DNA from: Macrostomum hystrix | Lineage: Eukaryota > Animalia > Platyhelminthes | Assembly (NCBI GenBank): GCA_950097015.1 | Contig: CATNEN010000007.1 | Coordinates: 6,448,001 to 6,512,000 of the forward strand | Length of the DNA: 64,000 nucleotides | Reading direction: 5' to 3' | In this document: positions 1-64,000 of the stretch, piece by piece | Position numbering within the stretch: the first letter of the stretch is position 1 | Layout: each line of letters begins with the position of its first letter | Notes under the pieces: generated by a model | What the model was told of the DNA's origin: nothing | The model's database searches: none | What the model saw: the letters and a program-made list of their open reading frames with translations, nothing else | Translations under genes and position numbers: made by a program

Positions 1-3000
1 TCCAGGTTCTTCAGCAGCTGGAGCGGGGCGCTCACCCCCATGCCCGTGATGGTGCTGTGCGAGGTCTCGGCGCCGAATCGCCTCACAACAATGTCAACCC
101 GCGGCTCCAACGCCTTCTGTTTCAGGTCCTCCTGGTCGGAGGTGATGTCCACACCGACAGTTTGCCTGCGCAGCCTTCGACGACGAATGTCTAGGCCGGG
201 CGCCTTCGACGCTCCGAAAAATGCATCTAAAATGTTGTAAACGTCGTGCGCTCCATCGTCGATGCCTTCAATGCGCAGTCCGACCTCCAGGGCGTTGACC
301 CAGCGGCCGCGGCTCGGGTCGATCAGCGTCACGTTCAGGCCGATGTAGCGCGGAATGGCGGACTGGGCCGAGAAAACAACAGATGCTTCAACGCTTCCGC
401 CCATGGCCCAGGAGGGGCTGTAATGCTGCACCCGCCAGGCGCTGGAGTACTGACGCACACTCAGCCTGTCGAGGGCCTCCCACACACCCGGCGCTGCCGC
501 GGACGCCTGTCGTAGCAGCTTTGCGGCCGTCTCGATTGTCTCTTTCTCCAGCAGGGGATCGCTTCCGGCGCTGGCCAGTCCGGCCAGGTGGAAGCGGACG
601 AACAGCTGCACCTGCCGATCCTCGTTCGGGCTGGTCAGTAGCCGCTGTAGGGCAGCTCGGAGCTGCACAGACTGCGGACCAGTGTGGCCCAGACCGGAGG
701 CCAGGCTCTGGTAGGCAGCGATGCGGAGCTCAGCGTCCCAGCTCGAGTTAGACAGCAGGCCGACCAAGCTGGCGATCGTCTCCGGCTGCCGCTGCCAGTC
801 GTCGAATCGGCGCAGCGACTTCAGAGCGAAAGCGCGGTGGACCGGCGCCAGGCGGGGGTTGGCGGCGCAGGCGATCAGCGCGGCGGCGCCGCCTCTGACA
901 CGACCCATGTTGCCGACTGCGAGCAGGGCAACAAAAGCGGCGTCAACGTGCCGACTGCCGACTTCCAGAAGTCTGCAGGCCTCGGTGGAGACCAACTTGT
1001 CCGAGAAGAATTCCACAACGCGCTTAACAGGCTGCTCCGAGGCGCTGTCCGGGCGCTCCAAGCAGATTCTGTAGACCAGGTCGCCAAGGGCCAGCGCCTC
1101 CTCCTGCCAGACGCCGCGGCTGCTGCGTTTTATGACAAAATCCTGGCAATTTTATACCGGAACTATGACAAGGGTGTTTTTCTGCGCAGGATTAGTTCAT
1201 CCAGACCTACAACGTATCAAAAATTTAACCCCTAAACGCATTTCAAGTTAAACTATAAATTTAAAAGGTGATTATGACTTTTGTGGTTTTAAAGGTTGTA
1301 CAATTGAAATGCAATCTGGCAGATAGTACCATAACTGATTAGATTCTATTTTTAGTTCATCCGAGCTCAGTCGAAAGCTGCGGAACAAAAGGCTGGATTA
1401 TTTCATAGATTATGACCCGGACTTATCGTCGTACGAACTGGGGCAGGGTTTGTGGCGAAGAAGATGATCAGGTGACACGAAGTTCCCCTGGAAATAAGCC
1501 AGCCGGCTGTCTCTATGCCATGCTGTCTTCTCAGAAAATGAAATATTAAAAAACGCCGGGACGAGACGATTTTACCTGCGCCCAGTTAGAATCAAGGTCA
1601 CAAGCTGTTTGAGGGTTTGTTTTTCTAGTCTTCGAGCCAAGAATGCTCTAGTTACCTGTTCCTGCTTTACCTGTAAAGCAGCTTAGAGCACCTATTTTCT
1701 CTGCTGAAGGGAATCTCTCTAAGTTATTTGACACTTCGAAACTGTTTGTTTTTTGCTTGAAAAACTCTAAATCAAAGCTTCAATATTGCTAGCTTCATGC
1801 ATTCTCGGTTGAAAAAAAGTACACAATACACTTTAGCTTCCTTTCTCCCCGTTTCTTCTCCAGTCGACTCACCAGAATGTTGACCAGCATCTCGGTGGTC
1901 GGGTGGCGCAGCTGCGTCAGCACGTTTGCGGACCAGGAGTTCCGCTCGCTGAGAATCTGCTGGAGCATCAGCTGCACCGCTGGTTGCGTGCCTGCGGCTG
2001 GCACCGCTGAGCGGACGATCGACCTGGACGGCGAGCGTGGTACTGAATGGAATCGACCCAAGAAACTGCAGAATGGAATCAACCCAAGAAACCACGGAAT
2101 GGAATCGAATCAACAAGCCACTGAATGGAATCGACCCAAAAACCACTGAATGAAATCGACCCAAGAAACCGCGAAATGGAATCGACCCAAGAAACCGCGA
2201 AATGGAATCGAATCAACAAGCCACTGAATGGAATCGACCCAAAAACCACTGAATGAAATCGACCCAAGAAACCGCGAAATGGAATCAACTCAACAAGCTA
2301 CTGAATGGAATCGATCCAAGAAACCACTGAATGGAATCGACCTAAGAAACTGCTAAATGGAATCGATACAATGAATAAAATATCTTTGGCCGAGTAACAA
2401 CTAATTGGAATCCGCTGAAAAACGGTGTACGGAATCTACTTAAAAAAAGAAACAAAAAAAATATGTTTTGCGACTACTTTGAACCCTTGATGCAGAATTG
2501 TCTGTCGCTGGCCACCGTCACCAAAGGATTATTACTAAAGGTAATCGAACCCAAGTGAGGTCTCACATGAGCGCCGGGTTCTGGGCGCAGTAGCCTCGCC
2601 GCAGCCTCTGGTAGATTTTAATCAGCTCCTGCGGGCTGTCGATCCGCCTCAGCAGGCCAATCAGCCTGGCGAATTTGCCCGGCGTGTGGCGGCTCAGCAA
2701 CTCCGGCTTCGCCTCCCGGCACAGCTCCTTCAGCAGCTCACTGGCTTCTTGCTGCGGGCTAGTGCCTACACCGGCTGCCCGCTCAAGGCATTCGCTGCCG
2801 GCGACGAACGGACTGTTAGCAGTCGGGTTCTGGCACTCGACGCTGCTGCGATGCTCCTGACGAAGATCGGATCGACGAAACGATCTTCGCATCGCCGAGT
2901 TTGCTGCTGGCAGCTCCGCTAGCGGCTGCTCAGACAGGAACTGAAGACGAGTTCGAGTGAGCAGCCGGACGCCGTCGCCCCCGGTTTCCCCAGCCGCTGT

Positions 3001-6000
3001 CGCCGTCGAGGTTGTGCGCTTCTCCTGGCACGTGACATTGTGTGGAATGTCCCGCCGAGCGTCCAGTTCCAGGAGGCAGGCGAGACTGCCGTGGGTGACG
3101 GGCCGGCTGGCCTGAACTCTCTGCGGATTCAGCGGTTTGTGGGATCTTCTCAAACCCGAATCTTCTCAAACCCGAATCTTCTCAAACCCGAATCTTCTCA
3201 AACCTGAATTTTTCCGAAAACCGAATCTTCTCAAAACCAGATTAAAGTTGATTATCGAAAACAGCTAAAAGCTTCACAAGAATGTGGGTTCATTAGCCTG
3301 TTTTGCTTGGTGCACGATTGCTTTTGGGATGTCAAAACAGAAGATGGGAAACACAAATTGGGAGTTTCCTATTTCGAGCTAATTCTCGAAAAATTAGCCC
3401 AACATGGAAGCGGCCCAAGCGGAAGCTGCAAGTTAAAATGGGACGATATTTAACCAGACCCTCGGGTTGGTGCCTTGTTCTCTGAAAAATAAGAAAAATT
3501 CATCCCCTACGATACTTCTTCTTTTCCGCTAGCTTTGATTTTAACGTAAATAATTGATTTCGTATTTTAATTAAACTCCAAGCACTCGACTAAGCCTAGT
3601 TTCCTTTTAAAGCAAAGGAAATTGTTGACATGCTTGATTTGCTACAATTTAATGTTATGTTTGTACTTATAAATTGTGCGCGGCAAACTATAGAAAAATT
3701 CGCATGATACAAAACACGCTTTCTAAAATAACTGCCCTTCTTAAAGTAAACTTTCGTTGCTATTTAGGAAACAGAGAATAGACATTAAATGAAAAATGAC
3801 AAAACGACAAACCCCCCAACCTAAAATTGTTCAAGCAAATAATTGCAGGACAGGCACCAAAAAAACAAAAAGTATTGAAGCAAACTATTGCTGGAGGACA
3901 GCGACCTACGCTCATAACCGTAAAATTTTCGCAGCCAATCATTGCAGGAGGACAGCCACCCTGCGATAAAACTGTCGTAGCCAATCGTAGATCGAGGACA
4001 AACCACCCAACGCTAAAATCAACGTAGCTAATGATTGCATGCGGACAGCCACCCCTACGCTAAAATCGTCGTAACCAATGATTGCACGAGGACAGCAACC
4101 CCACGCTAAAATTATCGTAACCAATGATTGCACGAGGACAGCAACCCCACGCTAAAAGCATCGTAACCAATGATTGCACGAGGACAGCAACCCCACGTTA
4201 AAATTATCGTAACCAATGATTGCACGAGGACAGCAACCCCACGCTAAAATCATCGTAACCAATGATTGAACGAGGACAGCAACCCCACGCTAAAAGCATC
4301 GTAACCAATGATTGAGCGAGGACAGCAACCCCACGCTAAAATTATCGTAACCAATGATTGCACGAGGACAGCAACCCCACGTTAAAATTATCGTAACCAA
4401 TGATTGCACGAGGACAGCAACCCCACGCTAAAAGCATCGTAACCAATGATTGCACGAGGACAGCAACCCCACGTTAAAATTATCGTAACCAATGATTGCA
4501 CGAGGACAGCAACCCCACGCTAAAATCATCGTAACCAATGATTGAACGAGGACAGCAACCCCACGCTAAAAGCATCGTAACCAATGATTGAGCGAGGACA
4601 GCAACCCCACGCTAAAATTATCGTAACCAATGATTGCACGAGGACAGCAACCCCACGTTAAAATTATCGTAACCAATGATTGCACGAGGACAGCAACCCC
4701 ACGCTAAAATCATCGTAACCAATGATTGAACGAGGACAGCAACCCCACGCTAAAATCATCGTAACCAATGATTGAACGAGGACAGCAACCCCACGCTAAA
4801 ATTATCGTAACCAATGATTGCACGAGGACAGCAACGATTGAACGAGGATAGCCACCCCCAAGCTAAATCGTATCGAATGATTGAAGGAGAACAGCCATCC
4901 CAAACTAAAATTGGTGAAGCCAATTCATGAATCCACGAGACAAACCTCATCTGCGAAGCCCTTCACGCCGTGAACAGGGTAGGCTTCAAATGCGAGTCGG
5001 CGACACCTGGCCAGGTCTTTAGTTTTTAGAAGCTTGTGCGGCTCCGTCGGTGTGTATTCTGTCCAACAGTCGCCATAGATGTCGCGCTATGAAACAGGAA
5101 TTCAAAGTGTTTTATCTGTAGACTTCTTGGTGAAAAATTCAGACCGAAGATCCAAGCTGCTCACCTCCTCAAGCTGCTGTCGCTTTCCCCGCTGTACGGC
5201 GGTCACCTGCAGCTGTGACAGCAGCGCCCGCTTCAGATTGAGGCTCTCTCTAGTCTCACCGTCGCCGTCATCCTCTTCAGCAGCAGGGCAGACCTGCACG
5301 AAGCTGCCCTCGCTATGCCAGACTCGCAGTGGCAGCCGTAGCGCCCGCAGTGTCCGTTCCGGCTCGAGTCGCCGTGCGCCTTTGGTCGCCGCATCGCCGT
5401 CGACTGCGCTGGCATCACGTACGGCGACAGCCAGCTCGCAGCTGGTGAGGACGCGGACTTCAAATATGCCGGTGGAGTTGTGGCCACGTCGCCGGCCGCC
5501 GGGCAGTTCGGTCGCTAGTTCGAATTCTTGCTCAAATCGGTACCGGTAGACTCGGCCGGGCAGGAAGCCCAACCAGTGCGGTGTGGGCGGGCAGGACTTT
5601 GCGCAGCTTGATGCGGCTGCCGAGGCCTCCACCGAGATTGGACCTTTTTAATATGATTTCAATTGTTGCTTTAAAGTGTCGGGGTTGGGTTTGGGTTAGA
5701 CTTGCTATGGCCAAGGCTAAGGCTATGGACAGGTCTGGGATTAGAGTTAGGGCTAGGCTATGGACAGGTCTGGGATTAGAGTTAGGGCTAGGCTAGGGAC
5801 AGGTCTGGGATTAGAGTTAGGGCTAGGCTATGGACAGGTCTGGGATTAGAGTTAGGGCTAGGCTAGGGACAGGTCTGGGATTAGAGTTGGGGCTAGGCTA
5901 TGGACAGGTCTGGGATTAGAGTTAGGGCTAGGCTAGGGACAGGTCTGGGATTAGAGTTAGGGCTAGGCTAGGGACAGGTCTGGGATTAGAGTTAGGGCTA

Positions 6001-6326
6001 GGCTATGGACAGGTCTGGGATTAGAGTTAGGGCTAGGCTATGGACAGGTCTGGGATTAGAGTTAGGGCTAGGCTATGGACAGGTCTGGGATTAGAGTTAG
6101 GGCTAGGCTATGGACAGGTCTGGGATTAGAGTTAGGGCTAGGCTAGGGACAGGTCTGGGATTAGAGTTGGGGTTGGGCCAAGGCTAGGATTAGGGTTAGG
6201 TTTGAATAGTCAAGCCTGCAACTCACCAGCCTCGGACACCAGGAAGCAGCAGCAGGCAGCGGTGCTGAGCAATAGTAGGATGTGCAGCGGAACGCCAGAC
6301 CTCATCCTGATGGACGCCATTCTCAT
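1..6326 (-). CDS. Large lipid transfer protein (vitellogenin/apolipophorin/apoB-like), N-terminal part; runs off the left edge
   Basis: Spliced model: 6326-6227 (signal peptide MRMASIRMRSGVPLHILLLLSTAACCCFLVSEA), 5643-5165 (FLPGRVYRYRFE), 5086-4946 (RDIYGDCWTEY..KTKDLARC), 3120-2567, 2023-1873 (AVPAAGTQPAVQLMLQQI), tentative 1670-1576, and 1122-<1 (LALGDLVYRIC, LLAVGNMG, ELRIAAY, VVFSAQSAIPRYIGLNVTL, NALEVGLRIEG). These are Vitellogenin_N and DUF1943-type motifs. All introns are GT-AG with compatible phases. Confidence 0.85.
2040..2370. repeat. ~26-bp minisatellite (tgaatggaatcgacccaagaaaccac) in LLTP intron
   Basis: Tandem degenerate units seen directly. Confidence 0.9.
3145..3236. repeat. 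16-bp tandem repeat (tcttctcaaacccgaa)
   Basis: About 5 copies seen directly. Confidence 0.85.
3870..4900. repeat. 46-bp minisatellite (gcacgaggacagcaaccccacgctaaaattatcgtaaccaatgatt) in LLTP intron
   Basis: Period 46, homogeneous core with degenerate edges. Confidence 0.95.
5716..6200. repeat. 35-bp minisatellite containing TTAGGG (gctaggctatggacaggtctgggattagagttagg), LLTP intron 1
   Basis: About 13 copies seen directly. Confidence 0.95.
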
Positions 6327-7095
6327 GTCGCCTCACCTTTTTGGTCGTCAATTTCTTTTAGCTTCGACAATGAAAGCAGAATAGTTCCAATCCCAGGAAA
6401 ATGAAATTGCAACTATCGCTCTAGGCCAAAAACTGAAGAGCGCGAAAGCTTTTGACCGGAGAGAACGGACTCAAGCCTTCCATTGGAAAATGAGAATGAG
6501 AGATTGAAGGTGGGTTCAAAGTGAAGAGTTGCTGACCGATAAGCCGCAAGAGTTTTTGTGCACAGAGTCCACGGTGCCAGTTGGGGTGGTTGCATCACAG
6601 TCGGAAACTCAGCCCCGCTTATCTCCGCACTACCTCTCGCCTGCCACCGTCCGACTCCAGTGCTCACAGCTGAGCTCCAAGCGTGCGAGTGTTCTCAAAT
6701 TTGTCTATTTTTCTGCTGATTGTTTGCATTTTTGTGCTATATTTTTTACTAGACCTCAGTTAGCTAGGTTAAAAATTAGAATTCTGTCAAGGCGTCGCGT
6801 GCCTTGCCACACCGATGCGACAGCCAATGTGACACCAGCTGCTAGCAGGCAGTCATGCGCAATGAGACTTCCTAACTTTCTCCCGTGTTTCCATCTCACT
6901 GAATCTGAGTGGTTGTTTTTAGATCTGGTTTAAAGAAAACATTTTTTAAACCGGTTTTAAACCGGTAGTTTTTATTCAGACTTTTTCCGAGATTAGCGCG
7001 CAACATCTACCTGTTATTGGCCATTATAAGGCTGGGATTGCTTTCTTAGGTACCTTTGTTGGCTTTGGATCAAATTTAATTATTAGATTTTTATA

Positions 7096-7395
7096 GGGGA
7101 TTGTAGCCCAGTGGTCAGAGCATCGGACTCACGACTTGAAGGTCGGGGGTTCGATTCCCGACTCCACTGCAACAATTTGTGTCCTTAAGCAAGAAATTCA
7201 ACTCTGCATTGCTTCAGTTCAGCCAGCTGTTGAATGGGTACCAGCATCAGCTGGGGTAATTGAGGGTGGGCGTGGCGCCCCCCCAGTCCATGGACTGAAC
7301 AGCTGTACGCAGCCTTCAGATGCGTCGCGCAATAGCTGCGGCTGTGCTGTCGGCTGCACATCTGGCACAAGTGGGACAATTGTAATAAATAATTC
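7096..7395 (+). mobile_element. tRNA-derived SINE with CORE-like central domain
   Basis: A-box TAGCCCAGTGG and B-box GGTTCGATTCC but no pairable acceptor stem. 7179-7238 (gtgtccttaagcaagaaattcaactc...cttcagtt...ctgttgaatggg) resembles the CORE/MIR consensus. A/T-rich tail. Confidence 0.7.
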
Positions 7396-7967
7396 ACAGT
7401 TCTGAATAGTAGACAGTCACATCGGCCTAAAGCTTGATAATTAATCATTAACATAACTTATTTAGATATATTCGAATCTTGAAATATGCACAATACAGTT
7501 TTAAATCTGTGACAGTGACAGGTGAGGAGATAGAGACCTAGATATGAAAGAGCCTAATTAGATGAGTGAAAAAGCTAAGCATTATTCTCAATTAGACTGA
7601 GACTGTGCAATAGCAAATCAAAGTTTTCAATTTCTGTTAACATCAAATATTGCAAAAATATGTACCTAGAAATTTACAAGCGACGTAAAAAATTAAAATT
7701 GCTGAATGATTGTTTAGCATTATGCATGAAATTTCTAAAAAGCCATTATCATAAATGGTCCATCATTGAACACAATCGTCGCTTCCGGAAAACGAGAATG
7801 CGGTGAGTGAAGCACTGCACAGAGTGCAATAATGCACTGTTGTCGTGCAGTGCAAACTTTGCGCTCCCGCTGCCTCATAGGCCAGCGAGCTCAGAGATCA
7901 GAGTCCAATCCAAGCTTTACCTGTGGCAGGTGAATGTGCTGCAAGTGTGTCAAAGTTTACTAGAAGG

Positions 7968-9195
7968 TCACACAGCCTGAGGCGCCTCCATTGTCGGCAT
8001 GTAGAGCGCGACTCCGACTCCGCCACGCGGCCCGCGACCGTCGAACGAGGATGGAGAGAACGACGAGGAGGACGACGTCGATGAGGAAGTCGATGCGGCT
8101 CCGGCCGAGCCGATGGAACCGCTGGGTGAGCGAGGCCGCCGATGCCGGTGCTGCCTCCGGTGCTGCTGCTGCTGCTGCAGGAAGCTTGGCACGGGCACTG
8201 GGATGACCCGCTGTGAAGGCGGTCTGTTGTCCGGATGCTGTAGCAGCTGGCCATGAAGCTGGTGCTGCTGGCAGCTGAAGCCGGTTGAACTGGTCTGCCC
8301 GGAGCCCTGCTGGGATGCCGGGGTGGCAGCCAGCTCCGCCAGCAACTCCGTGTGCCGCTGCCGCAGCCGGTCGTGCAGACCTCCGGGTGTCGGCCGGAGT
8401 CCGGGCGCCTCGGCCCAGCAGTCGAGGAGGAGGCTGGCAAGGCCGGGCAGGCAGCCGGGCGGGCAGGGCAGCAGCTGGCGCTGGCGAACCAGCTCGATCA
8501 CTTCGCTGTTGGAGTAGCCATAGTAGGGCTGCAGGCCGTGCGACCACATCTCCCAGAGCAGCACGCCGAAGCTGTACACATCGGTCTGGGAGGAGAACTG
8601 GCCGTACAGGATGGCCTCGGGCGGCAGCCAGCGGATGGGCAGCAGGCAGCGGCCCTGAAGTCTGTAGTAGTCGCAGCTGTACAGATCCCTGGCCGCGCCC
8701 AGGTCGCCCAGTTTGCACTGCAGCCCGTCGCCTAAAAGTACATTCCTGGCGGCTACGTCCTTGTGCACAATGCAGCGAGATGCCAGGTACTCCAGCCCGG
8801 CTGCCACCTGGGAGGCCAAGTGCAACAGCTGGACGGAGCTAAGACCCGGCTCGCTGTAGTCCTGCTGCTGCTGCTGCTGCTGTTGCTGCAAGCGGTCACT
8901 GGCCGCCGGACTGTGGAAGATGAGAAACTCGTGCAGGTCGCCATGTGGCAGCGTCTCCTGCAGCTGGGCGAGGGGTGTCTGGCGCAGAGAGGCGCCCAGC
9001 AGGCAGACCAAGTTGGGGTGCCGCAGCTCCCACCTCGCCTGCGTGTCCCTGGCGAACTCGGCCTGCGTGCGGGCGTCCGCCCCGGCGCTGAGGCACTTGA
9101 TGCTCACCGGGGTCAGCGACGTGTCCGAGTACAGGCCGATCAGCTCGCCTCTGTACACCTTGCCGAATGCCGACTCGCCAATCTCGTCACCGAAG
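7968..9195 (-). CDS. Ror: ROR last exon: tyrosine kinase domain plus Gln/Ser-rich tail
   Basis: ORF 7968-9248; acceptor cgcag|C at 9195 joins SQIR to FGDEIGESAFG. Confidence 0.93.
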
Positions 9196-12100
9196 CTGCG
9201 AATGTTTTTGGCAGGATTTTCAACGCAATCACACTTTGAACTTTCCATATTTGGATTTTGTTATCAATGAAATATCGCTTCTGCCTCCGACCTCTGAGTT
9301 TGAAGCCTTGAGCATTATACTCAAATTTGGAATTCCGCATCGGAGCTCTAAGCTGATTTTGCTCATCTTAGGGGAGGTGGGGGACTTACCAGGCCACCCA
9401 GAGACTGCCGTCTCCCTTTTATCCAAGGTTAAACTGCTCAACACTGCTCGGCGCCATTATTATCAGTGCAGGGCGCTAATCTTCCCACCTGCTATATTTA
9501 GACTTCCACGAAGATTTTTGCTTGGTCTAAGCCGATTTTCTCCCGCAGCCTGCAGACTTAACTAAGAGCGTACCAGTTTCCTTGTTATTGCCCTGTTTTC
9601 TCTATTTAAAACATAATTTATTATAGACTATAGTAAAACAAAACAACCACATTTATACCCCCGAGTCTGCGACCGATTTTACTCAATCCTCAGTGTTGAA
9701 ATAAATCTGCTTGTAAAGACCTGTTTTAAAAAACAATCAGCTTATCTGGCTGGCGCCGGGACAAACCTAACCTGACCTTTCCCGGAATCGGGTATGAAAT
9801 CACCCGATTTATTTACAGTGTTATTTACTCATTTATTTACAGTGTTATTTACTCATTTATTTACAGTGTTAGTGGGCTCGAAGTTAAAGAAGCTAAAGAT
9901 ATACGGTTTGGGGTGGGGTGTGCGCATGTACGCTGGGCGACAGGAAGAGGGAAAGAGTTTGAGGGTGGTCAGTGTACAATAAGGGGTAGAGAGACGAGGG
10001 GAGACGCGAGCGCGTGGCGGGATGTGGAGGACTAGAAAGGATTAACAAAGTGAACGATATGGCACCATTACATAAAATCTACTATGCTATGCCGCAGTCT
10101 GGTTCCGAGTGTTGGCAATCTCCTAGTTTGCGGCCTTAAATTATCTTTACATTTTTGCTCACCGGGAGGGTCACAGGGTACTAACTGCTCGAAATGGTTG
10201 AACAGCAATGGTTGAACTGCAAAATCATGCTGTCGTCAATCACAGGCTGCATTTTGTGGGCCCTAAAGACCCCACAGTCCACACCAACACCATCGAGAAT
10301 TGGAGGGATATTGGGCCCATGTCAACCCAAATTCATGGCCACTTCTGATGCCCTATTTGAGAGCCATCTCGACGAAGACTCTTCCAAGACTCTTCGCATG
10401 GAATGCGTTTGGCAACTTTCTACGTAAATTGGCGACAGCACCACTTAGACCAAAAGTTACTAGCTGTGGAATAGCTGTGTGCCTGCGGCTGTGTCACGAT
10501 TTTACATCTGGCCTAACTGGGCATAATTTCCCTCGGTATATCGAGTTGCTCACCGGATCTGACTTAGTGAGAATTCCCTGACTTGAACTGGCTGTGACAA
10601 CAGGCTCTGTTGCTGCTGCTGTTGCTGCCTGTTGCGCTTCAACTCGCCCGGTGTCGATGGGGGCACCGGTGGCATGGGAGACGTCGCGGCCGCGATGATT
10701 AGCTGGCGTTTCACCAGGCCGGTATAGCCTCCGCCTGGTTCGCCGCCGGGGCCTCCCAGACTGTGCGGCGAACCGCCTGAGGCAGACGCGGCCGCCGCCG
10801 CCCGCCGGCAAAAGCAGCAGCCGAGCAGGGTGGCGACAGCCAAGCAGGCGAGGGCGCCCAGTGACACGAACACCGGCAGCATTTCGCGGACTGACATCGG
10901 CGGCGGTGTTGCAGCGCCGGCAGCCTCCTTCCCGCGCCGCTTGCCGCCATAGCCGCCATCTACGGAGGGTCGAAGTCGAATTTACGTTAAAATTTTTGCA
11001 AAGCACTATTTTGCTACTTTAAGTAGAAATGCAAGATTGCTCCCATCTTTTTAGAATTTCTAGCTAAATGCAAGCAAGCCAAATCCCACACCCAGCTAGT
11101 ACAGCTCCTCACCTCCGCAAAGCGGAACAACGCAATCTTCGCGTTCTCCCGTCTCGCTAACGAAGCACCACGGCGCGATGCCTTCGCCGCCAAGGCCGTC
11201 GCTGCCGACGCCACCGCCGCCACGGCACCAGTTTCTGTGCCCGGCCAGTCCACCGTAGCCCGGAAATCCGGCCCAGGGGAGGCAGGCGCGGCCGGACCTG
11301 CCAGCGGCGACCCGACCTGCGTAGCTCCAAGGCTGCGTGGCGTTGTAGCAGTCGACAGTGTCCATGGAAGTTGACGACGAGGGCTGTTGAGGTGGCTGCT
11401 TTGGTAGCGGCTGCGGTCCAGCCGGTGGCAGCGTCGGCTGTGGCAGGGCCTGCATAAAGACGCAGCGATCCGTGGGCAGCGAATCGCAGTCGGGCAGCAG
11501 CTGGGCGAGGTCTGTGAAGGTTGAAGGTAAGATCTTGATCCAAACATCCCATATCCCAACATCCCATATCCCAACATCCCATATCCCAACATCCCATATC
11601 CCAACATCCCATATCCCAACATCCCATATCCCAACATCCCATATCCCAACATCCCATATCCCAACATCCCATATCCCAACATCCCATATCCCAACATCCC
11701 ATATCCCAACATCCCATATCCCAACATCCCATATCCCAACACCCCATATCCCAACATCGAACTCTGACCAGAGCTGTCTGAGCCGCTTCCCCGTCTCAAA
11801 TAGTCAAGGCTGGTGCGCAGGATTTCTAAGTGTCGCCTGCACCGGCCGCCGACAGCCGAGCGACAGTCGGCAGCGCACAGCCGCCTCGGCGAAGCAGTTC
11901 CGGCCGACAGTCCTTCGGGGTCGAGCGGCGGTGAGTCTTCCGAGCACAGCGGGAAGTTGTAGTGGCAGATGGCCTGCGTGAGAGGCTGCACGCAGTTTGG
12001 CTCTACAATGTCGGCCAGCTTGGCTAGGACTGGGTGAGATAAATGGTGAGTCGATATGTATTAAAAAATGCGAACATGCTGTAAACCAGGGGTCGGCAAA

Positions 12101-15100
12101 CTCCGGCCCGCGGGCCAGATGCGGCCCTCGAAGCTCCCAAATCCGGCCCGTTGCCCCTTCTGACATCTACAGTGTCCTGTTTCATCTCTCTCGTGTCTAA
12201 TCTCTCCCGTGTCTAATCTCTTCCCTATCTTATCTCTCCCGTGTCTCATCTCTCCCGTCTCATCTCTCCCGTGTCTCATCTCTCCTGTCTCATCTCTCCC
12301 GTGTCTCATCGCTCTCGTATCTAATCTCTCCCGTGTCTAATCTCTCCCGTGTCTAATCTCTTCCCTATCTTATCTCTCCCGTGTCTAATCACTTCCCTAT
12401 CTTATCTCTCCCGTGTCTCATCTCTCTCGTGTCTCATCTCTCCCGTGTCTAATCTCTCCCGTGTCTCATCTCTCTCGTGTCTCATCTCTCCCGTGTCTAA
12501 TCTCTCCCGTGTCTAATCTCTCCCGTGTCTAATCTCTCCCGTGTCTCATCTCTCCCGTGTCTCATCTCTCCCGTGTCTCATCTCTCCCGTGTCTCATCTC
12601 TCCCGTGTCTCATCTCTCCCGGATCTAATCTCTCCCGTGTCTAATCTCTTCCCTGTCTCATCTCTCCCGTGTCTCATCTCTCCCCTATCTCATATTTATA
12701 CAGTCAATGCGGCCCGCTGTCGTCTTTTAGGCTCTTTCTTTGGCCCGCCAGCAAATAAGTTTGCCTACCCCTGCTGTAAACCAAACTAGCCGCTTACGCA
12801 TGACTAGTAGCCGCTCCATAGTGTACTGGAAGGTGTTGTCTGTAACGAACACCCGACTACTGCCCAGGTAGTTGCGGCAGGCGTTTGGCTTGAAGGCCTG
12901 ACAGAAGCCCGGCGGAGCTGGCGGCTGCACTGGCTTCGGCTGCCGGCCTGGCCAACCGCCTCCGCCATCTCCTCCGCCTCCGCCGTCCCCGCCGCGTCCG
13001 CCGCGTCCGTTGTCAATCGTTGACGACTTGGGCAGAACCACTAGCACGCCTGTTGTGTTCCTAGTGCCTGCGGCATTGGTGCCTGAGCAGGTGTACTGCC
13101 CGGCATCCGATGGCTCCGTGCGCTCTATGGTCAGCCTGTCGGATTGGCGATCAAAATCTATTGTGATTGGTGGAGACTAGGGAAGACTGGGAAGACTGGG
13201 GAAGACTGGAAAGACTGGGGAATACTGGGAAGACTGGGGAAGACTGGGAAGACTGAGGGAGAATGGGAGAGACTGGGAAGACTAGGAAGACTGGGAAGAC
13301 TGTGAAGACTAGGAAGACTGGGAAGACTGGGGAGAATGGGAAGACTGGGAAGACTGGGGAGAATGGGAAGACTGGGAAGACTGAGGGAGAATGGGAGAGA
13401 CTGTGAAGACTAGGAAGACTGGGAAGACTGGGGAAGACTGGGGAAGACTGGGACGACTGGGACGACTGGGAAGACTGGGAAGACTGGGGAAGACTGGGGA
13501 AGACTGGGACGACTGGGACGACTGGGAAGACTGGGGAAAAATGGGAGAGACTGGGACGACTGGGACGACTGGGGAAAAATGGGAGAGACTGTGAAGACTA
13601 GGAAGACTGGGAAGACTGGGGAAGACTGGGGAGACTGGGAAGACTGGATTCTTATAATGAAGAATCCAATTAAATATTTTCCCCTGCTCATAATCCTAGG
13701 CCTAAACGGCAGCCATCTCGATATCCCCAATCGCTTTCCCTGAACCCTAAACCCTAAACCCTAAAGACTCATCTGTGACCTCGCAGATGGTGCCTATAAG
13801 CTTGTGCTAAGTCCACTGCAGTCAGCAATCTAGACTATACGAGGAGAATAACTTTCCCTCCGAGTTAAGTGCTCACACTGCGCCAAAGTTTGTTGCCTCG
13901 GTTCTCAAACGCGGTTCGGTCTTATCGATGACCCGGCCGTCCTTCATCCAGGTGTACTCAGGAATGGGCAGTCCGGCGATGTCGCACAGGAAGACTGTCT
14001 TCTTGCCAGCCTGAACACTTTGATTCTCCAGCTGCCAGAAGATGCTGATCTTTGGCTTCTGCTCGCGACTGTTCTCAGGTGTCTTGCGGATGCTCTCGGG
14101 CCTGGAGATCGAGGATTAGCCCGATTATCTTTGAGTCACTGTCAGGATTATCATTGAGTCACTGTCAGGATTATCATTGAGTCACTGATGGGATTATCAT
14201 TGAGTCACTGACAGGATTATCATTGAGTCACTGATGGGATTATCATTGAGTCACTGATGGGATTATCCTTGAGTCACTGACAGGATTATCCTTGAGTCAC
14301 TGACAGGATTATCATTGAGTCACTGATGGGATTATCATTGAGTCACTGATGGGATTATCATTGAGTCACTGTCAGGATTATCATTGAGTCACTGTCAGGA
14401 TTATCATTGAGTCACTGTCAGGATTATCATTGAGTCACTGTCAGGATTATCATTGAGTCACTGTCAGGATTATCATTGAGTCACTGATGGGATTATCATT
14501 GAGTCACTGATGGGATTATCATTGAGTCACTGTCAGGATTATCATTGAGTCACTGTCAGGATTATCATTGAGTCACTGTCAGGATTATCATTGAGTCACT
14601 GTCAGGATTATCATTGAGTCACTGTCAGGATTATCATTGAGTCACTGTCAGGATTATCCTTGAGTCACTGTCAGGATTATCATTGAGTCACTGTCAGGAT
14701 TATCATTGAGTCACTGACAGGATTATCATTGAGTCACTGTCAGAATTATCATTGAGTCACTGTCAGGATTATCCTTGAGTCACTGTCAGGATTATCATTG
14801 AGTCACTGTCAGGATTATCATTGAGTCACTGACAGGATTATCATTGAGTTACTGTCAGGATTATCATTGAGTCACTGACAGGATTATCATTGAGTTACTG
14901 TCAGGATTATCATTGAGTTACTGTCAGGATTATCATTGAGTCACTGTCAGGATTATCATTGAGTCACTGACAGGATTATCATTGAGTCACTGTCAGGATT
15001 ATCATTGAGTCACTGACAGGATTATCATTGAGTCACTGACAGGATTATCCTTGAGTCACTGACAGGATTATCATTGAGTCACTGTCAGGATTATCATTGA

Positions 15101-16796
15101 GTCACTGATGGGGTTATCATTGAGTCACTGATGGGATTATCATTGAGTCACTGTCAGGATTATCCTTGAGTCACTGTCAGGATTATCATTGAGTCACTGA
15201 TGGGATTATCATTGAGTCACTGATGGGATTATCATTGAGTCACTGTCAGGATTATCATTGAGTCACTGTCAGGATTATCATTGAGTCACTGTCAGGATTA
15301 TCATTGAGTTACTGTCAGGATTATCATTGAGTCACTGTCAGGATTATCATTGAGTCACTGTCAGGATTATCATTGAGTCACTGTCAGGATTATCATTGAG
15401 TCACTGTCAGGATTATCATTGAGTCACTGTCAGGATTATCATTGAGTCACTGTCAGGATTATCATTGAGTCACTGTCAGGATTATCATTGAGTCACTGTC
15501 AGGATTATCATTGAGTCACTGTCAGGATTATCATTGAGTCACTGATGGGATTATCATTGAGTCACTGTCAGGATTATCATTGAGTCACTGATGGGATTAT
15601 CATTGAGTCACTGACAGGATTATCATTGAGTCACTGTCAGGATTATCCTTGAGTCACTGTCAGGATTATCATTGAGTCACTGTCAGGATTATCATTGAGT
15701 CACTGACAGGATTATCATTGAGTCACTGTCAGGATTATCATTGAGTCACTGACAGGATTATCATTGAGTTACTGTCAGGATTATCATTGAGTTACTGTCA
15801 GGATTATCATTGAGTCACTGTCAGGATTATCATTGAGTCACTGTCAGGATTATCATTGAGTCACTGTCAGGATTATCATTGAGTCACTGTCAGGATTATC
15901 ATTGAGTCACTGTCAGGATTATCATTGAGTCACTGTCAGGATTATCATTGAGTCACTGTCAGGATTATCATTGAGTCACTGTCAGGATTATCCTTGAGTC
16001 ACTGATGGGATTATCATTGAGTCACTGTCAGGATTATCATTGAGTCACTGTCAGGATTATCCTTGAGTCACTGTCAGGATTATCATTGAGTCACTGATGG
16101 GATTATCATTGAGTCACTGTCAGGATTATCATTGAGTCACTGTCAGGATTATCATTGAGTCACTGTCAGGATTATCATTGAGTCACTGTCAGGATTATCA
16201 TTGAGTCACTGTCAGGATTATCATTGAGTCACTGTCAGGATTATCATTGAGTCACTGATGGGATTATCATTGAGTCACTGTCAGGATTATCATTGAGTCA
16301 CTGACAGGATAATCATTGAGTCACTGTCAGGATTATCCTTGAGTCACTGTCAGGATTATCATTGAGTGACTGTCAGGATTATCATTGAGTCACTGACAGG
16401 ATTATCCTTGAGTCACTGACAGGATTATCATTGAGTCACTGACAGGATTATCCTTGAGTCACTGATGGGATTATCATTGAGTCACTGACAGGATTATCAT
16501 TGAGTTACTCATGGAACTGCCTCAAAGTGTTAGTCCGGTTTTTTAGAATCAATTTGAAACTAGCTGTCCCAATGGTTAGGCAATGTCTGGTTGCTGGGAT
16601 TATCATCTGATATTGGGATCCGATTTTTACTTGCTTTAAAAGAGCTAATGGACAGGCATGTCCGAATTCATCAAACTCACACTTCCGGAATGACACCGTA
16701 AGTTGGCGGCATGCCATCCTGAGCTCGAGCTGGATGGTTTGTTACAAGCAGCAGCAGCAGCAGCAGCAGCAGCGGCGGCAGCGGTCCAGACAACAT
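7968..16796 (-). CDS. Ror: ROR-family receptor tyrosine kinase (Ig, Frizzled-CRD, Kringle, TM, kinase)
   Basis: Exons: 16796-16681 (signal peptide MLSGPLPPLLLLLLLLLV), 14101-13877 (Ig: FLCDIAGLPIPEYTWMKDG), 13135-12798 (DAGQYTC; CRD start), 12029-11769 (CRD: AICHYNFPLC), 11511-11113 (LPDCDSLP; Kringle NWCR..PWCF), 10959-10554 (TM), 9195-7968 (kinase GESAFGKVY, HKDVAARN, DLG, YSCDYYR, LPIRW). All splice phases are consistent. Confidence 0.93.
9807..9870. repeat. 24-bp tandem repeat (atttatttacagtgttatttactc)
   Basis: About 2.6 copies. Confidence 0.8.
10170..10440 (+). pseudogene. Degenerate Merlin/ISXO2 (IS1595-family)-like DDE transposase fragment in ROR intron 6
   Basis: Frameshifted translation gives HAVVNHRLHFVGPKDPTVHTNTIE / EGYWAHV / TSDALFESHLDE / AFGNFLRKLA. 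This matches the remembered VNHS-FVDP-HTNTIE-xxW and G(T)SxxLxxYLxE motifs. Confidence 0.65.
11543..11757. repeat. 15-bp minisatellite (aacatcccatatccc) in ROR intron 4
   Basis: About 14 near-perfect copies between donor 11768 and acceptor 11512. Confidence 0.95.
12087..12773. mobile_element. hAT (Charlie-like) MITE with internal minisatellite
   Basis: TIRs CAGGGGTCGGCAAACT and AGTTTGCCTACCCCTG; perfect 8-bp TSD CTGTAAAC (12079-12086 and 12774-12781); subterminal GGCCCG repeats; internal ctcatctctcccgtgt-type array at ~12180-12690. Confidence 0.9.
13172..13648. repeat. (gactgggaa)n-type 9-10-bp minisatellite in ROR intron 2
   Basis: Seen directly. Confidence 0.95.
14123..16508. repeat. 23-bp minisatellite (gagtcactgtcaggattatcatt), ~100 copies, ROR intron 1
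   Basis: Period 23; most units contain TGAGTCA. Confidence 0.97.
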
Positions 16797-17559
16797 GGCG
16801 CCTGTGAGTGCAATCGATAAAAGTACAAATTGGCTTGCGGCTCCGCCGGCTCTCCCACTTTTACCAGACCCAAAGACCCCCCAGGCGAGGCCGTTTTTAC
16901 CTCGGTGGTGGGATCCCACAGGAGGCTGACAAAAATTCGCCTCATCCGCATCTCCCCATCCCGGAATCGAGGCTGCAGCTTCTTAAGAAAGTGCTCACCA
17001 TGTGAGCGAGCTGAGCCACTTGCCGTTCTGGCCCCCTTAACCTGCCTGATTGACAGGCGTCACGGGCCTGTCATACTCCGCATTGCTCCGACTGCTTCAA
17101 ACTTCCTTCTCGCGTCACTTCATTGCCTCTTTTGTCTCTGGGGGAGTGTGGGACGGCAGTTCTCACTTTCCCCTCCCACTCGCCCTTGCCACCAACTGCT
17201 CCGTGCCTAACATCGGCGCGTCGCTGAGTCTATTACTGTGTGGTGTCTGGGAGGACAGGTGGGGACGGTTTCAAATGAGGCGAAACGGCACCAGGGCAAG
17301 TCCGCCTGACAGCGCAGAGAATTGAGAGACTTTGACTGACAGCTGCCTCTCTTTGCCCCTCTCCCTCCGCCTCCGCTGTCTGTCTCCAGCCACCTCCAAT
17401 TACGCGACAGAGCTTTGTAATCGGTGCAGCTTTTTCTCTGGGGTAGGAGAAGAGTGAGAGTGAGGGCGGAGGTGAGGGACGCGGCGGGCCTTGTCGACGC
17501 CAACCGTTTAGTTTCGTGTCAGCACAGCCAGTCGACCACCTGGAACTGCCCGCACACTG

Positions 17560-17680
17560 CTCAAATCCGTCTCAGGTCCGCCCCGGCGCCTCCGGCCCCC
17601 CGCATCGGCTGGAGGTCCCCCATTTTAAATTTCTCTTCTGGGCCAGAGTGGGGCGCGGGGCGGGGAGGGGGCGGGGCAGC
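17560..17680 (-). promoter_or_regulatory. GC-box cluster, candidate proximal ROR promoter
   Basis: GGGGCGCGGGGCGGGGAGGGGGCGGGGC about 0.85 kb upstream of the ROR ATG. Confidence 0.35.
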
Positions 17681-18699
17681 CAGGTTTTTTTGAAGAGGCT
17701 GAAATGGCTTTTCAAAAATTGTACGACATTTAGGAACAGTGCGGAGTAGTGCAGTGAGTTTGGGAACCTTGCAAGTTGAAGTGTGGCAGAGTTTCGCGAT
17801 GGAAAGTGTCCCGTTAGGCCGCAATGCGCCCAACCTGTCAGAAAGACTGGCACATGTCAGGCGCCACAGCCTCTAATCGTGAATTAGTCATGGTGCTCTC
17901 TGCTGCTTTCTCGCAAACCAGGGCAGGTGTGCGTCCATCGGCTTGTTGCGGGCTTAAAATAAATTAAGGCTGCTTCAACGATAATTTGCAGATAGCTAGG
18001 GCTACAGCCAGTTCTGGTTAAAACGTCCAGTTTGCAGTGCAGAAATACCTATCCTTATTCTTTATTAACTGCCGCCTATGACAGGCCCTAATAATCCCGC
18101 TCCTAAACCTTCGGATTGCCCAAACAGAATAACACTGGCAAATCTTTTGCGTGACTCATTCACTCCATTCACTCGTTTACCAATTTGGGAAATAAACAGT
18201 GCATGCAGGGCAGCCAAGGCATCAAGTGTTTGAGAGAGAGACTGGGAAAATGGCTCTAGCGGCGGAGGGGAAAGACAAGCAGTTGCTGCTGCAGCGACCT
18301 GAAGCGGCTGTCCTGTCTTTCCTTCCGCGATCCCCGCCGGAAAAGTGCCGGTTCCCGCTTGCCGGATCCCGGCAAGATAATGGCCAAACCAAAAACTGAC
18401 CGGCATATCGTCTTTCCGCCTAATCTCTCTCTCCCTACTCCTTGTGTTTTCTCTTCGTGTTCTCAAATTTCCTGAATGATTCTCGGGTTGGTCATCTGGG
18501 TCAAAGCTATGTACTTACTCATTCGTATTTTTTCTTTATAGCATTATTATTCTTCTGTACATAGAAAAACCGCACTGCCATTGATTGCTGATTAAACAAA
18601 TTGACGTGCCGATTTTAGGGTTCACGATTTTGAACTCCCATCAGCTAGATCTGATTTAGAACTCTTGCGCTGCCACCTGCACTCCCAAAGGATGCAGAA

Positions 18700-19195
18700 C
18701 CTTCCCAGTCTCCCCTTCATCTCACAGTTTCTTCCCAATCTCCCCTTCCTCTCACAGTTTCTTCCCAATCTTCCCTTCCTCTCACAGTCTCTTTTCAATC
18801 TTCCCTTCCTCTCACAGTCTCTTTTCAATCTTCCCTTCCTCTCACAGTCTCTTTTCAATCTTCCCTTCCTCTCACAGTCTCTTTTCAATCTTCCCTTCCT
18901 CTCACAGTCTCTTTTCAATCTTCCCTTCCTCTCACAGTCTCTTTTCAATCTCCCCTTCCTCTCACAGTCTTTTCTCAATCTTCCCTTCCTCTCACAGTTT
19001 CTTCCCAATCTCCCCTTCATCTCACAGTCTTTTCTCAATCTTCCCTTCCTCTCACAGTTTCTTTTCAATCTCCCCTTCCTCTCACAGTCTCTTTTCAATC
19101 TCCCCTTCCTCTCACAGTCTTTTCTCAATCTTCCCTTCCTCTCACAGTCTCTTTTCAATCTCCCCTTCCTCTCACAGTTTGTTCCCAATCTCTCC
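18700..19195. repeat. 30-bp pyrimidine-rich minisatellite (cttcccttcctctcacagtctcttttcaat)
   Basis: Seen directly. Confidence 0.95.
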
Positions 19196-20094
19196 TTTCC
19201 TCTCCCAGATTCTCTGAATCTCCTCTTAGCTCTCACAATTTTCCCTAATCTCCCCATCCCACTCTGTGCTTCTCCCAACCGTCTCCCAATGCTGAGGCGC
19301 GGGTAGTGAAGTGGACTCCCGATTTTAAGGTTCAGCTGAGGACGCTAACCGGCCAGGTCCAGGTCGTATTTTTTTACTTCGGAAAAAAAAGAAAAAAAAG
19401 GATAAAAAGCGAAGTAAAAGGAAGACTGGAAATCAAGTCGGGCCGCTGACACCGAGCTGGGATCCGGGGCGGAGGAGGCGTCGAAGGGGAATGGAGTGGG
19501 AGAGGCAGCTTAGGGAGGCCTGGGAATGCTGAGGTGAGCACACAAAGTTTGGCACGCGAACTCCTATGGGCGAAGAAGTGTGCTTAACCCCCAGCCCGCA
19601 GCCAAAGCATTGCGTGAGCAGCCAGTCAGCTCCAGTTCTACTCCAGCTGGGAGTTTCTCGCGGCTACCACAGAAAATGGGATTTTTTCGGCGAGAAAGTT
19701 AAGAATTTAGAAGAATGTCAAGTTTGCACCTGGAATTGCTGCAACTTGGTGACACCCGGGCCGTGGAGGAAGGCAAATGAGAAAGAAGCTAATGCAGCTC
19801 CCGGGATCTCAAGGCTGCTCACGCAATACCCGCTGAGTTGTTGGCGGGGTGGGCACGCGGGTCACGGTGGGTGACTAACTGCTCCTGCCAATTCCTGAGA
19901 CCAGCACTCAGACTGCTTCTAGTTAATTTGCTTGCTTGTAAACATTTAACTCTTCTGCCACTCAATTATTCAGCTCGTGTCGCAATCAATATCTATTTAT
20001 CGTTATTTGCCCACCCATTTGCGTCCCACTCCCTCTCCCATCCCCTTCTCCCCGTCTTCCTTCCCTATCCGCCTACCCCATGTTTCTCCCTGTC

Positions 20095-20418
20095 CTCTCC
20101 TCCTTCCTCTCCTTCTTCCTCTCCTCCTTCCTCTCCTCCTTCCTCTCCTTCTTCCTCTCCTCCTTCCTCTCCTCCTTCCTCTCCTCCTTCCTCTCCTCCT
20201 TCCTCTCCTCCTTCCTCTCCTCCTTCCTCTCCTCCTTCCTCTCCTCCTTCCTCTCCTCCTTCCTCTCCTCCTTCCTCTCCTCCTTCCTCTCCTCCTTCCT
20301 CTCCTCCTTCCTCTCCTCCTTCCTCTCCTCCTTCCTCTCCTCCTTCCTCTCCTCCTTCCTCTCCTCCTTCCTCTCCTCCTTCCTCTCCTCCTTCCTCTCC
20401 TCCTTCCTCTCCTCCTTC
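20095..20418. repeat. 12-bp pure polypyrimidine repeat (tcctccttcctc)n
   Basis: About 27 copies, only C/T on the plus strand. Confidence 0.97.
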
Positions 20419-23400
20419 CCTCTGCTCCTACCCTCTTAATACCAACCAACCAGCCAGATCTAAAAAACAGGTTCTACTGCTTTCCAGCAGTGCCGTGACA
20501 GATTTCGGACAAATTCAAACTAATATCCGCCAGGCCAGCCCGCCTCCCAGTCCGCGACTCACATCCGGTTGGTTGCGCAACCCAGTCTAAAGGCCTCCCC
20601 GCCAGCCTGGCCCGCAGACCAAGTGCTTCTGCTGGAGAGCACCTGCGCCAGATGGCTGAACGGGTCCTTCAAGCACTGAAGCAGTGGAAGTTAGCGGAGA
20701 CAAAAAGCTCAGTCCGCACAGCCCCACGATGGCGCCAATGCGGCAACTCACCGGAGCCGGTCTGCAGCCTCTTCGCGCTCTGCGGCTTCGTAGTTTTTTC
20801 TTCTATCTTTCCCGCGGAGTCGGGGAAAAAAGTCGAAGAAGAATCGCTGGCCTCCTTTGGCTGCTTCGGATGCCAATTGACGGCCTAGAGCTACCGCAGC
20901 GGAGATGCAGCCCTCTTAACTGACTGACTGAGGGCCTGTGTGAAGCGGGTAGGAGAGGTGAAAATCAAAGGTTACTGACCTCGCCCTTGCGGCTTAGGAG
21001 GGGAACAAAAAGAGCTGGCGAAGGCCGATGGAGGGCTTAAAACTGACGCCAAGGGAATCTTAACTAGCCCCCGGGGTTTGGCAACGCAGCGGCCGCAACA
21101 CATGTCACTGCCGTTGGAGGAGGCAAACTTTTACTGTCACTGTTTCATTTTGGCTCCTCACTGGCGGCCTAAGCATTTAGCAGCCCCCTTCACCTACCCT
21201 CAGCCTTCTCTCTGCCCCTGATTAAGGGCCCAGAGATATTTGGCCCAGATACTGCCGAACAAACTGAACCATGGGTGGCTGGCGCTCTGTGGAATCATTC
21301 AGCACCACTCTCTCTCTTTGGGTGCCCCTTTGTCTCGCACATCGGCCAGAACTTGGTCAAAGTGAAGTAGACCAGGTCAAAGTCAATCATTTGAGGATGC
21401 GGGAGCGCATTTATCCCATTTCGCACTGCAGTTGGCAAGAAAATTGCTGCTGACTTAAAAGCAGCTTAGGGAGCCCGCAACTACTCAGCATTGCAATGAA
21501 GAGATCTGAGCAGTTCTTGCATCCAATGGGGCTTGCGTTTTGCTATCATTCTGCTTGCCCCCTTTCAACCACTTCGTCCACTGAGTAGTCGCCGCCGGAG
21601 CCGCCGCCGCCGGAGCCGCCGCCGCCGGAGCCGCCACAGCCGCCGTCGAGACTGGCGGAGCGGCCCTCCACAAGAGGGCGGAGGGGCAGGCGGCGGCTAC
21701 TCAGGCAAAGCTGGGGAAGGGGGGAAGAAAGTAAAAAAAATATTGGGAGAACACGAGCCCTCCCGGCCGGTCTCCCTATAATCTCTTTCTTTCTTCCCGC
21801 GCCACTCCGACTCCCAGTGAAGTCCCTTTTCCCCGTCTCGCATTTCCCTGTCTCATCATATTCATCCCCAACAACCAGATCCCCTTAGTGACTTAATTTA
21901 TCCCATAGGTAGCTGGGGATGCAAAAGCCTCGACCGCCGGCGCTCGAGTCAGTCTCAGTAGCTGAGCAGACAGACGGGTCTGGCGAGAACAGCTTTGCTC
22001 AATCCAATTCTCCACCCAGCCCTGTCCCAGCCAGTGAGGAGGGGGGAGTTGAGCACTCTGGTGCCGGGCTGGAGCCGTGCACCTGTCAATCAACGCTGCT
22101 CAAGCCGTCGCCGGCACCGCCGCGTCCCCTACTCATCCCCATCTCCTCGGGCCCCCTTTCCCCTGTCTCCCCGCGGGCCGGCTGAGCACCCCGCGTGAGT
22201 GGCCTGTCAGAGCAGCTCTTTGCTCCCATTTAAAGCCTGCAAATTTCCCATTTGCCCATCACCAACAACTGCTTGTTCGGCCTGTCAGCGTGACCCGAAC
22301 TACGCACACCCACCATCAGAGCCTGTTTACACCTGAACTGAAACGAAATAATGATCGATCGTGTTTGACAGATTGAACTTGTTGATTCTGTAATCCCCCA
22401 ATTGAACAATACAAAGCTCAGTGGTCTGGGATGGAAATTGCATTGGAGAGAACTCAACACATACAGGGATCGACCGCGGGCAGTGGCCAGATCAAGCAGA
22501 GCTCTCTAATGCTTTTTCACTCCGAGTTAAACCTCCACTGCCCTCCATCTCTCTCCTAACTCTCCGTCTTTCAGCAGCATTTGTTGTCTCCCCAGAAATA
22601 GCAAAACTACAAGCTGGGGGAGATCACGTCCCAGCAGAACTGCCGCTCCGTCTCCTACTCCATCTCTGTCACTCTCGTCCACCAGCGTATCCGAAATCAA
22701 TGAGTGGAAGAAATTAATGCTTCCACTGCTGCTGCTGCTGCTGCTGCTTGTGGGCGGGATGACCTGCGGTGACTGAGATCGAAACTTCCCTTCGCAACCC
22801 AAGGATTAGCGAAGAGTTGAGCTTAGCCGCTTTGGGTCGGGTTGTTGTTGGCACGGGGGCTGTATATGACAATAATAAAACTAATAATAACTATAGAGAT
22901 AATGTAACAAAAACTGCGGTCTATCAGTTGTTATAAGCGCGGGTCGATAGGCCGCTAATCATGTCCACTTGTTGCTTTCGGGTTTGTTCAATGGCCTCCA
23001 TAGCGACCTCATCAGGCTGTCTGGCTGAAAGCAGATAATTGCCATAGACTGATGGATTCCGATCGGTGAGTGTCCATCTTGCAGTGGAAGATGGGGCTTG
23101 CTTCAAGATCCACTGTTGTTAGATAGGACTTGCTTTTAATGAGCCGCGGTGCTACCTAAACACTATGGCTATGCTCAGTGCACCTCTGAGCAGTGACCTA
23201 CTCAGCCGGGGCTTGTGTAACTCAAGCAGTGTGCTCTCCCCAGTCCGAGGACTGCTCAGACTAACGAAGCTCAGCGGAGCGGGGCGGGGCGGAGGGCAAA
23301 GACAAGCTCAGATGCTTCGTTAACGCCCTCTCACCTGAGACTTGACTTCTTCACGACTTAGGTGCGTCCTCGGCTTCACAATGCTCAAGCTCGGAGGCTA

Positions 23401-23529
23401 ACTGTGACAGCCCACTTCGCTGGCTTGCGGGCTGCAGTCACCACCGCTGACACTTTGATGGCAGACTCAAACTACACACTCACAGTCTCAAATGCATCCC
23501 GCCTCATTATCCAGTATTCTCACTTTATA

Positions 23530-24170
23530 TACCTTTCATCTCCCACCGTCTATCTTTCATCATCAACATTTTATTGCCTGCCTTCCGCCCATAATTATCT
23601 ACCTAATTATCTACCTAAAATCCATTTTAATCTGCATTCTATCTACCATTATCAACCTACAATCTATTTTTGTCGACATTAAACCCATCATTATCTACCT
23701 TCCATTTATTATTAACTACCATCCATTAATGATTATCTACCTTTCATTTCCTATTATCATAATCTACCTTCAATTAACCATTATCTACTTTCCATTTATC
23801 ACTATCTACCTTCAACTTAATAGTTGTTTTTGTCTACCTTCCATCCGTCATTGTCTACCTTCCATCCGTCATTGTCTACCTTCCATCCGTCATTGTCTAC
23901 CTTCCATCCGTCATTGTCTACCTTCCATTCATCATTGTCTACCTTCCATCCGTCATTGTCTACCTTCCATCCATCATTGTCTACCTTCCATCCATCATTG
24001 TCTACCTTCCATCCGTCATTGTCTACCTTCCATCCATCATTGTCTACCTTCCATCCGTCATTGTCTACCTTCCATCCGTCATTGTCTGCCTTCCACCCGT
24101 CATTGTCTGCCTTCCATCCATCATTGTCCACCTTCCATTCGTCATTGTCTGCCTTCCATCCATTATTTTC
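23530..24170. repeat. 21-bp minisatellite (ttgtctaccttccatccgtca) with degenerate left portion
   Basis: Homogeneous 23830-24165; decayed units to the left. Confidence 0.9.
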
Positions 24171-24456
24171 CACCTTCCTAACCTTAGTCTTGATCCCATT
24201 CCAAGCCGTTAGCAAAATGGGCGCAAATTAGTAAATAGCAATTTCCTATACCTGAGAAAAGTCTTACCTATGGCCTTTTCAATGGCCAACAGAACCATTT
24301 GAAGTCACGGGCGCACTCCAGTAGCCTCTGTGGAATAGGCACACGTAGAAGTTGATTGATAGCCAATGCATCAAAGCCACATGGGAGCGGCACTTTCAGA
24401 TGGGTTTAGCGATGACAGGCGCTTAATGTGCTCATTTCGTTGGTCACAAAGACTGT

Positions 24457-24570
24457 TTCTGCTGTGGGATGGTCATAGAGACTGACTGTGTCTGTTGTGG
24501 GATGGTCATAGAGACTGACTGTGTCTGTTGTGGGATGGTCATAGAGACTGACTGTGTCTGTTGTGGGATG
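24457..24570. repeat. 33-bp tandem repeat, ~3 copies
   Basis: tgtgggatggtcatagagactgactgtgtctgt. Confidence 0.85.
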
Positions 24571-25103
24571 TTATTGAAGACTATTCTCATTGATAGCGTC
24601 TTTCGAGGCAGTTTTGCGTGTACCTGCGTCTCTCAGGGGGGGTCGTGATTGAGTCGGTGACTTGAGATTGTTGCTGCATTGCTCACTCACCATGAACACA
24701 CACACATAGTAGAGCATGCTTTTGAATTCCGACAAGACAAACCCGGATGAATTTCCTATAAAAATCTTTCAAAGCTAACCAGACTCGTTTCGTGGTACCC
24801 CATCTGGCAACACAATCGCACGCAGAATCTGTTTGATCAGTTCAGCCTCTCAGCTGAGCAGCCCCTCACACAGTTACTCGCTCCTTCATCATCAAAGACG
24901 TTTTAGCGACTATCGGAGCTTTGTATTGACTTCAAGCTGCGCGCCTGTGCCGCACCTTGTGGTCGGGGTCAGCTCGCCGTGTCTTTTCGGCCGGATTTGC
25001 TCGCCCGGGCGTGAGCACACTTTGAGTTCTGGGTCCGCGGGGAATAATTGGCAAATAAAAATGGCACAAAAAGGGAAATAATTAGCTAGTAGCTCTGCAA
25101 GAA

Positions 25104-25210
25104 TCTGTCTGCTGTCTGTCTGTCTGTCTGTCTGTCTGCCTGTCTGCCTGTCTGTCTGTCTGTCTGTCTGTCTGTCTGCTGTCTGTCTGTCTGTATGTAT
25201 GTTTGTCTGT
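25104..25210. repeat. (TCTG)n microsatellite
   Basis: Seen directly. Confidence 0.9.
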
Positions 25211-26204
25211 ACAGTCCGCCCTGCTTCTTTATCCAGTTATCCGCTCCGGGCCAAGTGGTCGCAGTGAAGGCTAGTAGTGAAATGCCCCGCCGCCGCCAGC
25301 CTCCGCAGCCTCCGCTGTGATGGATGGCAAACAAGGCTCGGCCAGACAGAAAGCGAATCTACGAGTACGAGCGTATAGCTAACAGCGAGTGCTTTGCATA
25401 GAGAGCAAAGCATTTGCCGGTCTCCGCCTGTTGATTTCCTCCCCAATCCCACACCAGCCGTGACCGTCGCTTTTTCCCACTTTCCGCGAAAGCCTTTCGA
25501 ATCCTCCAACCACCCCACTCCAGCCCCGGCTTCTGCGGTCTCGCGGACACGGAATTACAATTTGCACCGACCCTGCAGACACGCGCAGGTCGTTGCTTTT
25601 CTCCGCTCCTGAATTGGGGCCTGGGGGAGATGGGAAGGCCCAGCCATACCTGACATATTTTTAGCCCCAATAAATGCCGCACCGTTTTTCTTTTGTCAAT
25701 CAGACGACCGATTTAAGTAGTTGCCATGGCCGACACGCGGCAGAATCTGCGTGCTGGCGAATTAGATAGCATCGCCAGGAGGCCGGCAGGGGAGTAGGAA
25801 GCACGCCAGTTGTTGAGCCCTGTTCTCTCCTCAAGGCTCTCCGCTCTCAACTTTCTGAGAGATCATTCAGAGCTGCCCGCTGACGTCACATATTGAAAAC
25901 TCCGCCCCCGCTTGACAAACTCTTTATCGGCCTGGAGGCCAGAATCTCGATCGAAGAAAACAAATTCTGATTTCGAAGCCCGATATTAGATTGAGAGGAA
26001 AGTAGGGAGGGACTTGAGGGCCGCTTCGGCTTGGGAGGCTCGGCTCTAAGACGACTCACCAATGACTCAGCATTTTAAAGCAATCTGTTCGAGTCTAATC
26101 TGAAATAATGCGCGATGCGTCAAGGATGTTTGGACCAAAATAGTGTGCACCTATCTCACTACCCTGTGTAGGAAAATGTTGTGGGAAGCGGAAGAGACAG
26201 GAGA

Positions 26205-27750
26205 GTTGGAGACACTGTAGGAGAGTGTGAGAGACTGTAGGAGAGTGTGAGAGACTGTAGGAGAGTGTGAGAGAGTGTCAGAGACTGTAGGAGAGTGTCA
26301 GAGACTGTAGGAGAGTGTGAGAGACTGTAGGAGAGTGTCAGAGACTGTAGGAGAGTGTGAGAGACTGTATGAGTGTGTGAGAGAGTGTCAGAGACTGTAG
26401 GAGAGTGTCAGAGACTGTAGGAGAGTGTCAGAGACTGTAGGAGAGTGTCAGAGACTGTAGGAGAGTGTCAGAGACTGTAGGAGAGTGTCAGAGACTGTAG
26501 GAGAGTGTGAGAGACTGTATGAGTGTGTGAGAGAGTGTCAGAGACTGTAGGAGAGTGTCAGAGACTGTAGGAGAGTGTCAGAGACTGTAGGAGAGTGTCA
26601 GAGACTGCAGGAGAGTGTGAGAGACTGTAGGAGAGTGTGAGAGACTGTAGGAGAATGTGAGAGACTGTAGGAGAGTGTCAGAGACTGTAGGAGAGTGTGA
26701 GAGACTGTAGGAGAATGTGAGAGACTGTAGGAGAGTGTCAGAGACTGTAGGAGAGTGTGAGAGACTGTATGAGTGTGTGAGAGAGTGTCAGAGGCTGTAG
26801 GAGAGTGTCAGAGACTGTAGGAGAGTGTCAGAGACTGTAGGAGAGTGTCAGAGACTGTAGGAGAGTGTCAGAGACTGTAGGAGAGTGTCAGAGACTGTAG
26901 GAGAGTGTCAGAGACTGTAGGAGAGTGAGGGAGAGTGTCAGATACTGTAGGAGAGTGAGGGAGAGTGTCAGAGACTGTATAGGAGAGTGAGGGAGGGTGT
27001 CAGATACTGTAGGAGAGTATGAGAGACTGTATGAGTGTGTGAGAGAGTGTCAGAGGCTGTAGGAGAGTGTCAGAGACTGTATAGGAGAGTGAGGGAGGGT
27101 GTCAGATACTGTAGGAGAGTATGAGAGACTGTATGAGTGTGTGAGAGAGTGTCAGAGGCTGTAGGAGAGTGTCAGAGACTGTATAGGAGAGTGAGGGAGA
27201 GTGTCAGATACTGTAGGAGAGTGAGGGAGAGTGTCAGAGACTGTATAGGAGAGTGAGGGAGGGTGTCAGATACTGTAGGAGAGTGTGAGAGACTGTATGA
27301 GTGTGTGAGAGAGTGTCAGAGGCTGTAGGAGAGTGTCAGAGACTGTATAGGAGAGTGAGGGAGAGTGTCAGATACTGTAGGAGAGTGTCAGAGACTGTAG
27401 GAGAGTGTCAGAGACTGTAGGAGAGTGTCAGAGACTGTAGGAGAGTGAGGGAGAGTGTCAGAGACTGTATAGGAGAGTGAGGGAGAGTGTCAGATACTGT
27501 AGGAGAGTGAGGGAGAGTGTCAGAGACTGTATAGGAGAGTGAGGGAGAGTGTCAGATACTGTAGGAGAGTGAGGGAGAGTGTCAGAGACTGTATAGGAGA
27601 GTGAGGGAGAGTGTCAGATACTGTAGGAGAGTGTGAGAGACTGTATGAGTGTGTGAGAGAGTGTCAGAGACTGTAGGAGAGTGTGAGAGACTGTAGGAGT
27701 GTGTGAGAGAGTGTCAGAGGCTGTAGGAGAGTGAGGGAGAGTGTTAGAGA
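26205..27750. repeat. 20-bp purine-rich minisatellite (gagagtgtcagagactgtag) with higher-order variants
   Basis: Seen directly. Confidence 0.95.
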
Positions 27751-28529
27751 CAGTATTAGACGTTAATCAGTGGGGCATCAAGCCAGTGGAGAAATCCCTA
27801 CTACAGTATATTTTTTCAGTTTCCTTGTTTGCTTCATAAGCCGCTGCCTTCATTGTCTCACCCGCCGATGGGAAAAATGAAACCTGGAATTGCAACATGC
27901 CTTCAAAGAAGATGAAGAGTGTGCTGTTTGGGAGCCACTCTTGCCAACGGGGATAGAAAATAAGAATACAATGGCTTGTCTGATACACAAAGGAAGAAAA
28001 AGGTGACGAAGGTGATATTCATAAAAGTGCAGCAAAAGCAAATAGGCCCAGGCCGTTATCCACGGTTCAGAATCCAAAATAACAAGAAGATTCTCGCACC
28101 CAAATGGGGTTCATTGTCTAACAAATCATTCTTTGCTTTGCTAGGCGCCTAAAAAGACTCAGAGGACCCCCCACCCGGTCGGGCTGTCAGTCAGCTCAGC
28201 GCTCCGTTGCCGCCCCACTCCCTCCCCCCTGAGGTTGACCACATGGAGACTCCCCGTGGAGAGGTTTTTAATAAAGCAAAAAGGTGTGCTGCCTGTAGTT
28301 GTGTTAACAGTTGAGAACTGCGGTCAGCGGAGCCCCTGTGCCTCGGGCCCTGTTCGCCTTCCGTCCCCGCCTGACTGACTGACAGGCTCTGGTCACGCGA
28401 GCCCTCTGCATTATGCAAGACGGAAAATCGGAGAGTTCTGCACACAAATTTCAATACCAGACAGTGACTTGGCGAGGTCCCGTGGGTGAGCGTGGGAGCC
28501 GCACACGAAAGAGGTTAGGAGAGGGAGTA

Positions 28530-28898
28530 GGAGAGGATGTGGTGCAGTGGGAGAGGATGTGGTGCAGTGGGAGAGGATGTGGTGCAGTGGGAGAGGATGT
28601 GGTGCAGTGGGAGAGGATGTGGTGATGTGGGAGAGGACGTGATGGAGTGGTAGAGGATGTGGTTCAGTGGGAGAGGATGTGGTGCAGTGGGAGAGGATGT
28701 GGTGCAGTGGGAGAGGATGTGGTGCAGTGGGAGAGGATGTGGTGCAGTGTGAGAGGATGTGGTGCAGTGGGAGAGGATGTGGTGCAGTGGGAGAGGATGT
28801 GGTGCAGTAGGAGAGGATGTGGTGCAGTGGGAGAGGATGTGGTGCAGTGTGAGAGGATGTGGTGCAGTGGGAGAGGATGTGGTGCAGTGGGAGAGGAT
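28530..28898. repeat. 20-bp minisatellite (gagaggatgtggtgcagtgg)
   Basis: Seen directly. Confidence 0.95.
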
Positions 28899-29641
28899 TG
28901 GGTGGGAGAGGATTTGGGAAAGTGTTCAGTGCTGTGGGAATTTCTCCCTGTTCAGTCGCAGTGGGAGAGTCCAGCTGCTGCAGTGAAGATGTTGGATGAA
29001 AAATAGAAAAAGGCGGCAAATGTTCGCCACTTCACCGGCTGATTTCCCCACCGCTATTTCGCGATGGCAAATTTTCATTCTCATCTCATCATGCCATATT
29101 TTGCCGCTCTGGGAATATCCATTTCGATGATCACACACATTTTCTCTCCGCAAAAAAATCTGCCGCACACCAGAAAAATCCTCATTTGGGATCCTCGCCC
29201 TCGCCTTGATCACAGAAATTCACCGAAATAAATGATCACAGTCCCAGACCCGGCGTCTTGCTCGATCTCGCCAAAAAATTGCCTCGTCTCCTAAAAGAAG
29301 GAAAAGTGTTTTGCCACCTCTCAGCGCTCGTGCCAAGCAGAGCCACTCAATTCAGCTGAGCAAATGGCCCCGCAATTTGTGAGCAGCGGATTGAGATGGG
29401 AGGAGAGACCGTGGCGGACTTTTTTATTATGCCTTAACGCTGAAGTGGCGCAGTAAACACTACGAAGAAGCACTCAGGCGACCTGCCTTCATCAGCAATC
29501 ATAGCCGACTAACTGCGAGGGCACAGGAATGATCGAAGCCTGCGATCGACCGGCCGAACTTCCTCATCCTGTCTGCTGCTCACCGGAGAACTGTCAGAAT
29601 TCGCATCTTTTCACAGGCGGTCGCGTTTCAGAGTCGCATTC

Positions 29642-30025
29642 GTTTCCATAGCAACGCACTTAAACAGCATCACCCCTCCGTTTTGTAATCATAAATTGAT
29701 AGCAGAAAAACATTATTTTTTACAGCTGAAAGTGAATACACAATCGATAGATATGACAGGCAGGCTCAGCTGAAAAAGCAGCAGAAATGCAGTCTTACCA
29801 GGCAGCGGAAGCAGAACTTGTCCGGGTTGTTGGTGACCGGAAAGAAATTCGATCGGTGCTGCCGACCAAGTCTCGAACTCTGCTTTATTTGCCTATTTCT
29901 TCTCCTGCCTGCTTTCCGAAGCCTTCTGGAGCCCGCAGGCTTCTGTCGCTAGCTTTTAGCCGGGAATCTTTCTCTTTCGGGCTCTTGGCCCCCGCTGATT
30001 GGCTGTCCCCGCGAGCCAATCAGCG
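29642..30025 (-). promoter_or_regulatory. Candidate promoter: paired inverted CCAAT boxes, non-coding exon with donor, RFX X-box
   Basis: cgctgattggct/agccaatcagcg at 29993-30025; minus-strand donor G|GTAAGA at 29799/29798; GTTTCCATAGCAAC at 29642-29655. Confidence 0.35.
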
Positions 30026-30441
30026 CCCAGCAGCTGCCTGTCAGCTTTCTGGCCTAAGAGCTCTGCTCCGGCAGTTTTAATGGAATTGAAGAGAAAATCA
30101 AAAGACAAAATGAAATTGAGGGTAAAATGGGTTGGACAACAAACAAGCATAATGATTCTGGTCTTCTCTATTGATTTAGGAAACAGCACATTGTTGAAAT
30201 TGGTCCGCAGGTTTTTGTCTGAGCGGAACATTGCAAATTAGGCAGCAGTATTTGCGAGGAGTACTTTGCGTTAGAATTCCACTGCTCTTGTTTAAATAAG
30301 TCTTTAAATTTCGACCCAACAATTTCCGAACGATATTCGGCGGAAATGTTCAAACGATTCAATGACAATTAGTTCAATTTGATTCGTAAATACAGGCGAG
30401 TAGAACTTTTAGAGTTGCTTCGAAAATAAAGGTACAGCGAC

Positions 30442-32198
30442 TTTTAGGAGCTATGATCTTAAGAGCTATGGTTTTAGGAGCTATGGTTTTAGGAGCTATG
30501 GTTTTAGGAACTATGGTTTTAGAAGCTTTGATTTTAAGAGCTATGGTTTTAGGAGCTATGGTTTTAGGAGCTATGGTTTTAGGAGCTATGATTTTAAGAG
30601 CTATGGTTTTAGGAGCTATGATTTTAAGAGCTATGGTTTTAGGAGCTATGGTTTTAGGAGCTATGGCTTCAGCAGTTATGGTTTTAGGAGCTATGGTTTT
30701 CGGAGCTATGGTTTTAGGAGCTATGGTTTTAGGAACTATGGTTTTAGGAACTATGGTTTTAGGAGCTATGGTTTTAGGAACTATGGTTTTAGGAGCTATG
30801 GTTTTAGGAACTATGGTTTTAGGAACTATGGTTTTAGGAGCTATGGTTTTAGGAACTATGGTTTTAGGAACTATGGTTTTAGGAGCTATGGTTTTAGGAG
30901 CTATGGTTTTAGGAGCTATGGCTTCAGGAGCTATGGTTTTAGGAGCTATGGTTTTAGGAGCTATGGTTTTAGGAGCTATGGTTTTAGGAGCCATGGTTTT
31001 AGGAGCTATGGGTTTAGGACTATGGCTTTAGGAGCCATGGTTTTAGGAGCTATGGTTTTAGGAGCTATGGTTTTAGGAGCCATGGTTTTAGGAACTATGG
31101 TTTTAGGAGCTATGGTTTTAGGAGCCATGGTTTTAGGAACTATGGTTTTAGGAACTATGGTTTTAGGAGCTATGGTTTTAGGAGCTATGGGTTTAGGACT
31201 ATGGCTTTAGGAGCCATGGTTTTAGGAGCTATGGTTTCAGGAGCTATGGTTTTAGGAGCCATGGTTTTAGGAGCCATGGTTTTAGGAGCCATGGTTTTAG
31301 GAGCTATGGTTTTAGGAGCTATGGTTTTAGGAGCTATGGTTTTAGGAGCCATGGTTTTAGGAGCCATGGTTTTAGGAGCTATGGTTTTAGGAGCTATGGT
31401 TTTAGGAGCTATGGGTTTAGGACTATGGCTTCAGGAGCTATGGTTTTAGGAGCTATGGTTTTAGGAGCTATGGTTTTAGGAGCTATGGTTTTAGGAGCCA
31501 TGGTTTTAGGAGCTATGGGTTTAGGACTATGGCTTTAGGAGCCATGGTTTTAGGAGCTATGGTTTTAGGAGCTATGGTTTTAGGAGCCATGGTTTTAGGA
31601 ACTATGGTTTTAGGAGCTATGGTTTTAGGAGCCATGGTTTTAGGAACTATGGTTTTAGGAACTATGGTTTTAGGAGCTATGGTTTTAGGAGCTATGGGTT
31701 TAGGACTATGGCTTTAGGAGCCATGGTTTTAGGAGCTATGGTTTCAGGAGCTATGGTTTTAGGAGCCATGGTTTTAGGAGCCATGGTTTTAGGAGCCATG
31801 GTTTTAGGAGCTATGGTTTTAGGAGCTATGGTTTTAGGAGCTATGGGTTTAGGACTATGGCTTTAGGAGCCATGGTTTTAGGAGCTATGGTTTTAGGAGC
31901 TATGGTTTTAGGAGCTATGGTTTTAGGAGCTATGGTTTTAGGAGCCATGGTTTTAGGAGCTATGGTTTTAGGAGCTATGGTTTTAGGAGCCATGGTTTTA
32001 GGACTATGGTTTTAGGAGCTATGGGTTTAGGACTATGGTTTTAGGAGCTATGGTTTTAGGAGCTATGGTTTTAGGAGCTATGGTTTTAGGAGCTATGGTT
32101 TTAGGAGCTATGGTTTTAGGAGCTATGGTTTTAGGAGCTATGGTTTTAGGAGCTAAGGTTTTAGGAGCCATGGTTTTAGGAGCTATGGTTTTTGGAAC
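30442..32198. repeat. 15-bp minisatellite (ttttaggagctatgg)
   Basis: Seen directly; explains the MVLGA and APKTI pseudo-ORFs. Confidence 0.97.
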
Positions 32199-32862
32199 TA
32201 CGGTTTGATAGCTGCCGGTACTAAACACTGATGTCGTGTTTACTTTAGAATGGGGCTTAAAATCTCATTTTTTTATTTCGCCCGCAATTTTTCATCCATC
32301 GCAGGCTGGCTAAACTGAATGGCTTTAAAAATTTGGAGTGGAAAATGATAGTTCCCGCTTCGAAGAAATATGGCCCCCTAGGTTGAACAGGCCGGATGTT
32401 CCATGCAACAGATTGACCACACCCCCTGAATCTTCTGGGATTTCCCTCAATTAGAGTGGTGGGGAGAACAAGGGCCAAAAAATTCGAAACTATAGCCAAA
32501 GCCAGGGCACACAGAGGCAGGCAGTGCGACACTCGAGACAACTGTCTGTTCCTTGTCTGCCGTCCTCTTTAAGCCCACTTAGTTCGTAGCAGAGCGAATG
32601 CAAATATGACGTCCGCCGAGTATCGCCGCGCGGCCCACCGCCTCGCCTTCCACGGCAGCGAGGGGCGGGGCATCGGCCTGCCGGTCCGGTCATCTGCCAA
32701 ATTGGGCCCGACAGCCCGCGCCCCACTGCGCGGCTGGCGAAGGTCTTCAGCTGGCCTCCATCCAACCCAACCCCCGGCCTCTTCACTGAGTTGCGTCATC
32801 GGGGTGAGATCTGGGAGGATTCTGCCAGACAGTCAATCCCATGCTTTCCGGAGCTGACACAA

Positions 32863-33655
32863 TGTCTGTCCTGGGTGTCTGTCCTGGGTATCTGTCTGTC
32901 CTGGGTGTCTGTCCTGGGTGTCTGTCCTGGGTGTCTGTATGTCCTGTGTGTCTGTCCTGGGTGTCTGTCTGTCCTGGGTGTCTGTCTATCCTGGGTGTCT
33001 GTCTGTCCTGGGTGTCTGTCTATCCTGGGTGTCTGTCTTGGCTGTTTGACTGTCCTGGGTGTTTGACTGTCCTGGGTGTCTGTCTGTCCTTGGTGTCTGT
33101 CTGTCCTTGGTGTCTGTCTGTCCTGGGTGTCTGTCTATCCTGGGTGTCTGTCTTGGCTGTTTGACTGTCCTGGGTGTTTGACTGTCCTGGGTGTCTGTCT
33201 GTCCTTGGTGTCTGTCTGTCCTTGGTGTCTGTCTGTCCTTGGTGTCTGTCTGTCCTTGGTGTCTGTCTGTCCTTGGTGTCTGTCTGTGTCTGTCTGTCCT
33301 TAGTGTCTGACTGTGTCTGTCTGTCCTTGGTGTCTGTCTGTCCTTGGTGTCTGTCTGTCCTTGGTGTCTGTCTGTCCTAGGTGTCTGTCTGTCCTGGGTG
33401 TTTGACTATCCTGGGTGTCTGACTGTGTCTGTCTGTCCTTGGTGTCTGTCTGTCCTGGGTGTCTGTCTGTCCTTGGTGTCTGTCTGTTCTTGGTGTCTGT
33501 CTGTCCTTGGTGTCTGTCTGTCCTTGGTGTCTGTCTGTCCTGGGTGTCTGTCTGTCCTGGGTGTCTGTCTGTCCTTGGTGTCTGTCTGTCCTTGGTGTCT
33601 GTCTGTCCTTGGTGTCTGTCTGTCCTGGGTGTCTGTCCTTGGTGTCTGTCTGTCT
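32863..33655. repeat. (tgtctgtctgtcctggg)-type minisatellite
   Basis: Seen directly. Confidence 0.95.
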
Positions 33656-34286
33656 CAGTGTTTTTTCTATTATTTTATTTAAATATTAAAAACGGAGAGA
33701 AAACTACTCACAATTCTACTGCAAGTAGAATTTAGCCCTGTCGCTGAACATTTGCTCATGTCTAAAGCATTCCTGAGCGCATGATTAGCGTGACGTGGCT
33801 AGCGAATGAGCCGAAAAAAGGTAATTTTTTATATATTGCTAATCAGGAAGGCACGGATTGACAGAAAAAAGCGCCTTGTAGAAGCCCTCTGACTTCCTCC
33901 GGAATCTGTCAACTCTTGTGCTACATCGCACTGAGGCTGCATCAAGTTTAGCTTTGTGCACTCAGCTCGTCCGACGGTGCTTTGAGCACAGAATGAGTAC
34001 AGTTGACGTGCCAGAATTTCTAAAACAGCTTGATTGATTGATTGAAGCTCGCTCCGCCGCACTTCCGGGTCCAACCTGCCTACCTGTGGTGACGGCGAGT
34101 GTTTCGGGTCAGTCTCTGTTATCGGAGGCTATTTATAGACTTAGCAGGTGATATCTCACGAGTCCGCAATGTCCGAATGGCCTGTAGGGTCGAATCGCAC
34201 GACACTCTGCGGCTTATAGCCGTGATATTTATTTGCGTGCTGAACCAGCCCTTATTTTGCTGTTAAAATTCTAATAAAATTATCAA

Positions 34287-34390
34287 TGTCTTACAGATTA
34301 CACTGCAGTCTTACAGATTACACTGCAGTCTTACAGATTACACTGCAGTCTTACAGGTTACACTGCAGTCTTACAGATTACACTGCAGTC
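34287..34390. repeat. 20-bp tandem repeat (gtcttacagattacactgca), ~5 copies
   Basis: Seen directly. Confidence 0.9.
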
Positions 34391-34957
34391 TTACAGATTA
34401 CACTGCAGTCCCATATGGCTAAGAACACGATTTTAAACTTCAATGCCCAGAGCTTCCGAATGGATCTTTGGGGAGTTAACTAGGCACTCAGAGGATATTT
34501 GAGGATTAAGAGATCGGGATTAATTGCATCAGGGGTTGTAGAATCAGGCTAGACAAATCGGACTCTGCCTTACAGAATCGCGAAAGAAATGAAAAAGAAT
34601 AATTTAACAAAGTGGGGAAATCGCCTCCGGGTAGCGGGCACCAGGACTTGGTTCTGGAGCAGGACGGGCTTGTGGACCGCGACTGCGTGGGCGAATGTGG
34701 GGCTTCTCGCTAGCTGGCGAGCGGCAGGGCTGTCACTGGAAGAGAAAGAACTTTGACAACTGTGAATACGGAAATTGGTTGTCTGCGCGAGCAGTCTGAT
34801 AAATGCAGATCACACTTTTATTGCACTCATCACACTTTTATGGCCGGTGACTGTACCGAACTGTGCTTCACAGGACCTACCCTTATTTATGCTTGTACTT
34901 TAAAATATTATATGCACTTTTATTTAGAGTTTAGTGACTGCAAATAGCAGCAAAAGG

Positions 34958-36540
34958 CGTAGCTGGAATCGTAGCAAGAAGCGTAGTTGGAATCGTAGCT
35001 AGAAGCGTAGTTGGAATCGTAGCAAGAAGCGTCGTTGGAATCGTAGCAAGAAGCGTACTTGGAATCGTAGCAAGAAGCATACTTGGAATCGTAGCAAGAA
35101 GCGTAGTTGGAATCGTAGCTAGAAGCGTAGTTGGAATCGTAGCAAGAAGCATACTTGGAATCGTAGCAAGAAGCGTAGTTGGAATCGTAGCAAGAAGCGT
35201 AGTTGGAATCGTAGCAAGGAGCATACTTGGAATCGTAGCAAGAAGCGTAGTTGGAATCGTAGCAAGAAGCATACTTGGAATCGTAGCAAGAAGCGTACTT
35301 GGAATCGTAGCAAGGAGCATACTTGGAATCGTAGCAAGAAGCGTACTTGGAATCGAAGCAAGAAGCATACTTGGAATCGTAGCAAGAAGCGTAGTTGGAA
35401 TCGTAGCTAGAAGCGTAGTTGGAATCGTAGCAAGAAGCATACTTGGAATCGTAGCAAGAAGCGTAGTTGGAATCGTAGCAAGAAGCGTAGTTGGAATCGT
35501 AGCAAGGAGCATACTTGGAATCGTAGCAAGAAGCGTACTTGGAATCGTAGCAAGAAGCGTACTTGGAATCGTAGCAAGAAGCATACTTGGAATCGTAGCA
35601 AGAAGCGTACTTGGAATCGTAGCAAGAAGCATACTTGGAATCGTAGCAAGAAGCGTAGTTGGAATCGTAGCTAGAAGCGTAGTTGGAATCGTAGCAAGAA
35701 GCATACTTGGAATCGTAGCAAGAAGCGTAGTTGGAATCGTAGCAAGATACGTACTTGGAATCGTAGCTAGAAGCGTAGTTGGAATCGAAGCAAGAAGCGT
35801 AGTTGGAATCGAAGCTAGAAGCGTAGTTGGAATCGAAGCAAGAAGCGAAGTTGGAATCGTAGCAAGAAGCGTACTTGGAATCGTAGCAAGAAGCATACTT
35901 GGAATCGTAGCAAGAAGCGTACTTGGAATCGTAGCTAGAAGCGTAGTTGGAATCGAAGCAAGAAGCGTAGTTGGAATCGAAGCTAGAAGCGTAGTTGGAA
36001 TCGTAGCAAGAAGCGTACTTGGAATCGTAGCAAGAAGCATACTTGGAATCGTAGCAAGAAGCGTACTTGGAATCGTAGCTAGAAGCGTAGTTGGAATCGT
36101 AGCAAGAAGCGTAGTTGGAATCGAAGCTAGAAGCGTACTTGGAATCGTAGCTAGAAGCGTAGTTGGAATCGAAGCTAGAAGCGTACTTGGAATCGTAGCA
36201 AGAAGCGTAGTTGGAATCGAAGCTAGAAGCGTACTTGGAATCGTAGCAAGAAGCATACTTGGAATCGTAGCAAGAAGCGTACTTGGAATCGTAGCTAGAA
36301 GCGTAGTTGGAATCGTAGCAAGAAGCGTACTTGGAATCGTAGCTAGAAGCGTAGTTGGAATCGTAGCAAGAAGCGTAGTTGGAATCGAAGCTAGAAGCGT
36401 AGTTGGAATCGTAGCAAGAAGCGTACTTGGAATCGTAGCAAGAAGCATCCTTGGAATCGTAGCAAGAAGCATCCTTGGAATCGTAGCAAGAAGCATCCTT
36501 GGAATCGTAGCAAGAAGCGTACTTGGAATCGTAGCGAGAA
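34958..36540. repeat. 24-bp minisatellite (ttggaatcgtagcaagaagcgtag)
   Basis: Seen directly; explains the LLATIPTT pseudo-ORF. Confidence 0.97.
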
Positions 36541-37045
36541 GCCTAGCTTTATTCGCAGCATGCCAATGTTAGAATATTATCTAGAATCGCAGCAAGCAAA
36601 AAGGCTAAAAATCCAGAAGAAAATTTTCTGCGATACAAGGCTTCGAACAGTTAAACGTGTTGGGGAATAATGTTCTCGTAATTAGTTAACAACAGAAAGT
36701 TTTTCTATTTTCAATGAAATTTAAACCGGATACTGCCCCCAGCCGGTACCACTCATCACAGAATTCATCCGGCATTCAGCCCTGATGCGCTAGCTGCGAA
36801 TCTCGCTTTAGTTTTTATGAGGCTGAGTTTCCGAGAGCGAATGAGGAAGGGTGGCTAAAAATAGCACCAGTTCCTGGGAAATGAGGCAGTCAATCATGCG
36901 CGCGGACTTTTCAGTGGGGATAATGCGACTTTTCATAGAAACTGCGGCGGAACAATCGAGTTAAAAATAGACTGCCGAAGTCACGCCAGCGATTACGGGA
37001 AACAGCAATTCCAGTATGGAGATCACGGAGGATGTGCACTTTGAA

Positions 37046-38820
37046 TCCATCCCCAAGGGATAGATTAGCAATCCATTCTGGTACAATCCCCAAGGGATAG
37101 ATTAGCAATCCATTCTGATACAATCCCCCAAGGGATAGATTAGCAATCCATTCTGATACAATCCCCCAAGGGATAGATTAGCAATCCATTCTGGTACAAT
37201 CCCCAAGGGATAGATTAGCAATCCATTCTGATACAATCCCCCAAGGGATAGATTAGCAATCCATTCTGATACAATCCCCCAAGGGATAGATTAGCAATCC
37301 ATTCTGGTACAATCCCTAAGGGATAGATTAGCAATCCATTCTGATACTATCTCCTAAGGGATAGATTAGCAATCCATTCTGATACTATCTCCTAAGGGAT
37401 AGATTAGCAATCCATTCTGATACTATCTCCTAAGGGATAGATTAGCAATCCATTCTGATACTATCTCCTAAGGGATAGATTAGCAATCCGTTCTGATACA
37501 ATCCCCCAAGGGACAGATTAGCAATCCGTTCTGATACAATCCCCCAAGGGACAGATTAGCAATCCATTCTGATACCATCTCCTAAGGAATAGATTAGCAA
37601 TCCATTCTGGTACCATCTCCTAAGGGATAGATTAGCAATCCATTCTGATACTATCTCCTAAGGGATAGATTAGCAATCCGTTCTGATACCATCTCCTATG
37701 AGATAGATTAGCAATCCATTCTGGTACCATCTCCTAAGGGATAGATTAGCAATCCATTCTGATACTATCTCCTAAGGAATAGATTAGCAATCCATTCTGA
37801 TACCATCTCCTAAGGGATAGATTAGCAATCCATTCTGATACCATCTCCTAAGGGATAGATTAGCAATCCGTTCTGATACCATCTCCTATGAGATAGATTA
37901 GCAATCCATTCTGATACCATCTCCTAAGGGATAGATTAGCAATCCATTCTGATACAATCCCCCAAGGGACAGATTAGCAATCCGTTCTGATACAATCCCC
38001 CAAGGGACAGATTAGCAATCCATTCTGATACCATCTCCTAAGGAATAGATTAGCAATCCATTCTGATACCATCTCCTAAGGGACAGATTAGCAATCCATT
38101 CTGATACCATCTCCCAAGGGATAGATTAGCAATCCGTTCTGATACAATCCCCCAAGGGACAGATTAGCAATCCGTTCTGATACCATCTCCTATGAGATAG
38201 ATTAGCAATCCATTCTGGTACCATCTCCTAAGGGATAGATTAGCAATCCATTCTGATACTATCTCCTAAGGAATAGATTAGCAATCCATTCTGATACCAT
38301 CTCCTAAGGGATAGATTAGCAATCCATTCTGATACCATCTCCTAAGGGATAGATTAGCAATCCGTTCTGATACCATCTCCTATGAGATAGATTAGCAATC
38401 CATTCTGATACCATCTCCTAAGGGATAGATTAGCAATCCATTCTGATACAATCCCCCAAGGGACAGATTAGCAATCCGTTCTGATACAATCCCCCAAGGG
38501 ACAGATTAGCAATCCATTCTGATACCATCTCCTAAGGAATAGATTAGCAATCCATTCTGATACCATCTCCTAAGGGACAGATTAGCAATCCATTCTGATA
38601 CCATCTCCTAAGGGATAGATTAGCAATCCATTCTGATACCATCTCCCAAGGGATAGATTAGCAATCCGTTCTGATACAATCCCCCAAGGGACAGATTAGC
38701 AATCCATTCTGATACCATCTCCTATGAGATAGATTAGCAATCCATTCTGGTACCATCTCCTATGAGATAGATTAGCAATCCATTCTGGTACCATCTCCTA
38801 TGAGATAGATTAGCAATCCA
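37046..38820. repeat. 39-bp minisatellite (gatagattagcaatccattctgataccatctcctaagg-type)
   Basis: Seen directly. Confidence 0.97.
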
Positions 38821-39085
38821 CTGTGTAGTGTTCTATTTCGCAGTGGACACTGAGTAGATTTGACCTACTCAGGAAATAAAATCAAAGCAAGAAGCTTCAA
38901 GAAGCAAATGAATGGCTCATTGGTTAGTTGGTAGAGTTTATTTGCGCTCCGTGAAGTCGCCTCAATCTGAGGTTACAATTCATTGAAATGCGACTCTAAA
39001 GTACATTATTGGTGTCAGCTTCAGCGCGTCGATTTCCCATCGCTTGTCTCCTAGCGATGTGATCCCGTGGCCAAGCTGCCTCCCT

Positions 39086-39376
39086 TCACTCTTGCTTGGG
39101 CCAGCTGCAGCAGCAGAACCCTGTTGATTGGCCTCGCCGCCACATGCAGATGTTGGGCTGGCAGCAGTCGCTGTGCCGCCTACAGGGCGTGGTGAAGGCC
39201 TTCACCGATTCCCGCGGACTGCAGTTGGGCCGCGCCGAGGCAACAGCGGCGGCCAGGGCCTCCTCCGAGTTGATTGCGGAGGCCGCCGAAGTCAGGCTGA
39301 ATAGCGACGTCAGCAGTAGGACGGCCGAGCAGATAACGGCAAGCCGGGCGCAGGTGGCAAGACTGCTATTCGACAT
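39086..39376 (-). CDS. Small secreted Cys-rich (knottin/toxin-like) precursor, 96 aa
   Basis: MSNSSLATCARLAVICSAVLLLTSLFSLTSA (signal), Ala-rich pro-segment, then PNCSPRESVKAFTTPCRRHSDCCQPNICMWRRGQSTGFCCCSWPKQE. Upstream TATATAA, a 5'UTR intron (39452-39378, GTAAGT...CAG) and a downstream AATAAA (38942-38937). Confidence 0.75.
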   Translation of the reverse strand: MSNSSLATCARLAVICSAVLLLTSLFSLTSAASAINSEEALAAAVASARPNCSPRESVKAFTTPCRRHSDCCQPNICMWRRGQSTGFCCCSWPKQE

Positions 39377-39560
39377 CCTGACAGCGGGTGTTGGCGGGCT
39401 CTCATAGAAATCAATAGAAATCATATAAGAAGGAATGCATGTCAGAACTTACCTGATAACTAGTTTTCTCCGGGCGCTTCGACAGAATCCGTACCAGTGT
39501 GGGTCCGCGCTAGAGTTTGAGCAGAGTCGCTGCGGGTCTCTCAAGCGTGGGCCCGCCTTC

Positions 39561-39630
39561 TTATATAGAATCGGCCGACCAATGACTGCCTCCCAACCAG
39601 TCCGGGGGCGGGCAAAGCGGGGGCGGCGGG
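39561..39630 (-). promoter_or_regulatory. TATA + CCAAT + GC-box promoter of the Cys-rich peptide gene
   Basis: TATATAA at 39567-39561, CCAAT at 39579-39583, GGGGCGGG boxes at ~39604-39630. Confidence 0.6.
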
Positions 39631-40966
39631 TTTTCCAGGAAGTGAGCGTGACGATGCTGCAAACCGCTTGGCCAAGAATCAAAGTACCCTTAACCTTTTT
39701 ACCTGTTTCTGCATCTTCATTGCTATATCATTGCGCCTGTCATTGAAATTTCTGCCGCATAAACTGGGCACTCAATCAATCTTGTCTGCTCTATTCTATC
39801 AAATATCGTAAAATATCAATAGTTAGTTTTTGTGTAGAATGCAGACTAGAAAACTAGCGGCCGTTGATTTTAGTTTTGTTTTGCTTTTCGAGAAATCTGA
39901 GATATCGTGGAGATATCCTGCGATTCTTGGCGGATTGGTGGATTTGCCACCAGACACGCCGACGAGAACCGTTGAATATCTCGACAATGCCGATGTTACG
40001 CGGTTGTTTCATCGGATAGAGCGGAAATTTCGATGTCGATTGGTTGAATATTTTTGGAGATACAGAAAAAGAAAAATCAGGGTATTTGAAATACCTCGTG
40101 GTCTTCCTACTATTAATTAGAAGGACCTGTACCTCTGCTTCATTTCACTAATCGATTTCAAAAGCAGCCAAAATACAAAAGTTTCGCGGTTAATCTGAAA
40201 CCGAAGGTCCAAAAGTCTCAGACAGGAGATTCAACAACCGAATCGACTTAAATTTTGAAACCTGCAGTTTTTTCGACTATATAGCTCGTACAAATCCTTT
40301 AATTAAAAAAGCATTTGTTTACTTCGAAACAGCGAATGATAATAGATCTCTATAAAATATCTTTAACGAATGATCTCTATAAATAAATAGACAGAAACTC
40401 GTCTACGCTACCTCAGATCACATTGACGAAAATGTTATATATAGCTTAAAAATAGAGAACTGCAGTCAAAAATTAATTGTAGTTAAAACAAAAAAGCTAG
40501 CTTCCATTATCTTCTAAAATTTCCGAATCAGTCGCGACATGCTGACTGCAGAAATGAAATTTTTTGTTTGTACTTTTATGTTACGAGCTCCGAAGTTCAG
40601 TTTTTTTATTGAGAAAGGTGTAGGAAAGGTCAATTAGTGCTCGTTAAAAACTGCTAACTAAAATTGAAGTTGTTTTTAGGCCAAAAAAAGTCATCGTTTC
40701 TCTGACGCTGTGATAGGACTGAAGTGTGCCATAATTATGAGTTTCCTGAAATCACAGGAAAGTCACGCCTTGTCTGATAATGATCTGCTGCGATACCTGA
40801 CTGCATCCTTGTTATAAACTAATCTTCTAACCGCTAAACTTCTCTGTATTGGTGTGCGACAAAGTGTGCAACATCCGGAACTGGAATTCCAACCTGCCTA
40901 CTGTTAGTACAAACATGAAAATTTCTCTGTTTAATCCTACGAGTTTTTTTAGTTCGTTTTTCGTTT

Positions 40967-41389
40967 ATAATAATAAAAGAAATAAAAATAATAATTGCAG
41001 GAGGCCTGTGGGCAATGGCACACCATTTGGTGACACTAGACCCGCAGCCACCGAGGATCAATTCTGCCCATTTCTCTGACTCCTGAGCACACACGCACAC
41101 AGATACTGTACGCAGGCGAAACGAATTGTAGTTATACTCACACACTCACACAAGGTGTGTAAATCTGCCCCTGACTTTCTCATCGTCAGGCAATTACACT
41201 GACGATGTATACCCCGTACACTCTCACTGTGCCTTGGAGGTCAGCCCTCAAGGCCGTAAATTGCACGACAAGCCCCCAAGCCTTCTCTCCGCGGCTGCGC
41301 CCCAAATCAATGTGGCCTCGCCGCGGAATCGAACTTAGGGACCCTTGTGCGAGAGGCAAACGCGTCAGGCCGCTCTGCCACCGACCCCC
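40967..41389 (-). mobile_element. tRNA-derived SINE (second family)
   Basis: Minus-strand head GGGGTCGGTGGCAGAGCGG...AAGTTCGATTCCGCGGCGAGGCCA (A- and B-boxes); A/T-rich tail at ~40967-40996; candidate TSD TCGTTT at 40961-40966 and 41390-41395. Confidence 0.6.
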
Positions 41390-41535
41390 TCGTTTCAGTG
41401 CAACATCTGAGCAAACTGTTTGCTGTCCACAGCCAATGGGACACGGCCTTGCCAGAGGCAACAACACCAACCTCCTTCGCCCCGAATTCAAGTACCAGCG
41501 GGGAAGGCCGTGTTCCTGGCAGCAAGCTATCCAAC

Positions 41536-42637
41536 ATGTCGGCCACAGTCAAGAAGCTCGGCTCCTTTCCACCGAGTCGGCTAGGCCTGCCGCGGCCCGT
41601 CCTTCGCCTCCTTCTGACGATGTCGGCGAGGCGACCGCGGCAGAGGCTCCGCTGGCGGGTCAGCGTTCTTGAAGAGCCTGTTGGCGTCGTTCGACTCTGT
41701 CTGGAGTGGCGGCGGCAGCGGCTGCGAAGGCGACGACAGCAGCAGCAGCAGCAGCAGCAGAAAATTTCACCAAGGTTTGTATTTTTTGCTTCTGTGTCCC
41801 TTACATCACGATCCGAGCGAGTAAAAATTTAGTAAACCCGACCAAACTTTTCGCAGGGGCCTTCAAGATCAGCTTCAAAGCCAGCAGCCATGGCCCGATG
41901 GCGTCAACGGTGTGAAATCCGAAGACAAGTCAGGCGTTTGGAACGGAGGGCAGCATCGTTCAACACAGACACCGGGCCAGCCATTCTCATCGAGGCCGCC
42001 TCCGCCACTGCCAACGACACCACCGCCGCCGCAGCCGCAAAAGACACGCAACTACTCACCCGCCAGGCACCAGCCGAGACGAAGTCGATCCTTTGACTTC
42101 TTCGCCGACTCCGGACCGACAGCCCAGCCGTCGATTAATCTGTTGACGTCGAGATTACGGACGCCGTTTCTGCCGTCGCAGGAGTCGCAACGGCTGCCAA
42201 CGCAGCCAGCGCCACCGCGTCGTTCCGTCACTTTCCATGGCTGCGACGACTGCAAGGGCAGTGAAGGTGACAGTCGAGAGGCCCGCCGACAACGTCAGCA
42301 GCAGCCGGCGATGTCCAATATGGGACAAACGCAACATCCGCGCTTAGGCATCGGCGCGAGACTTCTGCGCGGATTCTGCGCCAAAATCGCCAACACCAGT
42401 CCGACCTCGCAGCCTCCGCCGCCTCCGCCGCCGCCTCCGCCGCCTCCGCCGCCTCCGCCGACGATGAGCTCATTGTCCTTGGAGTCGTCTGGCAGGCGAC
42501 AACGTCGACTGCGGCCAGTCAGTCTTGAGCGCGCAGTGCTGGAGGACAACCGACTGCCGCTGCTGCGTCAGCCGCCGCCACAGCAGCAGACTGCGGGCTC
42601 ACTGAGAGCGACGTCTGGGCAAACGACTTTTGTGTGA
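41536..42637 (+). CDS. Putative two-exon low-complexity (Pro/Gln/Arg/Ser-rich) orphan protein, ~339 aa
   Basis: CAACATG at 41536. Exon 41536-41774 and an 82-bp AT-rich intron (AG|GTTTGT...TTTTCGCAG) join in frame to exon 41857-42637. PolyQ and polyP tracts resemble those in other genes here. No recognisable domain. Confidence 0.45.
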
Positions 42638-42834
42638 CAGAATCGATCATCAGCAGTGACTGACCATGCACCTAGAAATACACTTTCTAAGTAGAGGCCA
42701 CTCCTGAACGCTTATGTCGCTTAAATTTTACCATAAATATACGGCATGCAGCAAAAAGTGCTTCATCAACTGCAATTTACAATCGGTTGCCTTGCAGAGA
42801 GAAGAGCTGACGACAGGTGGGAAAAACCTCTGGG

Positions 42835-43322
42835 CACACAGACAGATACCCAGAACAGACACTCAGAACACAACTGACAACAGACAGACAACCAGAACAG
42901 ACACTCAGAACACAACTGACAACAGACAGACAACCAGAACAGACAGACACCCAGAACAGACAGACACCCAGAACAGACACTCAGAACACAACTGACAACA
43001 CACAGACACCCAGAACAGACAGACACCCAGAACAGACACTCAGAACACAACTGACAACAGACAGACACCCAGAACAGACACTCAGAACACAACTGACAAC
43101 AGACAGACACCCAGAACACAACTGACAACAGACAGACACCCAGAACAGACAGACACCCAGAACAGACAGACACTGAGAATGAAGCAGACACTCAGAATGA
43201 AGCGGACACTCAGAATGAAGCAGACACTGAGAATGAAGCGGACACTGAGAATGAAGCGGACACTGAGAATGAAGCGGACACTGAGAATGAAGCAGACACT
43301 CAGAATGAAGCGGACACTCAGA
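42835..43322. repeat. Compound minisatellite: (cagacacccagaacaga..)n followed by 18-bp (gaatgaagcggacactga)n
   Basis: Seen directly. Confidence 0.9.
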
Positions 43323-43765
43323 GCGGGCGAATCCCGGACACTCCAGTCAGAAGCGAGCTCAAATTTGATGAGTTCACTGACCGCAGCAAATCGGTGCTCA
43401 AGTCTCTGGCTAGCAATTGCTGACCAGAAATGCAATCAATTACGGCTGCTCATTCTGCTCTCTCCAATCCCGGTCTCTTGCCTTTCCACTTTCTACTTGC
43501 GGTTTGATTTCCGCCCCGCGCAGTGAGACGCGGCCTCCGGATTATAAAGCTACGGATTAAGGGCCGCTAGCAGCAGCTGAGGGGAATCACATTTCCCCTT
43601 CCCCTTAGGGAGTTTGAGAGGCCGCATCTGGGTGGTTGGGTATCGGTTTGCGAAATGCCCATGCTGACAATCTTCTCTGTGTAATGGCGATTCACGTACA
43701 TTTTGCTCATTATGCTTGCTCATTTGCTATTGCCTGCTTCTGCTAGTCAGCGTCCGCTTTCGATC

Positions 43766-45485
43766 CAGCCATTCTCATACCCTGTATACCTGTGCTCCAG
43801 CCATTCTCATACCCTGTATACCTGTGCTCCAGCCATTCCCCCGACCCTGTACACCTGTGCTCCAGCCATTCCCCCGACCCTGTACACCTGTGCTCCAGCC
43901 ATTCCCCCGACCCTGTACACCTGTGCTCCAGCCATTCCCCCGACCCTGTACACCTGTGCTCCAGCCATTCCCCCGACCCTGTACACCTGTGCTCCAGCCA
44001 TTCCCCCGACCCTGTACACCTGTGCTCCAGCCATTCCCCCGACCCTGTACACCTGTGCTCCAGCCATTCCCCCGACCCTGTACACCTGTGCTCCAGCCAT
44101 TCCCCCGACCCTGTACACCTGTGCTCCAGCCATTCCCCCGACCCTGTACACCTGTGCTCCAGCCATTCCCCCGACCCTGTACACCTGTGCTCCAGCCATT
44201 CTCCCATGCCATGTACACCTGTGCTCCAGTCATTCTCCCATACCCTGTACACCAGTGCTCCAGTCATTCTCCCATACCCTGTACACCAGTGCTCCAGTCA
44301 TTCTCATACCCTGTACACCAGTGCTCCAGTCATTCTCCCATACCCTGTACACCAGCGCTCCAGTCATTCTCATACCCTATACACCAGTGCTCCAGTCATT
44401 CTCATACCCTGTACACCAGTGCTCCAGTCATTCTCATACCTTGTACACCAGTGCTCCAGTCATTCTCATACCCTGTACACCAGTGCTCCAGTCATTCTCA
44501 TACCCTGTACACCAGTGCTCCAGTCATTCTCATACCCTGTACACCAGTGCTCCAGTCATTCTCATACCTCGTACACCAGTTCTCCAGTCATTCTCATACC
44601 CTGTACACCAGTGCTCCAGTCATTCTCATACCCTGTACACCAGTGCTCCAGTCATTCCCATACCCTGTACACCAGTGCTCCAGTCATTCTCATACCCTGT
44701 ACACCAGTGCTCCAGTCATTCCCATACCCTGTACACCAGTGCTCCAGTCATTCTCATACCCTGTACACCAGTGCTCCAGTCATTCTCATACCCTGTACAC
44801 CAGTGCTCCAGTCATTCTCATACCCTGTACACCAGTGCTCCAGTCATTCTCATACCCTGTACACCAGTGCTCCAGTCATTCTCATACCTTGTACACCAGT
44901 GCTCCAGTCATTCTCATACCCTGTACACCAGTGCTCCAGTCATTCTCATACCTTGTACACCAGTGCTCCAGTCATTCTCATACCCTGTACACCAGTGCTC
45001 CAGTCATTCTCATACCCTGTACACCAGTGCTCCAGTCATTCTCATACCCTGTACACCAGTGCTCCAGTCATTCTCATACCTTGTACACCAGTGCTCCAGT
45101 CATTCTCATACCTTGTACACCAGTGCTCCAGTCATTCTCATACCCTGTACACCAGTGCTCCAGTCATTCTCATACCCTGTACACCAGTGCTCCAGTCATT
45201 CTCATACCCTGTACACCAGTGCTCCAGTCATTCTCATACCTTGTACACCAGTGCTCCAGTCATTCTCATACCCTGTACACCAGTGCTCCAGTCATTCTCA
45301 TACCCTGTACACCAGTGCTCCAGTCATTCTCATACCCTGTACACCAGTGCTCCAGTCATTCTCATACCCTGTACACCAGTGCTCCAGTCATTCTCATACC
45401 CTGTACACCAGTGCTCCAGTCATTCTCATACCCTGTACACCAGTGCTCCAGTCATTCTCATACCCTGTATACCGGTACTCCAGCC
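43766..45485. repeat. 33/32-bp minisatellite (ccctgtacaccagtgctccagtcattctcata)
   Basis: A block of 33-bp units (to ~44200) followed by a block of 32-bp units. Confidence 0.97.
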
Positions 45486-46184
45486 AATCCATGGCTAGTT
45501 AATCCAGGTACCGAGTTTCTACAGAATCAACAGCAAAATGCGGTAATTTTGTTCGAGTAGTAATAAATTGTAAAACTGAGTTTATTAAGGACAAATTGAT
45601 ATGCATAAACATTTTGAGTAGAAAATAACTGGAAGGAATATAGGAGGCGAAATAAACCAGATTCATAATTAATTAGAACCACTGTTTTTTTGGAACAAGA
45701 GTCCGATAAAATTTCGATAGTGTAAATAGATAACAAGGTGTAAAAATGTAGCAAAATCTCTGGAAGAACACTTTTCAGGTGTAAATATTTTCGTGCAGGT
45801 AAGTTTTCGTTGATAGAATAAGCTGTGCAGAAAAATAAAACAAAAAGTTATTTCTGTTTCAATTTTAGCCAGCTGTAGTACAGTAAAAGTAAAGTTATTG
45901 AATAGTTTATTAATCAACAAACGTAAACTGAGACAAACAGGAACCTCGGCTTCGTTATCTTTTGCAAGCAGTTTTTTGTCTCTGGTATTTATTCCAGTAT
46001 GGCTTTGCTTTGATTTTCTGTCAAATCGTCAAATTGTCAGCATTTTGACAAAGACTGCTTGCCAAGAGCTAACGCAAGCAGCTCGCATCTCTAATATATG
46101 AGAGTCTGTTGAGGAACATTTAGCATAGATAAGCAACGGTACATTCAAATGGATTGGAGGTTCAGTCCTTGCTAGCTTGGCTTC

Positions 46185-49100
46185 TCACATGACATCGCAG
46201 AGAAGCGCCACGCCGCGCATCACCCAGTGATCGGCCGGCTGGTTGGTACGCAGCTTGATGGTGGCCACGTATGTCAGGTCGGTGCGCCGCGGCTTCTTGT
46301 AGATGGGGCACATGTACAGCCGCTCGTCCTTGCTGGCACCGTTGATGGCGTAGATGTGTACCACGGGCAGCGGCTCGTTGAGGATCTTCGGCCGCGCCTC
46401 CGTCAGGCGATTGTTCTTCCGGTCCCAGCCGGCGCCCTCGAGGAACAGGCCGTGTACGTAGACTCCCTCGGCTGGCGGGCTGTGCACATCGGCCAGCACC
46501 ATTTTGGTGACGTCATTGTGAAGCAGGACGCCGTCCAGGGCCCAGCCCTTGTGGGCGCGCGTCACCTCCTGACGCATGGCGGTCAGGAAGCCCTGCGGAT
46601 TGAAGAAGCCGGTCATCCAGAAGCAGTTCGGCCGGCCGTTGAACACCCAGGTGTTGAACTGCTGGTTCCTGTTGATCAGCTCCGTAAACCAGAAGCCGAG
46701 TGCCGATGAGTCCCAGGAGATTTTGCGCCACACCTGCGGTATCTTTGCATCGTACATGGAATCGAGAGCGTCACGCAGGTTCTCGTTCATGATGATGGTG
46801 CCATCGATGGCCAGCTTCAGGTCCGTGAGGGTGGTCCGCACCGCGGTGATTACGCGCTGCATGCGATCCACCTCCTGCCTGAGGAAGATGTTCATTGGCT
46901 GGAGCGCGCCCATCTTCTGCAACCGCTCTCTCACCTCAAACGGCACGTAATCATTTGGTAGTTTTTCCAGCAGGTCGTCGGCCTGCTTGTACACCACCGT
47001 CTCACGCGTCTCACCGGAGCCGCCGCCGGAGTCCTTCGGCTGGATGCTGAGAATACAATCCAGGATGGCCTTTGTGGTTCTGCCCTGGTAACTGATGTCC
47101 GCATTGGCGTGCAGGCCGAACACCTGAGGCGTGTCGTAGCCTGGCAGGTTCTGGATGTACTCCAGGTACTCGTTGAGCTTGGCAAACTTGGGAATGCTGT
47201 AGCCTTTATAGAACTCGAATGTCGGCTCGAACATGCGGTCCGAGAACCAGACCCGGCAGAAGGTGTTCAACAGGATCTTGTCGTAGTCATCCGTGACTCG
47301 GCCTCCGTACTGGATTTCGCCCAGCATGTAGCGCACGGTGTTCCAGTTCACGCCCTTCTTGATGTCCATGTCATCCAGGTGGTTCTGCACGAACTGGATG
47401 CTGGCGTTGAGATCGGCCGTGTTGAACTCGTAGGGAATATTCCAGCCGATTGGACCGAACTTCCTGCGCTCCTGGACCACGGTGTGGAGGAATGCGACGC
47501 AGTAGAGCATCGGGCGCCACTGCGGCATGTTGCTGATGTCTAGGAAGTCCTGCGTGAAGCTCGTGTAGGTTCGCTTGAGGCCAGCCTTAACGCCCTGCGG
47601 CGGCTCGTTGGTGAACTTGATGGACTGCTGCAGGAAGGAGATGGGGAACTTCTTGTGCACCTCGCAGGTTACCCAGAGGCTGAAATCCTCGTGAACATTC
47701 TCTGCCTCGATTAGCTGGTCCATAACTTCCAGCATGTAGTCCAGGGACAGGTGGCAGTTCTGCAGCAGCACCCAGCCACCGTTCTGCAGCGAGGTAGACA
47801 TCAGACGCCTCGCGTGGACTTCCTGACCCTGACCCATGGAGATCGCCTTGCACTCCTTCTTGTGCTTCTTGGCGAGTTGCTCGATGCTTGGCGTCGGATC
47901 CGAGCCCATCGACAGTAGGCCGACCATGGGTGTGCGCGGCTCCGACTCTTCCCACACGGCCTCGACATCCAGGATGACACCTTCGGCGAATTTCTCGCCC
48001 AGACTGTCCGAAATGTACTTCTTGGCTTGCGAGAGCGTGCGGTCCGGGCACCAGGACCGGATGAGCAGCAGGCGCCGGAAGGAGTCGAGGTTGGTGCTGT
48101 AGCCGTCGGGAATGATCTCCTCCTCGGGGGCTTCTTTGTCGAACCACTGCTTCCAGGCCTTCTCGCCGCGCGTAATCTGATCAAGGATGCCGGAGAATTG
48201 GTGCAGGTTGGACAGCTCGACCAGGTTGAGCCAGGTGGAGTCCAAGATCCACTTGTACGGCTTTGGCTGCACGACGTTCAGATCAAGCGATGCTCCACCC
48301 TTAATAAGTGTCTGAAACTCCTCGTGTTTCACCTTCTTCGAGTGCATGTCGATCTTGAGGGCCAGCAGCAGCGTGAAGGTCAGCTTGTCCTCTTCGTACA
48401 GTCCACGCGCAGCATACTTCCACACCTCGTAGGTCATGAAGTCGATGATGTTCGTGATTCGTTTGGCTGTGATTGGGGACTTTGTCGATCTATCCATCGA
48501 CAGGTCGAAAAGACCAAGGAACTGCCTGAGCGAGGTCTGGTACATGACGTTCACCATGGACATTTCAGTGATGAGGAAGTACAGGATGGAGCCGCGGGAA
48601 GCCACTGGGCGGTACTCCTCACGGGCGGAGGCGATCTTGATCTGGGTCTCCTTGGCGATTTCGATTTTCTGGCGCACATCGGACGAAGTGACTTTTGTTT
48701 CCTTCAGCACGCCGATGAGCTCCTCATCGTCCACCAGAGATCCCTGAGTGCTGGTTAGCCGGTACAGCAGCGTGTCCTCCAGGTTCTTCATGATCTTGTT
48801 GTTGTTGGTCACGTCCTCCATCAGCTGCACCCGCTGCTCCTCCAGCTCCGCCTTCTCGGTCTTGATTACGCGACCCAATAGCTGGTCCTCCAGGCCCTTC
48901 ATTGTCACGGTGAAATCAATGATGCTAGTTCGGGCGAAGATCTCGGGCGTGTAGGACGGGTTCGGCAGCTTTGTTGTGATGAACAGGGAAAAGCCTTTGA
49001 GCACGTCTACCTCCTTGTCGCCAACCTTCACCTTCAGGGTAGAGCCCTGCTTGATAAAGTTTTTCTCCAGGACATTGTCCAGAGCGGGGTCGAGCTCCTC

Positions 49101-51362
49101 GTTGATGTCCTCAATCAGTAGCGGTCGTCCCAGAGACAGCGCATCTTCCAGATGCTGGCGGAAGTATTTGTGGTTGAGCGATGTGATCTGCAGCTCGTGC
49201 GCAGTCTCTCTGTTCTTCAGCCAGATCTTGCCCTGGCCCTGCGGATCAATCAGCAGTGGGAAGCGGCTGGCCTGGGTCACGATGATGCCGTTCTCCGTGC
49301 TCAGCTCGTCATTGGGCAGGCCCTGCAGGTTCCACTCGGCAATGGTGGTGGCCTCCACCAGCATCTCGATGAGGTTGAGCGTGTCGCTATAAGGAATCTT
49401 GCGCTCCTTCAGGTTCTTCTGCCAGTTCCGGTTCAGCAAGAGGCGGAAGTCCTGGTTGAAGGGACCCGAATACGACAGGAATGCTGTGGCCATCAGCACG
49501 TCACCGACCAGCCTACCGATCTGGGCCTTGTACTCCTTGCTCTGGCGCGTCCAGCGCTCCTTCTCGTCAGCCAGGCCGGTGATGAGCTGCTCGGCGGCAT
49601 TCATCTTCCTGCGGCAGGCGGCCGCATCTTCCTCCAGCGCCTGTTTCTTGCGCATCGCCTCCTCGTAGACTGCGCGCACCTTGGCCAGCTCAGCTTCCTT
49701 CTCGTCCAGGGTCTTCTGCGCCGCGGCCAGATCTTCGTTGGCCTTGTGCAGGCGGACCTCCTGCTTGGCGAGGTTGTCCTTAAGCGGCATCACCTCCTTG
49801 TTGATCCAGAAGAAGTCCTGCATGGCCTTGGTCCACGACAACAGGCCGGCGACGTTACCGCAGACGCGCTTGGCGGTCTCAAAGTTGTAGTCCTCCATCT
49901 CCAGGTAGGGCATGAGGAACTCAATGCTCTCCTCCGTCATTGAGTCCTTGGAGAACTGGACGAGCATGTTCAGGAAGCCGGTGTTGGACATGAGCTTGAG
50001 CGATTCGGCCCAGCTGGGCTTGGCGCAGGGCCGCTCCGGGTCCTGAGTCACCGGGTCCAGGTGGCGCTGGAACAGCATCAGCACGCAGTCCATGATGCGC
50101 ATGATGAGGTGTGGCGGCTTGCCCAGCTTGCGCACCGTGGCAATGTCGGCCGGCTTGATTGTATTCAACGCCTCCTCGGCCGCTTCCAAGGCCGGTCGGG
50201 CGGCCTCAAGCTTGCCCTCGGCGATGGCCTTGTCCTGCGCGATTGAGTCCACGATTGCCTGGGCACGGTCCTTCACAACCTGCACCTTGTTCTTGACCTC
50301 CTGAGCCGCCTGCTGCTGAATTGCCACCTGCTTGAGCACTTCCTCGGCCTCTCTGTTGGCAATGGCGAGCTCTTTCTCCTTCACAACGAGCTCCTCGCTG
50401 AGGATCTTGACAGACTCCTGGGCCTCGAGCAGCTTCTCAAGACCGCTGTCCATGCGGCCAGCCAGGCCCTGGTAGAATTGCAGCTTGTCCATGTAGATCT
50501 TCTTGTAGCCCTGCAGGAAGCTGAGGTATGACTTTGGCGTCACGTGGGTGCTGCGGCGGTACTTGTTGAAGTAGTCGACGCAGCTCTCTGCCACACCATC
50601 GTGCACAACGCCCATGGTCTGGATGAGGTCGTGTTTGACTGCGTCTGTGCACACAATCTCGAACTTGGACAGGAAGTGGTCGGCCACGGCCACCAGCGCA
50701 TCGCGCGGCCAGCGCTGGAACCAGTCCATTGTGCAGCCGGAGATCAGGGCCGGGAACTTCAGGGCCCGACTGCGGAATTTCTCACCGACTGGCGAGAAGC
50801 ACAGCACAACGTGCAGGTTCTGCCGGGTGCGGGATAGGAAGTACTCCTGCAGATTCTCGTTGGTTGGCGGTCGCCTCGGGAACTCCTTCTTCATTACGCC
50901 GATGAGCTCCTGGCAGATTTCGTCCATCTCGTCTCTGGGGAACAGGTTCGATACGACGCCCGAGGCCAGGACGTTGTTGAGGTACTCCAGGAAGCTCTCG
51001 TCCTTGATCTCATTATCCGTGAACACGAAGGTGATGCCCTTTCCCTGCTGGCCGGCGGTGCGGTACAGGAACTTCAGGTCCTCCATCAGGTTGGAGACGT
51101 TGTAGGAGCGGGTCAGGGTGATCTGGAAGGTCTTGTAGCCGGCGATGAAGGAGGCCAGGCGGGTGAGCGACTGTTTGCCAGAGCCGCCGACGCCCACCAG
51201 GAGAGCATTGCCGCGCGGCGTGCTGATGATGCGCGAGATTTTCACCAGGTGGGTCATGGCGTCCTGGAAGAACACCAGGTCCATGCCGGCGCCGCGGATG
51301 CTCTCGTTGTACTGGCTCATGAAGTGACGGAGGCGCTCGCTGAGGGCCTCAAAGGACGGGAT
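46185..51362 (-). CDS. DNAH5: Dynein heavy chain last exon (AAA4, stalk/MTBD, AAA5-6, C-terminal domain)
   Basis: 1748-aa ORF; acceptor ccgcag|ATC at 51362. Confidence 0.95.
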
Positions 51363-54300
51363 CTGCGGGGTGGGGAGCAGGTGATGAGGGCCTTCGTGCA
51401 CAGCGCAGACACTCGCGCGACGGTGTCCCACAAACTCACCGGCTCGTAGATGTGCGGCATCTCAAAGCTGGCGTCGTCCGGCTCGTCTCCCGTAGCCTCC
51501 GGGGCATCCCTAAAATCAAAGGTGAAATGCGCTCGGTCACTATTACAGTTTGAGCTGATTGGTAACAGCTATCGATTTACCCTTAATAGCTTATGACTCT
51601 CTGAATGACCTACTCGTATTTAACGCTGGAATGAGGGATCTATACCCTCTGGTTAAGCCCTTAGCTCTTTGTGTCTTCTCAGAATTATCTGGTGGCTAAT
51701 CGCATTCTATACGAGTACACACGGATGAGCAAGATGTGGCAGATAATTAAAGCGCAGCGATGCGTACAACTATTGCGTGTTAGTGCGTGTTAGTGCGTGT
51801 TAGTGTGTGTTAGTAGCAAGTCTGGGATTACACTGAGTGCACCTGGTGTCTATTGAGGATGAGACGGTTCTGTCGGCAGCCAAGCTTGGCCATGTTTATT
51901 ACGATTCGGCACTGGGCCATGCCCGCAGCTAAAGCAGGCGTAATAAAAGTTTGCCAAAATATCGTGCTTACAGCCCAGACTAGCTCTAGGGGGACCCATG
52001 CTGAATTATTGAGAAGCCAAGCATGGCAACTAAGCCCGCCAATGCATTATGGCTTAAAGCGGGACACATCCCGTGCGTCCCTGTCTACAACTTTTATTAG
52101 CCTGGCGAGACCTGAGAAAATTCACGAAATAGTCTGTCTGGTCAATGTCGAACTGGTCGCCAAGGTCCTCCTGAACGAGGCGCTTCATAGTCTTGTCGAA
52201 CCAACCAATGTCGGCGAATGTCACGAATCTGAGAGGGTATGACGCGGCGGCGAAGTGGGCGAGGAACAGAAGAGCGAGCAACGACCGCTGGACAGGGTGA
52301 AGCTTTTGTTCAACAATTAGTGTGTTCTGAGACTGAGTCCTGATCGGACATTGGTGTGTGTTCTGAGACTGGGTCCTGATTGGACATTGGTGTCTGTTCT
52401 GAGACTGGGTCCTGATTGGACATTGGTGTGTGTTCTGAGACTGGGTCCTGATTGGACATTGGTGTATGTTCTGAGACTGGGTCCTGATTGGACATTGGTG
52501 TATGTTCTGAGACTGGGTCCTGATTGGACATTGGTGTCTGTTCTGAGACTGGGTCCTGATTGGACATTGGTGTGTGTTCTGAGACCGGGTCCTGATTGGA
52601 CATTGGTGTGTGTTCTGAGACCGGGTCCTGATTGGACATTGGTGTCTGTTCTGAGACTGGGTCCTGATTGGACATTGGTGTCTGTTCTGAGACTGGGTCC
52701 TGATTGGACATTGGTGTGTGTTCTGAGACCGGGTCCTGATTGGACATTGGTGTGTGTTCTGAGACTGGGCCACTAAACTTAGGTCTTTCAGTGCAAATAT
52801 GCAAATGTGCAAATAGTTACAAAGGTTACAAATTTATGGAAAATCAAGAAATATTAGCTGGTGCGTAAATTATATACTCGACAGTTTGATCGCCAAATCA
52901 AATAATGAGGCTGTTAAAAACGGCATTCCAGAAGGGGGCTATTAGCGATCGCACGGTGAGCAATCAGCATTGGGTGCAGCATGTTTCTAAGGTGCATTAT
53001 TAGTGCTCATAGTGGACCCCGCGCTGCCTAAGCCTTGGCTCCGGAAACCACCTGAGAAAGTCGACAAAGTAGTGCGTGGACTCCACCAGCTTGGCCATGT
53101 CCTCGCCCATGTCCTCCACCAGAACGCGGGTCATTGTCTTCACAAACCAGTTCACGTCGTCGTATGTTACGAATCTAAATTTAGATAATTTTCAAAGAAG
53201 AAAAAAATGCTGCGAGAGCAAGACAACGAGCAAGTTCCCACAGCCAGGAGCAACAATCAAAGGAAAAGGCAAAGGAAGTATCCTTCTAGAAAGATAATAA
53301 AGCAAGTGATTTTTGCAGTGTCTTTCTGCTGACTTAAGGCCTTGTTATCTTACCGATGCGGATGACTGAGATTTTGCTAGCTAAATCTGAAATTTATGCT
53401 AAGTAAATAGATATGAGCCAAGAATTTAGATTGGATGGGAGTGCTTTCTATGAAACAGCGACTCCTACCTGTCGGAGATGACTCGGCAGCACTCGTGCTT
53501 CCACAGGCTCAGCAGCGTGCCGGAGTCCTTGATGACCTCGCTGACGGTGTTGATCATGCCCTGCCAGATGCGACTCAGATCGCGCAGGTTGAACACGTAG
53601 TGAAACTTGGCTGGCGTTGGCAGCATCTTGATCTTCGTGAGCTGCCAGAGGCGCCTTGTCAGCGGCACCAGCTTGCTCACCATGCCGCGCACCTCCTCGG
53701 AGAAGCCGCGTTCTTCGCAGTAGTGGCCGCAGCCGATGATGCTGAAGATCTTGTCGATGCTGGGGTTGGACGGCAGGGTGCAGTTAAAGATGTTGAACTG
53801 CCGCTTCAGGCGCTGCGGAATGTCGTTGCGGCCGCCGCCCGGGTGGATCATTGCGGCCATGAACTGCATGTCCACAATGGTGGTGAAGTCGCCTGGCTTC
53901 TCCAGGTTGTAGAAGCCGGAGTTCTCCATCAGCTGGCGGACGATCTCGTTGGCGATCTGATCACCCCACTCGTTGATGACCGGCATGTTGATGTCGTCGA
54001 TAAAGACCGTCATTCGTCGACCGGCCGGCGGGCCAAACGTGGAGCCCATTCGCTTGTCTACGTAGCTCTCGATGGTCCGCTGGAACATCATCGGCGTGGT
54101 GGCGCTGGAGAAGTTCAACGCCTTATTCATGTGCTCCTCCGGATTGAAGCGGGCCAGGAACTTGTTGATCATGACGGTCTTCGCCGTGCCCTGCTCACCG
54201 ATCAGAAGCACCTGCTTCTCCTGCCTGTGGATGGTGTGGATGAGGAACTCCGTGCGCACGTTGTCCACGTTCGGCACCAGAATGGAGCCGTACTCCGGCG

Positions 54301-57300
54301 TGCTGTCCTTCGGATAGAGGAACTCCTCGACTTTCTCATCCCAATGCTGCCAGGCGCCGGACTCGCTGACCAGGAAGTCATACATGGTGCTGTCGGAATC
54401 GGCCGGATACTCCGGCAGGTCCAGCTTGAGCTCTCGCATCTTGACCTCGAGCTTGTTCCGGTCCTCCCACTCAAGCAGCGCACCCACAGACCACATGATG
54501 GTGAACACGTACAGGCGCCTGTAGTACTCCGGCCGTAGAGCGCCTTCCTTCTCTTCGCGCTTCGGTATCAGGCCTTCGAGCAAGTCGCAGCACTGTCGCA
54601 CGATGAATGCCTCCAGGACGTTCATCTTGAAGGTTAGGAACTGGGTGGCGTGGCGCATGATCTCTGGGAAGGAGGCCTCGAACAGTGGGAACAGCTGGTC
54701 GCGCTCAAACGTCGGCCTCTTGAGCAGCCAGCCGCTGAGCAGCGGGTTCCAGTTGAGGCCAGAGCTGGACATGTACACCATGCCGTTGCGGGACACGGTG
54801 GCGGGCGACGCGTTGTCGATGTTGTGCACCTCGAAGATGATCTTGCAGTTGGGCGCCATGGGAATTCGATCACCGTTGGCCAGTGTCAGGGTCTTGTTGT
54901 CGTCCAGTACGGAGTTGAGGTTTTCAATCCAGATGGCGTCCACGGGGCCGTCCAGCACCAGCCAGATGTGCTCGCCCTTCTTGGCCTTCAGGGTGCGCCG
55001 CCAAAGCGTGGAGAAGATGCCGTCAGTCCAGTCGTTGGTGGCCACGTCGAGCCGGCCGAACATCTGCGGAGCCGTGATGGCCTTGGGATTCATGCGGAGC
55101 TCGCGGTGCGGCTCTCCACAGTCGGTCATGGCCTTCATCAGCGTGTGGATGCAGCGGGTCTTGCCGGCTCCAGATGGGCCCAGCGTCATCATGCCGTGGC
55201 GCACGCGCTGCGTCTCGAACAGCTGAATGAGCTTCAGGTTCCAGGAGTCCCAATTGATGAGCTCCGCCTCCTGCACCTGCTTGGAGATGGCGGCCTCCAG
55301 CTGCGGGTAGCCCGCCTTGTCCAGGGTGATGCCTGCAGGGTTGTTGAGAGGTGAAGCAGTGTCGCAATAACTTTATGTTTTTGACAGCACAATTCTATGA
55401 GTTGGCTTATGGCAAAAAGCTGGAAAACGAGAGACTCACCCGGGAATAGGTCGTTGATGAGCGAGAGGAACAGCGGCTCGTCCTGGTCCACCAGCTTGGA
55501 CAGGTTCATGTCTCGCAGCACTCGCATGACGGTGGTTTGCTCGCTGTCGTTCGGGTTGGACCGCTTGACAGTGCCCAGGGTGCGCAGCACTGACAGGATG
55601 TTGCGCAGACCGAAGTCGTAGTGCACCTGGAAGGTTGGGGATCGCATTTTGTGAGATATTGAACGCAGATTAGTTTCAGCTAGCTTATTACAGAGGCACG
55701 TATTGCGGAGCGGTGTTGCACCTGTTTTGTGAGCTGCTCCTCGCAAAGCTTGTACAGTGTAAAGAACTTCCTGGCCAGGGTGACATTGTCGATGAAGCCA
55801 ACCGAGGCCAGCTTGACGCGGATGATGATCTGCCGGTCGGGCACCATCATGGCCACGGTGCGGAAGTTGATCTTCAGATTCTCTGGCAGCTCCTGACGGC
55901 CAGCGTAGCCGGGATTCATGGTCAGGAAGATGCCGAACTCCGGGTTCATCTCCACAAGGTCACCGTCGGTGAAGATGAACTGCTTCTTGCGCTCCTTCTT
56001 GCAGGAGAGCACGATGGCGATCTGCTGGGCGGCCACCGACAGCACCGGAAGCTCGATGCGGTTGAACTCGTCGAAGCAGCCCCAGCTACCGGACTGGGCC
56101 AAACCCTGAGTGCGGCCAAGCAATTAAGGGCGGGAATACTTGTACAGGGCATCGAGACAGTACTTTGGCCCTACTCTAAGGCCTAGCAAAAATAGTTTTC
56201 GCTAATTGACAGTCTTATCGGAGTCTCTCTCCAACGTCCCTGAAGGCCAAGGACCAACCCCCAAGTCTCAGTGACATTGTGCACTGCCTGGCGAGGAAAA
56301 GTTAGGTCAGATGTACGAGTTTTACACAGCTATGTGAGGTTGTGCACGCATGCGTTTCCATGCGCGCATGTTTGCTCAGGGGTCAGTGAAATAGACAGAT
56401 GTCTCTCAGCTCTTACCTTGTAGATTCTGCCGAGACCTCGGAAGTCCATCTGGTCGGAGCAGTTGAACACCACCACGTACTTGCCCAGGCAGCGGCCCAT
56501 GTCCTTGGTGGTCTCGGTCTTGCCCGTTCCGGCTGGGCCGGCCGGAGCGCCGCCCATGGACATTCCCAGGGCCTGGGCCAGGGTGATGTAGCAGCGATCA
56601 GTCAGCGGCGTGATCACAAGGCGTTCAGTGCAGCCAAGGAACTCGTTCTGGTATTCAAAGTCCACATCAGTGATGCTAATCAGGCACTTGTCGGTGTCCT
56701 CAACAAAGTAGAAGCGAGTCTGCTTCAGCCACTCAAAGTCGGTCGGGGATTTGATGTGCATCTTGAAGAGGTCTTCAAAGATGTCGCGCTGGTGCACGTG
56801 GATGGTGATGAGCGTCTCGAACTTGGTGCGCTCAACCTTGGTCAGCTCTCGCGTGGTCTGTTTGATGAGCGTGTTCAGCAGGTCAATGAAGCTCTGGTTG
56901 GTGTTCGCCATCACTTTCTTGTCAGTTTTGGCGTTGTTCAAGGCATCCGTGGAGTCGCGGGTCCAGATCAGCTGAATGCCCAGCAGGCCGATCTGCGCAG
57001 GAAACATGTCGAGGAACTCCAGGATCTGGAAGTTCTGGTCGCTGATAGCCATGTAGGCGGTGCGGATCACACCGTGCAGCGAGCGCTGGCTCTGCTGCAT
57101 CAGCGTCATTAGCCACACTTCGACATTGCCCTCGGCTTTGACAGGCTTCTCCAACTCCAACTGCTCGCCTTCGCTTGAGTAGCAGGCCAAGATGGTCTCG
57201 TACTGTTTCTCGTGGAACTTCACCGTCTTGATGTTGTCGAAGATGGAGAGCAGGTGGGCCTGGATGGTGTGCGGGTCGGAGGCCTGGCCCAGGATCTCCA

Positions 57301-60300
57301 GCAGGGCCGGGTCGGACACGAAGAAGAAGCGCGGGAACAGCAGACGCTTCTTCTCCAGGTAGCCAGTCAGGGACTTCTGGCAGAGCTCCAGCTGCTCGAG
57401 CAGGTGTGGCAGAAGCTGCGAGAGAGTCTCGTCACCGACGCAGCACTGGATAACGTTCGTCGTCTCGTGCGCCCGGGTCATGATCTTGATCCAGCTCTTA
57501 TCGATGTTGCTGAATCGCTTTGCCTCCTTTGGCAGCTGCTTGGCGATGTCGCCACCAACGAACACAGCCTCGAGGTAAACCCACAGATTCTGCACCGTCA
57601 TCCACTGCTCGATGATCTCGGAGCTGTTTGACAGGTTGCTCACCCACTGCTGAATTTGCTTCTTGAACGGGGCGTTGTATCGGTTGCTAAGCAGCGAGCT
57701 GAGCACCATCAGCGAGTCTTCCATGAAGCTGATGATCTCGCCAGTGTGGTCGCCTCTCAGGAGCAGCTCGCCGCGATTCTTAAATGTACCAAAGCGAAAT
57801 TCGTGGCTGCTCCACTCGGCAATGACTGCCTTAAGCTTGGCTTCAATGTCCTTTTCCTTAACTGCGCTAATGCAGATGTCTTCAATCTCTTCTTTGTACT
57901 GCAACAGCGGCGCTTCCAGGATGTTTCGAAGCGTGAAGCCGTCCCCTTCGACGTCGAAGTTGTGCTTAGTGAGGTCGGACATTCGCTGCCAGTGACGGGG
58001 CTTCATGGCCTTGTTGGTCATCAGCTCGAGCAGCGGGACCATCTCGTTGAAGTTGTCGATTGTCTTGCTTAGATCAGCAAAGGCCGGCCAGTCCTTCAGC
58101 GCCTTTGGAAGTTTTCGACAACGATTCTGGAACTCCTGCAGCTCCCCGCTGATCTTCTCGATGTCAACCTCCGTGAACAGAATGTCATAGTAGCCGTTGA
58201 CAGTGTTGATTACATCATTGTAGAGGCTGTAGAGCTTGGTCAGCAGGTTCAGCTCCTTCTTGATCCGGTGCAGCTCAGGATAGTCGCTCACCTGAAGGCC
58301 GAACAGCTCTTCGCCGCCAGTGTAGGTGATGAACTTCCTGTTGAGGTTGTCGAACTGGTTCTGGAAGATAATCAGCCGGTCCGACGCCTCTCTCGGTGGA
58401 ACGCCTGGCACCATTGGGCCAGTATGTTCGTAGTCCTGATAGAAGCGGTTGCAGTCGTTTTTGAAGACAACCACCTCCTGCACAAGGTTGTCGCGAAAGT
58501 CGGACTGGATGCTGACCAGGTGATTCTGCACCTCGATTCCGTGGCCGCGCAGCTTCTCCCAGGTATAGCGCAGGGTATCCACTCGCTCGGCCTCTTCCGT
58601 TGGCACAGGGAGTTCGTGCTTGTTGAGCATTGCGTAGGACTCCTCAATTGGCGCGATGCCCATGTCGATGCGAATCTCGTTCTCCCGGATGTCCTTTAGT
58701 GCCGCCATGGCAATGCGGATGTCATCCAGATCTTTGATGGGCCTGCTGAGCCGTTTCTCCACGTCCTCAATGAAGGCAAAGAACTCTTCCATCTCAGCCT
58801 TGTACTTAAGATTGCAGGAGCGGCCGTAGAGCAGCCGCCAGGCCTTGGTCTCCGTGAGCAGGCCCAGCTTGAGCCGCTCAGTGAAGATTGCCACCGGACC
58901 GCAATCATAGGACACCGGCTCGCTGTTGATTCGCTCTTCCTCTCGTTCGAACTCGATGATCCTGGCCTCGTACTCGCCCAGACGCGGCGACTGGCTGACG
59001 AATTGCTGCAGCGTCTCCTCCCGGCTCTGCTCCCAGATGTACTTGTAGCGGTAGAATCGCTCCAGCGCTGTCACAATCTCCTTCTTCTGGCTGTTGATGG
59101 CAGTCGACAGCAGGGAGGCCAACTTGGCCACCTCCTTGTTCTCCGAAACGTTCTTGAAGTAGTTGTTCGCCTGCATCTGCACAGTGTATTGCTCCGTGGT
59201 GCCATCCTCGCTTTCTTGTCTCTGGCGGTGGCTGCGCAGGCCGGCTCGAGACGCGGCCACGTCCGACTGGCCGGACACATCCGTGGGAGCCACGCTGGCG
59301 GCCACGCTGCCCCGCCGGGCATCCGATCTGGCAGTGACGACCTCGCCCTCGGTAGTCTCGAATGCCATTTCGTCTGTTTCGGGTGCCTTGGCCTTCGTAG
59401 TCTTGCGCTCCTTGGACCACTGTGAGATTCCTTTGCTGACCCCGATGACGCAGTGGCAGGCCTTGTTGACGCACTGCTGCACATCCTCAGTGGTGGGCTG
59501 CACCACCACCTGAGGAATGGCTAGCATGGCGAAGCATTGGAAGAACGGCCGCTGAGCACTTCCCGCCCTGTCGTACGCGACCAGAGTTGAAGCGGTGATT
59601 CGCTTGCGCAGCGCCTCCAGCGTATTGCGCGTCACCTTCACGATGGAATCCATGTTCCTGTGGTTGAAGTGGCTCAGTAGCTCCATGGCGGCCTCCTCAA
59701 TCTGCGCCTTCTCGTCCTTCTTGGGCCGACGCAGAGTGCGTTCGCCATCTTGCTCGGCGGGAGCATCCTCAGCCGGCTTGCCACCCTCCTCTGTCGGCAC
59801 CGGCTGTTCAGACTCCTCGTCTCCAACGAGCATGTTGATGAGCTCGTTCACCGCCTCCTCAACGTTGATGCTCTTCACCTGGAGCAGCTGAGCGCCCTTG
59901 TGGCACAGGCTCTGCGTGCGCTCCAGAAAGGCGTCGATGGTCCAGGGCTCGTGGTCGGGCAGCTCGCACAACTGCACGGTGGCCATCTCGTCAAGCACTT
60001 GGTCGATGCGGAACTCGCGCAAATCCTTGGCCCGGCTCAGTAGCAGCTCCAGATCGCGCATGTCTGCGTACACGTCCTGGATGTACTTGTCCGTGCCCAG
60101 GCTCATCCAGTTTAAAGTTGTGAGGCCGGGCTCAACAACGCGGCGCAGCCGATTGAGCCTGGGGCCCATCAGTGGCTCGTATTCTGGTGGTACGCCATCT
60201 AGGATGCGATTGTACCCGACCAGCATCATGCCGAGGCCCTCATAGTGCCTCTTAATGGCCACCTGGCGCGCTCGCAGATGCTGGGCCGCCAGCGGGATGT

Positions 60301-63290
60301 CCATGCCCAGGCGCGCCATCAGCTCCGTCTCTCTGATCAGCGTGAGGATCTCAGCGTCCAGGTTGATGAACAGCCGCTTGGTCTCCGGATGACGCACCAG
60401 CAGCGAGGCTTTCAGTCCGGTCTGAGCCGACTGCACCTGCTTAGTCCAGGCGCGATGGTAGAGCATCTCAAATGCCACCAGCACCTCGGCCAGCTTGTTG
60501 TAGTTCTTCACGATCCGCTTGCCCTCCGGGCTGGCCAGCAGCTGCGGCATGCCCTTGAACAGCACCATTGGCTCCTCGATTCGGCGGAACAGCTGACGGG
60601 CCCAGCAGATTTTGCCACCGATTGGAGGCAGGTCGCGAGCGATCGGCGGTTCGTCCTTGTTCTTGTTGTAGATGCGGACGGCGCTGTCCAGCTCCTTGCC
60701 ATAGAAAACGAGGATCTTCTGGTACTTCTCCTCGATGCCAAGGCGCGGAATGCGCAGTCGTTCGAAGCGCTTTAGCGTCTGCAGCGCGCGATAGGAGCTG
60801 GTCAGCTTCTCAAAGCGCGCGTCCATGAAGGCCTGGATGCTGCCCTGTAGTGAAAAGATAATATGGTTTCAGCAGTCAGTATACATAGGCATCTAAAAAC
60901 ACTCGCAGGGCCGAACATCCTCAAGAATCTCACCTGCAGCTCCAGAATCTGTCGCTTGAAGTCCTCGAAGTCATTGTCGAAGTCCGTCCTGCGTTGGTCC
61001 AGGAAGTCGTACGGCTTCTTCTTCATGCCGACAACGATGACATTGAACTTGGCCGCCATCATCTCCATGCCTTCGATCTTCGACTCGGCCAGGTGGGAGA
61101 ACATCTCCATGGTCTGGAACATCTCAATGATCTTTTTCAGTCGGCGGCAGAAGGTGTCGAACTTTCCAAATATGTACATCTCGGAGAATTCGAACTTCTT
61201 CTCGTTGGGCATCTGCTCCAGCTTGTGCTTGGTGCGCTGAAAGCAGGCCTGGTACTCCTCGTTGAGTCTGATGCAGTGCTTGAGCTTGGCGATCACCTGG
61301 TCGGTTGGTTGGGACCAGATGGTCTCGGTGCGGGCCAGGCTAATGTAACTCTTGCAGGCGGTGATCATCTGGTTGGTCACCTTCACGAACAGTGACGTCA
61401 TGCGCTCCGAAGTGTTGTAGTAGCGCGAGATGCTGTGGATCATGCGGATGCCGTTGATCAGCTTGGGAATCATGTCCACCATCTTCACTGGGTCGCTGTG
61501 GTACAGAGGCATGCAGTGCTCGTCCAGGGTGTACAAGAACTTAACATTGTCCTTGGCCTCGTTGGCGTTGTCCGTGATGCGGCGGTCCATCTCGAACCAG
61601 GTCTGCGGAGGCGAATTTGCTTGTTCAGTGGCTCTGTCCTTTTGATATTCTTTAAAAACCAATCACTTCCCGCATCACTCCCACGAACAGCATAAACACA
61701 AAAGAAAGCAACACTACCACACCTACTCACAGTAGCTAATATGAGATTTAAGCACCGAGTCTACGCTCGAAAGCCAATCCAAAAAAATATATTCATCAAT
61801 CAAGCTAAAATGCTGATGGACAAAGAAAGGAACAGAAGAGAGGCGTTGCTATGGTCAGCGCGTCACAGGTGGGGCCGAAAGCTTGCCAGAGCTGCATGGC
61901 TGCACATCGAACCCTCACAATGGCATTCATTGTGCGCGAAGAGCCAACATCGCACAGCACTCCGTCTGCCTTTGAGCAAACTAGACTTGGGCTAAACTAA
62001 GCTCTACTCAGGTAGAGAGGTCGGCGGGGGTCGTCGCAAAGCGTCCATAGCAACAGCTAGCCCGAGGGGGCAGCAGAAGCAGCTACGGAGTGTGTTGCGA
62101 AGCAGAGAAAAAAGTGAAAAGTGAGTTAGTGCGCGCATTAAGCGTGTGAGGTCTATCTTGAGCACAGCAAGATGTCTGGCAAAGGCTGCTGCAAAGAAAG
62201 GACAAGAAAATAACTGCATCTTATTTTCTTCTGCGCAAATTCAAAACAAAGCCGCTGTGCAGACTGACACGCCTGCTTTTGCAGAAAAAACTGCGATTGT
62301 AAAGATAAATATCAGCAGTGTCAGATGAGTCTAAATCTCGTGGGAATTAAACGTGTTTCCAACTTAAATCGCTTGTTGTTCATCGCTCGCCTTTTTACAA
62401 TCGTGTGAACTCCGTGTCTCATGAAGAAAATGCGGAAAATATTTAGAGTCAGGGTGAAATTGAGATGAGTGGCGATGATGTTGATATTTTATCAGAGTTG
62501 TATCGGCTCACCTTCAGCGAGCGCGATTTGGCAGCGTTGAGGACACCCAGCACCTGCTTGACATCGGCCGACTTGAGCTGGTCCAACAGGTAGTTGAACT
62601 TGGCCATGCGCCGCTTCCAGTACTCCAGCTCGGCGCGCGGACCAACATTGTCGGCCTCGCGACGAATCTGCTCGGTCTCGGCCAGCACCTGCTCGATCTG
62701 CTTCATCCAGCCGGCGGCGCAGTCCTCGATGGCCACCAGGCTCTCGGCGTGCGACGCCGCCACGCTCAGGTCGGTCACCGTCTTCAGGCGGCGCAGGTCG
62801 TAGCCTGAGCACGGCTTCAGCACGACCTTATCGTTGATGGTGTCTTGCGCGCCTGCAGATGGGAAAACAGAGTTTTGTTCCCCACTGAATTTCAAGTCTT
62901 TCAGTCCAAGAAGCGCAGAAATAAAAGTGCAATCAAATGACTCACTGTTGAGCATGCCGACAAAGCTCTCCAGACTGTTGAGAAAATTCTGCTTGGCCTG
63001 CTCCTGACTCTCCAGCTGGCCCCAGCCGCCTTGAAGCTCGCGCAGCTGCGGTACCAGCAGCTGTGAGAGGATCTGCTCGATTCCGCGCAGCACGCCGTCC
63101 GAGCCGTCGATGCTCAGAAAGTTGACCTCCTTGGCGATGTTGGCCTCGGTGATGGCCGTCTGGCAGCTGGACCGCATGAACACTGCGCACGGGCCTTTGA
63201 TGGGCGCCGAGCTGCCGTCGGAGACGAAGATGCGGGGCTTCTGGGCCCGCATCGACTTCGTGCCCGGCTGGCCGATGCGGATGTGGTCGG
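46185..63290 (-). CDS. DNAH5: Axonemal outer-arm dynein heavy chain (DNAH5/DNAH8 type); 5' end lies beyond the window
   Basis: Exons: 63290-62946, 62852-62512, 61602-60934, 60844-56417, 56105-55722, 55626-55440, 55332-53469, [53174-53052 or 52228-52112], 51509-51440, 51362-46185. P-loops [10 protein letters not shown] (AAA1), GPSGAGKT (AAA2), GEQGTAKT (AAA3) and GVGGSGKQS (AAA4), with the C-terminus [11 protein letters not shown]. Confidence 0.95.
52112..52228 (-). CDS. DNAH5: Dynein alternative exon B ([39 protein letters not shown])
   Basis: 117 nt, phase 2-2, ctctcag|A...AG|gtctcg; homologous to exon A. Confidence 0.8.
52318..52769. repeat. 42-bp minisatellite between the two alternative dynein exons
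   Basis: ttctgagactgggtcctgattggacattggtgtgtg-type units, ~11 copies. Confidence 0.95.
53052..53174 (-). CDS. DNAH5: Dynein alternative exon A ([41 protein letters not shown])
   Basis: 123 nt, phase 2-2, atttag|A...AG|gtggtt; homologous to exon B. Confidence 0.85.
53469..55332 (-). CDS. DNAH5: Dynein exon (AAA2-AAA3)
   Basis: ORF 53465-55276 extended to acceptor ctgcag at 55332; donor AG|gtagga. Confidence 0.93.
56417..60844 (-). CDS. DNAH5: Dynein exon (tail, linker, start of AAA1)
   Basis: ORF 56330-60826; acceptor ctacag|GGC; donor AAG|gtaaga. Confidence 0.93.
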
Positions 63291-64000
63291 CTGTGAGGTG
63301 AGGTGAGCTGGACTTGCTCAAGTTCCTTGCATTCTCTGCCTATGCTTAACTTTTTTTTCTCATGGGTTCTCAAGCAATACCACATGACCGCATCACAATA
63401 CCATTCAACTGGAACATGAGTCCAGGATCAGTTTGGATTTTTTACAAATAAAACTATTCTAGCTATAAAATACTAGAAGCAGAAAGCATTAGGACTCAAT
63501 CAGCTATAGCTTGTATTGCTGTAATAAGACAGTTTAGGCTCTAAATTTTAACTACCTTGCTCGTCAAAATATGAAAAATACACATATGCTCATCAGGTGT
63601 AGTAGCTTTCACGAACCCCACTGCATAAATATACGAGTAGATAGGTACAAAGCAAAGCAAGTGTTTGAGATCATTGAGTTCAAGTCAAATTGGTGCGAGT
63701 GATTCAGCAGGGAAGCAGAAATTACACCGGAAAAATGTAAGTGATCAATTCAGCTGACACGCAGTGAAACAAAGTTCGTTGATTGTTAGGGCAGTAATTT
63801 TTTTAATGCAGTAAAAATCCGCGTAGCATAAATGTTGACGAAAAATAGAGAATTTATTATTCCACCTGTGACCTCGAGCTTTGTAATTCTACCTGTGGAG
63901 TAGAACTCTGGTGAGTCCTCTGGGCCGGACTTGCCCGCCGCCGCGCGCTGCCTCTGAGACCGGTGGCGCTGCTCTGAGGCGGGATTCGCCGAGAAAGTTT

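Follow-up and report, generated by a model that had tools for sequence, protein, structure and literature searches.

An apparently mutually exclusive pair of exons at the AAA3 lid of an outer-arm dynein heavy chain in Macrostomum hystrix and other spiralians

Among flatworm dyneins, a mutually exclusive exon has been described in SmDHC1, the cytoplasmic dynein heavy chain of Schistosoma mansoni (Pillmann et al. 2011, PMC3228551), and as far as the accessible text of that paper goes, it resembles the locus reported here in that homologous exons stand in tandem, the codons are split at both ends and the gene is a flatworm dynein heavy chain. In metazoan muscle myosin heavy chains, clusters of mutually exclusive exons are located in the motor domain (Kollmar and Hatje 2014, PMC3912159), by which a homologous segment is swapped within one motor gene as in our case; these clusters are ancient, have been lost in some lineages, and have gene duplication as an alternative solution. 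For the dyneins at large, the methods section of Kollmar 2016 mentions splice forms in the motor domain for some of the 3,272 dynein genes curated there. These may include the pair described below, though apart from SmDHC1 the accessible text names no gene, exon or taxon, and the accessible parts of two supplementary files of that study hold no mention of the pair. The diversity of ciliary dyneins is usually ascribed to gene duplication (PMC5100056).

Compared with these systems, the pair considered here differs in several respects. SmDHC1 is a cytoplasmic dynein-1 described in one species, while the present exons belong to an axonemal outer-arm chain, encode part of the AAA3 lid and occur in six phyla; the myosins are another motor family whose clusters have been described in print, while the dynein pair was not found described. 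In fact, a full-text literature search, with most subscription journals outside its scope, returned no description of it: DNAH5 and mutually exclusive exons each come up in the accessible parts of PMC6611504 and PMC11270918 but never together, and PMC2795745 and PMC6357514 contain nothing relevant to the pair. In human DNAH5 (8j07_n0) and the Chlamydomonas gamma heavy chain (7kzm_C), which are of the orthologous class, the segment is present in a single copy. RefSeq models of molluscs and of Lineus, named 'dynein axonemal heavy chain 5-like isoform X1...Xn', already hold both isoforms, but they are automatic and carry no comment on the event, its spread or its function. Altogether this is a real, old and apparently undescribed mutually exclusive exon pair in an axonemal motor ring.

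The window, namely the whole stretch of 64,000 nucleotides from Macrostomum hystrix analysed here, carries a DNAH5/gamma-type outer-arm dynein heavy-chain gene on its minus strand, running from the vicinity of the window edge (Table 1). The DNAH5 class gives the best scores (8j07_n0 1070 bits, 7kzm_C 590 bits; other dynein classes at most 401 bits), and the solved relatives rank with human DNAH5 first, then a chain from bovine sperm, then the gamma chain of Chlamydomonas. Among named proteins, those nearest to the gene are DNAH5-like and come from Macrostomum lignano, with 95-96% identity in the flanking motor exons. In the M. lignano chain P0125, Pfam finds all heavy-chain domains in the expected order, the DYH2-5-8 coiled coil among them, and its residues 111-4640 are covered by the window with 70-93% identity by tblastn. 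The continuity of the reading frame across exons is based on phases, spliced contigs and tblastn.

Table 1. Features of the dynein heavy-chain gene in the window (positions count from the first letter of the window).
Feature	Position	Strand	Remark
Whole DNAH5/gamma-type outer-arm dynein heavy-chain gene	46185..64000	-	5' end near or beyond window edge
Upstream constitutive exon (AAA2-AAA3), end ...VISD-AG	53469..55333	-	upper border estimated by tblastn
Exon A, first copy, non-acidic type, WFVKTM	53052..53174	-	form spliced in, in all RNA contigs seen
Exon B, second copy, acidic type, WFDKTM	52112..52228	-	intact and conserved; no splice junction seen
Downstream constitutive exon, acidic linker before AAA4	51440..51509	-	
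Terminal exon with 1725 codons plus stop, from AAA4 to the C-terminus	46185..51362	-	
36-nt minisatellite inside the A-B intron	52320..52787	.	
TTGCACT, weak candidate splicing element	52790..52796	-	shared with the inter-exon introns of four further spiralian loci
Part of the B pyrimidine tract, complementary to exon A 53100-53109	52256..52265	-	weak candidate duplex, would mask the B acceptor

The original prediction had placed two intact homologous exons, A and B, between two constitutive exons of this gene, and their positions and peptides proved exact. Exon A has 123 nt (acceptor TTTAG/ATT, donor CAG/GTGGTT) and exon B 117 nt (acceptor CTCAG/ATT, donor CAG/GTCTCG); both have phase 2 at both ends, lengths divisible by 3, no stop codon and AG/GT borders, and the introns measure 294 nt from the upstream exon to A, 823 nt from A to B and 602 nt from B to the downstream exon. 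The two peptides align with a score of 102 against a maximum of 30 in 10,000 shuffles, and 19 of the 38 residues aligned within the exons are identical. When the M. lignano chain is compared with the window by tblastn, both exons are placed on its residues 2851-2892, and the same comparison yields no third copy. As a side observation, many minisatellite arrays of varied units are located at window positions 20000-44300, and they resemble the 36-nt array of the A-B intron.

At the protein level, A and B encode the end of the AAA3 lid, namely the last helix of the small subdomain and the strand leading to AAA4. Both match human DNAH5 residues 2833-2876 in PDB 8j07, with weak E-values (0.021), and both encode the same single structural element as in the solved chains. 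In its first half, the segment is covered by Pfam AAA_lid_1, and AAA4 (AAA_8) begins about 50 residues past the exon; either exon alone is scored by no Pfam model. In an AlphaFold model of AAA3-AAA4 built for the A form of M. lignano from 43 sequences (mean pLDDT 57.8), the exon (residues 274-315) folds into two helices, one long and one short, with pLDDT 79-88, and a strand. The overall packing of this model was discarded, since the domains are packed wrongly (TM 0.34 to 8j07), and the lid helices alone (pLDDT 79-92) were used. The human ciliary-dyskinesia (PCD) variants R2833C/G/H and F2843S have been tabulated (PMC10754609); R2833 is the first residue of the segment and F2843 is the F of its WF motif. 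The accessible text of four outer-arm structure papers describes the AAA3 lids of the beta and outer chains as docking onto neighbouring linkers and names no partner for the gamma-type lid, and therefore we claim no contact partner for the latter.

The pair is not specific to this lineage, a point which the original prediction missed. It recurs in six spiralian phyla, namely in the flatworm, molluscs, a ribbon worm, an annelid, rotifers and probable bryozoans, in a sampling without other flatworms, brachiopods and monogononts. The protein set comprised 442 sequences, 376 of them matching the segment pattern, and proteins were grouped by identical flanks of 300 residues on both sides, which gave 222 groups, 25 with more than one segment. 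In 22 of these 25 groups, the proteins form either/or pairs with identical flanks; the other three were set aside, being a single versus a tandem model in M. lignano and one-residue variants in Adineta and Branchiostoma. Among the members listed, RefSeq either/or isoforms occur in at least 12 bivalves, at least 7 gastropods and the nemertean Lineus, and pairs of GenBank models occur in the annelid Owenia, the limpet Patella caerulea and the rotifer Rotaria sordida. RefSeq isoform models generally rest on RNA-seq introns. Considering the spiralian XP_ models among those listed, 102 of 104 have a single copy (47 of one type and 55 of the other), two have both copies and none has neither. Tandem models with both copies number 12, all spiralian and two of them from RefSeq, and come from M. 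lignano, Mytilus, Biomphalaria, Dreissena, Ylistrum and bdelloids, while two Rotaria models are without either copy.

Moreover, the pair can be observed directly in DNA. In a survey of the best 80 of 387 metagenome loci, tandem 123-nt exons with phase 2-2 and AG/GT borders are found in two bdelloid-like loci, L023 and L029 (near-copies L032 and L034), and in two bryozoan-like loci, L059 and L078 (near-copy L079), of which the nearest named protein is from Bugula with 84-86% identity. In some bdelloid-like copies the first exon is lost or broken: it is frameshifted in L030, and L001, L002, L003 and L033 are single. These five loci represent stages of loss, from a frameshifted exon to a deleted exon with its intron kept and a deleted exon with its intron lost as well.

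Outside Spiralia, no exon pair was found among the proteins retrieved, and those of cnidarians, echinoderms, amphioxus, vertebrates and crustaceans have one variant each. The original prediction had stated that DNAH5-type chains carry this segment once; among the proteins retrieved, this is true of cnidarians, deuterostomes and crustaceans and fails for the spiralians. In nine coral-like, ambulacrarian-like or DNAH8-like loci, the 3' intron is present and the 5' intron, which is what makes the exon symmetrical, is absent; in the arthropod-like locus L016, the 5' intron alone is present and there is no pair. From this distribution of introns in the non-spiralian-like loci, the symmetrical exon looks like a later, probably protostome, state.

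The two copies of a pair differ consistently at one site, W+2, which lies two residues past the conserved W and corresponds to human D2844. One copy has D or E at this site and the other has not in 25 of 26 pairs, and in three of four further pairs from DNA, with the reservation that the pairs are related and the counts do not represent independent events. Non-spiralian single copies are acidic at W+2 in 59 of 71 cases, the exceptions being mostly echinoderm or hemichordate. In the acidic-type copies of lophotrochozoans, the V of YFVDF is usually replaced. As to the order of copies, the non-acidic type precedes the acidic type in flatworm, mollusc and bryozoan-like genes, and the order is reversed in rotifers.

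As for the history of the pair, we lean towards a single origin early in Spiralia. In a tree of 74 rows and 41 columns, the two types separate, the support being weak to moderate (83/86 and 54/77), and A and B are never paired; the trees group the copies by type and not by species. With 44 rows, the best constrained tree is that of a single origin by type, which lies 5.0 log-likelihood units from the free tree (p-AU 0.50), compared with 13.0 for a separate rotifer origin (p-AU 0.13) and 19.0 for three independent origins (p-AU 0.11). The leading alternative accepts the pair as real and mutually exclusive, and supposes two or three independent origins, in flatworms, rotifers and lophotrochozoans, with a convergent acidic split; we give it somewhat less than an even chance. 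Such repeated duplication is conceivable since an exon with symmetrical 2-2 phases duplicates easily, and the 5' intron that gives this symmetry is also present in the pairless arthropod-like L016. It agrees with the reversed order of types in rotifers, and AU tests reject no alternative, whether by type or by lineage (p 0.26-0.50 in the other trees and 0.11-0.50 with 44 rows), the smaller trees being without close relatives and single-variant spiralians. Moreover, B is no closer to the second copies of molluscs (40.5% identity) than to the first (44.9%), and a mollusc-trained profile did not assign B to the second mollusc copy. However, the unconstrained trees split A from B and sort by type, three origins cost 14 log-likelihood units above one, the flatworm, mollusc and bryozoan-like genes keep the same order, and as a weak hint the heptamer TTGCACT is common to all five inter-exon introns examined.

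In the flatworm itself, the RNA evidence consists of assembled contigs from eight runs, in two studies of four runs each, which were treated as RNA because canonical introns are skipped in them; according to the tool's own statement, such contigs lose rare variants. A is spliced in and B left out in five of the eight runs. In the first study, the path from the upstream exon through A to the downstream exon (53469>53174 and 53051>51508) is found in all four runs; in the second, A is joined to the downstream exon in one of four runs with no differences, and the other three runs hold related dynein genes only. Thus, of the junctions named by the original prediction for a check, those of A with the upstream and downstream exons were recovered, and the contigs of the eight runs, which drop rare forms, contain neither a B junction (53469>52228 or 52112>51509) nor the A-to-B junction 53052>52228; co-inclusion and double skipping are likewise both unseen in them. 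B is covered only by unspliced contigs with a depth of about 4-5, compared with 29-63 for the spliced path, and missing cover over B was not counted as silence. Separately, a low-depth contig of run X7 joins 63901-63923, near the 5' end of the gene, to 52296, a non-canonical point in the intron 68 nt upstream of B, and this join is probably a chimera.

The sequence of B has the appearance of a constrained coding exon. Compared with M. lignano, B is identical in 33 of 38 residues and A in 33 of 40, both at the low end of 58 forty-residue windows from the neighbouring exons, in which 33 to 40 residues are identical. When A is compared with B, saturation is seen at synonymous sites, of which 7 in 17 differ with 6.9 expected from the codon usage of the gene, while pN is about 0.3; the duplication is therefore old and constrained. 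The GC3 of B (27 of 38) is above the intron level (p=0.002) and below the gene level (p=0.013). In M. lignano, B appears in models from UniRef only; three of them have it in tandem with A, and the fourth, a fragment with bad frameshifts, has B without A. All four GenBank models over the site (P0002, P0123-P0125) have A only, which speaks against use of B. In M. lignano, the single congener compared, B is not decayed.

Taking splicing and conservation together, we hold with good confidence that A and B are tandem duplicates, that A is spliced in and B skipped in the RNA seen, that B is likely a rarer alternative, and that two motors are likely made. The mutual exclusion that had been proposed from this one gene is supported by the A-in/B-out splicing, the conservation of B in M. 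lignano and the either/or isoforms in at least 20 RefSeq species; a B junction was not seen in the contigs of this flatworm. It could be argued that B in Macrostomum is left over from the ancestral pair and no longer spliced, being dormant or silenced only very recently, as no B junction occurs in eight runs, unspliced low-depth contigs alone touch the exon, its donor GTCTCG is non-consensus, and the bdelloids demonstrate that the loss of one copy is possible. We regard this as improbable, since B is conserved equally with A between the two Macrostomum genomes, its frame and both splice sites are intact and its GC3 is codon-like; besides, the donor of A is weak too and assembled contigs drop rare variants.

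If B is indeed spliced in as an alternative, the gene would give rise to two motors which are identical except for about 41 residues where the AAA3 lid ends, the B form probably being used in a minority of ciliated cells. The swapped helix and strand would likely retune the packing of the AAA3 lid on AAA4, or a contact with a neighbouring subunit or surface, and with it the beating of two classes of somatic cilia. The fuller reading, in which one copy keeps the acidic residue usual elsewhere and the other loses it, TTGCACT selects between them and two classes of somatic cilia beat differently (say, those of the ciliary band or epidermis on the one hand and those of flame cells or gut on the other), is put forward tentatively and is rather doubtful as a whole. 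Spiralian-specific ciliary-band genes are known (PMC7441323), and they make a ciliary specialisation in spiralians plausible.

A different division of labour would be between sperm flagella and somatic cilia, as in the mammalian paralogues DNAH8 and DNAH5. This idea draws on analogy alone and is plausible in molluscs, nemerteans and annelids, which have flagellate sperm. However, the pair is kept in bdelloids, which have no known males. It is also kept in Macrostomum, whose sperm are aflagellate (10.1101/2021.03.28.437366). For these two reasons, two kinds of somatic cilia are likelier, and a split between sperm and cilia is unlikely to be the whole story. That both exons are instead joined in one longer chain is highly improbable despite the 12 in-frame tandem database models, since the RNA contigs link A straight to the downstream exon, 102 of the 104 RefSeq models among those listed have a single copy, solved chains show the segment as one structural element, and gene predictors generally tend to chain in-frame duplicates; the possibility that the copies are always co-included is therefore contradicted by the contigs.

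As to how exclusion might be enforced, two mechanisms were considered and put aside. Frameshift followed by decay is ruled out as both exons (123 and 117 nt) keep the frame, and steric hindrance is argued against by the 823-nt A-B intron and an AG-free zone of just 57 nt before B. Since the frame is kept and the long intron with its short AG-free zone speaks against steric blocking, regulated splicing, by a splicing factor or by RNA pairing, is the likely way, and the donors of A and B are both weak. Two candidates were spotted post hoc. The duplex between exon A (53109-53100) and the B tract (52256-52265) has an energy of -38.2 kcal/mol, which none of 100 shuffles and four of 92 other coding windows reached, with a pairing probability up to 0.99 in the regional fold; a similar duplex is significant in none of four other loci. 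TTGCACT is the sole 7-mer common to all five inter-exon introns (one of 2000 shuffles), with p 0.05-0.15 when one locus per phylum is taken. Docking/selector duplexes after either donor are not significant (16 and 26 of 100 shuffles).

Some further motifs were observed in the neighbouring introns. In the intron after B, window positions 51771-51810 contain four ACTAAC motifs in a 10-nt repeat, which we take to be of the QKI/How type; they are absent from that place in four other loci. In the bdelloid-like loci, CAC/YCAY clusters are located after the second exon and between the exons (L023:3390-3460 and L029:6642-6735), and are nearly absent from the other introns of L023 and L029.

A core outer-arm motor thus appears to be diversified by splicing within its ATPase ring throughout a superphylum whose members use several kinds of cilia for swimming and feeding. 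As the difference between the paired forms is confined to one segment of 41 residues and consistently includes one charge beside F2843, which is mutated in human ciliary dyskinesia, they offer a natural experiment on the role of the AAA3 lid in axonemal dynein. The choice between A and B is a possible molecular marker of cilia types and the pair a possible shared derived trait of Spiralia; moreover, the pair explains a recurring annotation error, namely the double-exon models.

Several minor observations can be added. The M. lignano paralogue P0005 (Mlig025839) and the gastropod paralogues P0199-P0204 and P0210 are DNAH5-like with a single segment each, of acidic or non-acidic type, and gene duplication may have split both forms in these cases. 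Elsewhere on the minus strand of the window, labelled by eye, a 430-codon open frame at 7971-9260 looks like a ROR-type tyrosine kinase domain, and a 383-codon open frame at 3-1151 looks like a piece of a large lipid-transfer protein. A short open frame at 39089-39448, also on the minus strand, combines a hydrophobic stretch resembling a signal sequence with an end rich in cysteines (C..C.CC..C..CCC), and by eye its product resembles a small secreted knottin-type peptide.
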